Origin: Eledone cirrhosa
Lineage: Eukaryota
Length of the DNA: 64,000 nucleotides
NCBI GenBank assembly: GCA_964016885.1
Contig: OZ024742.1
Span: 202,492,001-202,556,000 of the forward strand
Direction: 5' to 3'
The notes under the pieces: model-generated
Databases searched by the model: none
What the model was told of the DNA's origin: nothing
Seen by the model: only the letters and a program-made list of their open reading frames with translations
Program-made: the position numbers and the translations under genes
Shown here: piece after piece, positions 1-64,000 of the stretch
How positions within the stretch are numbered: the stretch's first letter is position 1
Layout: every line of letters begins with the position of its first letter

Positions 1-2158
1 ACTTTTCCTGGTTGATCATTGCTCCTGTCACCGCTTCGTATTCTCTTCGTGTAGTGCCGATCGCCTCGATGTGTTTAGCGTTCGACACCACTACGGTGAC
101 ATCGTCGGCATATGCGGACACGGATCTTCCGCATCCTAGTTCGCGCGGGACTCCCCTCAACGTCTCCAGTTTGTGAAGTAATGGCTCGAGAGTCAATACG
201 TACAAGAGGGACGAGAGGGGACATCCTTGGCGGACCAAGCGCATGATGTTGAACGGTTCTGAAAGGTGACTTTTCACTCTCACCACAGAGCAGATGCCGC
301 TGTGCATGGCAGCGATCCAGCCTCTGAAGACGGGACAAAGCCAGACGCCTTCAGGACTGCCGCCAGGTAACGATGGTCGATCCTATCGAAAGCTTTCGAC
401 TGATCTAAATTGATCAACGACCCACCCGTGCCAGGTTCCCTAGCTACCCTCTCTACGATGTATCGCTTGAGGTGGAGGTTGTCGTGGATGGATCTGTCGG
501 AAATTGCGCATGTTTGCGCCTCTCCCACCAGACCCCAACGACAAGCGCCAACCTCTTTGCTAGCACCTTGGCCAAAATCTTGTACTTTCTGTTTAGCAGA
601 GTTATGGGCTTGAAATTATCTATGTTATCCCCCTTGTTCGGATCCTTTCTCAGCACTGCCACCGCTCCTCGGCTCACAGAGCTGGGAATTCTCCCGATCT
701 GTTGCCAGTTGCAGTAGACGTCCGCCAAGAGGCCTCCGAACAAGTCTGGCATCTGTACGTAAAGTTCATAGGGCAGACCATCCAAACGAGGCGATTTACC
801 CCTTGTGCAGCCAGTCATTGCCTCCCGTAATTCAGCGGCTGTTATCAGCTTTTCGCAACACTCCGCCTCAGTGGCCAAGAGCCGCGGCAGTCCGTCGAGG
901 TACACACTAAAGTCTATCCTTTGACCCGGCCCACCGCTGCCCCCGAACAGCTGAGCGAAGTGTCGCTGAAAAGCTTCAAACATTTGCCCAGGATCGAGTA
1001 GCATGCGCCCGTCGTGTTCCACCAAAGACCCGATCGTGGATATGTTGCCACGACGCGCCTCCGCCACTCAGGCCCATTGAACGGCTTTCGTCCCCTCGTG
1101 TCTGAGAGCACGCACTCTAGCTCTGACAACGCAGCCTTCGTGCTTTGCATTGAAGAATTGATCAAGGGCCAATTTCGCCGCATGTACGTCGGTCGCGATG
1201 GCTTTGCTAAGCGCCTCGTCTAATTTTCTAACTAGTTCTCCCTCTGCTCTATTTTTCTCTATTGTTAAAGCCTTACTAAACCTAATGAACTCTATTCTAA
1301 TCGCTCTTTTCAGAGCAAACCACCACTTGTTGTTGACGATATCCCTCGTCAACGCCTGCTTAACTAGTTCGCTAATCCGGTCTCTGTAGGCTTTGCGCGC
1401 TGGTAAGAACGCGTTTAGCTTCCAGTAGCCGGGTCCTCGTCTATGAAGCCTAAGTCAAGCACACAGATCACGAATTTCTGGTCCGTGTAGCTGACTATCT
1501 TGAATTGTGGACAGCCTATGCTAGACCTATCTATTTCCCTACAAAATACTCTATCTAGATATGATCTGGATAACCCTATCCGATTTGTCCAAGTCCACAT
1601 TGGCACATTCGGGAAATCCAATCGGTACCTGTCAGACAGTTCAAAACTCCTGAGCAGGTTGGTCAGGTTCTTGCACCCTCCTCCGCTATCCGCTAATCCC
1701 ACACAGTCCCAGCGTGCATCTAAGATCCCGTTCCAGTCGCCCACTAACACTAAAAAGCGGGACGTTCCAAGAAAGGTCTCTAGACGCCGGAAGAAATCAG
1801 GTCGCCCTGCTCCTGTCGGGGCTTAGACGGCCACTAGCCTGAAAGCTTGCCCGTCTCCGCTGGTCACGTCCAGCACCACCAACTTACCTTCTGGGTCCCG
1901 GAAGATGGCCCGTATGGCGAGACCCAAACCTCTCCGAAAAAGCACAGCAACTCCTTCCCCCGATCCAGGACGGCTGGGAGATGCGTACACATCGTAGCCG
2001 CCGAAGATCGGTGCGAAGGCCCGTGCTTCGGAGATTCTGGTCTCGCTGATGGCCACTACATCTATGTTTAGTGACCTGAGGTCGTTGAGCAGGTGGCCCT
2101 GCTTCCTTGACGACCCCAAGCCACGCGCATTTATGCTGCCTATTCTGTGTGAGGTCAT
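1..2158 (-). pseudogene. Tx1/L1-type ORF2 (APE endonuclease + reverse transcriptase), disrupted by frameshifts/stops
   Basis: ORF pieces 1823-2158, 1415-1750, 1068-1352, 453-1067 and 280-528 carry successive APE and RT motifs in different frames. Confidence 0.9.
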
Positions 2159-2197
2159 TTACAAATGGAGTGGAAAAGATGGGAAAGACCACTTACC

Positions 2198-3635
2198 TTA
2201 CTTTTCGTAGAGGAAGGATGGTTTTTCCATCCCTTTTCACTTGATCAACTGGTGAAGGGACCGTTGTATGGTCCTTTCGGCTGGTGGGTGGTCGGTTCTT
2301 CTATGAGTATGTCCGAATATACTCTTGGTTGAAAGTCCCTCCTAGGTCTCTGAAATCACCAACTGCGTTGGGGAATTTCGTTTTAATGTTTGTGTATTGT
2401 TTCTGTGCTATTCTTACCAGTCTTATGTTCGTTGGTGTTTTGATTGGTGCTGGTATTATGTAGTCGTGCTGTGAAATGTATTTATTGCCGTGCATTTGTT
2501 TTTCTGGGGGTGGGGTGTGATTCTGCTATTTTCTTCTCGTTGTTGCTGGGTGTGTGTGTTTTGTTGTTGTGTTTGCGATGTTGGTGCTTGTGGTGGTGGT
2601 GTTGAAGCTGTTGTTGTTGTTGGCGGTGGGGTTGTCGCCGGTGGTGATGGTGGTGCTAGTGTGGGTAGTGATGGTGTTGGTGATGTTGCTGCTGTGAGTC
2701 TCTTTGCAGTAGCCTTTACCCTTTTTTCATTTCTTTCCTCCCTTTTCGAAGGCGACGATGCGCTGCTTCTGCGTTTGTGCCTTCTTGCGACCTTTTGCCA
2801 TCCCTCTCCCACCTCACACTCCATGTCTGATTCTGTGAGGTCGGGGAAGGGTACCAGCTCCACTCTTTCACTTGTTGTTGTTGGTGATGTTTGCAGTGGA
2901 GTCTCTGTTGCAGCTGTAGTTGGTATTACTGTTGTTGTTATTAATACGTCTACTGCTGCTGCTGTTCTTGATTTCCGTGGCGTGGGTATGAGTGCCACGG
3001 ACCTATCGTTCCTGATTACCGCTTGCCCTGTTGCTGGTAGCAGTGGAGCCGGTTTCGGAAGGAGGGGGGTTTTCTCCTTTCTCAGGGTCTTCTCATTGCA
3101 GAAGGCCCTGAGGTGAGTCTTCAGTTTGACCCTCACAATTTTTTGCCCGCAGTAGGAGGGCACCAACACCATTTCCTCGCTCCTTAGGGTCACTAAGGAT
3201 TGAGCCTTTGCCTCCTGGGGTGTGGCAAAAAGCACGTCTACGGTGGCATATTTCTTGCCTCGGGTGATATGCGTTTTCCGCTTCCACACAGAACCTAAGG
3301 CTTTTTGTATTTGAGCCTCTGTGGCTTTTTCAACCCTACGGGATTTTGTGATTACTGTACGGTACGTGACTGTACAGGCTGTTGGGTTTCGAAATATTTT
3401 TCTGCTGCCTTGCAGATTGCTCGGTGTCCGGTTTTCATCACCATCTTCATTGCTTCCTGTAATTCCTCATTTGTTATGAGAGTGGTTTCCAGGTTCTTTG
3501 CGATACCTGCAAACGAGATTGGGTTTTCTTTGCTGTTGTTGTTGTTGACGTCAGAGCTGCTGTTACTTTTGTTGTTGCTGCTGGTACTACGAATACTGTC
3601 GCCGCCGCTGTTGCTGTGGTTGTTGTAGTTGTTGC

Positions 3636-3666
<31 letters not shown>

Positions 3667-3861
3667 AATGCTGTTGTTGTTTATGCTGCTGCTGATGCTG
3701 TTGCGGCTGCTACTGTTGTTTTCCTTGTCACTGTTGCTGCTGCTGCTGCTGTTATTACGGGTGCTTCTGCTATTATCAGACGAATGAAATGGGTTTTCGT
3801 ATTTACCGCACACCTTTTTCGTCGTTGTCGTTGTCGTGGAGAAATGTTCCACGTTTTGCAC
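2198..3861 (-). pseudogene. ORF1 (gag-like, low complexity) of Tx1 copy 1
   Basis: ORF pieces 3352-3861, 2456-3289 and 2301-2495 lie directly upstream of ORF2. The motifs ISFAGIAK and TVDVLFATPQEA have counterparts in copy 2 ORF1 (LSFARVAK, TVDVFFETPQEA). Confidence 0.75.
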
Positions 3862-4272
3862 TTGATTTTGGAAACTATTTTTCTTTACTGGCGTCGCTTG
3901 CGAAAGAGAAGGGAGGAGAGAGACACATTTAGAGAAGGGAGCGAGAGAGATAATCTTCTCTCTGGTGTAGTGCGAAATGAGGAAGAAGAAGACGGAATGA
4001 GTGGGAGTGACTTGTGGAAATTCTTATTCGGAACCTTTTTTTTTTGGGGGGGGGGGGGGGGGGGTTAAAATAAATTGGGCTTATTGGGCAGAAAACCCAA
4101 ATAAGCGGTTATTTAACCCTGAAGGGCCAAATAACGGGCAGAAAGACCACTCTCACGAGGAGGAGGGTGTTTTTGTCTACAATTTGGTTAAAGTTTTAAA
4201 CAATTTACAATTGTTATAGCGGTCAAAATTACTATACCTTACAGAGCCGAGCCTCCGTCAACCATGGCATTC

Positions 4273-4334
<62 letters not shown>

Positions 4335-4341
4335 TAATAAT
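4273..4341. repeat. (AAT)n microsatellite between the two Tx1 elements
   Basis: Read directly from the sequence. Confidence 0.98.
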
Positions 4342-7271
4342 GATTTCTTTATTGGCCACAAGGGCTGACATCAAGAAAAACATTACAGACGGCACAGGAC
4401 GGTACGATGTTGGTTTTGTGCGTGTAAAAATTTTTATCATTTATATAAGAAAAGTAAAAAAAGACATAGAAACATATATATATATAAAAAATAATAATGA
4501 AAATTGAAACAGTGAAAAATTTCCCGAGGTTTACTCGTGGCGAAAGCCACACAAAAGACCACAGCCACTTTGACCACCAGGGCAAGCGCCCTCTCTCAAT
4601 TTTTCCATCTCTCAAACTACAGACGTATATTCAGAGCGGTCCCGTTCACTCGTGTTCCCGGAAGATGGCCCGTATGGCGAGACCCAAACCTCTCCGAAAA
4701 AGCACAGCAACTCCTTCCCCCGATCCAGGACGGCTGGGAGATGCGTACACATCGTAGCCGCCGAAGATCGGTGCGAAGGCCCGTGCTTCGGAGATTCTGG
4801 TCTCGCTGATGGCCACTACATCTATGTTTAGTGACCTGAGGTCGTTGAGCAGGTGGCCCTGCTTCCTTGACGACCCCAAGCCACGCGCATTTATGCTGCC
4901 TATTCTGTGTGAGGTCATTTACAAATGGAGTGGAAAAGATGGGAAAGACCACTTACCTTACTTCTCGTTGAGGAAGGATGGTTTCTCCATCCTTTTCACT
5001 GCTTGTGGCCTCAAAAGGAAGGATGTCCTTATAAATCCCCCCGGAGAGTGGTTGTCGGAAGTCTCCGATGTCTTTAGGGAATTTTTGTTTTAGTGTCGTG
5101 TACGTTTTCTGTGTGATGCGAGTGATTTGTATGTGTGGAGGTTGTGTGAACTTTTGGGTTGTTGTGTAGTCTTCTGTGATGCTGGTGTTGTGTTGGATGT
5201 AGTGTAATAATTGGTTGTTGTTCAAATTTAATTGTTTCTACTTTAGGCACAAGGCCAGCAATTACCAGTGCATTACTGGTACTTTATTTTATCGACCCCG
5301 TAAGGATGAAAGGCAAAGTCAACCTCGGCGGGATTTGAACTCAGATAGTAAAGGGACGTAACTATGCTGGAAAGCATGGCGTCCGACCCTCTACCGATAC
5401 TGCCAATCCACCGCCCGGTTGTTGTTCAAATTTAATGCTGTGCAGTGTGTATCGTTTTGGTTGTTTTGTTTTGTTTGCGTTTGTTATGGGTTTGTTTCTT
5501 TTTCGCTCTTTGGTGACTTTTGTAGTGTTGGTGATGGTGGTTTTGGGGTTAATGATGGTGATGGTGTTGGTGTTTGTGGTGATGGGGTTGGTGATACTGG
5601 TGTGGACGGTGGCATATCTCTCCTAATTTTTTTGTTGGATAGTTTATTTTGTTTTTGGAGGGAGAGGGAAGAGAATTTTTTCTTTTTGGGTTTCTTTTTT
5701 TCTTTTTTCCTGATACCGTTTCCCACTCCTCGTCGTCACAATCTGTCTCCAGTTGTGATAGGCCGGGGTGTGGAAAATTCTCCACAGGCGTTGGTTTTGG
5801 TTGTGGCGTGGTGGATGGTGTAGGCGCTGGTGCTAGTTCTGGCGGGTTGGGTGGTGGTGGTGTTGGCTTTGCTACTGTTGCTGGGGTTGCTGCTGTTACA
5901 GTTGCTTCTGTTGTTGCTGCTACAGTTGTTGCTGCCATCTCTGCTGCTGGTGGTGTTGATGGTTGAGTCACTGGGGTGGGTAAGAGAGGTGGCCTCAACC
6001 TTTTAGCCTGAGAGCAGAAAGCCCTTAGGTGGGTTCCTTCACCACAAACGACTCACCTAGGCCTTCTGCCCTCGACGATTATGGTGAGGTGGCTGCCGTC
6101 AGTGAGGTCTATTACCTCTGGGATCTCCTCAATGCTTTTTTGTCCGCTTGGATCAGGAGCTCCATCCCTGATCCGGACCAGTTCTCCTGCTTTTCTTTCG
6201 CTATTTCGATTATCTTGGTGTTGGCTTCGATGCCGGCGAGGACGGCAGCTATTTACCAGGGAATTTCGATGGCCGGTGGAATGTGGGTGACCACGAGTCT
6301 CTGGCCACAATACCTTGGGATGAGTGTGAAGTCGTCACTTCTTAATGGGGCCATGGAGTGTTCTCTAGCCTCCTGTGGTGTTTCAAAGAACACGTCCACG
6401 GTTCTATACTTCTGCCCACGTCTGATGTGGGGTTTTTTTTGCCCACACATGTCCCAAAGCTTTTAGGATTTGGGACTCGGATGCCCGTTCCACTCGGCGC
6501 GATTTTATAGGCGCCGATGCTCCATTTTATTAGGTGTGTGTGTGAGGGGTGAGGGTTTGGGGGTGAGGCTGACCCTGTACCCATCTTTCTTTACCATTTT
6601 TTTGGCTTCTTCTAATTCCTCCTGAGTTACCTGAAATGCTTCGCACTGTTTTGCTACTCTGGCAAAACTCAGGGTGGTTTTCTTAATGTCATTGTTGCTG
6701 TTGTTGTTATCGTTATTTTTGTTATTATTAATTTTAGTTTCAGTTGTGGTGGTGGTGGCGTCAGTGGTCTTCGGTGTGGAAGAGTTCATTTTGGTTGAAT
6801 TCATTTCGATATCACGCGTTAATTTATTTTTTTCTTTTGTTTCTGTTGTCGCTGTGGTGGTGGTGGGGTGGCGACTTTAACACCTGCAGTCATTGGTAAT
6901 GGCGGGAAATGAATGTCTGCCTGAGACAAATTTAAAATATTGCTAATGCTTATATTTTTAGTGTTGGCAAATGTAGTAATATTTACAATGGTGGTGTCGG
7001 TGTGAGGTGTTAGTTTGTGAGGAAGGCTGTCGGCTTCGTGTGGCTGTGAGACATCCATGTTTTTTTCAAAGAAAGTTTTTTTTGATAATTATAAAAGTTT
7101 AAATTTTGGGCTCAAAGTCTCAATCTTTTTGAGTGTCCTTTTCGGAAAACAATGTATGTGCACTTATATACAGTGAACAATAAAAATTTTCCATAAATGG
7201 CAATTTTAAACAAACGAAAACAACAAACCTTTGCGGAGCTCACGATGATACGATTTACTACGTAGGTCGCC
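4342..7271 (-). mobile_element. Tx1/L1-clade element, copy 2: ORF1 plus internally deleted ORF2 and 3' UTR (non-autonomous)
   Basis: ORF1 pieces span 7058-4953. The APE N-terminus at 4656-4918 is identical to 1896-2158 and is joined to a short C-terminus-like stretch (RVNGTALNIRL*, stop at 4617). A 3' UTR follows, with AATAAA (4348-4353, minus) just before the (ATT)n tract. Confidence 0.85.
5233..5416 (-). mobile_element. tRNA-derived SINE, full length, with 20-bp TSD
   Basis: Box A TGGCAGTATCGG and box B GAGTTCAAATCC on the minus strand, with core CATCCTTACGGGGTCGATAAAATAAAGTACCAG. The TSD GGTTGTTGTTCAAATTTAAT occurs at 5213-5232 and 5417-5436. Many other copies lie in the window. Confidence 0.95.

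Positions 7272-7342
<71 letters not shown>
7272..7342. repeat. (AAT)n microsatellite
   Basis: Read directly. It separates the Tx1 copy 2 5' end from a Dong-like element. Confidence 0.98.
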
Positions 7343-7343
<1 letters not shown>

Positions 7344-9360
7344 CACATGTCTGCCCGTAATGTGGAAACTGTTGACGAGCATTGTGTCTGAGGAAATCTA
7401 CCATCACCTCCACACAAACAACTTGTTACCGGACGAACAGAAAGGATGCCGAAAGAAGTCACGTGGTACAAAGGACCAGTTGCTTATTGATAAGATGGTA
7501 ATGGGGAATTGCAGGAGGAGACACACTGATCTTGCCATGGGATGGATAGACTACAGAAAGGCATTTGACATGGTGCCTCATTCCTGGATCACCAAAAGCC
7601 TGGAGATCTTCAGGGTGGCAGATAACATCAGACAGTTGCTAGGCAGGAGTCCTGGGAGACAGAGTTGACATCAACTGGAGTATCCTTGGGAAGCGTGAAG
7701 ATCAAGAGAGGTATCTTCCAGGGAGATAGCCTGTCCCCTCTGTTGTTTGTCCTTGCCCTGATGCCCTTGACCATTATGCTGCGAAAAGTGAGAGCAGGAT
7801 ACAAGTTGGGAAGGGGAGAGCTTACCATCAATCACCTCCTCTTCATGGACGATCTTAAGCTCTTCGGGAAAAGTGAGAAGGAGTTGGATGTGCTTGTTGA
7901 CACTGTCCGTATTTTCAGCAGTGATATATGTATGCAGTTTGGTATTGGTAAATGTGGAGTCATTGTGATGAGGAGGGGTAGGTTGAGCAGAGGGGACGGG
8001 ATCCAGATACCAACAGGTGAGATGATAAAGGAAATTGACTCTGAGGAAGGATACAAGTATTTGGGCGTTCTGGAGGCTGATGGCATAAAGAACAAAAAAA
8101 TGAAGGAATTGTTAAGAACTGAATACATTCGGAGAGTAAGGAGCGTATTGAAGTCACATCTGAACAGCAGAAATGCCATAAGCGCAGTAAATTCCCGAGC
8201 TGTGTCTATTATTAGGTACAGTGCGGGAATTCTGAGATGGAATGTTGCTGAACAAAAAGAAATGGATAGGAAGACTAGGAAGCTATTGACTATCTACAAC
8301 ATGTTCCACAAGAGGAGTGATGTCGATAGACTCTACCTAAGGAGATCTGAGGGTGGAAGAGGTCTTATCAGCATAGAGGACTGTGTTCAGATGGAGAAAA
8401 ACAACCTATACAAATACGTGACCTATAGTAAGGAGCCAATGCTCAGAACTGTACTGAAGGAGGGGACAGTAGGCCAGGGGATGTCCAAGGAGGAAATAAC
8501 ATCAAGGAGGAAGAGCAGCCTTAAGGGAAAATCCCTTCATAGTACCTTCTTTGAGAAAACTGAATTTAGAGATCCACAGACATGGAACTGGTTGAGAAGA
8601 GGAGACCTCAAAAAGGCTACAGAAGGAATGCTAATGGCTGCGCAGGAGCAGGCCCTCAAAACGAAGTGGTTGAAGCACCATATCTACAAGGAGGAGGCTA
8701 GCCCACTGTGCAGGATCTGTGGAGAGAGAGAGGAGACTGTGGCTCACATTGTGTCCGAGTGTAAACACCTAGCCCAGACCCACTATAAGGGCTGGAGACA
8801 CGATGTGATGGGCCGGGTGATCCACTGGCACCTATGCAAAGCAAACAATTTACCACATTCTGAGAAATGGTATGAGCATAGGCCAGAGGCGGTGATGGAG
8901 AACAATCAGGTGAAGGTGCTGTGGGATTTTAGGATACAGACGGACAAAAAACTGGAACACAATAGACCTGACCTGGTGGTTGTGGAAAAGAAAAAAGATC
9001 GTGTCTGATTGTGGATGTGGCCTGCCCGTTCGACACGAGAGTGCAAGAGAAGGAGAGGGAGAAAATTAACCGATACCAGGACCTAAAGTGGGAGGTGAAA
9101 AGGATTTGGAACTGCCATGAAGTCAAAGTGATCCCGATTGTCATAGGCGCACTGGGGACTATCTCCAAAAGTTTCCAGGGATGGTTAAAGAAAATCGGCC
9201 CCTTCACGCTTTTTGGAACGCTTCAAAAGGCATGCTTGCTTGGAACAGCAAGAACCCTCCGATACGTCCTGAATATCTGAGGCTGCAGGTAGTGGCTTGA
9301 TATTCAATCCAACGGACTTTCCAGTTAACCAACATCAATGACTGAGATTCAAGGAATAAC
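7343..9360 (+). mobile_element. R4/Dong-like RLE non-LTR retrotransposon, 5'-truncated
   Basis: RT ([33 protein letters not shown]), CCHC knuckle (CRICGEREETVAHIVSEC) and restriction-like endonuclease (RPDLVV..DVACPFD..EKINRYQDL). Frameshifts near 7650 and 8995. Flanked by (AAT)n on both sides. Confidence 0.92.
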
Positions 9361-9363
9361 AAC

Positions 9364-9405
<42 letters not shown>

Positions 9406-9910
9406 TATAGAACTTTAGCATCCAAACAGACCGAAAAATAGATGCAAATAGACCTGATATAATATTGAAGGACTTTCAAAAGAGGGTATGCCTGCTAATT
9501 GATATGTCTGTTCCAATAGACAAGAATGTATCTATAAAAACATTTGAAAAATTGAGCAAGTATAAGGACCTGGAGATAGAAATTGGAAAAATGTGGAAAT
9601 TGAGAACTAAAACAATACCAGTGGTTGTAGGCGCTCTGGGAATGATACCTAAGGGGTCTAATGATTACATATCGCAAATCCCAGGAAACCCGCGTATAGG
9701 AGAAATACAAAAGATAGTACTAATGGGAACTGCCCATATACTAAGGAAGATTCTGTCAATATAAGTACATCACAAGTCTAAACACTAAAGATGCATGTGT
9801 GAATATGTATGTTCTTTCTTGAACATGGCGGACCTTGTTGTCTCTTGAGGTCACTGGTTGTGACTTGGTGATAACTCATATGAACATAAAGCAAGATAAA
9901 TGCAGCTGTA
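9406..9910 (+). mobile_element. 3' fragment of a second R4/Dong-like family (RLE domain + 3' UTR)
   Basis: QTDRKIDANRPDIILKD..IDMSVP..EKLSKYKDL..PVVVGALG (ORF 9465-9764). Bounded by (AAT)n at ~9362-9405 and ~9909-9933. Confidence 0.88.
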
Positions 9911-10504
9911 ATAATAATAATAATAACAATAATACGGCATAGGGCCCCAATATTTAATATTTAATTTTGGATCAGAAATGTTATAGTCGAAAAAGAGGAA
10001 AATGGCAAAATGGCTAAATAGCTAAATGGCTAAGTGGACTGACAGGCAAATAATTTCACCACCAACACCACCACCGCCACCATCACCACTACCACGCCCC
10101 AAACTCTAGTCAAGTTACCTCAACTTCTATTTCTACTTCAACTTCAACACCATCACTACAGTACTACGATCACATCACCACCACCACTGCCTCATTATCA
10201 CTACCGCCGCTATTCTCTCCCAGTACCTCCTGCTAAGACATGCATCGTAGTGTCCCCACTAAAAGAGGAAGGCATCAAAATATATAAATAGACTGATTTG
10301 ATGACCCGGTCAAAAAATCAAAAATCAAAACAGCACAGCAACAACGAAAAACGTAAAGAAAAGAAAAAGGAAAAGAAAAACAAACAGACAGACAGAGAAG
10401 AAGAATTAAAAAAGAAAAACTAAGTCAGACATTCAAACATTACACTACAATGAAACTTATACTTATTCTTTTTTTTTTTTTTTTACCTTTTTGTTTGTTT
10501 GTTT

Positions 10505-13500
10505 ATTTATGTTCGTCTACAGCGTGATAGTGCCACACTAAAATCACAGGGGATGATGAAATCACCGGTGGTCATGTAACCATACATTCACCAATCCTCG
10601 ATAAGAGTGTTTAAATGTCGAACCTAAACGGTTCGAATAACGGTGAAGTGGAGACTCGAATGTCATGTGACAGACTCTCACCCAGCAGGTGCTCCCTGGC
10701 TCAGCAGCAGGGACCTGGCTGTCAACCAAATACTGCTGGTGTCGGAGGAAGAAGAAGAAGGAAAGGGACCAGAACCAACTGGACGAAAGAATTGAATAGA
10801 ACTGTTATGCAATGTTACCTGAAGAGTAACCCCAAGGAGAAAGGCTATAGGAAACGGATGCATAAAATCTGGAACGAGATTGGTCTATTTAAATTAGATG
10901 AACAAAAATTGGCCGAGCAGGCGCGGGTAATAAGAACTAATGGGTCGATAAGCGAGCTGGAACTGGAGGAACTGAGCAGAGAGATTAGGTTAGAAATGGA
11001 GAGTGGAGTATGCCAGGCAAACGAGGCAGTGGGAAATGAAGGTGAAGAGGTTGAGAGAACGGAGGAAGCTTCCGAAGCAGACAATGATCTGAATGCTGAA
11101 ATAAATAATACCTGGAACAGAGATACGGCCATTGAGGAGATGAATGCTGACGGGCTAGGACAAGATTTGGTTGATATCCTAAACTTAGTGGTAGATGAAT
11201 TGAACAATGATAGTGGGAAACCTATGAACCTAAAATTTATAGACAGGAAAAAGTTAAAAGAAACAACAGCTAAGGTAAACAAAGTCATCCCATACCTTGA
11301 GGCGAGGAGCCTTCACCAGTGCAACAATATCCTCAAAGAAACAGCAAATGCGGTGAGGAAATTACTTGGCATAAAAGCGAGAGGAAACAACAAACAAGAA
11401 AGATCAGAACCTTGGTGGAAGAAACGACTGAATGGTCAAATCAGGGAAATGAGAAATGACATTGGAAAGCTTGAGTCCCTACTGAATGGGACACTAAAAA
11501 ACATAGACACTAAAAATAGACTGGAAATAAAGTACAAAACTAGGAGGAAAAAGCTAAACATTATCATAAAGGAACTGAAGCAACGCATTGTAGCAAAGAG
11601 TGCAACAATTAGGCGATACGAGAGCAGAGTCAGTCAGTATAGACAGAACCGCATGTTTGACAACAACCAGAAGATGCTGTTTGGACAGCTTGAAGGGAAA
11701 GAAAGAGGCAACGACTTGATCACTGAGGCAGAACAAACTAAGAAATTCTGGAGAGGAATATGGGAGCAAGATGTTAAACATAATGACCAGGCAGTGTGGA
11801 TTGAGACAGTACAGAAGGAGATTAGTGAACAGGCACACCAACAAACTGATTTGAGTATCACAGTTGAAACTCTTAAGGGGCAGGCCAAAAAACTAACCAA
11901 CTGGAAATCACCAGGCCCAGATGGTGTGCAGGGGTATTGGATTAAAAATATAACATCCCTCCACCCGAAACTGACAACCATGTTCAATGACTGCTTGATG
12001 TCAGGTGAGGTACCAGAGTGGTTGACAAAAGGTACCACAGTTCTGGTAATGAAAGACCGAATCAAGGGTAATGATGTTACCAACTATAGACCTATCACAT
12101 GTCTGTCCGTAATGTGGAAACTGTTGACAAGCATTATGTCTGAGGAAATCTACCATCACCTCCACACAAACAACTTGTTACCGGACGAACAGAAAGGATG
12201 CCGAAAGAAGTCCCGTGGTACAAAGGACCAGTTACTTATTGATAAGATGGTAATGAGGAATTGCAAGAGGAGACACACTGGTCTTGCCATGGGATGGATA
12301 GACTACAAAAAGGCATTTGAAATGGTGCCTCATTCTTGGATCACCAAAAGCCTAGAGATCTTCAAGGTGGCAGATAACATCAGACAGTTGTTGGGCAAAA
12401 GTATGAAGTCCTGGAAAACATCAGCTGGGGAATCCCTGGGAGGCGTGAAGATCAAGAGAGGTATCTTCCAGGTAGATAGTCTGTCCCCCTCTGTTGTTTG
12501 TCCTTGCCCAGATGCCCCTGACCATTATATTGTGAAAAGTGAGAACAGGATACAAGTTGGGAAAGGGAGAGCTTACCATCAATAACCTCCTCTTCATGGA
12601 CGATCTTAAGCTCTTCGGGAAGAGTGAGAAGGAGTTGGATGTGCTTGTTGACACTGTCCGTATTTTCAGCAATGATATATGTATGCAATTTGGTATTAGT
12701 AAGTGTGGAGTCCTTGTAATGAGGAGGAGTAAATTGAGCAGAAGCAACGGAATCCAGGTACCAACAGGTGAGATGATAAAGGAAATTGACACTGAAGAAG
12801 GATACAAATATTTAGGTGTTCTGGAGGCAGATGACATAAAAAAAAAATGAAGGAATTGATAAGATCTGAGTACATTAGGAGAGTAAGGAGCATATTAAAA
12901 TTACATCTAAATAGTAGGAATGTCATAAGTGCAGTGAATTCCCGAGCTGTCTATTATTAGGTACAGTGCTGGAATTCTGAGATGGAATGTTGCTGAACAA
13001 AAAGAAATGGATAGGAAGACTGGGAATCTATTGACTATCTACAACATGTTCCACAAGAGGAGTGATGTCGATAGACTCTACTTAAGGAGATCTGAAGGTG
13101 GAAGAGGTCTTATCAGCATAGAGGACTGTGTTCAGATGGGGAAAAACAACCTACACAAATACGTGACTGATAGTAAGGAGTCAATGCTCAGAATTGTACT
13201 GAAGGAGAGGACAATAGACCAGGGGATGTCCAAGGAGTAAATAACAACAAGGAGGAAGAGCAGCCTTCATGAAATATCCCTTCGTAGTACCTTCTTTGAG
13301 AAAACTGAATTCAGAGATCCACAGACATGGAATTGGTTGAAAAGAGGAGACCTTAAAAAGGCTACAGAAGGAATGCTAATGGCTGCGCAAGAGCAGGCCC
13401 TCAAAACGAAGTGGTTGAAACACCATATGAACAAGGAGGAGGCTAGCCCACTGTGTAGGATCTGTGGAGAGAGAGAGGAGACTGTGGCTCACATTGTATC

Positions 13501-14103
13501 CGAGTGTAAACACCTAGCCCAGACTCACTATAAAGGCTGGAGACATGATGTGATGGGCAGGGTGATCCACTGGCACCTATACAACGTAAACAATTTACAA
13601 CATTCTGAGAATTGGTATGAGTATAAGCCAGAGTCGCTGATAGAAAACGATCAGGAGAAGGTGCTATGGGATTTTAGGATACAGACGGATAAGAATCTCG
13701 AACACAATAGGCCTGACCTGGTGGTTTGGGACAAGGAAAAAAGATTGTGCCTGATTGTAGATGTAGCCTGCCCATTCGACACGAGAATGCAAGAGAAGGA
13801 GAGGGAGAAAATTAACCGATACCAGGACTTAAAGTGGGAGGTAAAAAGGATTTGGAACTGCTATGAAGTCAGAGTGGTCCCGATTGTCTTAGGCGCACTA
13901 GGTACTATCTCAAAGAGTTTCCAAGGATGGTTAAAGAAATTTAGTCCAGTCCAGCATTTTGGAACACTTCAAAAGACATGCTTGCTGGGAACAGCAAGAA
14001 CCCTCCGATACGTCCTGAATGTCTGAGGCTGCAGGTAGCGGCTTGATATTTATTTCAACAAACTTTCCAGTTAATTAACATCAATGACTGAGACTCAAAG
14101 AAC
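10505..14103 (+). mobile_element. Near full-length R4/Dong-like RLE retrotransposon (same family as 7343-9360), degenerate
   Basis: A single long ORF is broken into 10615-12585, 12539-12850, 13007-13240 and 13337-14026, covering the N-terminal region, RT, CCHC and RLE. 12095-14103 aligns with 7343-9360. Ends in an AAT-repeat tail. The 5' boundary is approximate. Confidence 0.92.
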
Positions 14104-14367
14104 AATAATAATGATAATAATAATTTGAGTTTCGTTTACGTAATCTGTGGCCGCAGTTAATTTAGTCTCTATCTGATATTGTTTGACGACTGAAGTGCCA
14201 TCTATATAATCGGTAGATCTCCAGCTTGTCTGTCTGTGTGCTTCATTAGCAATTAAAATGAGATACGTGAATGCTAGGATCGGTAGTAATTCCCAAATTC
14301 CAGTTGGCAGGCGAAGATATCGACCGTAAAGTGCTACTCACCAGCGAATTCTTTAATAATAATATAA

Positions 14368-14892
14368 TAATTGTTTCTATTTTAGGCACAAGGCCAGCAA
14401 TTATCCAGTGCATTACTGGTACTTTATTTTATCGACTCCGTAATGATGAAAGGCAAAGTCAACCTCGGCGGGATTTGAACTCAGATCGTAAAGGGCCATA
14501 ACTCTATGCTGCAAATCATAGTATCTGACGCTCTACCGATACTGCCAATGCACCACCCTTAATAATTGTTTCTACTTAAGGGACAAGATCAGCAAATATC
14601 CCAGTGTAATCATTACTGGTGCTTTATTTTATCGATCCCGTAAGGCACAGTTAACCCTCCGCGGGATTTGAACTCAAACCGTAAAAGGCCGTAACTCTAA
14701 TAATGATAATAATAATAGTAATACTAGAAACAAGAACAACGAAATCAATAAAAGTGAGTAGAAATTTATGGTTAACTTTAAAATAATTTAAATTGAGAAA
14801 TAATTGTTTCTACTTTTGGCACAAGGCCAGCAATTACCCAGTGCATTACTGGTACTTTATTTTATCGACCCCGTAAGGATGAAAGGCAATGT
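14368..14892 (-). mobile_element. Cluster of three tRNA-SINE copies (14368-14560, 14563-14700, 14800-14892)
   Basis: Each matches the SINE at 5233-5416 (GGCACAAGGCCAGCAATT...ATCGACCCCGTAAGG...GATTTGAACTC). The second and third are truncated or diverged. Confidence 0.9.
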
Positions 14893-15000
14893 CTGAGAAA
14901 TAATGATATATATATATATCTTACGTTAACTATTTCCCCATTTTGATGAAATACTGTTGGCTTCTTGCTACAATAATTTCTATACTTTTCATTTATATAT

Positions 15001-15035
<35 letters not shown>

Positions 15036-15237
15036 AATATATATACATATATATAAATAAATATATATATATACATCTTACGTTAACTATTTTCCGATTT
15101 TGACGCTATAGTCACTTATATATTATGGAATACTGTTGGCTTCTTGCTACACTAATTTCTATACCTTTCATTTATATATATATATTATATATATATATAT
15201 ATAAATATATACATATATAAATATATATAAATATATA

Positions 15238-15311
<74 letters not shown>

Positions 15312-15314
15312 AAT

Positions 15315-15347
<33 letters not shown>

Positions 15348-15350
15348 AAT

Positions 15351-15383
<33 letters not shown>

Positions 15384-15535
15384 AATATATATACAGTATT
15401 TTCCGTTGTGTTGTAATATAAATATTAATATAACTAATACTTTGTAGATAGCAGCTGTTTTCAGGTTATGTAAGTGTTATAGAAACACGTGTCTATAAAT
15501 TCCTTTCAACTAAACTGTATCCATTCAAATATTTC

Positions 15536-15822
<287 letters not shown>

Positions 15823-15842
15823 TATATATATATATATATATA

Positions 15843-16246
15843 TGTAAAAGTTCTATTTAAATTGTTGTGATACAACAAGCAAATATTTTTATAACTGATA
15901 TAAAGCACTCAACAAATAATTGGAGTAAAAATACGATATTAACAAATGGAAACTATATTTATAAAACCATATTTATTTCATTATACATATTTCAGGGACA
16001 CCAAGTTAAATTATGATGTGCTTTCATCAGATAAAATATAACATAGACCAGTTTTATAAATAAATATTGACATACCCTTAAAAGTAATGATTGCATTCTT
16101 TAAGGGTATGTCAATATTTATTTATAAAACTGCTCTATATTATATTTTATCTGATGAAAGCACACCATAATTTAACTTGGTGTCCATGAAACATGTATAA
16201 TGAAATAAATATGGTTTTATAAATATAATTTCCATTTGTTAATATC

Positions 16247-16250
<4 letters not shown>
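15843..16250. mobile_element. Fold-back element, family H2 (PLE pLTR-like arms with hammerhead motif + tail)
   Basis: Arms 15931-16082 and 16099-16250, one-sided tail 15843-15930, (TA)n on both flanks. Confidence 0.85.
16143..16207 (+). ncRNA. Minimal type I hammerhead ribozyme motif (mirror copy on the minus strand at ~15974-16038)
   Basis: TATTTTAT-CTGATGA-stem II (ACACCA..TGGTGT)-GAAA-CATGTA-TA-ATGAAATA. Stem I has 8 bp including one G-U. This copy has a stem III mismatch that the mirror copy lacks. Confidence 0.7.
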
Positions 16251-16287
<37 letters not shown>

Positions 16288-17257
16288 TTAGGAAATTAAC
16301 AGAGAAAAAACAGCGAACGAAAACAAGGCAAATCGAAAATATATATATTTAAAAAAAATAAAAATACAAACGAAATTCACAGAAATCCAAGGTTTTCAGC
16401 CGTCCAGATGGATTTCTGGCAGTTTTGGTCCATATCGATGATACTATTCATCCACCTGCGCTCACAGTGTCTGACACAGGTCAAAGTGCCGTCCCTGATG
16501 CGCGAGACAAAACAATAATCTATACCAATTAAGGTATAACGTGGAGACATAGAATCTTATGTGACGTATAAATGTAGGTATCTTCCTTTTATAGCAACGA
16601 ATGTCTCGTGAAACTGAAACAAATCTAAAGACAAAAAAAGAAAAAGGAGAAAAAGGAAGAAAAACGACAAGAAAGAGAAAGTAAGATTATAATGAAGTAT
16701 TCCACTATCACTTTTAATAAGGTGAGAGAAGATCAATGCAGACTAAAAGGACTCGGCACATTAAGAATTCAAAACAAATGAAATACTCTTCGAAAGTTGA
16801 AGTTCTTGTTATTGAGGACGGTAAGGGTAGTAGAGCATAAATATTTAACGTGAAGACAAATCAAAGTTAACAACTTAAATCCATTTAATTTCTACGTTCA
16901 TTTTTATATAAGCGATAACAATACATGCATATATAAACAATAAGTTAATCGGGAACTTAATTAGCAATTATTTAAACAAAATATAATACATATAACATCC
17001 ACATATCATCAGGAATCACAAAAAGTGATAAAGTTTAACCAAATACAAATCTTAAGAACACACACAGTATCAAATGTTCGACATTGGCAAGCACATGGCG
17101 AAGAATGTACGCGAAATAGGTTTATGTGCAAAGTTGTAAAAGGTTGTGTTTTTAGTATGAGGTAAAAAGTTGTACATCATTAGTATCAATATTACTATTA
17201 TTATTTCCTATTACTGTTAGAAGAATATTCATTGATGGCTAAATAATATACACAGAG

Positions 17258-17398
17258 AGAAGTGTAAAAAGCTGGTAGTGAAGCGAAATTAGTTCAGAGG
17301 CCGCGATAATAATTAGTTTTTGTGTTAATGGATAATAATTATTATTATCGTGGCCTATGAACTAATTTCGCTTCGCTTCCAGCTTTGTTTACACTTCT
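17258..17398. repeat. Imperfect ~140-bp hairpin (MITE-like or fold-back relic)
   Basis: GAAGTGTAAA..AGCTGG..GAAGCGAAATTAGTTCA..GGCC versus GGCC..TGAACTAATTTCGCTTC..CCAGCT..TTTACACTTC. Confidence 0.7.
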
Positions 17399-17600
17399 TT
17401 GATTGGTCGGTAGAGGTCATGTGAATGTAAAAAATTGATTTTGCGCCAAATGTGTCGGCTGACTGAGAAATACGTCTTTCACAACAAATATGTGTGTGTG
17501 TGTGTAGTAGTAGTAAAGAGGTTCGTTGTTGTGATAATGGTCAGCAGGGATGTGTGTGCGAACCGCAGCCTGTTGACAGTTCAAATGCCTATTAAGACAA

Positions 17601-17650
<50 letters not shown>

Positions 17651-17757
17651 CAGAGTAATTCGTGGTAGAGGGATGGTCAGTAGGAATGTGTCTGTAAGTG
17701 TGTGGTGGATATTTTAACATGTTAAAAGATATTTTTCAGCTCTTGTCTTATGCGGAG

Positions 17758-17800
<43 letters not shown>

Positions 17801-17914
17801 GGTGTACATTATTCGATATTTTCAGTAAAATCGATTCTCTCAATAGAACATCAAAAACCTTAATAATAAAAGGTGTGAAATGATATATAGTATTGGCATA
17901 ATACCAAGGTGTAG

Positions 17915-18175
17915 GTGAGTGTGTCCAGATTGTACGTACTGCAAGGGGGGGGTCCATTAGGCCTTGCCGTATTGGAATACCTGTGCACAAATATGTATCT
18001 GGAGTGTGTCCAGAAATTGTATACCTGTGCACAAATTGTACACATGTATCTGGAGTGTGTCCAGAAATTGTATACCTGTGCACAAATATGTATCTGGAGT
18101 GTGTCCAGATTGTACGTACTGCAAGGGGAATTCATTAGGCCTTGCCGTATTGGAATACCTGTGCACAAATATGTA
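17915..18175. repeat. Nested minisatellite (units containing TGTATCTGGAGTGTGTCCAGA and TACCTGTGCACAAAT)
   Basis: Direct repeats read from the sequence. Confidence 0.85.
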
Positions 18176-18388
18176 TGTGCCCATCAGTGTGCAATGCATG
18201 TGTGCGTTTATGTATGTGTGTGTGTCGGCACGTTTATATCTATAGACATCAAAAGGTATGCAAATTTGTGTATATTTGTGTTGCACCATAGAACATGTGT
18301 GTTTACGTATGTCATTGTGTTTATATGTGGGTAGAGATGTATGCTTATGTAGGTATGTATGTTGACGTGTGAATGTTGTGGGTTCGTC

Positions 18389-18535
18389 TTAGGGAGAAGT
18401 GTTTAGACGGGGTCCGTATTTGTTAATAAAGTAAGATTCCTTGCTGCTGCGCTGGGTGTGGGTGGCATTATCTTTAAATTTGTAGAGGGGAAAGATTCTG
18501 AAGTTGGGATGATTTTGGGCGGCACAGGTATCAAT
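18389..18535 (-). pseudogene. C-terminal fragment of a PLE GIY-YIG endonuclease, next to (CTT)n at 18537-18617
   Basis: FRIFPLYKF..QRSSKESYFINKYGPRLN resembles the PLE GIY-YIG C-terminal R..KE..FI....P.LN motif. Confidence 0.55.
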
Positions 18536-19417
18536 GTCTTCTTCTTCTTCTTCTTCTTCTTCTTCTTCTTCTTCTTCTTCTTCTTCTTCTTCTTCTTCTT
18601 CTTCTTCTTCTTCTTCTGCTGCTAATAACGTTAGCATAACGGTTTCCTTATCTCATAAGATACCGTATGATTTTACAGATTATGTTTATATGTTTACAAG
18701 TGGACATAGAATTTGTGAAAATTTGCCGTAAAATAAATACATCACTTTTCCATGTGAAGTAGTCATAGTGCTGTTTTATATTGTTCAAGTATCTCTTCCT
18801 AATGATACGTGTCCTTTTTTGTTTTGATTCAAAACTATATAATAAACATTTACAATCTTCGAGTATCGACTTTCAGTTTTAACGTGACGCAATCATAACG
18901 CTCTTTTATACTTCCCAAGTAAGTCTCGCTAATGTGCTTTTATGTGGTGCAGGATGTTAAAAATTTTAGCCAACATACCCGGTGCTATTGTTGAAGAGTT
19001 AAAAACATTACTAAATTTACATTGCATAGCCATAAGCTTCTTTGGCATTATGTCAATGAGGAAAATTCTGGCAAATTCTCTAGTGGTACATTAAAAGGAA
19101 AGTACAATGGTCATGTTTTGTAAACAAGACATAAACAAAGCATAAACAGTTGTTAGAAACGTTAAGACATTTGCGATGAAATGTTTTTGTTGCAGTAAAA
19201 TGGTCAAGTTAATAAACAGGACACAAACATATCATAAATGATTGTTATATACTTTGGGACACGTTTTTATTTTTCCAGTAAAATCAGTAGCTAGATCCAA
19301 TTATTGGATTTATGTCGGCAAGAATCCTAGGATTCTTGTCTTGGCTTTTGCGTTTAATGGTTGGTTCTATATTTCCAGTAAAGTCATGAGCAAAAGAGTA
19401 ATATATATATATAGAGG

Positions 19418-19449
<32 letters not shown>

Positions 19450-19520
19450 AAGAGAGAGAAAGAGAGAGAAAGAGAGAGAAAGAGAGAGAAAGAGAGAGAA
19501 ATAGAGAGAGAGAGAAAGAA

Positions 19521-19633
<113 letters not shown>

Positions 19634-19904
19634 AAGAAAGAGAGAGACAGTGACAGAGAGAGAAAAAGGGCGAGAGGAGGGAGAAAAAAGGTGAAGGACG
19701 AGAGTGAGGAGAAAGATTCAGCTTAATCGAAGTATTGGAAGAAGAGATTTAGCTGGAAATCTAGAAGGAAATTGAAGCAAACAAGAGGAGGAAAAATGGA
19801 GTTGCTAGATTTCGTATTTACAATAAAAACAGTCGAATGTGTAGTGAAGCGAAACGACTTTCTAATTAATGCAAGGCTATAGTACTGTACTGCTATTAGT
19901 GTCA

Positions 19905-20002
<98 letters not shown>

Positions 20003-20041
20003 GCTCTCTCTCTCTCTGTCTCTCTATAAATATATATATAT

Positions 20042-20072
<31 letters not shown>

Positions 20073-20093
20073 CATATACACACACACACACAC

Positions 20094-20156
<63 letters not shown>

Positions 20157-20169
20157 ATATATATATATA

Positions 20170-20370
20170 GGAAAATGTATGACCCCAACGGCAGAGCTCA
20201 AGCCATTTCGACGGCTATTTCTGGACTAAATTTAGTCTAGAAATAGCCGTCGAAACCGCTTGAGCCCTGCCGTCGGGGTCATACATTTTCCTATTACCCA
20301 CTCTACTACCCAAAGTATTGAGTACACTGGTGCGCTATGTCCATCTGGTTTCTTACTACAACTCCTTCGC
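20170..20370 (+). mobile_element. Hairpin-plus-tail element, family H1, copy 2
   Basis: Arms GGAAAATGTATGACCCC...GGGGTCATACATTTTCC, then tail TATTACCCACTCTACTACCCAAAGTATTGAGTAC. Follows (TA)n. Confidence 0.85.
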
Positions 20371-20394
20371 TATGTATGTATGTATGTATGTATG

Positions 20395-20425
<31 letters not shown>

Positions 20426-20702
20426 GTGTATGTGTGTATATATATATATGTGTGTGTGTGTGTTGTTCTCTCCCAGTCACTCACTTATTCACAATCTTCT
20501 ATCTGTCTAAATATCTGTTTATCACCTTCTGCATCTTTCACCAATCTCTCCTCCTCTCTTTCCCATGTACAGCTATTCTAAAGAAGCAGCCAGTCAGCCA
20601 CCAACCACAATCGAGTTTGACGAAAGGACATGACAATGTCACGCTTCGTTCTTCAAGTTTATAAACCGCATCGTTTTACATTGTTCTCTCAAGACAAAAT
20701 TT

Positions 20703-20935
20703 TCCATGGCTTGGCTGCAAGATTTTACTGTATCAACCAGATCGGACCATTGAAGGGGTGTTTCTGGATCTACATCGGTTTCAACGATGAGTTTCAGTTC
20801 TTGAACCATATAATATATATCCCATGGTTTGGCTGCAAGATTTTACTGTATCAAACAGATCAGATCGTTGAAGGGATGTTGCTGGATCTTCATCGGTTTC
20901 AACGATGAGTTTCAGTTGTTTAACCATATAATATA
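20703..20935. repeat. Tandem duplication of an ~118-bp unit
   Basis: CCATGG(C/T)TTGGCTGCAAGATTTTACTGTATCAA...TTTCAACGATGAGTTTCAG..AACCATATAATATAT occurs twice. Confidence 0.85.
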
Positions 20936-21716
20936 TGTATATATACATATGAAACTATCCTTGCAATTCCAACGTGGTAAAAGCAGCGAGTATGGATTGG
21001 TTTTATTAGAAGTTTCCAGCGAAGCTTTTCACTTAGCAAGTTGCTTTGATAAGAATGATCAGGTACAGATATAGGAAGGTCGAAAGAAATTTTGCGTTGG
21101 TTATGATTATGTATGTCAACAAAGGATACATATATATGTTCCTAATAAAATATATGTTGTACAGATTCTCTGCTCAATTCTTGAGGTTCAGTATTCACTC
21201 TTGCTACCTCACTCTATGGGAAAGTGACTTATAGTGAAATTTATCAGATCGTCAGGCCAATAGAAAACTTGTAAATGAAATGCAGACTTATCAACCTCTA
21301 AAATCCCAAACGGGGAATACCATAAAAAGAAGTTCCCCAAAACACGGAGAAATGAGGCAAAAGGGGGAGATTTTACATAATGAAAGCTATACCCATTTTC
21401 ACAAGAGAAGACATCTTTCACCCACCCCAAAGTGAGTGATAGATTTCGCTGTCGGACGGGAATATTTTGTCAGGTCTGGAAATGTGATGAGCTCTCGTTG
21501 TGGGACATGGGTGTAAAACCAGTTAAACCATCTATTCCAGATAATCACAAAAACATTTTCTTACAGCAATTTGAACTGAGACAAAGAAAAATTAAAAGAT
21601 CCTGCACAGAAACGCAAATAAACAGCAACATTGGATTCAGATTTATGGTCCCTTAATACAGAGGATTATACTTTATCTACTGAGCTATTTCACCTTTACA
21701 ATGTATGCCCCTCTCA

Positions 21717-21818
<102 letters not shown>

Positions 21819-22137
21819 TCTGACCTCAGAAGTAATTTCTTAGGATAGACGTGCCTTATAGAGGCTTCAGCTACATGGACAGCATATTCCTATATATTAT
21901 AACCCTCTGAAACGATTGTAAAACAGTGGATTCATTCTTATACCTTGTCAATTTTCTTTCAATGTTCAGCATGACACACCTGACTCGATACCTTTTGAAT
22001 ACTCAACGACGTATAATGAAATACAACTATTCGGAAAAAAACAAATTTCGCCTTGGTTCGATGAGATATCCACATCATCACCTACATCAAGTTATTAAAT
22101 GTTATAACTCCTACCTTAACTAGATAGAACATGAATA

Positions 22138-22247
<110 letters not shown>

Positions 22248-22261
22248 AGTGTGTGCGTGTA

Positions 22262-22296
<35 letters not shown>

Positions 22297-22409
22297 GTGA
22301 ATGTATGTATAGTGTATTTGGCAATATACCGTATGTTCAATTAAAACATTTTGAAGACCTTGCGCTATCATTTTTAAATTAGTGATTATGTCACTTACTT
22401 CTTTTTTTC

Positions 22410-22615
22410 GGCAAGGCTTAGTAGTTAGAGAGTCTGGTTTAGAATCGTAAGGTTGTGTGTTAGATTCTCGAATCGAGCTTTGCGTTGCACTCTTGAGAAA
22501 GACACTTTATTTCACGTTGTTCCAGTTTATTCAGTTGTAGGAATTAGTTGCGACGTCACTGATGCCAAGTTGTATCGGACTTTGCCTTTCCCTTGAAAAA
22601 CATCACGGCATGGAA
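22410..22615 (+). mobile_element. Diverged tRNA-derived SINE (second family)
   Basis: Box A-like GGCTTAGTAGTTAG and a degenerate box B (GTTAGATTC), then a TTGAGAAAGACACTTTATTTCAC core typical of mollusc SINE bodies (recalled, not searched). Confidence 0.55.
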
Positions 22616-22935
22616 AAGAGTGCAACTCCCATGGCCATTCGTGACAAAGCACAACAGAAACACATTTCAATTTTACTTTTCAAAAGCATAAGACCTGTAA
22701 AACCTGTAAAGTAAATAAATAAATACTCTTAAAAAGACTCCAGCTGCATTTTCAATTTCTTTTCCTTATACTTTCACCCGTGTAGGACATCTTATTTTTT
22801 TCTGTTTTTTTTAAACTTCATTTTCTTTTTTATATATGTATATATATATATATATTATATATATATATAATATTATTATTATATATATATATTAATATTA
22901 TTATCCCACAATGCTTCAAGCAAACTTCAATACTC

Positions 22936-22991
<56 letters not shown>

Positions 22992-23234
22992 TACAGACAA
23001 ATATGTGAACTTTTCTCCCTAAATATATATGTAAAAACAATTCTTTTCCCATATTCTTATTATTCTTATCAATATGCAATTTAATTGCATTATACACTTC
23101 CGTCGTGTAATAACGCGTATAAGCTGAAACCGGTACAATTAAATGCGGAAATCTCTATTTTGTAAATAAATGTTTTGACGTTATTCTGAGAGAAAATCCC
23201 TTTAGCATTTTCTACTGTTTTCTTTTTCTTTTTA

Positions 23235-23279
<45 letters not shown>

Positions 23280-23281
<2 letters not shown>

Positions 23282-23478
23282 AACCAGTAAGACCCCGACA
23301 GCTGAGCTCAAGCCGTTTCGACGGCTAATTCTGGACTAATGAGTCCAGAATTAGCCGTCGAAACGGCTTGAGCTAAGCTGTCGGGGTCTTACTGGTTCCT
23401 ATTACCCACTCTACTACCTCAAGTATTGAGTACTTGGGTGCGTTATGGTCCACCTGGTTCCTTACCACATTTCCTTCG

Positions 23479-23479
<1 letters not shown>
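23280..23479 (+). mobile_element. Hairpin-plus-tail element, family H1, copy 3
   Basis: Near-perfect ~58-bp arms around loop AATG (~23338-23341), then the tail. (TA)n on both sides. Confidence 0.88.
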
Positions 23480-23517
<38 letters not shown>

Positions 23518-23521
23518 GATG

Positions 23522-24225
23522 TATGGAGAATAGAAATGGCTGTGTAGTTGCTATTTAACGTAACTTAAAATGCAGTGGGAATACGAAGAAAGCAAGAACG
23601 GAGTGGAGGGTGGTCCTCATCAGTTGTCTACTGGGGGTCTCGGATATTTCTACGCTTTAAAGACAAGATACCATTTCACCCCAGGGCGTCAATAACTGGA
23701 TAAGTTATTGGGAAAACGAAGGAAGGGGGAAGGAAAGCAAAGGGGAAGAAAAGGGAAAACAGTAACAAAACAGCGAAAAAAAACAACAAACCGAGCAATA
23801 TGCGAGCAACTACAGGTAGGAAATCTAAGACCACTCGATAAGAGAACTTAAGTTCAAGACTGAGTGGTCGAGAGGAACAACACACGTCCGATCGCCGCAG
23901 TTGTAAGTGAGAAGAGAACTGCTAAGCGGTCAGGCGAGGGGGTGAAAGTGAGAGGGAGAAAGGGAGAGGAAGAAAGTGGGATAAGAGTAGATAGGGAGAA
24001 ACGGAGGGGAAGAAAGAGGAGTGAGAGTAGAAAGTGGCGAAATAGATAGGTAGAAGGGGAGAGAAGAATGGTCACAGCGAAATACATGATGAAATATATG
24101 GAGAATAGAAATGGCTGTGTAGTTACTATTTAAGGTAACTTAAAATGCAGTGGGAATAGGGAGAAAGCAAGAACGTGGGAGGGGGGAGTTTTCCTCATCA
24201 GTTGTCTACTGAGGGTTTCGGATAT
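23522..24225 (-). mobile_element. Element bounded by ~128-bp direct repeats (23522-23648, 24096-24225), each with CTGATGAGG on the minus strand
   Basis: Direct repeats read by eye, with a purine-rich interior. Flanked by (TA)n. Confidence 0.6.
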
Positions 24226-24684
24226 ATATATATATATATATATATATCGAGTTTTGAAACGCAAGTGTATAAGAATTCTCAGGAAAAAGGAAAATCGCGA
24301 CATATGGAAGCTGTTAGAACAGCAAAATACCGCCGAAGCGGCGTTGGGTAAAATATTACCTCGAAGAACAGAAAGCAGTGGCTCGATTTGAGTTGACTCG
24401 AAAGACAGAAGAGAAGATAGGAAGGAGGAAATAGAATGGATGAAAGAGAACAGATGACTAACATTAAAATATGCTCTTCGGATCTCAACTTTCTGAAGTT
24501 TCGACGAATTAATTCGTCGAAACTGCAACGTTAAGGCCAAGCTTTAACCGTTTTGATGCTTTAAGCTTGAACGCGGGGTTCATATGCATTCATTAATATC
24601 TACATACTACTTTCATTTTTTTAAAAATACTAATTAACTTATAATTAACTTACTAGTCCTTCATTTGTCACATTTTATCCTAAC

Positions 24685-24755
24685 ATATTTATGTGTCTGT
24701 CTAAGCGTGTCTGTCTCTGTGTTTGTGCGTGTCTGTCTGTGTGTGTGTGGGTGTG

Positions 24756-24820
<65 letters not shown>

Positions 24821-24883
24821 CGTGTGTGTGTGTGTGTGGGTGTGTGTGTGTGTGTGGGTGTGTGTGTGTGGGTGTGTGGGTGT

Positions 24884-24971
<88 letters not shown>
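24685..24971. repeat. Long (GT)n microsatellite
   Basis: Read directly. Confidence 0.97.
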
Positions 24972-24977
<6 letters not shown>

Positions 24978-25288
24978 ACAATAATCACTCTAGAAATAAA
25001 AACTGCAACATATAAAAGAATTTTGAAAAAAAAAAAATTAAATATGGGAAATATTTATGGGAAAAAATATGAAAATTTCCATAAAATTGTACAAAATGGT
25101 TCTCCGAGTGGAAGGAAATCTTTATTTAGTGTGAGATCTGTTAAAGACTGAAATACCGGATGCAGGTGTCCATTACTCTGTTACTTTCAACTCAAGCGTC
25201 TTATAGAAGATCTCTTCTGAGATCTCCTTTAGATATAGATTTACATCTAGTTCTTACTAGTAATTTAGTAAATATATATATATGTATA

Positions 25289-25333
<45 letters not shown>

Positions 25334-25417
25334 ATATATATATGTGTGTGTGTGTGTATGTATGTATATATATATGTGTATATGTATATGCATGGATATA
25401 TATATATATATATATAT

Positions 25418-25880
25418 GGAAAGTTATATTTAAATTGTTGGGTTACAACTAGTAAATATTTATAACTGATATAAAAGCACTCGACAAATATTTGGAGTAT
25501 ATTTACAATATTAAATAAATGGAAACTATATTTATAAAACCATATTTATTTCATTATATATATTTCAGGGATATCATATTAACAATATGCTATGCCTTCC
25601 TCAGACAAAATACAATATAAACAGTTTTATAGATAAATAGATTCGACATACCGTAACATCTACTTGCATTTGAGAAGGTTGATTTGGTAGTCACTACCAA
25701 ATCAACCTTCTCAAATGCAAGTAGATGTTACGGTATGTCGAATCTATTTATCTATAAAACTGTTTATATTGTATTTTGTCTGAGGAAGGCATAGCATATT
25801 GTTAATATGATATCCCTGAAATATATATAATGAAATAAATATGGTTTTATAAATATAGTTTCCATTTATTTAATATTGTA
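25418..25880. mobile_element. Fold-back element, family H2: apparently perfect 188-bp arms (25504-25691 / 25693-25880) + tail 25418-25503
   Basis: Palindrome centred on C25692 (GGTAGT-C-ACTACC). Arms and tail are homologous to 15843-16250. Embedded in (TA)n. Confidence 0.9.
25772..25837 (+). ncRNA. Minimal type I hammerhead ribozyme motif (mirror copy on the minus strand at ~25547-25612)
   Basis: TATTTTGT-CTGAGGA-AGG..CATATT gtt AATATG..CCT-GAAA-TATATA-TA-ATGAAATA, with a palindromic stem III. Confidence 0.75.
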
Positions 25881-25949
25881 TATATATATATATATATATA
25901 TGTATGTAGATATATATGTATGTATATATATATATACACACATATGTAT

Positions 25950-25989
<40 letters not shown>

Positions 25990-25993
25990 TATA

Positions 25994-26065
<72 letters not shown>

Positions 26066-26230
26066 AACATATATATTTATATATATATATTTGTATATAT
26101 CTCCAACCGTCTACAGAATCTCCAACCGCTGAAGAAGACTTTAGCCGATTTCGCATTACTTCTGTAACAAGGAGACTGGATAGCATTGAGCTTCTCTCAT
26201 CTTTACCAGTATCTCTATTGGAATATCACC

Positions 26231-26296
<66 letters not shown>

Positions 26297-26410
26297 TTTA
26301 GCCTTCATTCTTATAGCTTGGTCTAATTGATTTTTTTTATATGGTTAATTATGCTAATTGGGAGAAGAAATGGTATATATCTTATCTAGCGATTCTAAGG
26401 ACATGATTTA

Positions 26411-26464
<54 letters not shown>

Positions 26465-26477
26465 GTATACATATATG

Positions 26478-26668
26478 GGTACAAGTATGACCCCGACGGC
26501 AGAGCTCAAGCCGTTTCGACGGATAATTCTGTCCAGAAATAGCCGTCGAAACTGCTTGAGCTCTGCCATCGGGGTCATACTTGTTCCTATTGCTCACTCT
26601 GCTACCTTAAGTATTGAGTACTTTGGTGCGTTATGGTCCATCTGGTTCCTTACCACATTTCCTTGGTT
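26478..26668 (+). mobile_element. Hairpin-plus-tail element, family H1, copy 4
   Basis: Arms GGTACAAGTATGACCCC...GGGGTCATACTTGTTCC plus the homologous tail. Confidence 0.85.
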
Positions 26669-26845
26669 GTATACATATATATATATATATATATATAGTA
26701 ATAATTATCAATGTGATGACCAAAATCCGAAGAAGGCTCGATAAGGATAATATATATATATCAAATATATAAAAACCATAGAGCAGATATTTATTAGAAT
26801 AACAGATTAAAGTTTAATCTTTTATTTTAATAAATATATATATAT

Positions 26846-27767
26846 ATAATTTGTAAAAGTGTGTAAGCACACATAACTATGTAGGTAACTAATAAAATTT
26901 AACTAGAACTTCAAAAATAGATACTTTATAAATTGATTAATCATCCTTGTATATATTCCATTAAAGAAATATATTTCACCAATTAATCGATTGGTAAACG
27001 AGAGTAGCCTGATCCTGGATTTTCAACTAGGAAGAGGAGTAACCATCTGTGTTTACGCATCAAATTCAAATCAGCGACTGGCCAGTAACACTTGCTGTAT
27101 TTACTAAAAATACACACTCGTACCAGCTTCGTCCCAGTGGCGTGAATAGGGTTATCGACAACTAGAAATAGCAGTCAAGTCCTTTCAACTGAGTTAGCTC
27201 TACAATTAAGGGGCCGTATTTATATATATCCAAAATTAAGTTAAATTAAGGGTGTCAGATAGACATGCGCCATATCACCCGTAAAATATGCTCCAAGATT
27301 CCAATGAATAGATCCGAGCATTTTATATCAACTAGAAATTGATTGACATATAAATATATCTAAAATAAACATACGAAACAATCACAGGCGATAATTTGTA
27401 AAAGTGTGTAAGCACACATAGCTATGTAGGTAACTAATAACATTTTTTTAGAACTTCAAAAATAGATACCTTATAATTGATTAATCTTCCTTGTATATAT
27501 TCCATTAAAGAAATATATTTCACCAATTAATCGATTGGTAAATGACAGTAGCCAGATTTCAATTTGATGCGTAAACACATATGGTTAGTCTTCTTCCTTG
27601 TTAAAAATCCAGGATCTGGTTACTGTCTATTTTTGAAGTTCTAGTTAAATTTTATTAGTTACCTACATAGCTATGTGTGCTTACACACTTTTACAAATTA
27701 TCCCCTGTGATTGTTTCATATGTTTATTTTAGATATATTTATATGTCAATCAATTTCTAGTTGATAT
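26846..27767. repeat. Rearranged repeat block: direct repeat (26846-27010 / 27391-27553) and inverted repeat (27325-27468 / 27626-27767)
   Basis: ATAATTTGTAAAAGTGTGTAAGCACACATA occurs twice in direct orientation and once inverted. 27015-27070 recurs inverted at 27555-27620. Confidence 0.8.
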
Positions 27768-27816
27768 ATTTATATATATATATTTGTATATATGTATATA
27801 TATTTTTATATATATA

Positions 27817-28430
27817 TAAAATCAACTATAAAAGAATCTCCAAGGAAAGAAATCTACCAACACACACCATAGCACCAAATACAAAACGCAAACACATAAC
27901 AACATCACAACCACCCATATGTCAGGGCACATCGCAACAAAACATCACCAAACCTAAATCTCAGCCCATCACTAACAACATACAATACCGCAACGGAGAA
28001 CCTGCACACAGGAAGGCCTCCAAATGTAACTGCCACCTGCCGGATAAATGCCCACTACAAAATAGATGCCTGGAATCATGTATAGTGTACCTGTGTACTC
28101 TCAAATCTGGCAACCTAGCATGGCACTACATAGGTTCTACAGCTGCAGATTTAAAAAAAAGATGGTATGTGCATAAAAAACTGTAGACTGGAAAAAACAA
28201 TGACGATGGTCAATAATATCTGGCAGCTTAAGGAATATGAGATTATCTGGTCGAAGTTATCGAGTGCAAGGACCTACAAAAGTGGAATGTCCCACTGCGG
28301 ACTGTGCAATATGGAGCTGCTCCATATTTTAAAGTATAATAAAATACTGCTTAACAACAAAATAGAGCAAACAATTTTCTGTAGACACAAAGCAGCCACG
28401 AAGTGCTCTAACTTCAAACCACAACCGGCA
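27817..28430 (+). mobile_element. Naiad-type PLE 3' fragment (Cys knuckle + GIY-YIG), family A
   Basis: KCNCHLPDKCPLQNRC..IVYLC..HYIGST..KKRW..CGLC..ELLHI..LLN..FCRH. Near-identical to 29678-30303 (inverted) and 31845-32470. Confidence 0.88.
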
Positions 28431-28563
28431 TGGTGGTGGTTGTGTTGTTGTGTTCGGGGTTGGCAGAAGAACCTTTTTTTTTGACTCGTTAATTGAGGAC
28501 AGGCAGCCCTCAGGTGACCCCTGCTTAAGCAGTGGATATATATATATATATATATATATATAC

Positions 28564-29185
28564 GTATGTATACGTACATACATATATGTATACAGACGTA
28601 CAGTAGTGTGTATATATATATACATACATGCACACATATATATATATGTACGTATGGATTCACCGAACATTTATTATAATGCTTGGTGTGTTTGTAAACA
28701 AACATCCCGAATTAAGCCGTACAGTGTCTAGCAACCATCGTTGCTCATTTGTTCAACCCTGACAAAGGAACGCTGTACTAGTTTCAAGCTTATTAGCCAT
28801 CGTCATTAACGTATACCTTCCTGCCGGAACGTATACCTTTCAGACTTCAATCATTGGCAGGAAGGTATATGTTGCTGACGATAGCTAATAAGCTTGAAAC
28901 TAGTACAGCGTTCCTTTGTCAGGGTTGAACAAATGAGCAACGATGGTTGCTAGACACTACGGCTTAATTCGGGATGTGTGTTTACAAACACACCGAGCAT
29001 TTTAATAAATGTTCGGTGAATCCATACGTACATATATATATATATGTGTGTGTGCATGTATGTATATATATATACATACTACTGTACGTCTTGTATACAT
29101 ATATGTATGTACGTATACATACTTATATTTAAGTAACAGCCGTACTATGTGTGAGAAATGAAATTTCGTTTCATTTTTTCCGTTT
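28564..29185. mobile_element. Fold-back element, family H3 (arms 28564-28825 / 28856-29122, extension to 29185) with hammerhead
   Basis: Inverted arms read by eye, flanked by (TA)n. Related pieces at 41570-41610 and 41710-41890. Confidence 0.85.
28870..28910 (+). ncRNA. Minimal type I hammerhead ribozyme motif
   Basis: TGTTG-CTGACGA-T-AGCT aata AGCT-T-GAAA-C ta G-TA-CAGCG. The predicted cleavage is after GUA at 28905. The mirror copy (28771-28810) has a C3A change. Confidence 0.8.
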
Positions 29186-32100
29186 ATATATATATATATA
29201 TATCTGCGGGGCTGAGACCGGGAAGACCGCATCTCTTTCTAACAAGATGGAATAGATAAAATAGGAAAAGAAAGACGAGGAGCTACAGAGAGAAAAAAAC
29301 AAATAGTCATTGAGGATGTCTCAGAATGTATAACGAAAGTGATTAACGAACTAACCAAGAACTAATAATAATACACCGAAATTAAAGTCAATTAGTACAT
29401 CCATTTATTTGTTGGCATATATATATATATGTATTATAGAGAGTCAGTAGTCGACAGCTGAGTTCATGCCGTTCCAACAGCTAGTTGAAACGCCAGGAGT
29501 TTAGCTGTTGAGTCCAGACACTTTCTAAAATATACTCTACTACCCCAAGCATCGAGTACTCTGTTGAGTAATGGTCTAACTAGTTTTAAACTGGTTCTTT
29601 CTTTCTTTATTCATATATAAGCAGAAGACCATCCGTTGTGACTGGGTCTTGGCTACAAAGATTGCTGGATCGAATCATGCCGGTTGTGGTTTGAAGTTAG
29701 AGCACTTCGTGGCTGCTTTGTGTCTACAGAAAATTGTTTGCTCTATTTTGTTGTTAAGCAGTATTTTATTATACTTTAAAATATGGAGCAGCTCCATATT
29801 GCACAGTCCGCAGTGGGACATTCCTCTTTTGTAGGCCCTTGCACTCGATAACTTCGACCACATAATCTCATATTCCTGGTTGATGTCCTTAAGCTGCCAG
29901 ATCTTATTGACCATCGTCATTGTTTTTTTCCAGTCTACGGTTTTTTATGCACATACCATCTTTTTTTTAAATCTGCAGCTGTAGAACCTATGTAGTGCCA
30001 TGCTAGGTTGCCAGATTTTAGAGTACACAGGTACACTATACATGATTCCAGGCATCTATTTTGTAGTGGGCATTTATCTGGCAGGTGGCAGTTACATTTG
30101 GAGGCCTTCCTGTGTGTAGGTTCTCCGTTGCGGTATTGTATGTTGTTAGTGATGGGCTGAGATTTAGGTTTGGTGATGTTTTGTTGCGATGTGCCCTGAC
30201 ATATGGGTGGTTGTGATGTTGTTATGTGTTTGCGTTTTGTATTTGGTGCTATGGTGTGTGTTGGTAGATTTCTTTCCTTGGAGATTCTTTTATAGTTGAT
30301 TTTATGTATGTGTGATTCTATGTTGGCTGCAGTAGAGTAAGAGAGTTTAATAGTTTTTCTGTTAAAGATTCTATGGTATTTGTGTAGTTTAGGGAAGTGT
30401 TTGTCAATTAGTTTAAATAATATAGAAGGTAAGTTGTTTTTTATAGAAGAGTTGAAGATTGGATTGAACCATAAATATTTCCTATCTCTGGATTTTCTGG
30501 AGTTTCTCGGGGTCCTTATATTAGTGTTCGGTTCGGCTATTTCTCGTGCTCTTTGCTTATTTCTGAAAAACTGAAAATATCCGATAGAACCGAGCCTCTA
30601 ATCCCTTGTAACCACACATTTAACCTAAAAGATCATAAAAATAATTTCGAAACAGACTCCACAATTAGATTAATATGCCCATCGAAGTCAGATATAGGTA
30701 GAATTAGCAAGTATATACTAGATAGAGTTATAGCGCAGATCAAGGACAAACTACAAATTAAGCTATGGGGTAACACTAATGAAGCAATAGATTGGTTTAA
30801 CAAAATAGACGGTAGGAAAGCATCCAACTTCATACAGTTCGATATCAACGACTACTACTTATCCATCTCCCCAGTCACCCTAAATAAAGCGCTCAACTTC
30901 GCCCGGAAAAATTCAGACCTAACCTCGGATGAAATTAGAATAATACTAGCTGCTAGGAGAACTATCATTAGATTCGAAAATAGTTACTGGGAACGAAAAA
31001 ACAAACAGAATAGCTTTGATATTACAATGGGATCTAACGACTCAGCACAAGTAACTGACATAGTTGGAATATATAGATTGCATAACTTACATAAGGAATT
31101 TAGTAATCTCCAAGGAGGAATTTATAGAGACGACACGCTCCTTTTAGCTAAAAACATGAATAATCAAAGCATGGAAAGATTACGGAAAAACATTAGAGTC
31201 TTCTTCAATAGACTAAGCCTAGGTATTACTTCCTAACTTAACTCTAAAAAAGCAAACTTCTTAGATGTAACACTCAACCTAAACACAGGATTAATAGAGC
31301 CTTTCCATAAAAATAACAAGAATTTAGCCTACATTAGTTATAACTCAACCCACCCTCGCTCCATAATTAACTCGATAGCATATAGTATATCCCTTAGAAT
31401 ATCCCGCTTATATTCTAATTTAGAGATGTTCAATGAACACGCAAATTAATATAACATAGCTTTACATAAGGCAGGCCACAAGGAAGGGCTCAAATACATA
31501 CCCGATAGAGACAGCAACTACAAACCTAACGACAACTACTCTACCCGCAACTATAGGAATAACAAATATAGAACTAAACATAGAAATAAGCAAAGAGCAC
31601 GCGAAATAGCCGAACCGAACACTAATATAAGGACCCCGAGAAACTCCAGAAAATCCTGAGGTAGGAAATATTTATGGTTCAATCCAATCTTCAACTCTTC
31701 TATAAAAACCAACTTACCTTCTATATTCTTTAAACTAATTGACAAACACTTCCCTAAACTACACAAATACCATAGAATCTTTAACAAAAAATATATTAAA
31801 GTCTCTTACTCTACTGCAGCCAACATAGAATCACACATACATAAAACCAACTATAAAAGAATCTCCAAGGAAAGTAATCTACCAACATACACCATAGCAC
31901 CAAATACAAAACGCAAACACATAACAACATCACAACCACCCACACGTCAGGGCACATCGCAACAAAACATCACCAAACCTAAATCTCAGCCCATCACTAA
32001 CAACATACAATACCGCAACGGAGAACCTGCACACAGGAAGGCCTCCAAATGTAACTGCCACCTGCCGAATAAATGCCCACTACAAAATAGATGCCTGGAA

Positions 32101-33127
32101 TTAAGTATAGTGTACCTGTGTACTATCAAATCTGGCAACCTAACATGGCACTACATAGGTTCTACATCTGCAGATTTCAAAAAAAGATGGTATGTGCATA
32201 GGCATTCTATAAAAAACCGTAGACTGGAAAATACAATGACGCTGGCCATGGCAGCTTAAATACATCAACCAGGAATATGAAATTAGCTGGTCGGAGTTAT
32301 CGAGTGCAAGGACCTACAAAAGTGGAATATCCCACTGCGGACTATGCAATACGGAGCTGCTCCATATTTTAAAGTATAATAAAATACTGCTTAACAACAA
32401 AATAGAACGAACAATTTTCTCTAGGCACAAAGCAGCCACGAAGTTCTCTAGCTTCAAACCACCACTGGCATGATCGATCCAGCAATCTCACAATTAAGTC
32501 AAAACCACCCGGATTTTAATGTACTAGCTTCACACCACTCCACTGTTTTTCGCTGTCAACCCACCAACCGATCATTAAATCAACATCATGAATCTCGCAA
32601 CCTTTCTTTCACTTTCTTTTTCTATAGCCGCATCACCTCCATTAAGTTAAAATAATCGGTCTACCGGACCTTAATCACCCATATATCATCACTGCCCCTT
32701 TCACTTTTCATTCTCTATCTATCTATCTACTGCTTCCCCGTCTTTAGTCCTACCCTTTATGTCTCATCCTCGAATTCTTATTTTCATTCTGTCTCTCCTG
32801 TTCCTTATCTCCCTCTCTCTATCACTTTCTATTTTATTTTTTTTATTTTAATCCTCTGATATTTGTTTGTACTTCTTACAATTTTATTTCACCAACATAT
32901 AAACTCTATAAACTCTATAATCTACATATCATGTATTTCGCATTTCTGTTCATATTATCTTTACTGTCATCACTATTGCGCACACCCACTTACTCACCAT
33001 TATAACTTCAACTACCATCACCACTACTACTATCCTCAACAACAGTATTTTGTAATTATTTTAAACTTATTTTTTACGTCTTTATCATTTTCATTTTTAT
33101 TTCTTTATTATTATCTTTTATTATTGA

Positions 33128-33316
33128 TGCGGTGGATTGGCAGTATCGGTAGAGGGTCGGACGCCATGCTTTCCAGCATAGTTACGTCCCTTTACGATCT
33201 GAGTTCAAATCCCGCCGAGGTTGACTTTGCCTTTCATCCTTACGGGGTCGATAAAATAAAGTACCAGTAATGCACTGGGTAATTGCTGGCCTTGTGCCTA
33301 AAGTAGAAACAATTAT
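33128..33316 (+). mobile_element. tRNA-SINE, full length
   Basis: Nearly identical to the reverse complement of 5233-5416. Boxes A and B are present. Confidence 0.95.
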
Positions 33317-33387
33317 TGATGTTATTGTTTTCATTCACTTGATTCTCCAATCTATCCATAAATACCAATGCCATGTGTTACACCCTC

Positions 33388-33501
33388 CAGTATTCCGATG
33401 ATTAGATCAGAGACACACACTGTATTTAAGGTCGAGTGACGCAATTTCGAGGGATAGGCGACCTTCAGACTCACCTATCAATGAAACAATTGTTAATACT
33501 G
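33388..33501 (+). ncRNA. Hammerhead-like motif with variant core (CCGAUGA) and 81-nt stem II region
   Basis: CAGTATT-CCGATGA-[81 nt]-GAAA-C AATT G-TT-AATACTG. Perfect 7-bp stem I and palindromic stem III ACAATTGT. Confidence 0.65.
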
Positions 33502-33726
33502 TAAACAAAACCCTTTTTGTACAGCCGAACATGTTATTCTTCACTCTTTCAGTACAATTACTCCAAGAATGATCTGCATGGGAATTCTCGCAAACTCGCT
33601 ACCTAACTAAGGAAACCTCTTGTTGAGTCAAACAACGCCGGATGTTAAAACTATCCATAGTACAGAGTACTCACAACCTCCAGCTGGATTACCTAAAACG
33701 ATAACTTGTTATACCATATATATATA

Positions 33727-33761
<35 letters not shown>

Positions 33762-33979
33762 TTTCTGAATTTGTTTAGCAAGATTCTTTATCTGAAATCG
33801 TGTGTTGAAACCGATATTGTTATACTTTGGGAGGGTCATGTTGCCAATAAGAAACACACGCACCAGTTGCTTTCACTTCAATTTATTATATATTTATAAA
33901 TTTATAAATTTACAAATTTACAAACCTATAAATTTCTGGTTGGTTGGTTGGTTCCACAACCAGATAGTTGTTTATATAT

Positions 33980-34024
33980 AGTCATAGTCCTTTCGTCACA
34001 CACTCTGTGACCTCTTCAGTGACT
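33980..34024 (-). ncRNA. Minimal type I hammerhead ribozyme motif in the PLE pLTR
   Basis: AGTCA-CTGAAGA-G-GTCACA gagtg TGTGAC-GAAA-G ga C-TA-TGACT. 5-bp stem I, 6-bp stem II, CUA triplet. Confidence 0.82.
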
Positions 34025-34196
34025 GGGGATTCCTTTCTTTGTTTCTGTGCCTTTCCTTTCTTCTATCCTACGCCAATTTGTTTCTGTGTGTGTGTTGTCT
34101 GCTCAGTTTGCGCATGCGCCACATCCGGGTGTCTGTGTGTGTTTGTGTTCATTTATCTATTTGTTTATTTATTTATTTATTTATTGTTGGTTGGTC

Positions 34197-34410
34197 GTTT
34201 GTTCTATGTGTGTGTGTGTTTTCATTTTGTCCTGTGTGTGTTTTCATTTTGTCCTTAATTGTAAGTTGTTTGTTCTATGTGTGTGTGTGTTTTCATTTTG
34301 TCCTGTGTGTGTTTTCATTTTGTCCTTAATTGTAAGTTGTTTGTTCTATGTGTGTGTGTGTTTTCATTTTGTCCTGTGTGTGTTTTCATTTTGTCCTTAA
34401 TTGTAAGTTG
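34197..34410. repeat. Three tandem ~71-bp units in the PLE 3' UTR
   Basis: TTGTTCTATGTGTGTGTGTGTTTTCATTTTGTCC...TTAATTGTAAGTTGT is repeated. Confidence 0.9.
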
Positions 34411-35485
34411 TGATGTTGCTGTTCCACTCATATTTTCTATTTAATTTTGGTTTTAATTCTTTTATGCTTACTGCCTCTGTAATTTGCCTAAACATTGCGC
34501 CTTTTCTGTGTGTGGATTCTATTTTTATTTCTATGTTCTCTAATCTACCCCTGTGTTCTATCTTAGCATGCTGGTAGAGCACAGATGATTCTTTATTATC
34601 TTGAAGGTCTCGCCAGTGTTCATTTATTCGTTCCCCTATAATACGAGCTGTCTCACCTATGTACACTATATTTTTGTTTCTACATTGTCCTTCAGTACAT
34701 CTTATGCTATACACTACATTTCTAGTTTTACAGTTAATATGGGGGCTTATTTTACAGGTTATACATTTCTTATCTATACATGAGGGTCTTTGGAACGGGT
34801 ATGTCTTGCTAATAAGTGTTTTTACGGAGGTACCTGGTCTTTCTACTATCTTAATATTGAGATTATGTTTATTTAGGGCCCTTCTAAATTTGTAGGCTAG
34901 TTCGCCTCTAGGGGTTGTATTGATGAACATTACACTCTGGTATTTATTGCTATCATACCATGAGTTTATTCTATTGGCCTTGTTCTTAGTTCTTTCTATT
35001 CTATTCCAAAATTTGCTCCTATACAAGGGGCAGATCCCATTTATGTCATTATTTACCATTTTTTCCCATTTGGTTCTGGCTCCTTTATACACTCTGATTC
35101 TATCTCTCTGATTGTAGCCAGAGAACTGCATACGGTGGATGAAGTGTTGTATGTGTCTCTCTAGTTCTTCGGGGTTGCACATGCGGGACACATTTCTCAT
35201 CACCCGTACCAAATCCGCAATCAGTATGTTGATTTTGGTATGGTCCGAAATGGCCGAGTTTCGGTGGATCAGATGTTTGGAAGTCATGGGTTTGGCATAA
35301 TGGGAATGGAGGATTTGGTTTTGGTTGTTAATGGTATCTAACCAGAGCTCTGTGTCTAGTACAGGTAATCGATGGTTGGGGTGTCTACTTGGGTAGTCTA
35401 TAGTAACTCTAATGCTCTGGTGGATGGAGATTGCTATTTGCTGGATGCTTTCCATTGTGTTTTTCTCTAGTTCCTGACTGTTCTT
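34397..35485 (-). CDS. PLE polyprotein C-terminal part (RT thumb, Zn linker, GIY-YIG endonuclease), open but 5'-truncated
   Basis: LPVLD, KPMTS..HRNSA, MQFSGY, CIDKKCITC, CKTRNVVYSIRC, YIGETAR..ERINEH, RQITEAV, LNRKYEW. The first residues of the track ORF come from the inverted pLTR. Confidence 0.85.
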   Translation of the reverse strand, partial: KNSQELEKNTMESIQQIAISIHQSIRVTIDYPSRHPNHRLPVLDTELWLDTINNQNQILHSHYAKPMTSKHLIHRNSAISDHTKINILIADLVRVMRNVSRMCNPEELERHIQHFIHRMQFSGYNQRDRIRVYKGARTKWEKMVNNDINGICPLYRSKFWNRIERTKNKANRINSWYDSNKYQSVMFINTTPRGELAYKFRRALNKHNLNIKIVERPGTSVKTLISKTYPFQRPSCIDKKCITCKISPHINCKTRNVVYSIRCTEGQCRNKNIVYIGETARIIGERINEHWRDLQDNKESSVLYQHAKIEHRGRLENIEIKIESTHRKGAMFRQITEAVSIKELKPKLNRKYEWNSNITTYN

Positions 35486-35682
35486 TAGTGACGAAAGGAC
35501 TATGACTATATATAAACAACTATCTGGTTGTGGAACCAACCAACCAACCAGAAATTTATAGGTTTGTAAATTTGTAAATTTATAAATTTATAAATATATA
35601 ATAAATTGAAGTGAAAGCAACTGGTGCGTGTCTTTCTTATTGGCAACATGACCCTCCCAAAGTATAACAATATATATATATA

Positions 35683-36397
35683 TAGGTAAATATCTTTAAG
35701 TCATTTGGAAGCCTCGACAATGCAAATGGGTAAATCTCCGGGTAACAAGATCCGGTGGTGGAGAGAGAGATGTAAGTGGGTGTACGTTAAGATGCGTGGT
35801 GTGTATAAGACGTGTAGAAGAATGAAGGAAAGAGTATAAAGGATAAAATAAAAATAAGAACACGAGAGAGAGTTACCTTGGGAGAGATTTAATTGTCCCT
35901 ATATATTTCGGATTCACATCCATCAACTGGGGGTTTTTCCGGGGTGGGGGAAAGGTTGTCTGTCGGAAAGGTGCGAAACGCGTCCTCCGCTGTTTGTTGT
36001 TTTGAATATCTGAAGTATTCAGCAGAGCGCGCGTGCGCGTGAAATGGGGTCGGTCGGGCAGAGGTCAGCGGCCGAATGTGGGAGTGGGGTGGTGCTAGCT
36101 GTCAGATAGAATGTGACAGGTGCAACCAATACTATATAGGTAGCACAATCCGACCTGTGCACATCCGGATCAAGGAACACACTAAAACCAGGGCCTCGTC
36201 TTTCCGGAAACACATAGACAAATGCGGAAACAAAGACGGAAGGCCCATTGTTACAATTCTAGCGACTGAAAGAAACGTCGGCACGTTACGTATCAAGGAA
36301 CTGCTTTTTATCAAACGCCTTGCACCGCAAATAAACAATCGATCCGAGAGAAGCGAAATGAAGTGGCTGGTTTAAGTTAACAAACGATGCAGCAACA

Positions 36398-36445
<48 letters not shown>

Positions 36446-37065
36446 AGACAACTACACACGCACACGCACGCACACACAGTAGCATTCCACCATACGAACA
36501 TACTACACTGCCAATACAAAGGAACAAGGCAACAACACACACACACACACTCAAGCGAGACAACAACACACACACACACAGTAACATTTAACAAACAAGC
36601 AGAGAATGGACTGACAGCTAGCACCACCCCACTCCCACATTCGGCCGCTAACCTCTGCCCGACCGACCCCATTTCACGCGCACGCGCGCTCTGCTAAATA
36701 CCTCAGATATTCAAAACAACAAACAGCGGAGGACGCATTTCGCACCTTTCCGACAGACAACCTTTCTCCCACCCCGGAAAAAACCCCAGTTGATGCATGT
36801 GAATCCGAAATATATAGGGACAATTAAATCTCTCCCAAGGTAACTCTCTCTCGTGTTCTTATTTTAATTTTATCCTTTATACTCGTTCCTTCATTCTTCT
36901 ACACGTCTTATACACACCACGCATCTCAACGTACACCCACTTACATCTCTCTCTCCACCACCGGATCTTGTTACCCGGAGATTTACCCATTTGCATTGTC
37001 GAGGCTTCCAAACGACTTAAAGATATTTACCTATTATTCCACAATGCTTCAAGCAAACTTCAATA

Positions 37066-37070
<5 letters not shown>
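35683..37070 (+). mobile_element. Short Penelope/Poseidon-type PLE: inverted pLTR (35683-36105), GIY-YIG fragment (36106-36375), pLTR (36611-37033), ~37-nt tail
   Basis: IECDRCNQYYIGSTIRPVHIRIKEH..LRIKELLFIKRLAPQIN, ~420-bp inverted repeats and (TA)n flanks. Confidence 0.9.
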
Positions 37071-37149
<79 letters not shown>

Positions 37150-37201
37150 TATAAAGTGTTAAAACGATCAAATTTTAGTATTTTAGTTTAGAACATTTAT
37201 T

Positions 37202-37247
37202 AGCTGACAATTGTTTCTTCCAGAGGGAAGTCTGGATTCATCGGAGC
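37202..37247 (-). ncRNA. Minimal hammerhead motif, CCGAUGA variant
   Basis: GCT-CCGATGA-A-TCCAGA cttccc TCTGGA-A-GAAA-C AATT G-TC-AGC. The mirror copy at ~44120-44160 has lost the GTC triplet. Confidence 0.7.
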
Positions 37248-38378
37248 ATAGGGAATGTCCCAAACGTGTAACTAGAATCCTAGTCGTTTAGAACATTTAG
37301 GGTACATAGTTGTTATTAGTGTCAAAGGCATCATGTGGAGATTCAGGAGTTAAAAAGATGTTCCGCTTGAAATAACGCAGTTACAGGCAGCACTGGTTGG
37401 AAGTGTAATAGGTATAAGTAAAAGCAAAAAGCACAAGCAGAGAAATCACAAGCGAAAAAACACAGGGAAAAAAGTTATAAGCAAGGACAATTGGTATACA
37501 ATGCAGGAGTCAATACAGTCAGTAATGCATGTATGAGAAAAGGGTTATAATGCAGTTGAAATAAACATATTTTGTGTGGGGTGTTAAAGCATATTATATT
37601 TGTTATAAACATTTAAGAAAGTGTGCAATTTGTTAGAGAGACGTGTGGTGATAATGTAGGTATGTTTATGTAAGGTGTAATGTAAATCACTAGATAGAGT
37701 TGGGTATGTGATTTTCATTTAAGTGTTTTTGTGTTGTAGTTCGTATTTATGTGCATGTGTTGTTTGTAACTCACAGCTATTAACCATGGGATTATTTTAA
37801 GTCTTTTATAGTCAATAGGTGTTTGTTTGTTAAATGTAAATTCCTCCGAATTACTGGCCATGTTTATTGTAGGTATATTATCATTTTTATCTGTAAAATA
37901 TATTTTCTAAGGTTTGTATTAACCGTTATTAAGCTGTTGGTAAACCGTTAGATTACTTAATTTTATAAGTTTACACAGGAAGTTGTAAAGGGGGTTAATA
38001 ACAAACGGAGGTAAATAATGTTGTTGATAAATTAAGGGTTGTTATAATATTGTGGTAGTGTTATAAATTAACCTATATAGAGTGTATAAAATATAAAATA
38101 TAAAATATTCTTGGTTATATAATTGCTATGTTTTAAACTTGTGTGTGCGGGGGGGGGGGGAGTTAAAAACGTTTTTTAAAAATTTAGTTTATTATAACTA
38201 GATAGTTTTTACATAGTATATGCATGCATAATATAAGGCATATACATAAGTGTGACAATGTATAAACATATATACACACACACACATATCTGCACGCACA
38301 CTTATACACACATATATACACACACACACACACGCGCGTATACATATATATATATAAACACATATACACACACTTATA

Positions 38379-38426
<48 letters not shown>

Positions 38427-41331
38427 TACATGCAAACATACTGATTGTGTAGAGATAGTTGAAGTTTTTTTATAACAGGATAGGTTGCATAATATATACT
38501 GGAGTAATTGGAGTTATATTCACAGTTGTTGTGAATTGTGAATTTATTAGGGTGTCTATATCCTTTAAATCATTTCATCGTATAATGTAAGAAATCAAAC
38601 AGGTGTTTATTGACTGTATGTAGGTCAGTGTGGACTTTTAATTAAAGTGTAGTCCTATATTCATGAAGGCCTAGTTGGATAGATGAAGGTCTAGTTGGAT
38701 AAATGAAGGTCTAGTTGGATAAACTACAAGGTGGTGGTCTAGTGTTATCTCCGACATTGTTCTTTATTTTTATTTTTATTATTATTAGTTGCTCGGTTTG
38801 AAGTAGTGGAACGAGAATCTATGGTAATGCGGACACGTGTAGAAGATCTCTGATTTCCTATTTAGTAGGCTAAGGTTAGAGTGAATAATATTTTTAGACT
38901 CGAGGATGTAAAGGTTACAAAATTTGTTAGGTCGTTTATATGAAGGGGCCTTAGCTATCAATTCACATTTTAAGTATGGTATATTACTTGATTTTAATGA
39001 GTGTATGTATGTGGATATTGAGGCTACGTTGCTAAGTTTAGGGTTCTGAACAAATGAAGGTATGAATTATATCTGGTCTTAAAGCTATTCGATGTACAGC
39101 CTATATATACTTTCGAGATGTGATAGGCGGTTACAGTACCGGAGTAGACAATGTCTTTAATTAGGCAGTTCTTATTTAATGAACATGTCTTGTTAGGCCT
39201 ACAGTTACAATTGTTTTGTTTACTAGTATACTGGTTAAGGGTGTGTGCATTTGAGTGGTTGTTTCTCTTTCTACTTCTAGTATTATGATTATGGTGAGTG
39301 TTATTACTATTTGTATTATTAGTATGACTTGTATGGTCTTGTACTGTATTGTTGTTCAGGTTATTTCTGTGCTGGACATTATTACTTTAGTGTAGTTTGA
39401 AGTAATTTTCAATCTTTCTCTTGTTGGTGCTGGCTATATGGTCTGCTATGTTAGATGTGGTGGAGTAGGATATTTTAATTGTGTTTTCGTTAAATAGGTT
39501 GTGGTGTTTATGGTTAGTTGGGAAGTTTTTGTCTAGAGTAGAGAAGAAAGCTTTAGGTATGTTTGTTGATACATTTAAGTTGAACGAAGGGTTTAAAAAT
39601 GTGCTACTTCTTCTTCTATTCTTCCTATGGTTGTTATTCATACTACTGTTTAGTGTCGTGTTAGGTTCCTTCATATTCTATATTTTTCTTTCTGTGGTGT
39701 TTCTTAGGGTTATTGTGATTTAACTTTTTTTATGGCGTCTTTTGTACAGGAGTCTGGATTTTCAATACTACGATCATATTTACTTTTATTCAGGCCATGT
39801 CGTGTGAAATTATATTAGGTTGTTTATGGGTGGTTGACGATTTAGGTTTAAATTTAATTTTACTCTATGGCCGGAACGGGCTAATGCTTCATTATAGTAT
39901 TGGGAGTTACGATTAAATGTATTCTCGTTGTAAGAAAGGCTAGAAATTCTATTGGATACCCCTTTAATGATTGAGGTCAGTACAGATTTAGGGTGGTTAG
40001 AGTTGATTTTAACATGCCAAGGTTTTTCATTAGGTTTATGGTAAGGTGTGTATTTTTTAGAGTCTAAGTAGAGAGTGACGTCCAGGAGGTTAACATTTTT
40101 GGTGTTTTTTATCTAAAGTGATACCTAAGTTATAATTTTAAAATATTTTATGTAATTGTTTCCTAGTTCTTTCTATATTGAACTTTTTATAGTCTAAGAG
40201 GAAGAGTGCGCCGTCACGATAGAGACCACAGTTGAGGTAAGGTAGGTTCTTGTGTATTTCATTTAAGAGAAATAGGCCGACTAAGTCGGTTACCTGTGCC
40301 GAGTCATTAGATCCCATGGTGATATCGAAGTTGTTGGGTGTATTCTTGCGGGTTCATAATTGGTCATCAAATTTAATTATTGTTTTCCTGGCCGCTAGGA
40401 TTATATCTACCTGGGATTTAGTGAGTTCACTATTGTTCATGGCCATTATTAGTGCTTTATTTAGGAGGATAGGTTAGATAGATTATAGTAGGAGTTTATA
40501 TAAAATTGGATGAATTTCTTATTATTATTTTCTTTAATACCATTAAACCATTCAATTACTTCACTAGTGTTTCCCCAGAGGTTAAAATGGATTTTTTGTT
40601 TAATTTGAGGGATTACCTTATCTAAGATTTTTTTTAGTAATGGTGCCAATGTCGGATCTGGATGGGAAAATAAGTCTAATTGAGGGGTTAGTATTGAAGT
40701 CATCCTTATGGTCTTTCAGAGAGAATCCTGGGGGATTAGGGGTGTACGGTTGAGTATCTCTCTCTAGTCCTAATTTACATATTAAACTGCGGGCTTCAAT
40801 ATTTATGTCATCCAGGTTTTTATGCGATATTTTTTTGTAGTTCCTATAAAGTTCTTTATATATAAATTCTCTATATGTATCATAATCAAGGGTATATATG
40901 TTTTTAGTTTTATCAGCTAGTACTAATATATTCTAATTTTTATTAAAGTGTTTTTATGGTGGAATTTAGGTTAGTTAGGAATTCTTCTTATTGTAGTATT
41001 TCTTGTACTTAATCCTTTTAACAAGTGACACAAGATCGTTTTCAAATGAGTCCAGTAAGATATTGTGTGGAGAGCTTTTATATATTTTGAAGCCGTATGT
41101 TTCAAGCGAAGGTGGATCTTGTTTTTTCGCAGCTCGGTTCCTATCGTAGTGGAAGGCCTTCCATCTAACACTTTTGATAAAAGAGTTGACACGATTAATC
41201 AATAGTTTTTCGTATGTATCCCTAGATGGAATGGGTATGTTCTTTAGCCACAAAGGAATATAGTCTTTGATCAACATACCGGTAATTTTATATGTCAGCT
41301 CTGTTAGAGGGAGCAGAATTAGTAATATTCA

Positions 41332-41568
41332 TATTTTTTAACCCTCCGTTCAACTTAAATGTATCAACAAACATACCTAAAGCTTTCTTCTCTACTCTAG
41401 ACAAAAACTTCCCAACTAACCATAAATACCACAACCTATTTAACGAAAACACAATTAAAATATCCTGCTCCACCACACCTAACATAGCAGACCATATAGC
41501 CAGCACCAACAAGAGAAAGATTCAAAAGTACTTCAAACTACACCAAAGTAATAATGTCCAGCATAGAA
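41332..41568 (+). repeat. Inverted duplicate of 39362-39599 at the 5' junction of Naiad B
   Basis: FFNPPFNLNVSTNIPKAFFSTLDKNFPTNHKYH is encoded on plus here and on minus at 39387-39600. Confidence 0.9.
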
Positions 41569-42027
41569 ATATTAGCTATCGTCAGCATCGTATACCTTCC
41601 TGTCAGATGGTTCAACGTTTGAAAGTATATACTTTCCTTATGCATATTAACGGCTGAGCAGCCTAATTTGCATATCGAGTGAGTTTAGTCGGCCGGGCAC
41701 ACCGAAAACGATAAATGGAATAGAATGAAACGAAATTTCATTTCTCACTCTTAGTACGGCACTTACTTAAATGTAAGTATCTATGTATGTATACGTACAT
41801 ACATATATGTATACAGACGTGCAGTAGTATGTATATATATACATACATGCACACATATATATGCACGTATCGGTTTACCGAACATTTATACATACATACT
41901 TACATATATATATATAAATATATACATATATGTATACAGACGTACAGTAGTATATACATACATACATGCACACATATATATATGCACATACCGGTTTACC
42001 GAACATACATACATACTTACATATATA

Positions 42028-42157
<130 letters not shown>

Positions 42158-42259
42158 TGTATATGTGTGTGTATATATATATATATATGTATTTATATGT
42201 ATGTATATATATGTATATATATATATATGTATATATATATATGTATATATATGTATATA

Positions 42260-42299
<40 letters not shown>

Positions 42300-42348
42300 T
42301 CCGGAGAAAATGTAGAAAAGATGAATATAATTTATACTCGTTGAGCAA

Positions 42349-42409
<61 letters not shown>

Positions 42410-42419
42410 ACGTCACCAG

Positions 42420-43013
42420 TTGGTGCTACTAGTAACATGTATCCCAGTACAATCTGTCCCATTTTCGGGTCGTTGGCGACTAAACCGGCAACCCCACCAA
42501 TGTTTCTTGGTGAGGAGGATGATTTTGTACATCCTGCAGGACTAAAAACAAAACCTGTCAAAGGGCAAAAGAGCTCTTAAGAGTCAATGGCCATCCAAAA
42601 TCACCGGGAGAGATGACCCCTTAGCCTTTGTCAAGGCAGAATTCTAGGAGAAGGAAAACTCTGATATAACACCTGCAACCCTGATGGTATCCAATGATGT
42701 TGTTTTGTTCTTCTTTTTGGTAAATATCATCTTCGTTAAGAGAGTGGGACTGGCTTTGTGCAGTGCCTTTGATCACTATAAAAGCTTCACAGCACAGGCA
42801 TTGCTTTATATCTGGAGATCTCTCTGCACTTGTCGTCACATGGTACCATGGGCCCAGCACTATGTGTCAATAATTGTCACAAGTGTAGTGTTTGTACCAG
42901 AGTTTTCAAGTAGCTGGTTGGACTAAAAAGTCACACTCGTTCAGCGCATCGGTAGGGTTTCTCCTACATGGATATAAAGGGTGGCCGTACTCGAAAACGA
43001 GTTGGCAGCCACC
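42420..43013. mobile_element. ~600-bp interspersed repeat (copies at 52993-53386 and 63669-64000)
   Basis: Three near-identical copies. Contains CTAGGAGAAGGAAAACTCTGATATAA, which resembles RTE-clade 5' UTRs from memory. No convincing ORF. Confidence 0.8.
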
Positions 43014-44318
43014 AAATGTATATGTGTGTGTGTGTATGCGTGTATAAGTGTGTGTGCAGATATGTGTGTTTGTGTATATATGTTTATACATTGTCACACA
43101 TATGTATATGCCTTGTATTATGCATGCATATACTATGTAATAAACTTTCTAGTTATAATAAACTAAATTTTTAAAAAACGTTTTCAACTCCCCCCCCCCC
43201 CCCACACACACACATACACAGGTTTAAAAGATAGCAATTATATAACCAAGAATATTTTATATTTTATATTTTATACACTCTATATAGATTAATTTATAAC
43301 ACTACCACAATATTATAACAACCCTTAATTTATCAACAACATTAATTACCTCCCTTTGTTATTAACCCCCTTTACAACTTCCTGTGTAAACTTATAAAAT
43401 TAATTAACCTAACGGTTTACCAACAGCTTAATAACGTTTAATACAAACCTTAGAAAAGTTATTTTACAGATAAAAAATGCATAAGATAATATACCTACAA
43501 TAACAACATGGCCAGTAATTCAGAGGAATTTACATTTAACAAACAAACACCTATTGACTATAAACGACTTAAAATAATCCCATGGTTAATAGCTGTGAGT
43601 TACCAACAATACATGCACATACATACGAACTACAACACAAAAACACGTAAATGAAAATCACATACCCGCATCTATCTAGTGATTTACATTACACCTTACA
43701 TAAAAAAAATACCTACATTATCACCACACGTCTCTCTAACAAATAGTACGTTATCTTAAATGTTTATAACAAATATAACATGCTTTAACACCCCACACAA
43801 AATATGTTTATTTCAACTGCATTATAACTCTTTTCTCATACATGCATTATTGACTGTATTGACTCCTGCATTGTATACCAATTTTCCTTGCTTATAACTT
43901 CTTTCGCTGTGTTTTTTTGCTTGTGATTTTTTTGTTTGTGCTTTTTGCTTTTACCTATTACACTTCCAACCAGTGCTGCCTGTAATTGTGTTATTTCAAG
44001 CGGAACATCTTTTTAACTCCTGAATCTCCACATGATGCCTTTGACACTAATAACAACTATGTACCCTAAATGTTCTAAACGACTAGGTTTCTAGTTACAC
44101 GTTTTCGACATTCCCTATTCTCCGATGAATCCAGACTTCCCTCTGGAAGAAACAATAAATGTTCTAAACTAAAATTTGAGCGTTTCAACACTTTGTATCT
44201 CGACTCTGTAAAACACTTGAAAATTTGCATTGAACCTTTTATCATAGCGGTAACCGGCTAGTACTTAGTACTACTCTACATATTTATAGTTATATCAAAC
44301 ATATAAATATAAATATTA

Positions 44319-44372
<54 letters not shown>

Positions 44373-44379
<7 letters not shown>

Positions 44380-45191
44380 AGCGAGAATCGCATTTCGGAG
44401 GGGAGAAATTAGCGAAACGCAACTTTCATATTGTGCTGACAAGCGCTCCATGGAACTGAAGAAGATACCAGAGCTATAAACATAAGTTAAAAAGGTCATA
44501 CACGCTGAGACGATGGTTAAGAAGCCATTAACCACCATAGCCAAAAAAGCGAACAAGCTAAAACGGGTCAAACAAAATGAGATATGATTGAAATATTTAC
44601 CCGGACCCTTCTTGGAAGATGGAATGCTCCGAAAGTGGGTTTCTGTAACGCCTATATCAATAATACTGTCTGCTTATAAAAATAAGCTTTTGGTATAGAG
44701 ACCGAACAAGGCATCGCTTTCTCAACGGATTTCTGTTTTTCTGTCGGCAGACTCTTGCAGGTTATGAAAGCACATGCGAGAATCTAAGGGGAGAAAACCC
44801 CTATTTTGGCCAGTGAATTCAGCATGTGTAATTATTGCAAAAATTTGCAAAAACCGCACAAAACGAATTAAGCTCTCTACCGAGTTGTTTTAAAATAAAC
44901 TTAAGCGATTAATCAGTCAATAGAATAACTAAAAAGCCAAATAAAATTAACTGGTTAATCGCTTGACTTGGGAGATTAATACAAATATAATTTAGCGAGA
45001 ATCGCATTTCGGCGGGTAGAAATTAGCGAAACGCAACTTCCATATTGAGCTGACAAGCGCTCAATGGAACTGAAGAAGATACCAGAGCTATAAACATAAG
45101 TTAAAAAGGTCATACACGCTGAGACGTTGGTTAAGAAGCCATTAACCTCCATAGCCAAAAAAGCGAACAAGCTAAAACGGGTCAAACAAAA

Positions 45192-45195
<4 letters not shown>
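44373..45195. repeat. ~210-bp direct repeats (44373-44581, 44987-45195) flanking ~400 bp, in (TA)n
   Basis: ATAATTTAGCGAGAATCGCATTTCGG...GGGTCAAACAAAATGA occurs twice. Confidence 0.85.
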
Positions 45196-45234
<39 letters not shown>

Positions 45235-45240
<6 letters not shown>

Positions 45241-45388
45241 ATTAAATAAATGGAAAACTATATTTATAAAACCATATCTATTTCATTATATATATTTCGG
45301 GGATATCATATTAACAATATGCTATGCCTTCATCAGACAAAATACAATATAAACAGTTTTATAGATAAATATATTCGACATACCGTAA
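45235..45388 (-). mobile_element. Single arm of family H2 with intact CTGATGA hammerhead core
   Basis: Matches 25504-25655. The minus strand reads TATTTTGT-CTGATGA-AGG..CCC-GAAA-TATATA-TA-ATGAAATA. Confidence 0.8.
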
Positions 45389-45714
45389 TAAACATCAACT
45401 TCATTTGAAGAGGTTCACTCTAGCAGTGAAAATACAGAGAGAAAGAAAGAGAGAGAGAAAAGAGGGAATAGGAAAGAAAGAAAGACAAAACGAAGAAAAG
45501 GAAGAAAAAGAAGAAAAAGAAAAAGAAGAAATGCATGGGACAAAATAGAGAGATGGAAAAATAGATAAAGCGAAGAGCTTCATGTAAAGAGACAGAAAGA
45601 GATATATATATATATAGAGAGAGAGAGGAAGTAGAGATAGATACATATATAAATATAGATATAGAAAAATTAGGTAGTGGGAGGTCATTTTGAGTAAGTG
45701 TATCAATGATGCAT

Positions 45715-45749
<35 letters not shown>

Positions 45750-46299
45750 GCTCAAGTATTAATGTAAGGGAGATATATAGAGAGATATAGAGAGATATAG
45801 AGAGAGAAAAAATTTAAAAATAGCCAGACATATTCGAGGCGTAGAGAACCCTATGTTTTAATGTATTAGTATTTATAAAACTTACACTATATTGTAAATA
45901 TCAGTATTCCTGAATGAAACAAGTATTCACAATGCGTGAAAATTCATTATCTTATGTTTAGTTTTTTAAAAAAATTCATATGTCTATGTGAATCCAACTG
46001 ATTCACTCCGCAAATTCAAAGTTACCGGAAAACATTCTCAATGTGGTATCAAAATTTGAGCGTATTATTATTCTTGCGATTACTCTACAAGATTATCTAT
46101 CAAGCAGAAATAGAGAGCAGATTTCAATATACTAATCGAAAATATATATTATATTATAAGCAGAGATAACAATAATAATGATAATAAGTAAAAATATATA
46201 AAAATATAAAAATATAGAATAGAAAACTAAATGAGAATATTACGAAAGAATATTACATAATAAAAATATTGCATATTAAAAATACTACGTATTAAAAAT

Positions 46300-46880
46300 A
46301 TTACGTATTAAAACTTTACATATAAAAATATTAAAAATAAAAAATAAAAATTTACATATAAAAATATTAAAAAATATTAAAAAATATTAAAAATAAAAAT
46401 AAAATAAAAATAAAATAAAATAAAAAATAAAAATATTATAGAATACTACAATACTAAAAGAATAAAAAATAAAAATAAAAATAAAAATAAAAATAAAAAT
46501 AAAAATAAAAATAAAAATAAAAATAAAAATGAAAATAAAAATAAACCACAAAGAACAACCCTTCAAAGTTAATTGACAATATATTGCCAAGTTCACTACA
46601 AGACAAAGCCAAAAATTATCTATCAAATCACATCTAGCAAGGAATATCGCAAAAAAAGATTATGATGTCCAATAATGTCTACATATGCTCCTATATTTAA
46701 TATATAAGTTTATCAAGTGTAAGGTTAATTCAAAAAATTTGGAGCATCGGCTTTTAGGGTAGCTTAATTTTTCATGAGGAATGTTTAGATAAAAATAAAA
46801 ATAAAAATAAAAATAAAAATAAAAATAAAAATAAAAATAAAAATAAAAATAAAAATAAATAAAATAAAATAAACAATAAA
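46300..46880. repeat. (TAAAAA)n-rich low-complexity tract downstream of the Naiad C ORF
   Basis: Read directly. Confidence 0.85.
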
Positions 46881-46966
46881 AAAGAGTAAAAAGAGGGAAT
46901 CAAAGATTTAGGAATCAAAAGATTTATCGGCTAGTTCTCATATAAATATAAATCAAACTAAATATA

Positions 46967-48959
46967 CTACATTTTAAATTTAAATTTATATTTAAACGTT
47001 GAGTTTAATCTATGTTTGCAACAACTGAATAAATTTGTCCGTAGGTTAAGGGAATTTTTAGATTTTAGTATAAAGAATATCTCCTCTGCGCAGAGGTCAC
47101 ATGTCTCAGAGGATGAATTAAAAGGAATCCCTCTTGAGACTATATTCCAAGCCGTCGAATATCTAACGTTATCTAGCTTAAGTTGCCAGAGTACACCTGA
47201 TAGTGCCGTTGAAGATTTTTTATTTGGATCTGTGAAAGAATTCTTGTGGTTATTATAGCGAAGTTTAAATTCCGTCGATGTGGAACCGACGTAGTTAAAA
47301 GAATTAGAGTCAGTATTAACATTACAATTGTATACTATATTTTTAACTAAGCAGTTGTTATTTAACGGACATTTAGATCTATCTCTACAGTTACATTTGT
47401 TAACTTGTATATTATTTATGCTATTATCAGTAGGTTTTAAGTTCCTATTATTTATTCTATTAATATTTTGTGCTAAATTTTTGGTGGATGAGTAGGTTAA
47501 TTTAATTGTATGCCTATTGAAGATTGAGTGGTACCTATGTGTTCTAGGGAAGCGATTATCAAGAGCTTTGAAAAATAATTTAGCGATGTGGGTTTTAATG
47601 TTTAGTGAGAAAGGGGGGGCAAACCAAATTATGTTCCTAGTTCTATTTCTTTTTTGTCCTTTGGAATTATTGTAATGCTTTCTATTATAGTTGTTAATGT
47701 TGTTGCCGTCATTAAAAAAGTTGTTACTTTGTTTAGTTTGTTTATCATTATCTATGTACACAATCTTATCAGCATACCCTGCCCTAGCTAGTGCATCATT
47801 ATAGTATTGGGCCTTTTCGTCAAAAATCTTTCTATTCGACGAGATCCTAGAGATACGTTTTTGGACTGAGTTTACTATAGTGTTTTTGACAGATCTGGGG
47901 TGGTTAGAGTTAAAGTTGACATAGTTTAAGTTTTCATTCAACTTGTGAAAAGGATAGTGGAGACATGTGTTGAGATTTAATGTTATATCTAGGAAATTGA
48001 CTATTCTATGGTTGTTCTCAATTTCTATTTTAAGGTTAAAGTAATTAAAACATTTTGTAATTTGTTTACATTTTCTATTTAGTTCAGGGTTATTATTATT
48101 AATAAGTAAAAGCATGTCATCCCTATATAAACCTCCGGTAGTACCAGGTATTTTCCTATGTAGCGAATTGATTAAAAATAAGCCCACAAGGTCAGTTACC
48201 TGAGCTGAGTCGGAAGATCCCATAGTTATGTCAAAATTGCTATCTCTATCTGCTCTGGTCCATAATTTGTCATCAAATTCTATCAAAGTTTTCCTAGCCG
48301 ATAATATAATATGCATTTCTTTGCTAGTTAGGTCCGTATGTTTGAATGCGTAATTTAGTGCCTTATTTAGTAGACTAGGGGTAATAGAAGAATAATAGTT
48401 AGCTATATCAAGTTGAATAAACCTATTATTATTGTCATATTTAATTTGCCTAAACCACTCAACAACCTCTCCAGTTCCCCTCCACAAGCTCAGGTTAGAT
48501 ACATAATCCAAGTTCTTAATTTGCAGTATCACCCTGTCAAGAATGTTTTTGCTTAATTTGCCCAGGGCCGATTTTGAAGGTGCGATCAATCTAACTGGCA
48601 GGTCAATCTCAAAATTCCTCTTGTGGTCCTTCATATTGATCTTCGGTTTCCTGGGCACGAAAGGTTGTGTTCTGTTCTCAATTTCTAACTCATGCATTAT
48701 ACAAGATGCTTCAACATTCATTTTCTCAAGTTCGGTCTTATCTGCTACCTTGTATTTTTTCCTCAGCTCTTTCAGTATGAGGCCATTATACATGTCTTTC
48801 TGCACTCCATAGAGGTTGTTGGTCTTGTCAGATTTCACCAAGATCTTCTCAGTTTTCTCTAAGCTCTCAATGTTATCCTTAATGCCTTTCAGATATTCCT
48901 GGCCTTTAAAGTTTCTCTTGAATTTGACCCCTTGTATGATAGAAATTATATCGTTTTCA
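46967..48959 (-). CDS. Naiad-type PLE polyprotein (RT + Cys knuckle + GIY-YIG), open reading frame but 5'-truncated (family C)
   Basis: 624-aa ORF with SDKTNNLY, MKDHK, FIQLDI, TMGSSDSAQVTDLVG, LYRDD, NFLDI, SNHP, WFAPPFS, KCNCRDRSKCPL, YVGST, FKLRYNNH, CDLC, CKH. The frame extends upstream to ENDIISIIQGVKF near 48959. Confidence 0.93.
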
Positions 48960-49248
48960 GTACTTATATATATATATAAGTACTTTATATCGTTTTCAGT
49001 ACTTATATATATATATAAGTACTTTCACAACAATTAGTTCACCATTACCTTGTATGATAGAAATTATATCGTTTTCAGTACTTATATATATATATAAGTA
49101 CTTTCACAACAATTAGTTCACCATTACCTTGTATGATAGAAATTATATCGTTTTCAGTACTTATATATATATATAAGTACTTTATATCGTTTTCAGTACT
49201 TATATATATATATATAAGTACTTTCACAACAATTAGTTCACCATTACC
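48930..49248. repeat. Tandem reiteration of a chimeric junction unit (~78 bp, with ~39-bp subunits) containing GTACTT(AT)nAAGTAC hairpins
   Basis: CCTTGTATGATAGAAATTATATCGTTTTCAGTACTT..AAGTACTTTCACAACAATTAGTTCACCATTAC occurs three times. Confidence 0.9.
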
Positions 49249-49544
49249 CAGAACAATTGTTTCACCTTATTCGGATTTTTTTTTTCCACCGAACTGATTA
49301 TCCGAATAAAGTGAAACAATTGTTCTCGGTAATAGGGAACTAGCTGCCTTGGAACTGATCGATAGAGAAACATATGTAATATGTTAATAAATGTGATATT
49401 ATGCGACACTGAATCCTTGTTCTTTATTATATATATATATGCGCGCGCGTTTGTGCGCGTGTGTGTGAGTGTGTGTGTGTGGGGGGGGCGACTTCTGCAG
49501 TTTCCGTCTAGCGTATTTCGCACAAACCATTCGCCCATTCGTGG

Positions 49545-49650
49545 CTATGGCAGAAGAAACTCAACTAAGGTTCCTTGCAGCTGGAATGAACCCGACTCCA
49601 CGTGGCTGGGAAGTTAGTTCCTTAGTCACACAGCCATGCCTGCGCCTATA
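49545..49650 (-). mobile_element. Diverged tRNA-derived SINE head (third family)
   Basis: The minus strand reads GGCGCAGGCATGGCTGTGTGACTAAG..GGGTTCATTCC, with box A- and box B-like motifs. Confidence 0.55.
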
Positions 49651-49964
49651 TTGAAATATATAGAAATATAATTTTTATCGACTGTTTATTTGTTTGTTTG
49701 TTTGTCATCGATATCATATTCCGTCGAGCCTGTTCGATCGTCTTTCATTGTTTAATCAGCATCGGATCGATAAAAGGGAGCTGTGAGGAATGTGTGGAGG
49801 TGGCGATAATGTCATTTATTTCAGTCTGAAATTTCGTAATAATTTAAACACTGAAAAAATCAAAACAAAATCAATATGTGCTAATAATAATCGATACATG
49901 TATTAAATAAGAATATTTCTTTTTAATCAATAAAAGTAACTATTTGAAAAATATATTAATTTCA

Positions 49965-50535
49965 TTGTATTATTATTGCTGTTGTTGTTGTTGATATTGC
50001 TATGGTTGTTGCTGTTCGTGTTATTGTTATTCACTGTTAAGATTTTAGTTGTTGTTGATGTTGCTAGTGGTGGTGGTGTTGTTACAGTTACTGTTGTGGT
50101 TAGTGTTGTTGTGAGTGGTATTGTGAATGTTTTTGCCATTGATGCTGTTGCTACTGTTGCGGTTGGCGTTGTGGTTAGTGTTGTGAATGTTTTTGCTATT
50201 GTTGTTGTTGCTATAGTTGTGGTCTTTGTTGTTTGTATTGATTTTGTTGCTGTGATTGTTATTCAAGTTGTGATATTTGTTGTTGTTGCTCTCCATGATG
50301 ATAATGGTGTTGATGTTCTTGGAGTTAATGTATTTGATGATATTGTCGTTTTTGTTGTATTCGCTGGTGTTGTTATTGTTGTCTTTGCTGTTACTGTTGC
50401 GGTCGTTGTTATTATGGCTGTTGCTACTATTGATCTTTTAGTTGTTTATTTTTGTTGCTGTCGTCCATGTTATTGTTGTTAGTATTTAAGTTTCCTCACT
50501 TGTTTTGTATTTGTTTTATGTTGTTGTTGCTCTTT
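49965..50535. repeat. Degenerate (GTT)n low-complexity tract
   Basis: Read directly. Confidence 0.85.
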
Positions 50536-50679
50536 TTTTTGTTTTTTCGTTATATGCTACTAACAGAAAGACCACCCTCGGGTGGTTTTCTGCTAGCATG
50601 AGTAGTGTGCATATTGATATTATACGCAAATATATATGCATGTAGATATGATATGAATGTAGATATGATAGCAAGTGAT

Positions 50680-50860
50680 GTGTTTTGATGGAGTCCATCT
50701 CATGGAGCAAGAAACGCTGGTCGTCCCAAGAAGACATACGTCAAGCAACTTAAGGACGATACTGGATGCACTGCGGAAGAACTGGCAAACGCTATGAGAG
50801 ACAGAGATGAATGGAGGAAATGTGTCGTAGAAAGCCGAGCAAGCTCGACCTGATGATGGT
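50680..50860 (+). mobile_element. 3' end of an RTE-clade LINE
   Basis: Translates as WSPSHGARNAGRPKKTYVKQLKDDTG..AMRDRDEWRKCV*, the typical RTE C-terminus, followed by TGATGATG. Confidence 0.8.
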
Positions 50861-51284
50861 GAGATATGATATGTCAAATGAACTTGTAATTGAGAATATG
50901 CACAGAAATTGAAGACAGACTGTGTTACACTCTCTTCTGTAGTCAGTAAAGTAATCCATGATACATATAGAAAAAGACGAATTTATATATAAACTGCATT
51001 ACGGTGAAATGAAATGAAAACGAAAAAGGAGAAAATTAGCGACGGAAATAAAAATGTTATATAACGATGCAAATATATAAACGTTTATATAAGCGTACTG
51101 CATGTGTTAAAGTGTTATGATATAACGGACGCTAACCGGAGGTGTTGATATTTGAAAATTTTAAAGAAGGGAATCTAAAATAAGGAATACTTTATATATA
51201 AGAATATTTATGTTAAATTAAGAGCTACGAAATTTAGGAGATAAATTACATAATATTCATTCATTATTTATTCAAAGTAAATAG

Positions 51285-51508
51285 GGGGTGAATTGGTAGT
51301 GAATTGGCAGTATCAGTAGGGCGGTGAATTGGCAGTATCAGTGGAGGGTTGAACGCCATGCTTTCTAGCATAGTTACGTCCCTTTACGGTTTAAGTTCAA
51401 ATCCCGTCGAGGTTAACTTTGCTTTTCATCCTTACGGGGTCGATAAAATAAAGTACCAGTAATGTACTGGGTAATGTCTGGCCTTGTGCCAAAAATAGAA
51501 ACAATTAT
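51285..51508 (+). mobile_element. tRNA-SINE with reiterated 5' head
   Basis: GTGAATTGG(C/T)AGT is repeated three times before the SINE body matching 33128-33316. Confidence 0.9.
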
Positions 51509-53384
51509 TTATTTAAAGTAATCCAACTTATCTTACTAACGGGATAAACAAATATATAACGGACACTGTCCCGCAATCCTCCCTTTATTAAATTATAGTA
51601 AGGAAGTTATATTATAGTAAGGAAGTTATATTATAGATAGGAAGTTAGTCTTTGTGTGTTGCATGTTGAGTATAACGTAAATTGTGCTGTACACGTCGAC
51701 ATTTTACGCGGAAATAAATCTCTCTTTAATTTGGATTCAGGGCTCTGCTGTTTCTCGTGTTGAAGAGGGCAAATTATCGAACACTCGGTCACCCTCCGAT
51801 AGGTTTATGGTCGAACCTGTTGCACTACCGACTTCCGGCGTGCTTGACTCCCAGACCACCTCCCTACTCAACACTATCGGGGTGGAGTTAGCCACCCGCA
51901 GGAGTGAGTCCCTGCGAGTTGGAATGACTATCCCAATGAGTTTTCCCCTGCCATCCTCCAAGAAAGCGTTTTCTCCATTTTGTCCTCTTTCATAGTTTCT
52001 CTTTCTCCGACACTCTCTTTTCCGTTCCCTTCCTCTCTCCCACCCTCACCCTCTCCCACCCCTTCTCTTCTCTCTCTTTCTCTCTCCTTATTTTTTGTCT
52101 CAAAGAATTTGATTGCGTTTAATCCTAGAGTGAGATGGGCTCTGCCAGGTTTTAAAATACTTAAGAGATGCCATGCTGTATGTCACTACGGTGACCCTAC
52201 AATTCCACAAGGATTTAAAGGCCCATTGCTTTGCATTGCTAAACAAGTGGACTAGAGCACCTCACACTCCTTTTCCCCATCTTACTGTTACTCCAGCAAG
52301 TTGCTGCAATTATTTTCAGTTAAAACCTGGGGTTGGTGCACTTATATAATATATTTTAGAAATATATTACTAGTGATTTAATTTTTCTTTTTACTTATAT
52401 TTTAGAGTGGGAAGGGTAGTGTCTAATAAGGTTTACATGATCCCCCAATACTAGTCAAAGGTAGAAAAGGAAAGGGGTGTCCGTAAAATGGAAACTTAGT
52501 CCCTCGTCCGAATATTTGTTCCACAATTAACTCCGGCGAAGATGCACAAAGGCGAGGTGGTAGTTTTAAACCGGGCGACAAATTAAATCTATCACTAAAA
52601 CAGATCACAGGGCGATTTACAACAGAGTGCATCCCACTAAATTCACTCAAAATGTCAGTGGTGATGTTAAGCATTTTGTTTGGCATTTCTAATGAAAGTC
52701 ACTTCATAAAATTTTAGAGTTAATAAATTTCTCGGTATTAAGCTGATCTTTGGAACATAACTTAACAAAATTACTTACAGATGCATTTTGGACATTTTTC
52801 GTTTTTAATTGAGTAATTCACCGAAAGTCATAACTTGACCTGTCTTTGTCTCTACCTGTTTTGTTCCGTCCCAATATGCAGTGGAATAAATAGTATCAAT
52901 ATTAATCCCGCCGAGGTTAACTTTGCCTTTCATCCTTTCGCGTGATTTCCAAAGGCTGAATGAGATCTGACTGTCCATTTTCCAGTTGTCGCTTAGCCTT
53001 TGTCAAGGCAGAATTCTAGGAGAAGGAAAACTCTGATATAACACCTGCAACCTTGATGGTATCCAATGATGTTGACTTGTTCTTCTTTTTGGTAAATATC
53101 ATCTTGGTTAAGAGAGTGGGACTGGCTTTGTGCAGTGCCTTTGCTCACTATAAAAGCTTCACGGCACAGGCATTGCTTTATATCTGGAGATCTCTCTGCA
53201 CTTGTCCTCACATGGTACCATGGGCCCAGCACTATGTGTCAATAATTGTCACAAGTGTAGTGTTTGTACCAGAGTTTTCAAGTCGCTGGCTGGACTAAAA
53301 AGTCACACTCATGCAGCGCTTCGGTAGGGGTTCTCCTACATGGATATAAAGTAGTGGCCGTACTCGAAAACGAGTTGGCAGCCA

Positions 53385-53463
<79 letters not shown>

Positions 53464-53562
53464 GTATATATATATAAGCAAAAAGGATATTCAATTTGTT
53501 GGTAATTCAACAAATATAAATGATTCAGAGCACTCGACAGTTTTCTGGTGTATAATATTCAA

Positions 53563-53792
53563 TAATATTAAATAAATGGAAACTATATCCCGCCGAGGTT
53601 GACTTTGCCTTTCATCCTTACGGGGTCGATAAAATAAAGTACCAGTAATGCACTGGGTATTTGCTGGCCTTGTGCCTAAAGTAGAAACAAGTATATTTAT
53701 AAAACCATATTTATTCTATTATATATATTTCAAGGGTACCAAAACTTTGGTGCACTTTCATCAGATAAAATACAAAGTTTGTTTTATAAATG
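53563..53792 (-). mobile_element. Family H2 arm with hammerhead (53712-53772), interrupted by a 5'-truncated SINE (53589-53691, plus strand)
   Basis: The minus strand reads TATTTTAT-CTGATGA-AAG..CTT-GAAA-TATATA-TA-ATAGAATA. The SINE splits GGAAACTATAT|TTATAAAACC with an apparent TATAT duplication. Confidence 0.8.
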
Positions 53793-53953
53793 TTGGCATA
53801 ACCAAGAAAAGATACCTTAACTGTTCAAGTTTTTCTTGGATAGTGAAGGAAAAGAGAAGAAAAGTCAGGTATTTCAAATTATTGAGATGAGTATGCAAAT
53901 GAGGTTGAGGTATAGGGCTGAAAAAACGTTATTTTAGACGCTATGCAGAATTT

Positions 53954-54842
<889 letters not shown>

Positions 54843-55093
54843 TATATGTATATATATGTTTACAATAAAGTGGACTCCACTAAAGACCTGCAAAGATGGT
54901 GGTGTTATGCCAGGTGAAGGGATAACTCTACCGCCCTACAATTAACACTATTTAACATAGTTTAACGTTTAACTTACATTACGTATGTTATCAGCAATAT
55001 AATGAATTGATGATTAGCACATTTCTCTGGAGTTATTTCTACAAAAACACTGATGAAAGATAGGTGTTAAGTATATATAAATACACGTGCGCG

Positions 55094-55221
<128 letters not shown>

Positions 55222-55557
55222 TGCATGTGTGGCTGTCGTGGGGCTGGTAGTTGTTTTAATGATAGTTGTGGTTGTTGTGGTGGTTGAATATTCGAGAAGC
55301 GCTATTTATAGCAAGTTATGTTTTTTAGATTCCTTTTAGATTCCTTTAGTCTACTTTCTCTCCTTTCATTCATTATAAGAAATAGTGAGGGTGGTGCTGA
55401 CGTCTATAGGTCATATAGAGAGAGAGACAGAAAAGACAAATGTACAGTGTGAGAGTTTAAAACGTAAAAGAAAAGGAAAAAAGAGAAGACGCATTGTGGA
55501 CATAAAATATATTAAATAAATGTAAAACCTGTGTGTGCAATACGCATATACATATAT

Positions 55558-55832
55558 CCTAAACCGACGGTAGTCGGTTTAGTAATATTGTTGTCTTAGT
55601 GATTTCGTTGGCAATCGTCTCTTTACAGCATTATTAGAATGTCTTCCGATTATCAAAATCACATGAAAGTTATATGAGCATGGAGAGTAAATCATTGCAC
55701 ATCTCTTAAGCTAAAAATCTCGAAATTTCGTTCAGCACAAAAAAAGTTATGATCAAAGTTTGCTGAAAAAAACTGTGTTCAAGTGAGTAAGTGAGTGAGT
55801 AAGGGTGACGCTCTGTTATATATATTTATATT

Positions 55833-55883
<51 letters not shown>

Positions 55884-55964
55884 TTATATTTATATATATA
55901 TATATTTATATTTATATATATATATATTTATATATATATATTTATATATATATATCTATATATT

Positions 55965-56002
<38 letters not shown>

Positions 56003-56036
56003 TATATATATTTATATATATATTTATATATATATT

Positions 56037-56067
<31 letters not shown>

Positions 56068-56342
56068 CCTAAACCGACGGTAGTCGGTTTAGTAATATTG
56101 TTGTCTTAGTGATTTCGTTGGCAATCGTCTCTTTACAGCATTATTAGAATGTCTTCCGATTATCAAAATCACATGAAAGTTATATGAGCATGGAGAGTAA
56201 ATCATTGCACATCTCTTAAGCTAAAAATCTCGAAATTTCGTTCAGCACAAAAAAAGTTATGATCAAAGTTTGCTGAAAAAAACTGTGTTCAAGTGAGTAA
56301 GTGAGTGAGTAAGGGTGACGCTCTGTTATATATATTTATATT

Positions 56343-56375
<33 letters not shown>

Positions 56376-56472
56376 ATATATATTTATATATTTATATTTA
56401 TATATATATATATTTATATTTATATATATATATATTTATATATATATATTTATATATATATATCTATATATT

Positions 56473-56508
<36 letters not shown>

Positions 56509-56530
56509 TATATATATTTATATATATATT

Positions 56531-56561
<31 letters not shown>

Positions 56562-56562
56562 T

Positions 56563-56657
<95 letters not shown>

Positions 56658-56970
56658 ATTTATATATATATATATTTATATATATATATATTTATCCTAA
56701 ACCGACGGTAGTCGGTTTAGTAATATTGTTGTCTTAGTGATTTCGTTGGCAATCGTCTCTTTACAGCATTATTAGAATGTCTTCCGATTATCAAAATCAC
56801 ATGAAAGTTATATGAGCATGGAGAGTAAATCATTGCACATCTCTTAAGCTAAAAATCTCGAAATTTCGTTCAGCACAAAAAAAGTTATGATCAAAGTTTG
56901 CTGAAAAAAACTGTGTTCAAGTGAGTAAGTGAGTGAGTAAGGGTGACGCTCTGTTATATATATTTATATT

Positions 56971-57003
<33 letters not shown>

Positions 57004-57100
57004 ATATATATTTATATATTTATATTTATATATATATATATTTATATTTATATATATATATATTTATATATATATATTTATATATATATATCTATATATT

Positions 57101-57136
<36 letters not shown>

Positions 57137-57146
57137 TATATATATT

Positions 57147-57177
<31 letters not shown>

Positions 57178-57178
57178 T

Positions 57179-57271
<93 letters not shown>

Positions 57272-57306
57272 ATTTATATATATATATATTTATATATATA
57301 TATATT

Positions 57307-57343
<37 letters not shown>

Positions 57344-57799
57344 ATATTTATATATATTTATATATATATTTATATATATTTATATATATATATATTTATA
57401 TATATATATATGTTTATATATATTTATATATATATATGTTTATATATATTTATATATATATATATGTTTATATATATTTATATATATATATATGTTTATA
57501 TATATTTATATATCCTAAACCGACGGTAGTCGGTTTAGTCCTAAACCGACGGCAGTCGGTTTATAGTAATATTGTTGTCTTAGTGATTTCGTTGGCAATC
57601 GTCTCTTTACAGCATTATTAGAATGTCTTCCGATTATCAAAATCACATGAAAGTTATATGAGCATGGAGAGTAAATCATTGCACATCTCTTAAGCTAAAA
57701 ATCTCGAAATTTCGTTCAGCACAAAAAAAGTTATGATCAAAGTTTGCTGAAAAAAACTGTGTTCAAGTGAGTAAGTGAGTGAGTAAGGGTGACGCTCTG
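55558..57799. repeat. Four tandem copies of a 258-bp unit (55558, 56068, 56696, 57514) separated by TA/TTTA spacers
   Basis: Each unit starts with the hairpin CTAAACCGAC-GGTA-GTCGGTTTAG and ends GGGTGACGCTCTG. The copies look identical, except that the fourth duplicates the hairpin. Confidence 0.95.
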
Positions 57800-57839
57800 T
57801 GCATTTGATGCATCTCTTGGGACCGGTCAGAGGAGGATA

Positions 57840-58415
57840 AGGGGTTATTCGGGGTGCGGCGCTTATTCGAACCCTCCCCCAGTGACTGCGATTATTCGGG
57901 GTGAGACGCTTATTCGAACCCCCCCCCCCCCCGCTTATTCGAACCCTCCCCCCAGTGACTGCGATTATTCGGGGTGCGGCGCTTATTCGAACCCTCCCCC
58001 CAGTGACTGCGGTTATTCGGGGTGCGGCGCTTATTCGAACCCTCCCCCCCAGTGACTGCGATTATTCGGGGTGCGGCGCTTATTCGAACCCTCCCCCCAG
58101 TGACTGCGGTTATTCGGGGTGCGGCGCTTATTCGAACCCTCCCCCAGTGACTGCGATTATTCGGGGTGAGGCGCTTATTCGAACCCCCCCCCCCCCCCCC
58201 ACAGTGACTGCGGTTATTCGGGGTGCGGCGCTTATTCGACCCCCCCCCCCACAGTGACTGCGATTATTCGGGGTGAGGCGCTTATTCGAACCCTCCCCCA
58301 GTGACTGCTGTTATTTGGGGTGAGGGTCTTATTCGAACCCCCCCTAGTGACTGCGGTTATTCGGGGTGCGGTGGTTATTTGAACCCCCCCCCCCCCCAGT
58401 GACTGCGGTTATTTT
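57840..58415. repeat. GC-rich ~48-bp minisatellite
   Basis: TTATTCGGGGTGCGGCGCTTATTCGAACCCTCCCCCAGTGACTGCG is repeated about 11-12 times with a variable poly-C run. Confidence 0.95.
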
Positions 58416-58987
58416 TTTGAATTTGAATTTTAAATGTTGATACAATGTGGCAGTAAACATTAATCATTGAGCTAATTAGGAGCTATTATGTTCTCCTATC
58501 TCGCGATAAGTGGTCACACGTTGCAAACTAGTTGAGGTTGTCTTCTATTTATATTCAAATGAGTAATCACTCACTGCATTGTTCTCTTTCAAAGCAGTCG
58601 CTGATTGATATACTAGAAATTCAGAAAATCATTTGGATTTGTACTAATAGTTGTGAATAGTTGTGCTATTTTTTGTACCGATAGGTGCGAGTAGTGAACT
58701 CATTTGCGATAGGTGCGAATAGTGTGCTCATTTGACATATGAAAATGACGTCTCTCGGCTTTTTTATCGGCTTATTTATTTTGACTATTACAAATGAAAA
58801 ATTTGTTTCCCTGCAAAAGTCTCGCCAAAATGGTCGCAAAAAAAATCGCAAAAGGTCACTTCATACGTTTCGCGGCTTTCGAAAAAAGTCACCATATACG
58901 TTTCGCGGCTTTTTGATCGGCTTATTACTTTTTTGCCTGGCGCGAAAATGCAATACAGTTGTTTTTGGACTATGAACACTCAAATGA

Positions 58988-59320
58988 TGAAATCGACAAA
59001 AATGGCGTGTGAGAAGAAAATCAAAAAATTTGCATATGAAAAATCGACAAAAAATGGCGCGCGTGAAGAAAATACAAAAATCCAAAAAAAATTATCATGT
59101 GAAAAATTGACAAAAAATCGACAAAAATGGCGTGCGTGAAGAAAATCCAAAAATCCAAAAAAAAATTATCATGTGAAAAATTGACAAAAAATCGACAAAA
59201 ATGGCGCGCGTGAAAAAAAATCAAAAAAACCCAAAAAAATTTGCATGTGAAAAATTGACAAAAAATCGACCAAAAATGGCGCGCGTGAAAAAAATCCCAA
59301 AAAAATTTGCATGTGAAAAT
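58988..59320. repeat. A-rich ~72-bp minisatellite
   Basis: AAATCGACAAAAATGGCGCGCGTGAA..CATGTGAAAAATTGAC is repeated about 4-5 times. Confidence 0.9.
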
Positions 59321-59789
59321 TGATATTTGCCTTCTATTGCATTAGAATTTGTCATGTTTAATTAAAATGTTATTTTCAACTAAATGCAAATGGTGCAAAT
59401 TTGCTCCATTTAGATTCAGTTGTTAATGCTCACCTACTAATTTAAAAAAATTGTATTTTCTTAAATGACTCTTATTTATCATAAGTTAATATTTTTAAGA
59501 TAGGTGAGTGCTCCACGATCTGACCTATGTCCCCGCCATGTGGAGTGGATGCTTGTACCAATTAGATAAAATATCTCAACTTATTTCTGTGACTCCAATG
59601 CACAGGCTGACACTGTAGCTTGAATTAAATTCAAAATTGGTACAAGTAACTAAGAGGTCACAAAAGAATAGCTTCACTTTCACCTATAGTTTTCATTAAC
59701 ATCATTTTTGGGATTTTTTGATAGAAGTAACTAAAGTAATAACTATTTAATTAAGTAGTTGTTGTTTGCATTGCCTTGAAAAATAGGAA

Positions 59790-60906
59790 ACTAGCTAGAA
59801 AAATGCGTACAGCAAAAAAAAGTAATATTGTTGGAACAAACCTTTAAAAATACAGGACAAGGAAGTAAGATAAACCTTTAAAAATACAGGACAAAGAACT
59901 AAGATAAAACTTTAAAAGAATAGGACAAGGAATATAAATTTTTACAATAATATTAGTGGCAAAAATTTTATTGGAAAAATAGATAATTGATCAAATAAAA
60001 GTGATTTATTTGAGTAACATGAAATTACTTAATGAGAAATATCAATACAATGAAATTGATCCCTGTCTTGTGTTCCTCCTCCAAGTCCGAGTTGTACCAA
60101 CTGGTTCATTGGTTCATGAGGAAGTGGGCCAGGAAAAATGTAGGAAAAGTCATCATGGTTCATTTCTGTTCTTCCCTTCTACTCGAGCCCCCTCAGCGCC
60201 TGCATCCCCCAGCTACAATGACTCCCAAATCAGCAGTCTGTTGCTCCTGCACCAACGCCTCCACCTCCTCCCCCCTCGTCGCCTGCTTCAACTTTCATCA
60301 TTGCTGCGCCAACATGCCCAGTGCTGTCTGGAAGTGGTTCAACGAGTCCGGCGCCGGCTTCACCTGCTTCAAGTGCTCTCCCAGGAAGAAGCACTCTGCC
60401 CTATCCACCTGCCCTTCTATCACTGCCCATGAAGCCAGTCCGGAACCGTCAACCGTGCCTCAAAGTGTCATCGAGGACCAGCAGGATTCCGAGTCGAACA
60501 CGGGCCCATTCACCTTGGTCACTCGCCGTCATCGTCCCAGAGTCAAGACCCGTACCCCTCCCTCTCCCCCTCCAGTTCCTGCTCCGACCCAGTCCGAGTT
60601 GCGCCGGGTCATCCGCGAGGAGTTGGACCGGGAAAGATGACAGACAAGTGATCATGGTTGGAGTGGATGCATGCGGAACATCATAGTTGTAATTGGTGTA
60701 ATGATGGAAACTCAATTTTTTACCAATTGAATTTTGCCACTAATATTATTGTAAAAATTTATATTCCTTGTCCTATTCTTTTAAAGTTTTATCTTAGTTC
60801 TTTGTCCTGTATTTTTAAAGGTTTATCTTACTTCCTTGTCCTGTATTGTTAAAGGTTTGTTCCAACAATATTACTTTTTTTTGCTGTACGCATTTTTCTA
60901 GCTAGT
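59790..60906. mobile_element. Element with ~177-bp terminal inverted repeats (59790-59966 / 60731-60906), non-autonomous
   Basis: ACTAGCTAGAAAAATGCGTACAGC... versus ...GCTGTACGCATTTTTCTAGCTAGT. The TIRs contain ~32-bp internal subrepeats (AAACCTTTAAAAATACAGGACAA). Confidence 0.88.
60218..60640 (+). pseudogene. CR1/L2/Jockey-type LINE ORF1 N-terminal fragment (PHD-like finger, then 'VIREELDRER')
   Basis: MTPKSAVCCSC..VAC..FHHCC..WF..FTCFKC is a degenerate PHD pattern, followed by LRRVIREELDRER as seen in LINE ORF1 before the RRM. It forms a GC-rich island inside AT-rich TIRs. Confidence 0.6.
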
Positions 60907-61084
60907 ATGTATATGTTTGAATATCCCACCAAGTCGGTGGTTCTTGGACTCCTGGTGGAATTGTAGGGTATTTAAACCATCGCATTCCAGTTCTGAACAC
61001 ATCCAACTTCTTCCAGAGAAGAAGAAGAAGAAGAAGAAGAAGAAGAAGAAGAAGAAGAAGAAGAAGAAGAAGAAGAAGAAGAGA

Positions 61085-61126
<42 letters not shown>

Positions 61127-62159
61127 AGGAGGAGGACCGACTCCAAATATTGTATTCATATTTCATTTACGGACCCCGAAATGATGAAAGGCAAAGTTGA
61201 CCTCGGCGATATTGGAACTCAGAGTGTAGAGCGCCAAAACCAACAAAACCAATAGTGTAATATCAATAAAGATTTATTTAATGCATCATTACAATCAAAG
61301 TCACGTAATTGATTGATGGGAAATAAGTTTTAGAAACAAACCTGTTAAAAGGCCTTTCTCTCTTTCTGGTAGAGTTGCCCATTACTGTTTAGAAGAAGAA
61401 ATATGAAAGATGTTTATATTAATCTATTAATCTATAATCCTTTCGATGTATGATGTGTTGAATTAGATAAATACATATACAAGTATTATTCACCTAAGGT
61501 TACATAATTAATGTGAAACAGCTATAAACCAGGCCGAGCTAAGCACGCAATCTTCATTCTATATAGCATGCATACTATTTTCCCCAGAGCAAACGTTATG
61601 GCTAGCTTATATTTATCGACCCAATCTAACAGCGGAAGAGCGAAAAAGAGAAGAGGTCTCGATGTAGTATTTGATTGTTTTAGTTCGATAGAAAGCAAGG
61701 AAAACCAGGCAAATCTCCCTCGTATAACAACCATATTTATTTGAAAAATAAATATGATTGTTATAAAATAAATATGGTCATAGTTAAAATGATTTTCAGC
61801 ATTGGTTTGTTAGATCAGAATTGACCTAGGGTTCAAGAGCAACAATAGTAACATCAACAAGAAAGAGCTCACGGGCCAACTTATATTTACAAACCCTCAC
61901 TGACACCAACAAACGCACACACGCACAGAAACGCACACATACAAACGCATATATCTATATATTAAAAAGAACAAATAAAACAATTAAACAAAGCAGTTGG
62001 TCAAACAATTCCCTAGGTAATAAATGCATACATACATATATACATACAAGAAATACTTGATTTGACCAATACAAGCAGAATTTTATTTATCTTTTCGTAT
62101 ATCAATATACATAAATGTTTCTACTTTTGGCACAAGGCCAGCAATTATCTCAGTGTATT

Positions 62160-63119
62160 TCTGTCTGTTTGTGTGTTTGTTTGTTTGTTTGCGGATTTGT
62201 TTGTGAACTTAAAACTCAAAAAGTACCAAACTGATCTTGATGAAACTCGACACGCGTGACGTACTTTGAAGTCCCAAAAAATTTATAATTTCCAGTCTTC
62301 ATCGATTTTTTATAAATCAATAGGATATTTGCATTCAAATGCTTTTATGAATGATATTTTCTGCCATCACTTTTAAAGTTCTCAACCGATTTCCTTAAAA
62401 ATTGAAACACAGATAAATTATGTACAAAGGATGGCGTTATTATCCCAGACAACTCGTGGAAGGCAAAAAAGCCGCACAAACCTATTTTTCATTTGGTTTG
62501 TTACTTCTGATATGAGCAACCAATTTGCTTTAAACTGTACAGGAGGATTATTTCTGTATCAATAAGGTGTTAAAAGTTTTCCCAGGGCACCTTAATAAAG
62601 CGAAAACACCGCAAATATCTAATGTCGCAAATGCTTTCTTCAAACATCATAGATACACCACTTATGTGCAGTGATGGTTTTTCCAGCGGGACAGAGGGCT
62701 GTACAACAATGGAATGGATAACAATTGAATTTGCTCTCCACGGGCCGAGTTTTACCCAGACAGGTGAGATTTATGGGCTCTAGTTGGGTAATGCGGGGGT
62801 ATTTTCCAAATATGTATACCGGGCAGAACCCTTTGCGAATCGAAAAGAAATCTTCAACGAGCCACAGTTGACACGCGGGACGTAAGAATATTTAAAAATT
62901 ACCTACTCAACCTAGGCTGGATCATCTTTGCTGCTAACATATATTTAACCGAATGCAACATCTGACAGGACGGATAGAAGGCCTCTGCGAGTCGCATTAA
63001 CAAGTTGGCCGTGGTGTGTACATCCCCGGTGATGACCGTGTTTTCCTATAACAAGTGTTATTTCTGCACAAACAATAATTGTATTACTTAAACCCTAGCA
63101 ACGCTGCGTACCTCAGTTA

Positions 63120-63120
<1 letters not shown>
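62160..63120 (+). mobile_element. Possible non-autonomous Helitron relic
   Basis: The GTCTGTTTGTGTGTTTG..AAACTGATCTTGATGAAACT head and the 3' end CCCTAGCAACGCTGCGTA..CAGTTAG|T resemble the Helitron hairpin+CTAG end. Both are degenerate. Confidence 0.4.
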
Positions 63121-63197
<77 letters not shown>

Positions 63198-63249
63198 CTG
63201 TTTAAGTTTGTGTGTGTGTGTGTGTGTGCGTGCGTGTGTGTGTGTATTC

Positions 63250-63586
<337 letters not shown>

Positions 63587-63619
63587 TTATAGGTATATAT
63601 ATATATATATATTTATAGG

Positions 63620-63650
<31 letters not shown>

Positions 63651-64000
63651 ATGTATGTATGTATGTATCTTGGTGCTACTGGTAACATGTATCCCAGTAC
63701 AACCTGTCCCATGGTCGGGTCGTTGGCGACTAAACTGGCAACCCCACCAAGGTTTCTTGGTGAGGAGGGTGACTTTGGACATCATGCAGGACTAAAAACA
63801 AAACCTGTCAAAGGGCAAAGGAGTTCTTAAGAGTCAATGGCCATCCAAAATCACCGGGAGAGATGACCCCTTAGCCTTTGTCAAGGCAGAATTCTAGGAG
63901 AAGGAAAACTCTGATATAACACCTGCAACTCTGATGTTGACTTGTTCTTCTTTTTGGTAAATATCATCTTGGTTAAGAGAGTGGGACTGGCTTTGTGCAG

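What the first reader, a model, noticed from the sequence alone, without database searches (positions are those of the whole stretch)
23280..23479. H1 family: a 200-bp hairpin built from half a hammerhead, folded back at the presumed stem II
Seen: four good copies (15649, 20170, 23280, 26478) and a decayed one (~29440-29610). The right arm reads GTC-GAAA-CGGCTT GAGCT AAGCTG-TC-GGGGTC, which is the hammerhead 3' half (GAAA, stem III, GUC triplet, stem I 3' strand). The CUGANGA half is absent and replaced by the reverse complement of the arm, and the symmetry centre lies just 5' of GAAA, where stem II would be. Copy-specific substitutions are largely mirrored in both arms (GGAAAATGTAT/ATACATTTTCC, GGAACCAGTAA/TTACTGGTTCC, GGTACAAGTAT/ATACTTGTTCC). 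Inference: the cDNA snaps back on the ribozyme stem II hairpin and self-primes second-strand synthesis, so the ribozyme fold would dictate the insertion structure. The inverted pLTR at 35487 also starts within a hammerhead stem II (GTGACGAAAGG), which fits.
Basis: partly seen in the sequence, partly recalled or inferred. Interest (0 to 1): 0.8.

Follow-up and report, generated by a model that had tools for sequence, protein, structure and literature searches.

The report
Penelope retrotransposon head-to-head hairpin stubs
These 200-base hairpin repeats, present in thousands of copies, are short insertions of a Penelope-like retrotransposon, likely made when two DNA copies started on opposite strands each run off the start of the RNA and are joined head to head, which would explain the long-puzzling inverted ends of these elements.

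Summary
The repeat is real: a 120-bp hairpin plus an 80-bp tail in (TA)n, with 26,783 exact tail-motif matches genome-wide. The proposed snap-back on stem II fails. The predicted junction has 0 matches, the tail-less arm often reaches further 5' (23 of 69 pairs), some arms do not overlap, and another family passes its stem II in 97 of 100 arms. Arms stop at an initiator-like TCATTTA motif in loop II (58 of 99 tail arms), and a second family stops at the same motif where it lies outside its ribozyme. Template jumps occur there and at the ribozyme cut site, where a second hairpin class is centred. Best reading: the enzyme primes both target strands, both cDNAs run to an RNA 5' end (likely the capped start site), and end joining fuses them. 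The arrangement is known; this copy-level evidence on how it forms was not found in print. No RNA data were available.

The parts
23280..23337 (-). Short (tail-less) arm: element positions +58 to +1 in reverse. Inferred cDNA primed on the top target strand at the near start site.
   Evidence: outer end at +61 (with 3-nt TA microhomology) in 63 of 69 pairs
23338..23341 (.). Copy-specific junction (4 nt, not a contiguous piece of the parent). Inferred end-joining seam.
23342..23399 (+). Tail arm +1 to +58: end of loop II, stem II 3' strand (23353-23359), GAAA (23360-23363), palindromic stem III, GUC with the cut between 23382 and 23383, stem I 3' strand.
23400..23479 (+). 80-bp tail (+59 to +138) between the two inferred start sites. 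In the parent it runs on into the 5' part of the open frame.
15649..15822 (+). H1 copy; short arm ends near +19, tail arm near +6
20170..20370 (+). H1 copy of another subfamily; both arms reach about -3 to -4
26478..26667 (+). H1 copy; arms end near +5 and +2
29440..29610 (+). Decayed H1 copy, limits approximate
46967..49342 (-). Second Hydra-like PLE: open frame 41% identical to the H1 parent protein, preceded by a hairpin. Used as a cross-family control.
33814..35673 (-). Another PLE family (GIY-YIG, Neptune-like by recalled motifs) with inverted arms; holds the 35487 break. Used as a negative control.

Best explanation
H1 is the shortest insertion class of an autonomous Penelope-like retrotransposon with Hydra-clade motifs, likely formed when the enzyme nicks and primes both strands of a (TA)n target, each cDNA runs to the 5' end of the RNA, and the two ends are joined head to head. 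Shown: the parent, two fixed outer ends (+58/61 and +138), independent inner ends on the two arms, a pile-up of inner ends at -6 to +8, variable seams, and template jumps at +1 to +4 and at the ribozyme cut. Inferred: the outer ends are the two internal reverse-transcription start sites, as measured in vitro for another PLE. Inferred: the inner wall is the capped transcription start at an initiator-like TCATTTA motif, with a TATA-like motif 25-29 nt upstream, both inside hammerhead loop II. Such transcripts carry only the 3' half of the ribozyme and both start sites within 140 nt of the cap, so most cDNAs would be short strong-stop products. Inferred: host end joining, or the enzyme itself, fuses them. 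Longer templates give the kilobase inverted copies, and ribozyme-cut RNA gives a second hairpin class centred at the cut.
For: Parent: 3,543-bp tandem unit with an intact 786-codon frame and a full hammerhead. Two arms are independent: short arm further 5' by 4 nt or more in 23 of 69 pairs, tail arm in 15, within 3 nt in 31; no overlap in L197; either arm is the longer in kilobase copies, e.g. L122 and L130 against L123. Wall: 58 of 99 tail arms and 53 of 69 short arms end at -6 to +8; 1 tail arm ends at -49 to -7 and 6 read beyond. RNA-end signature: 11 same-strand jump junctions, 8 at +1 to +4 and 3 at +41/42; L208 holds +1..+254 twice in tandem. Second family: 10 of 30 arms end within -1 to +4 of the same motif, which there lies upstream of the core; none end at -10 to -32. 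Cut-site class: 144 hairpins; of the first 50, 13 have one extra A/T and 1 has G/C. At +1 the single extra base is C/G in 5 of 6, 3 of them clearly non-templated; Fisher p = 0.019 for those, 0.002 for all. In vitro precedent: PMC11167929.
Against: No RNA evidence for the start site. The -4 end also lies at the apex of a predicted extension of stem II, so a nuclease cut there fits this family. The cap signature rests on few junctions; most G at -1 can be explained by joining to the other arm, and the jump junctions show no cap G. Many arms end at +2 to +8, so trimming or later deletion blurs the wall. 30 of 99 tail copies had no scored inverted partner within the stretch examined. The initiator and TATA calls rest on recalled consensus motifs. 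The family-2 pattern could not capture arms ending inside its loop II. All positional samples come from the first part of contig C1.
Confidence: 0.68

Rival explanations
1. Two cDNAs joined head to head as above, but the RNA end at -4/+1 is made by a nuclease cut at the tip of the extended stem II, or by an enzyme stall, not by transcription start.
For: The predicted fold puts an apical loop at -8 to -5, next to the wall. Cap evidence is thin.
Against: A second family stops at the same TCATTTA motif outside its ribozyme. The extra base differs between +1 (C/G) and the uncapped cut end (A/T). Jumps at +1 argue for a true end rather than a pause.
Confidence: 0.15
2. The short hairpins are secondary: longer inverted insertions collapsed by deletion at the palindrome centre, or H1 copies that re-propagate from their own hairpin RNA.
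For: Long inverted copies exist. Palindrome centres are known to be unstable (recalled). Some centres recur.
Against: Deletion gives no reason for a wall at one motif in two families, for jumps at +1, or for a class at the cut site. One recurring centre occurs in several subfamilies (L060, L067, L174), so it arose independently. Private changes are never mirrored (0 of 44).
Confidence: 0.08
3. First reader's model, close to the self-priming idea in PMC3846280: one cDNA folds back on the stem II hairpin and primes its own second strand.
For: The centre lies within loop II, near a predicted apex. Arms share subfamily markers. Some centres are perfect palindromes.
Against: 0 matches for the predicted product (one pattern). 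Short arm longer in 23 of 69 pairs; non-overlapping arms; arms from different subfamilies in L077. Stem II of the 35487 family is passed in 97 of 100 arms.
Confidence: 0.04
4. An ordinary MITE moved by a cut-and-paste transposase.
For: Short, high-copy, fixed ends, TA target.
Against: The inverted repeat is not terminal; the centre varies per copy; every part maps to a retrotransposon with an intact frame.
Confidence: 0.01

Closest known systems
Hydra-clade C-terminal EN+ Penelope-like elements (Craig et al. 2021, PMC8557442; section 11 and passages read)
   Same: RWK-like (RWR), DKT, CxCx5C linker, CxxC and CxH motifs, hammerhead, (TA)n target.
   Different: Unit is 3.5 kb, not under 3 kb; at least 26,783 tail copies, mostly short stubs; no tree was built against named families.
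Inverted 5'-truncated pLTR plus one-sided tail (PMC8557442 Fig. 2 legend; PMC3846280 passages and Discussion read)
   Same: Head-to-head arms, tail on one side only, TATA- and initiator-like motifs in the pLTR.
   Different: Tail is 80 bp rather than 30-40. That paper reads the junction palindromes as self-priming on an antisense template; these copies argue for two cDNAs joined end to end.
Anole Poseidon PAc in vitro (Frangieh et al. 2024, PMC11167929; parts 1-2 of 4 read)
   Same: Both strands nicked and extended; two internal start sites define the tail; AT-rich target; uncut RNA is used.
   Different: They did not resolve how insertion is completed and found no reads ending at the ribozyme cut. 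Here a class of insertions ends at the cut.
PLE hammerheads (Cervera and de la Pena 2014, PMC4209133; passages read)
   Same: U3-A8 core, long stem II, palindromic stem III, pairs on opposite strands.
   Different: Loop II is about 40 nt and appears to hold the promoter, so most copies keep only half the ribozyme.
L1 twin priming and retroviral minus-strand strong-stop DNA (recalled, no call)
   Same: Two primers on one target; cDNA that runs off the RNA 5' end and can jump.
   Different: Here both cDNAs usually copy the same 60 nt, giving a hairpin; there is no tRNA primer and no integrase.
Non-LTR retrozymes (10.64898/2026.07.22.740005; part 1 of 5 read)
   Same: Non-coding, PLE-derived, type I hammerhead sequence.
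   Different: Retrozymes are tandem units with whole ribozymes; H1 is inverted, holds half a ribozyme and is likely a dead end.

Membership tests
EN+ Penelope-like element | [quoted passage not shown] | tested here: inconclusive
   Intact frame with RT-like YRDD and a C-terminal Y..YIG-type motif read by eye. No Pfam or PDB hit. Atlas neighbours at 0.96-0.99 include GIY-YIG and RVT_1 clusters.
EN+ Penelope-like element | Tandem and inverted arrangements with pLTR and one-sided tail | tested here: met
EN+ Penelope-like element | Type I hammerhead in the pLTR | tested here: met
   Core, GAAA, GUC and stems I-III in parents. The fold energy is not better than shuffles (z = -0.5) and Rfam gave no hammerhead hit in the window, which holds only half copies of this family.
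Hydra clade | DKT, RWK, CxCx5C linker, CxxC and CxH motifs | tested here: met
   DKT, RWR (one change), linker and flanking motifs read in the translation against the description
Hydra clade | Insertion into (TA)n | tested here: met
Hydra clade | Generally shorter than 3 kb | tested here: not met
   3,543-bp unit; the source says 'generally', so this is a soft feature
Hydra clade | Groups with named Hydra families in an RT tree | not tested
   No reference sequences were fetched; supplements of PMC8557442 were not read
Active hammerhead ribozyme | Self-cleavage after GUC | not testable with these tools
   Indirect only: ends and jumps at +41/42
MITE | Terminal inverted repeats and an invariant interior | tested here: not met
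Non-LTR retrozyme | Tandem units each with a whole hammerhead | tested here: not met
   H1 copies are inverted half-ribozymes

The most novel reading that the evidence does not exclude
This Penelope-like element replicates through a retrovirus-like strong-stop and strand transfer. The start site inside loop II leaves the capped 5' end uncuttable, the whole hammerhead in the downstream repeat cuts the 3' end at +41, and the RNA is thus terminally redundant over +1..+41. Strong-stop cDNAs primed on both target strands would transfer to that 3' end to build the pseudo-LTR and tail. H1 hairpins are the failed transfers, and they map RNA start sites and in vivo ribozyme cuts from DNA alone.
Probability: 0.3. 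Interest if true: 0.82.

Novelty: new variant of a known kind. Interest (0 to 1): 0.62.

Why it matters
How Penelope-like elements form their tandem and inverted structures is named as open in PMC8557442, and PMC11167929 leaves the steps after priming unvalidated. The standing proposal for the inverted junction is self-priming (PMC3846280). Thousands of short copies act as a record of single reactions. They favour two-strand priming with end joining, point to an RNA start inside the ribozyme, and give genomic footprints of hammerhead cutting. An intact, nearly identical tandem parent makes these points testable in vitro. Repeat annotators would likely mistake such stubs for MITEs or microRNA hairpins.

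Tried and rejected
My first idea, that the centre is a remnant of the CUGAUGA core, was wrong: the 3 matches were junction artefacts and the true core lies at -43. A splice acceptor at +2/+3 was rejected because many arms keep parent letters -1 to -4. Rfam gave only sub-threshold microRNA-type hits for the hairpin. Sequencing runs: no RNA holder listed. Laying three contig sets gave no start or end information. Pfam and PDB searches of the parent protein found nothing. Target-site duplications are mostly hidden in (TA)n: 4 of 54 positional and 3 of 20 top-hit hairpins share a non-simple 14-mer between flanks, 0 in shuffled pairings; not all were inspected. Left-versus-right arm trees were not built; column-wise variant counts were used instead. 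Earlier scan notes: nothing found. Literature searches listed no paper with this analysis; the library lacks most subscription papers, and no supplements were read.

Full report
Observation. The 23280 copy is a 58-bp arm, a 4-bp seam, the same 58 bp inverted, and an 80-bp tail, set in (TA)n. The hairpin is far beyond chance. The window lies in a 3.0-Gb assembly. A 24-mer from the tail has 26,783 exact matches and its reversed control has 0.

Parent. Among tail hits, a few continue upstream into a full type I hammerhead. A 21-mer just 5' of the core has 3,191 matches. In 29 of the 30 loci fetched the core reads UUGANAA, and in one it starts with C; this U3-A8 variant is described for PLE hammerheads in PMC4209133 (passages). 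Some older copies have C3 with A8. A tandem array holds a 3,543-bp unit with an intact 786-codon frame; of the two neighbouring units of equal length compared, one differs at 4 positions. The protein shows the Hydra-clade motifs listed in PMC8557442 section 11. Pfam and PDB gave no hit; Atlas neighbours include GIY-YIG and RT clusters. I number positions from +1, the A of AGTCC in loop II: core at -43, stem II 3' strand at +12, GAAA at +19, cut at +41/42, short end at +58, tail end at +138, ATG at +232.

Arm ends. I fetched the first 100 tail hits on contig C1; 99 remained after merging identical ones. 69 had a scored inverted partner, whose outer end is +61 (with a TA microhomology) in 63. 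Inner ends fall at -6 to +8 in 58 of 99 tail arms and 53 of 69 short arms. Only 1 tail arm ends at -49 to -7, and 6 read beyond -50. The short arm reaches at least 4 nt further 5' in 23 pairs, the tail arm in 15, and 31 are within 3 nt. In L197 the tail arm starts at +80, so the arms share nothing. Long copies are also head-to-head pairs truncated independently, with either arm the longer, and L124 has two short ends. Centres are diverse: 30 forms in 37. 2,914 hairpins have both arms reaching +1 with seams of up to 13 nt.

Mirroring. Private variants are mirrored in 0 of 44 cases, rare ones in 5 of 56 and common ones in 100 of 124 (88 usable of 96 hairpins, drawn from all loci held, so not a random sample). 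Both arms thus come from the same source subfamily at insertion and then decay separately. L077 differs at three linked markers between arms, which suggests two RNA templates in that event.

Test of snap-back. The parent RNA is predicted to extend stem II with an apex at -8 to -5, so a fold-back is conceivable. Its product would keep the apex; one pattern for it found 0 matches. A second strand copied from the tail-arm cDNA cannot be longer than it or disjoint from it, and one copied from the short-arm cDNA cannot gain the tail. The 35487 family reads through its stem II in 97 of 100 arms. The model is not supported.

What the wall is. Across all loci held at that point, 11 junctions join a segment starting near the front of the unit to a distant same-strand segment: 8 at +1 to +4 and 3 at +41/42. 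L208 repeats +1..+254 twice before the tail. Jumping at template ends is known for such enzymes (recalled), so both positions look like physical RNA ends. 144 hairpins of one subfamily are centred at the ribozyme cut. Of the first 50, 20 have no insert (ambiguous, because a CG microhomology lies there), 13 have one extra A/T, 1 has G/C, and 8 in all may pass the cut (counted by eye). At +1, single-base inserts among 50 hairpins are C/G in 5 and A/T in 1; 3 of the 5 cannot be templated. Adding C opposite a cap and A at a bare end is recalled RT behaviour; the contrast gives p = 0.019 on small numbers. Loop II holds TATTTAAA at -29 and TCATTTAG at -6 to +2, which match recalled TATA and initiator patterns; PMC3846280 and PMC2377424 place such promoters in pLTRs (passages). 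Against this, most G at -1 can come from the other arm and the jump junctions show no cap G.

Cross-family control. The window holds a second Hydra-like element (41% protein identity). Its parent has the same TCATTTA motif 12 nt upstream of a minimal hammerhead core. Of 30 arms, 10 end within -1 to +4 of the motif's A, 3 at +7 to +14, 2 at -9, none at -10 to -32, and 15 further up (two arms belong to one locus). The stop follows the motif, not the ribozyme. The search pattern could not see arms ending inside that family's loop II.

Mechanism. PMC11167929 showed that a PLE enzyme nicks and extends both strands, starts at two internal RNA sites that define the tail, and needs RNA downstream of them. 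In this family a transcript starting at -4/+1 would offer those sites only 60 and 140 nt from its 5' end. Both cDNAs would run off, gain a base or two, be trimmed, and be joined. Read-through RNA or jumps give long arms; only 310 copies show the tail running on into the body (one 23-mer). Shown: parent, ends, independence of arms, jumps. Inferred: priming on both strands in vivo, start site, cap, joining pathway. No RNA run was listed.

Novelty. The element kind and the inverted arrangement are known. Eight paper searches listed no report of a dominant strong-stop hairpin class, of a start site splitting a PLE hammerhead, or of insertions ending at the cut. The library is incomplete and supplements were not read. 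Verdict: new variant of a known kind, interest 0.62.

Noticed in passing
L117-L119 (G000:C1, about 91.489-91.493 Mb): The inner end of the long arm carries about 65 tandem copies of a 55-bp piece of the open frame (unit 1755-1812). Truncation at 1753-1755 recurs in L071 and L129. This could be reiterative copying by the enzyme or later satellite growth.
   Followed up: no
L037, L071, L126: Breakpoints recur at unit 2858-2863 in the 3' untranslated part, a possible RNA end or hotspot.
   Followed up: no
L208, L210, L212, L228, L230, L232, L234, L235: Jumps land at unit 203-358, suggesting short promoter-proximal RNAs as templates.
   Followed up: partly
window:25419-25886 and window:15847-16250: Long hairpins of another family with a whole hammerhead-like motif in the arms and the centre upstream of the core; a further copy at 45234-45415 and a related motif near 53764.
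   Followed up: partly
L286, L287, L288, L292-L296: Many arms show 4-5 T before +1 where sampled parents have 3, possibly slippage at transcription start or at the template end.
   Followed up: no
L042, L081, L224, L226: Some subfamilies carry C3 with A8, a core pairing expected to be inactive, yet they have copies.
   Followed up: no
window:7344-9362 and window:12096-14108: Two 91% identical 2-kb pieces within RT-coding LINE-like frames.
   Followed up: no
window:27812-32488, 35682-37034, 37210-44193: Several nested long inverted repeats, perhaps further head-to-head retroelement insertions.
   Followed up: no
L050, L016: Flank sequence of tens of bases is repeated on both sides of the insertion, consistent with nicks in separate TA tracts.
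   Followed up: partly
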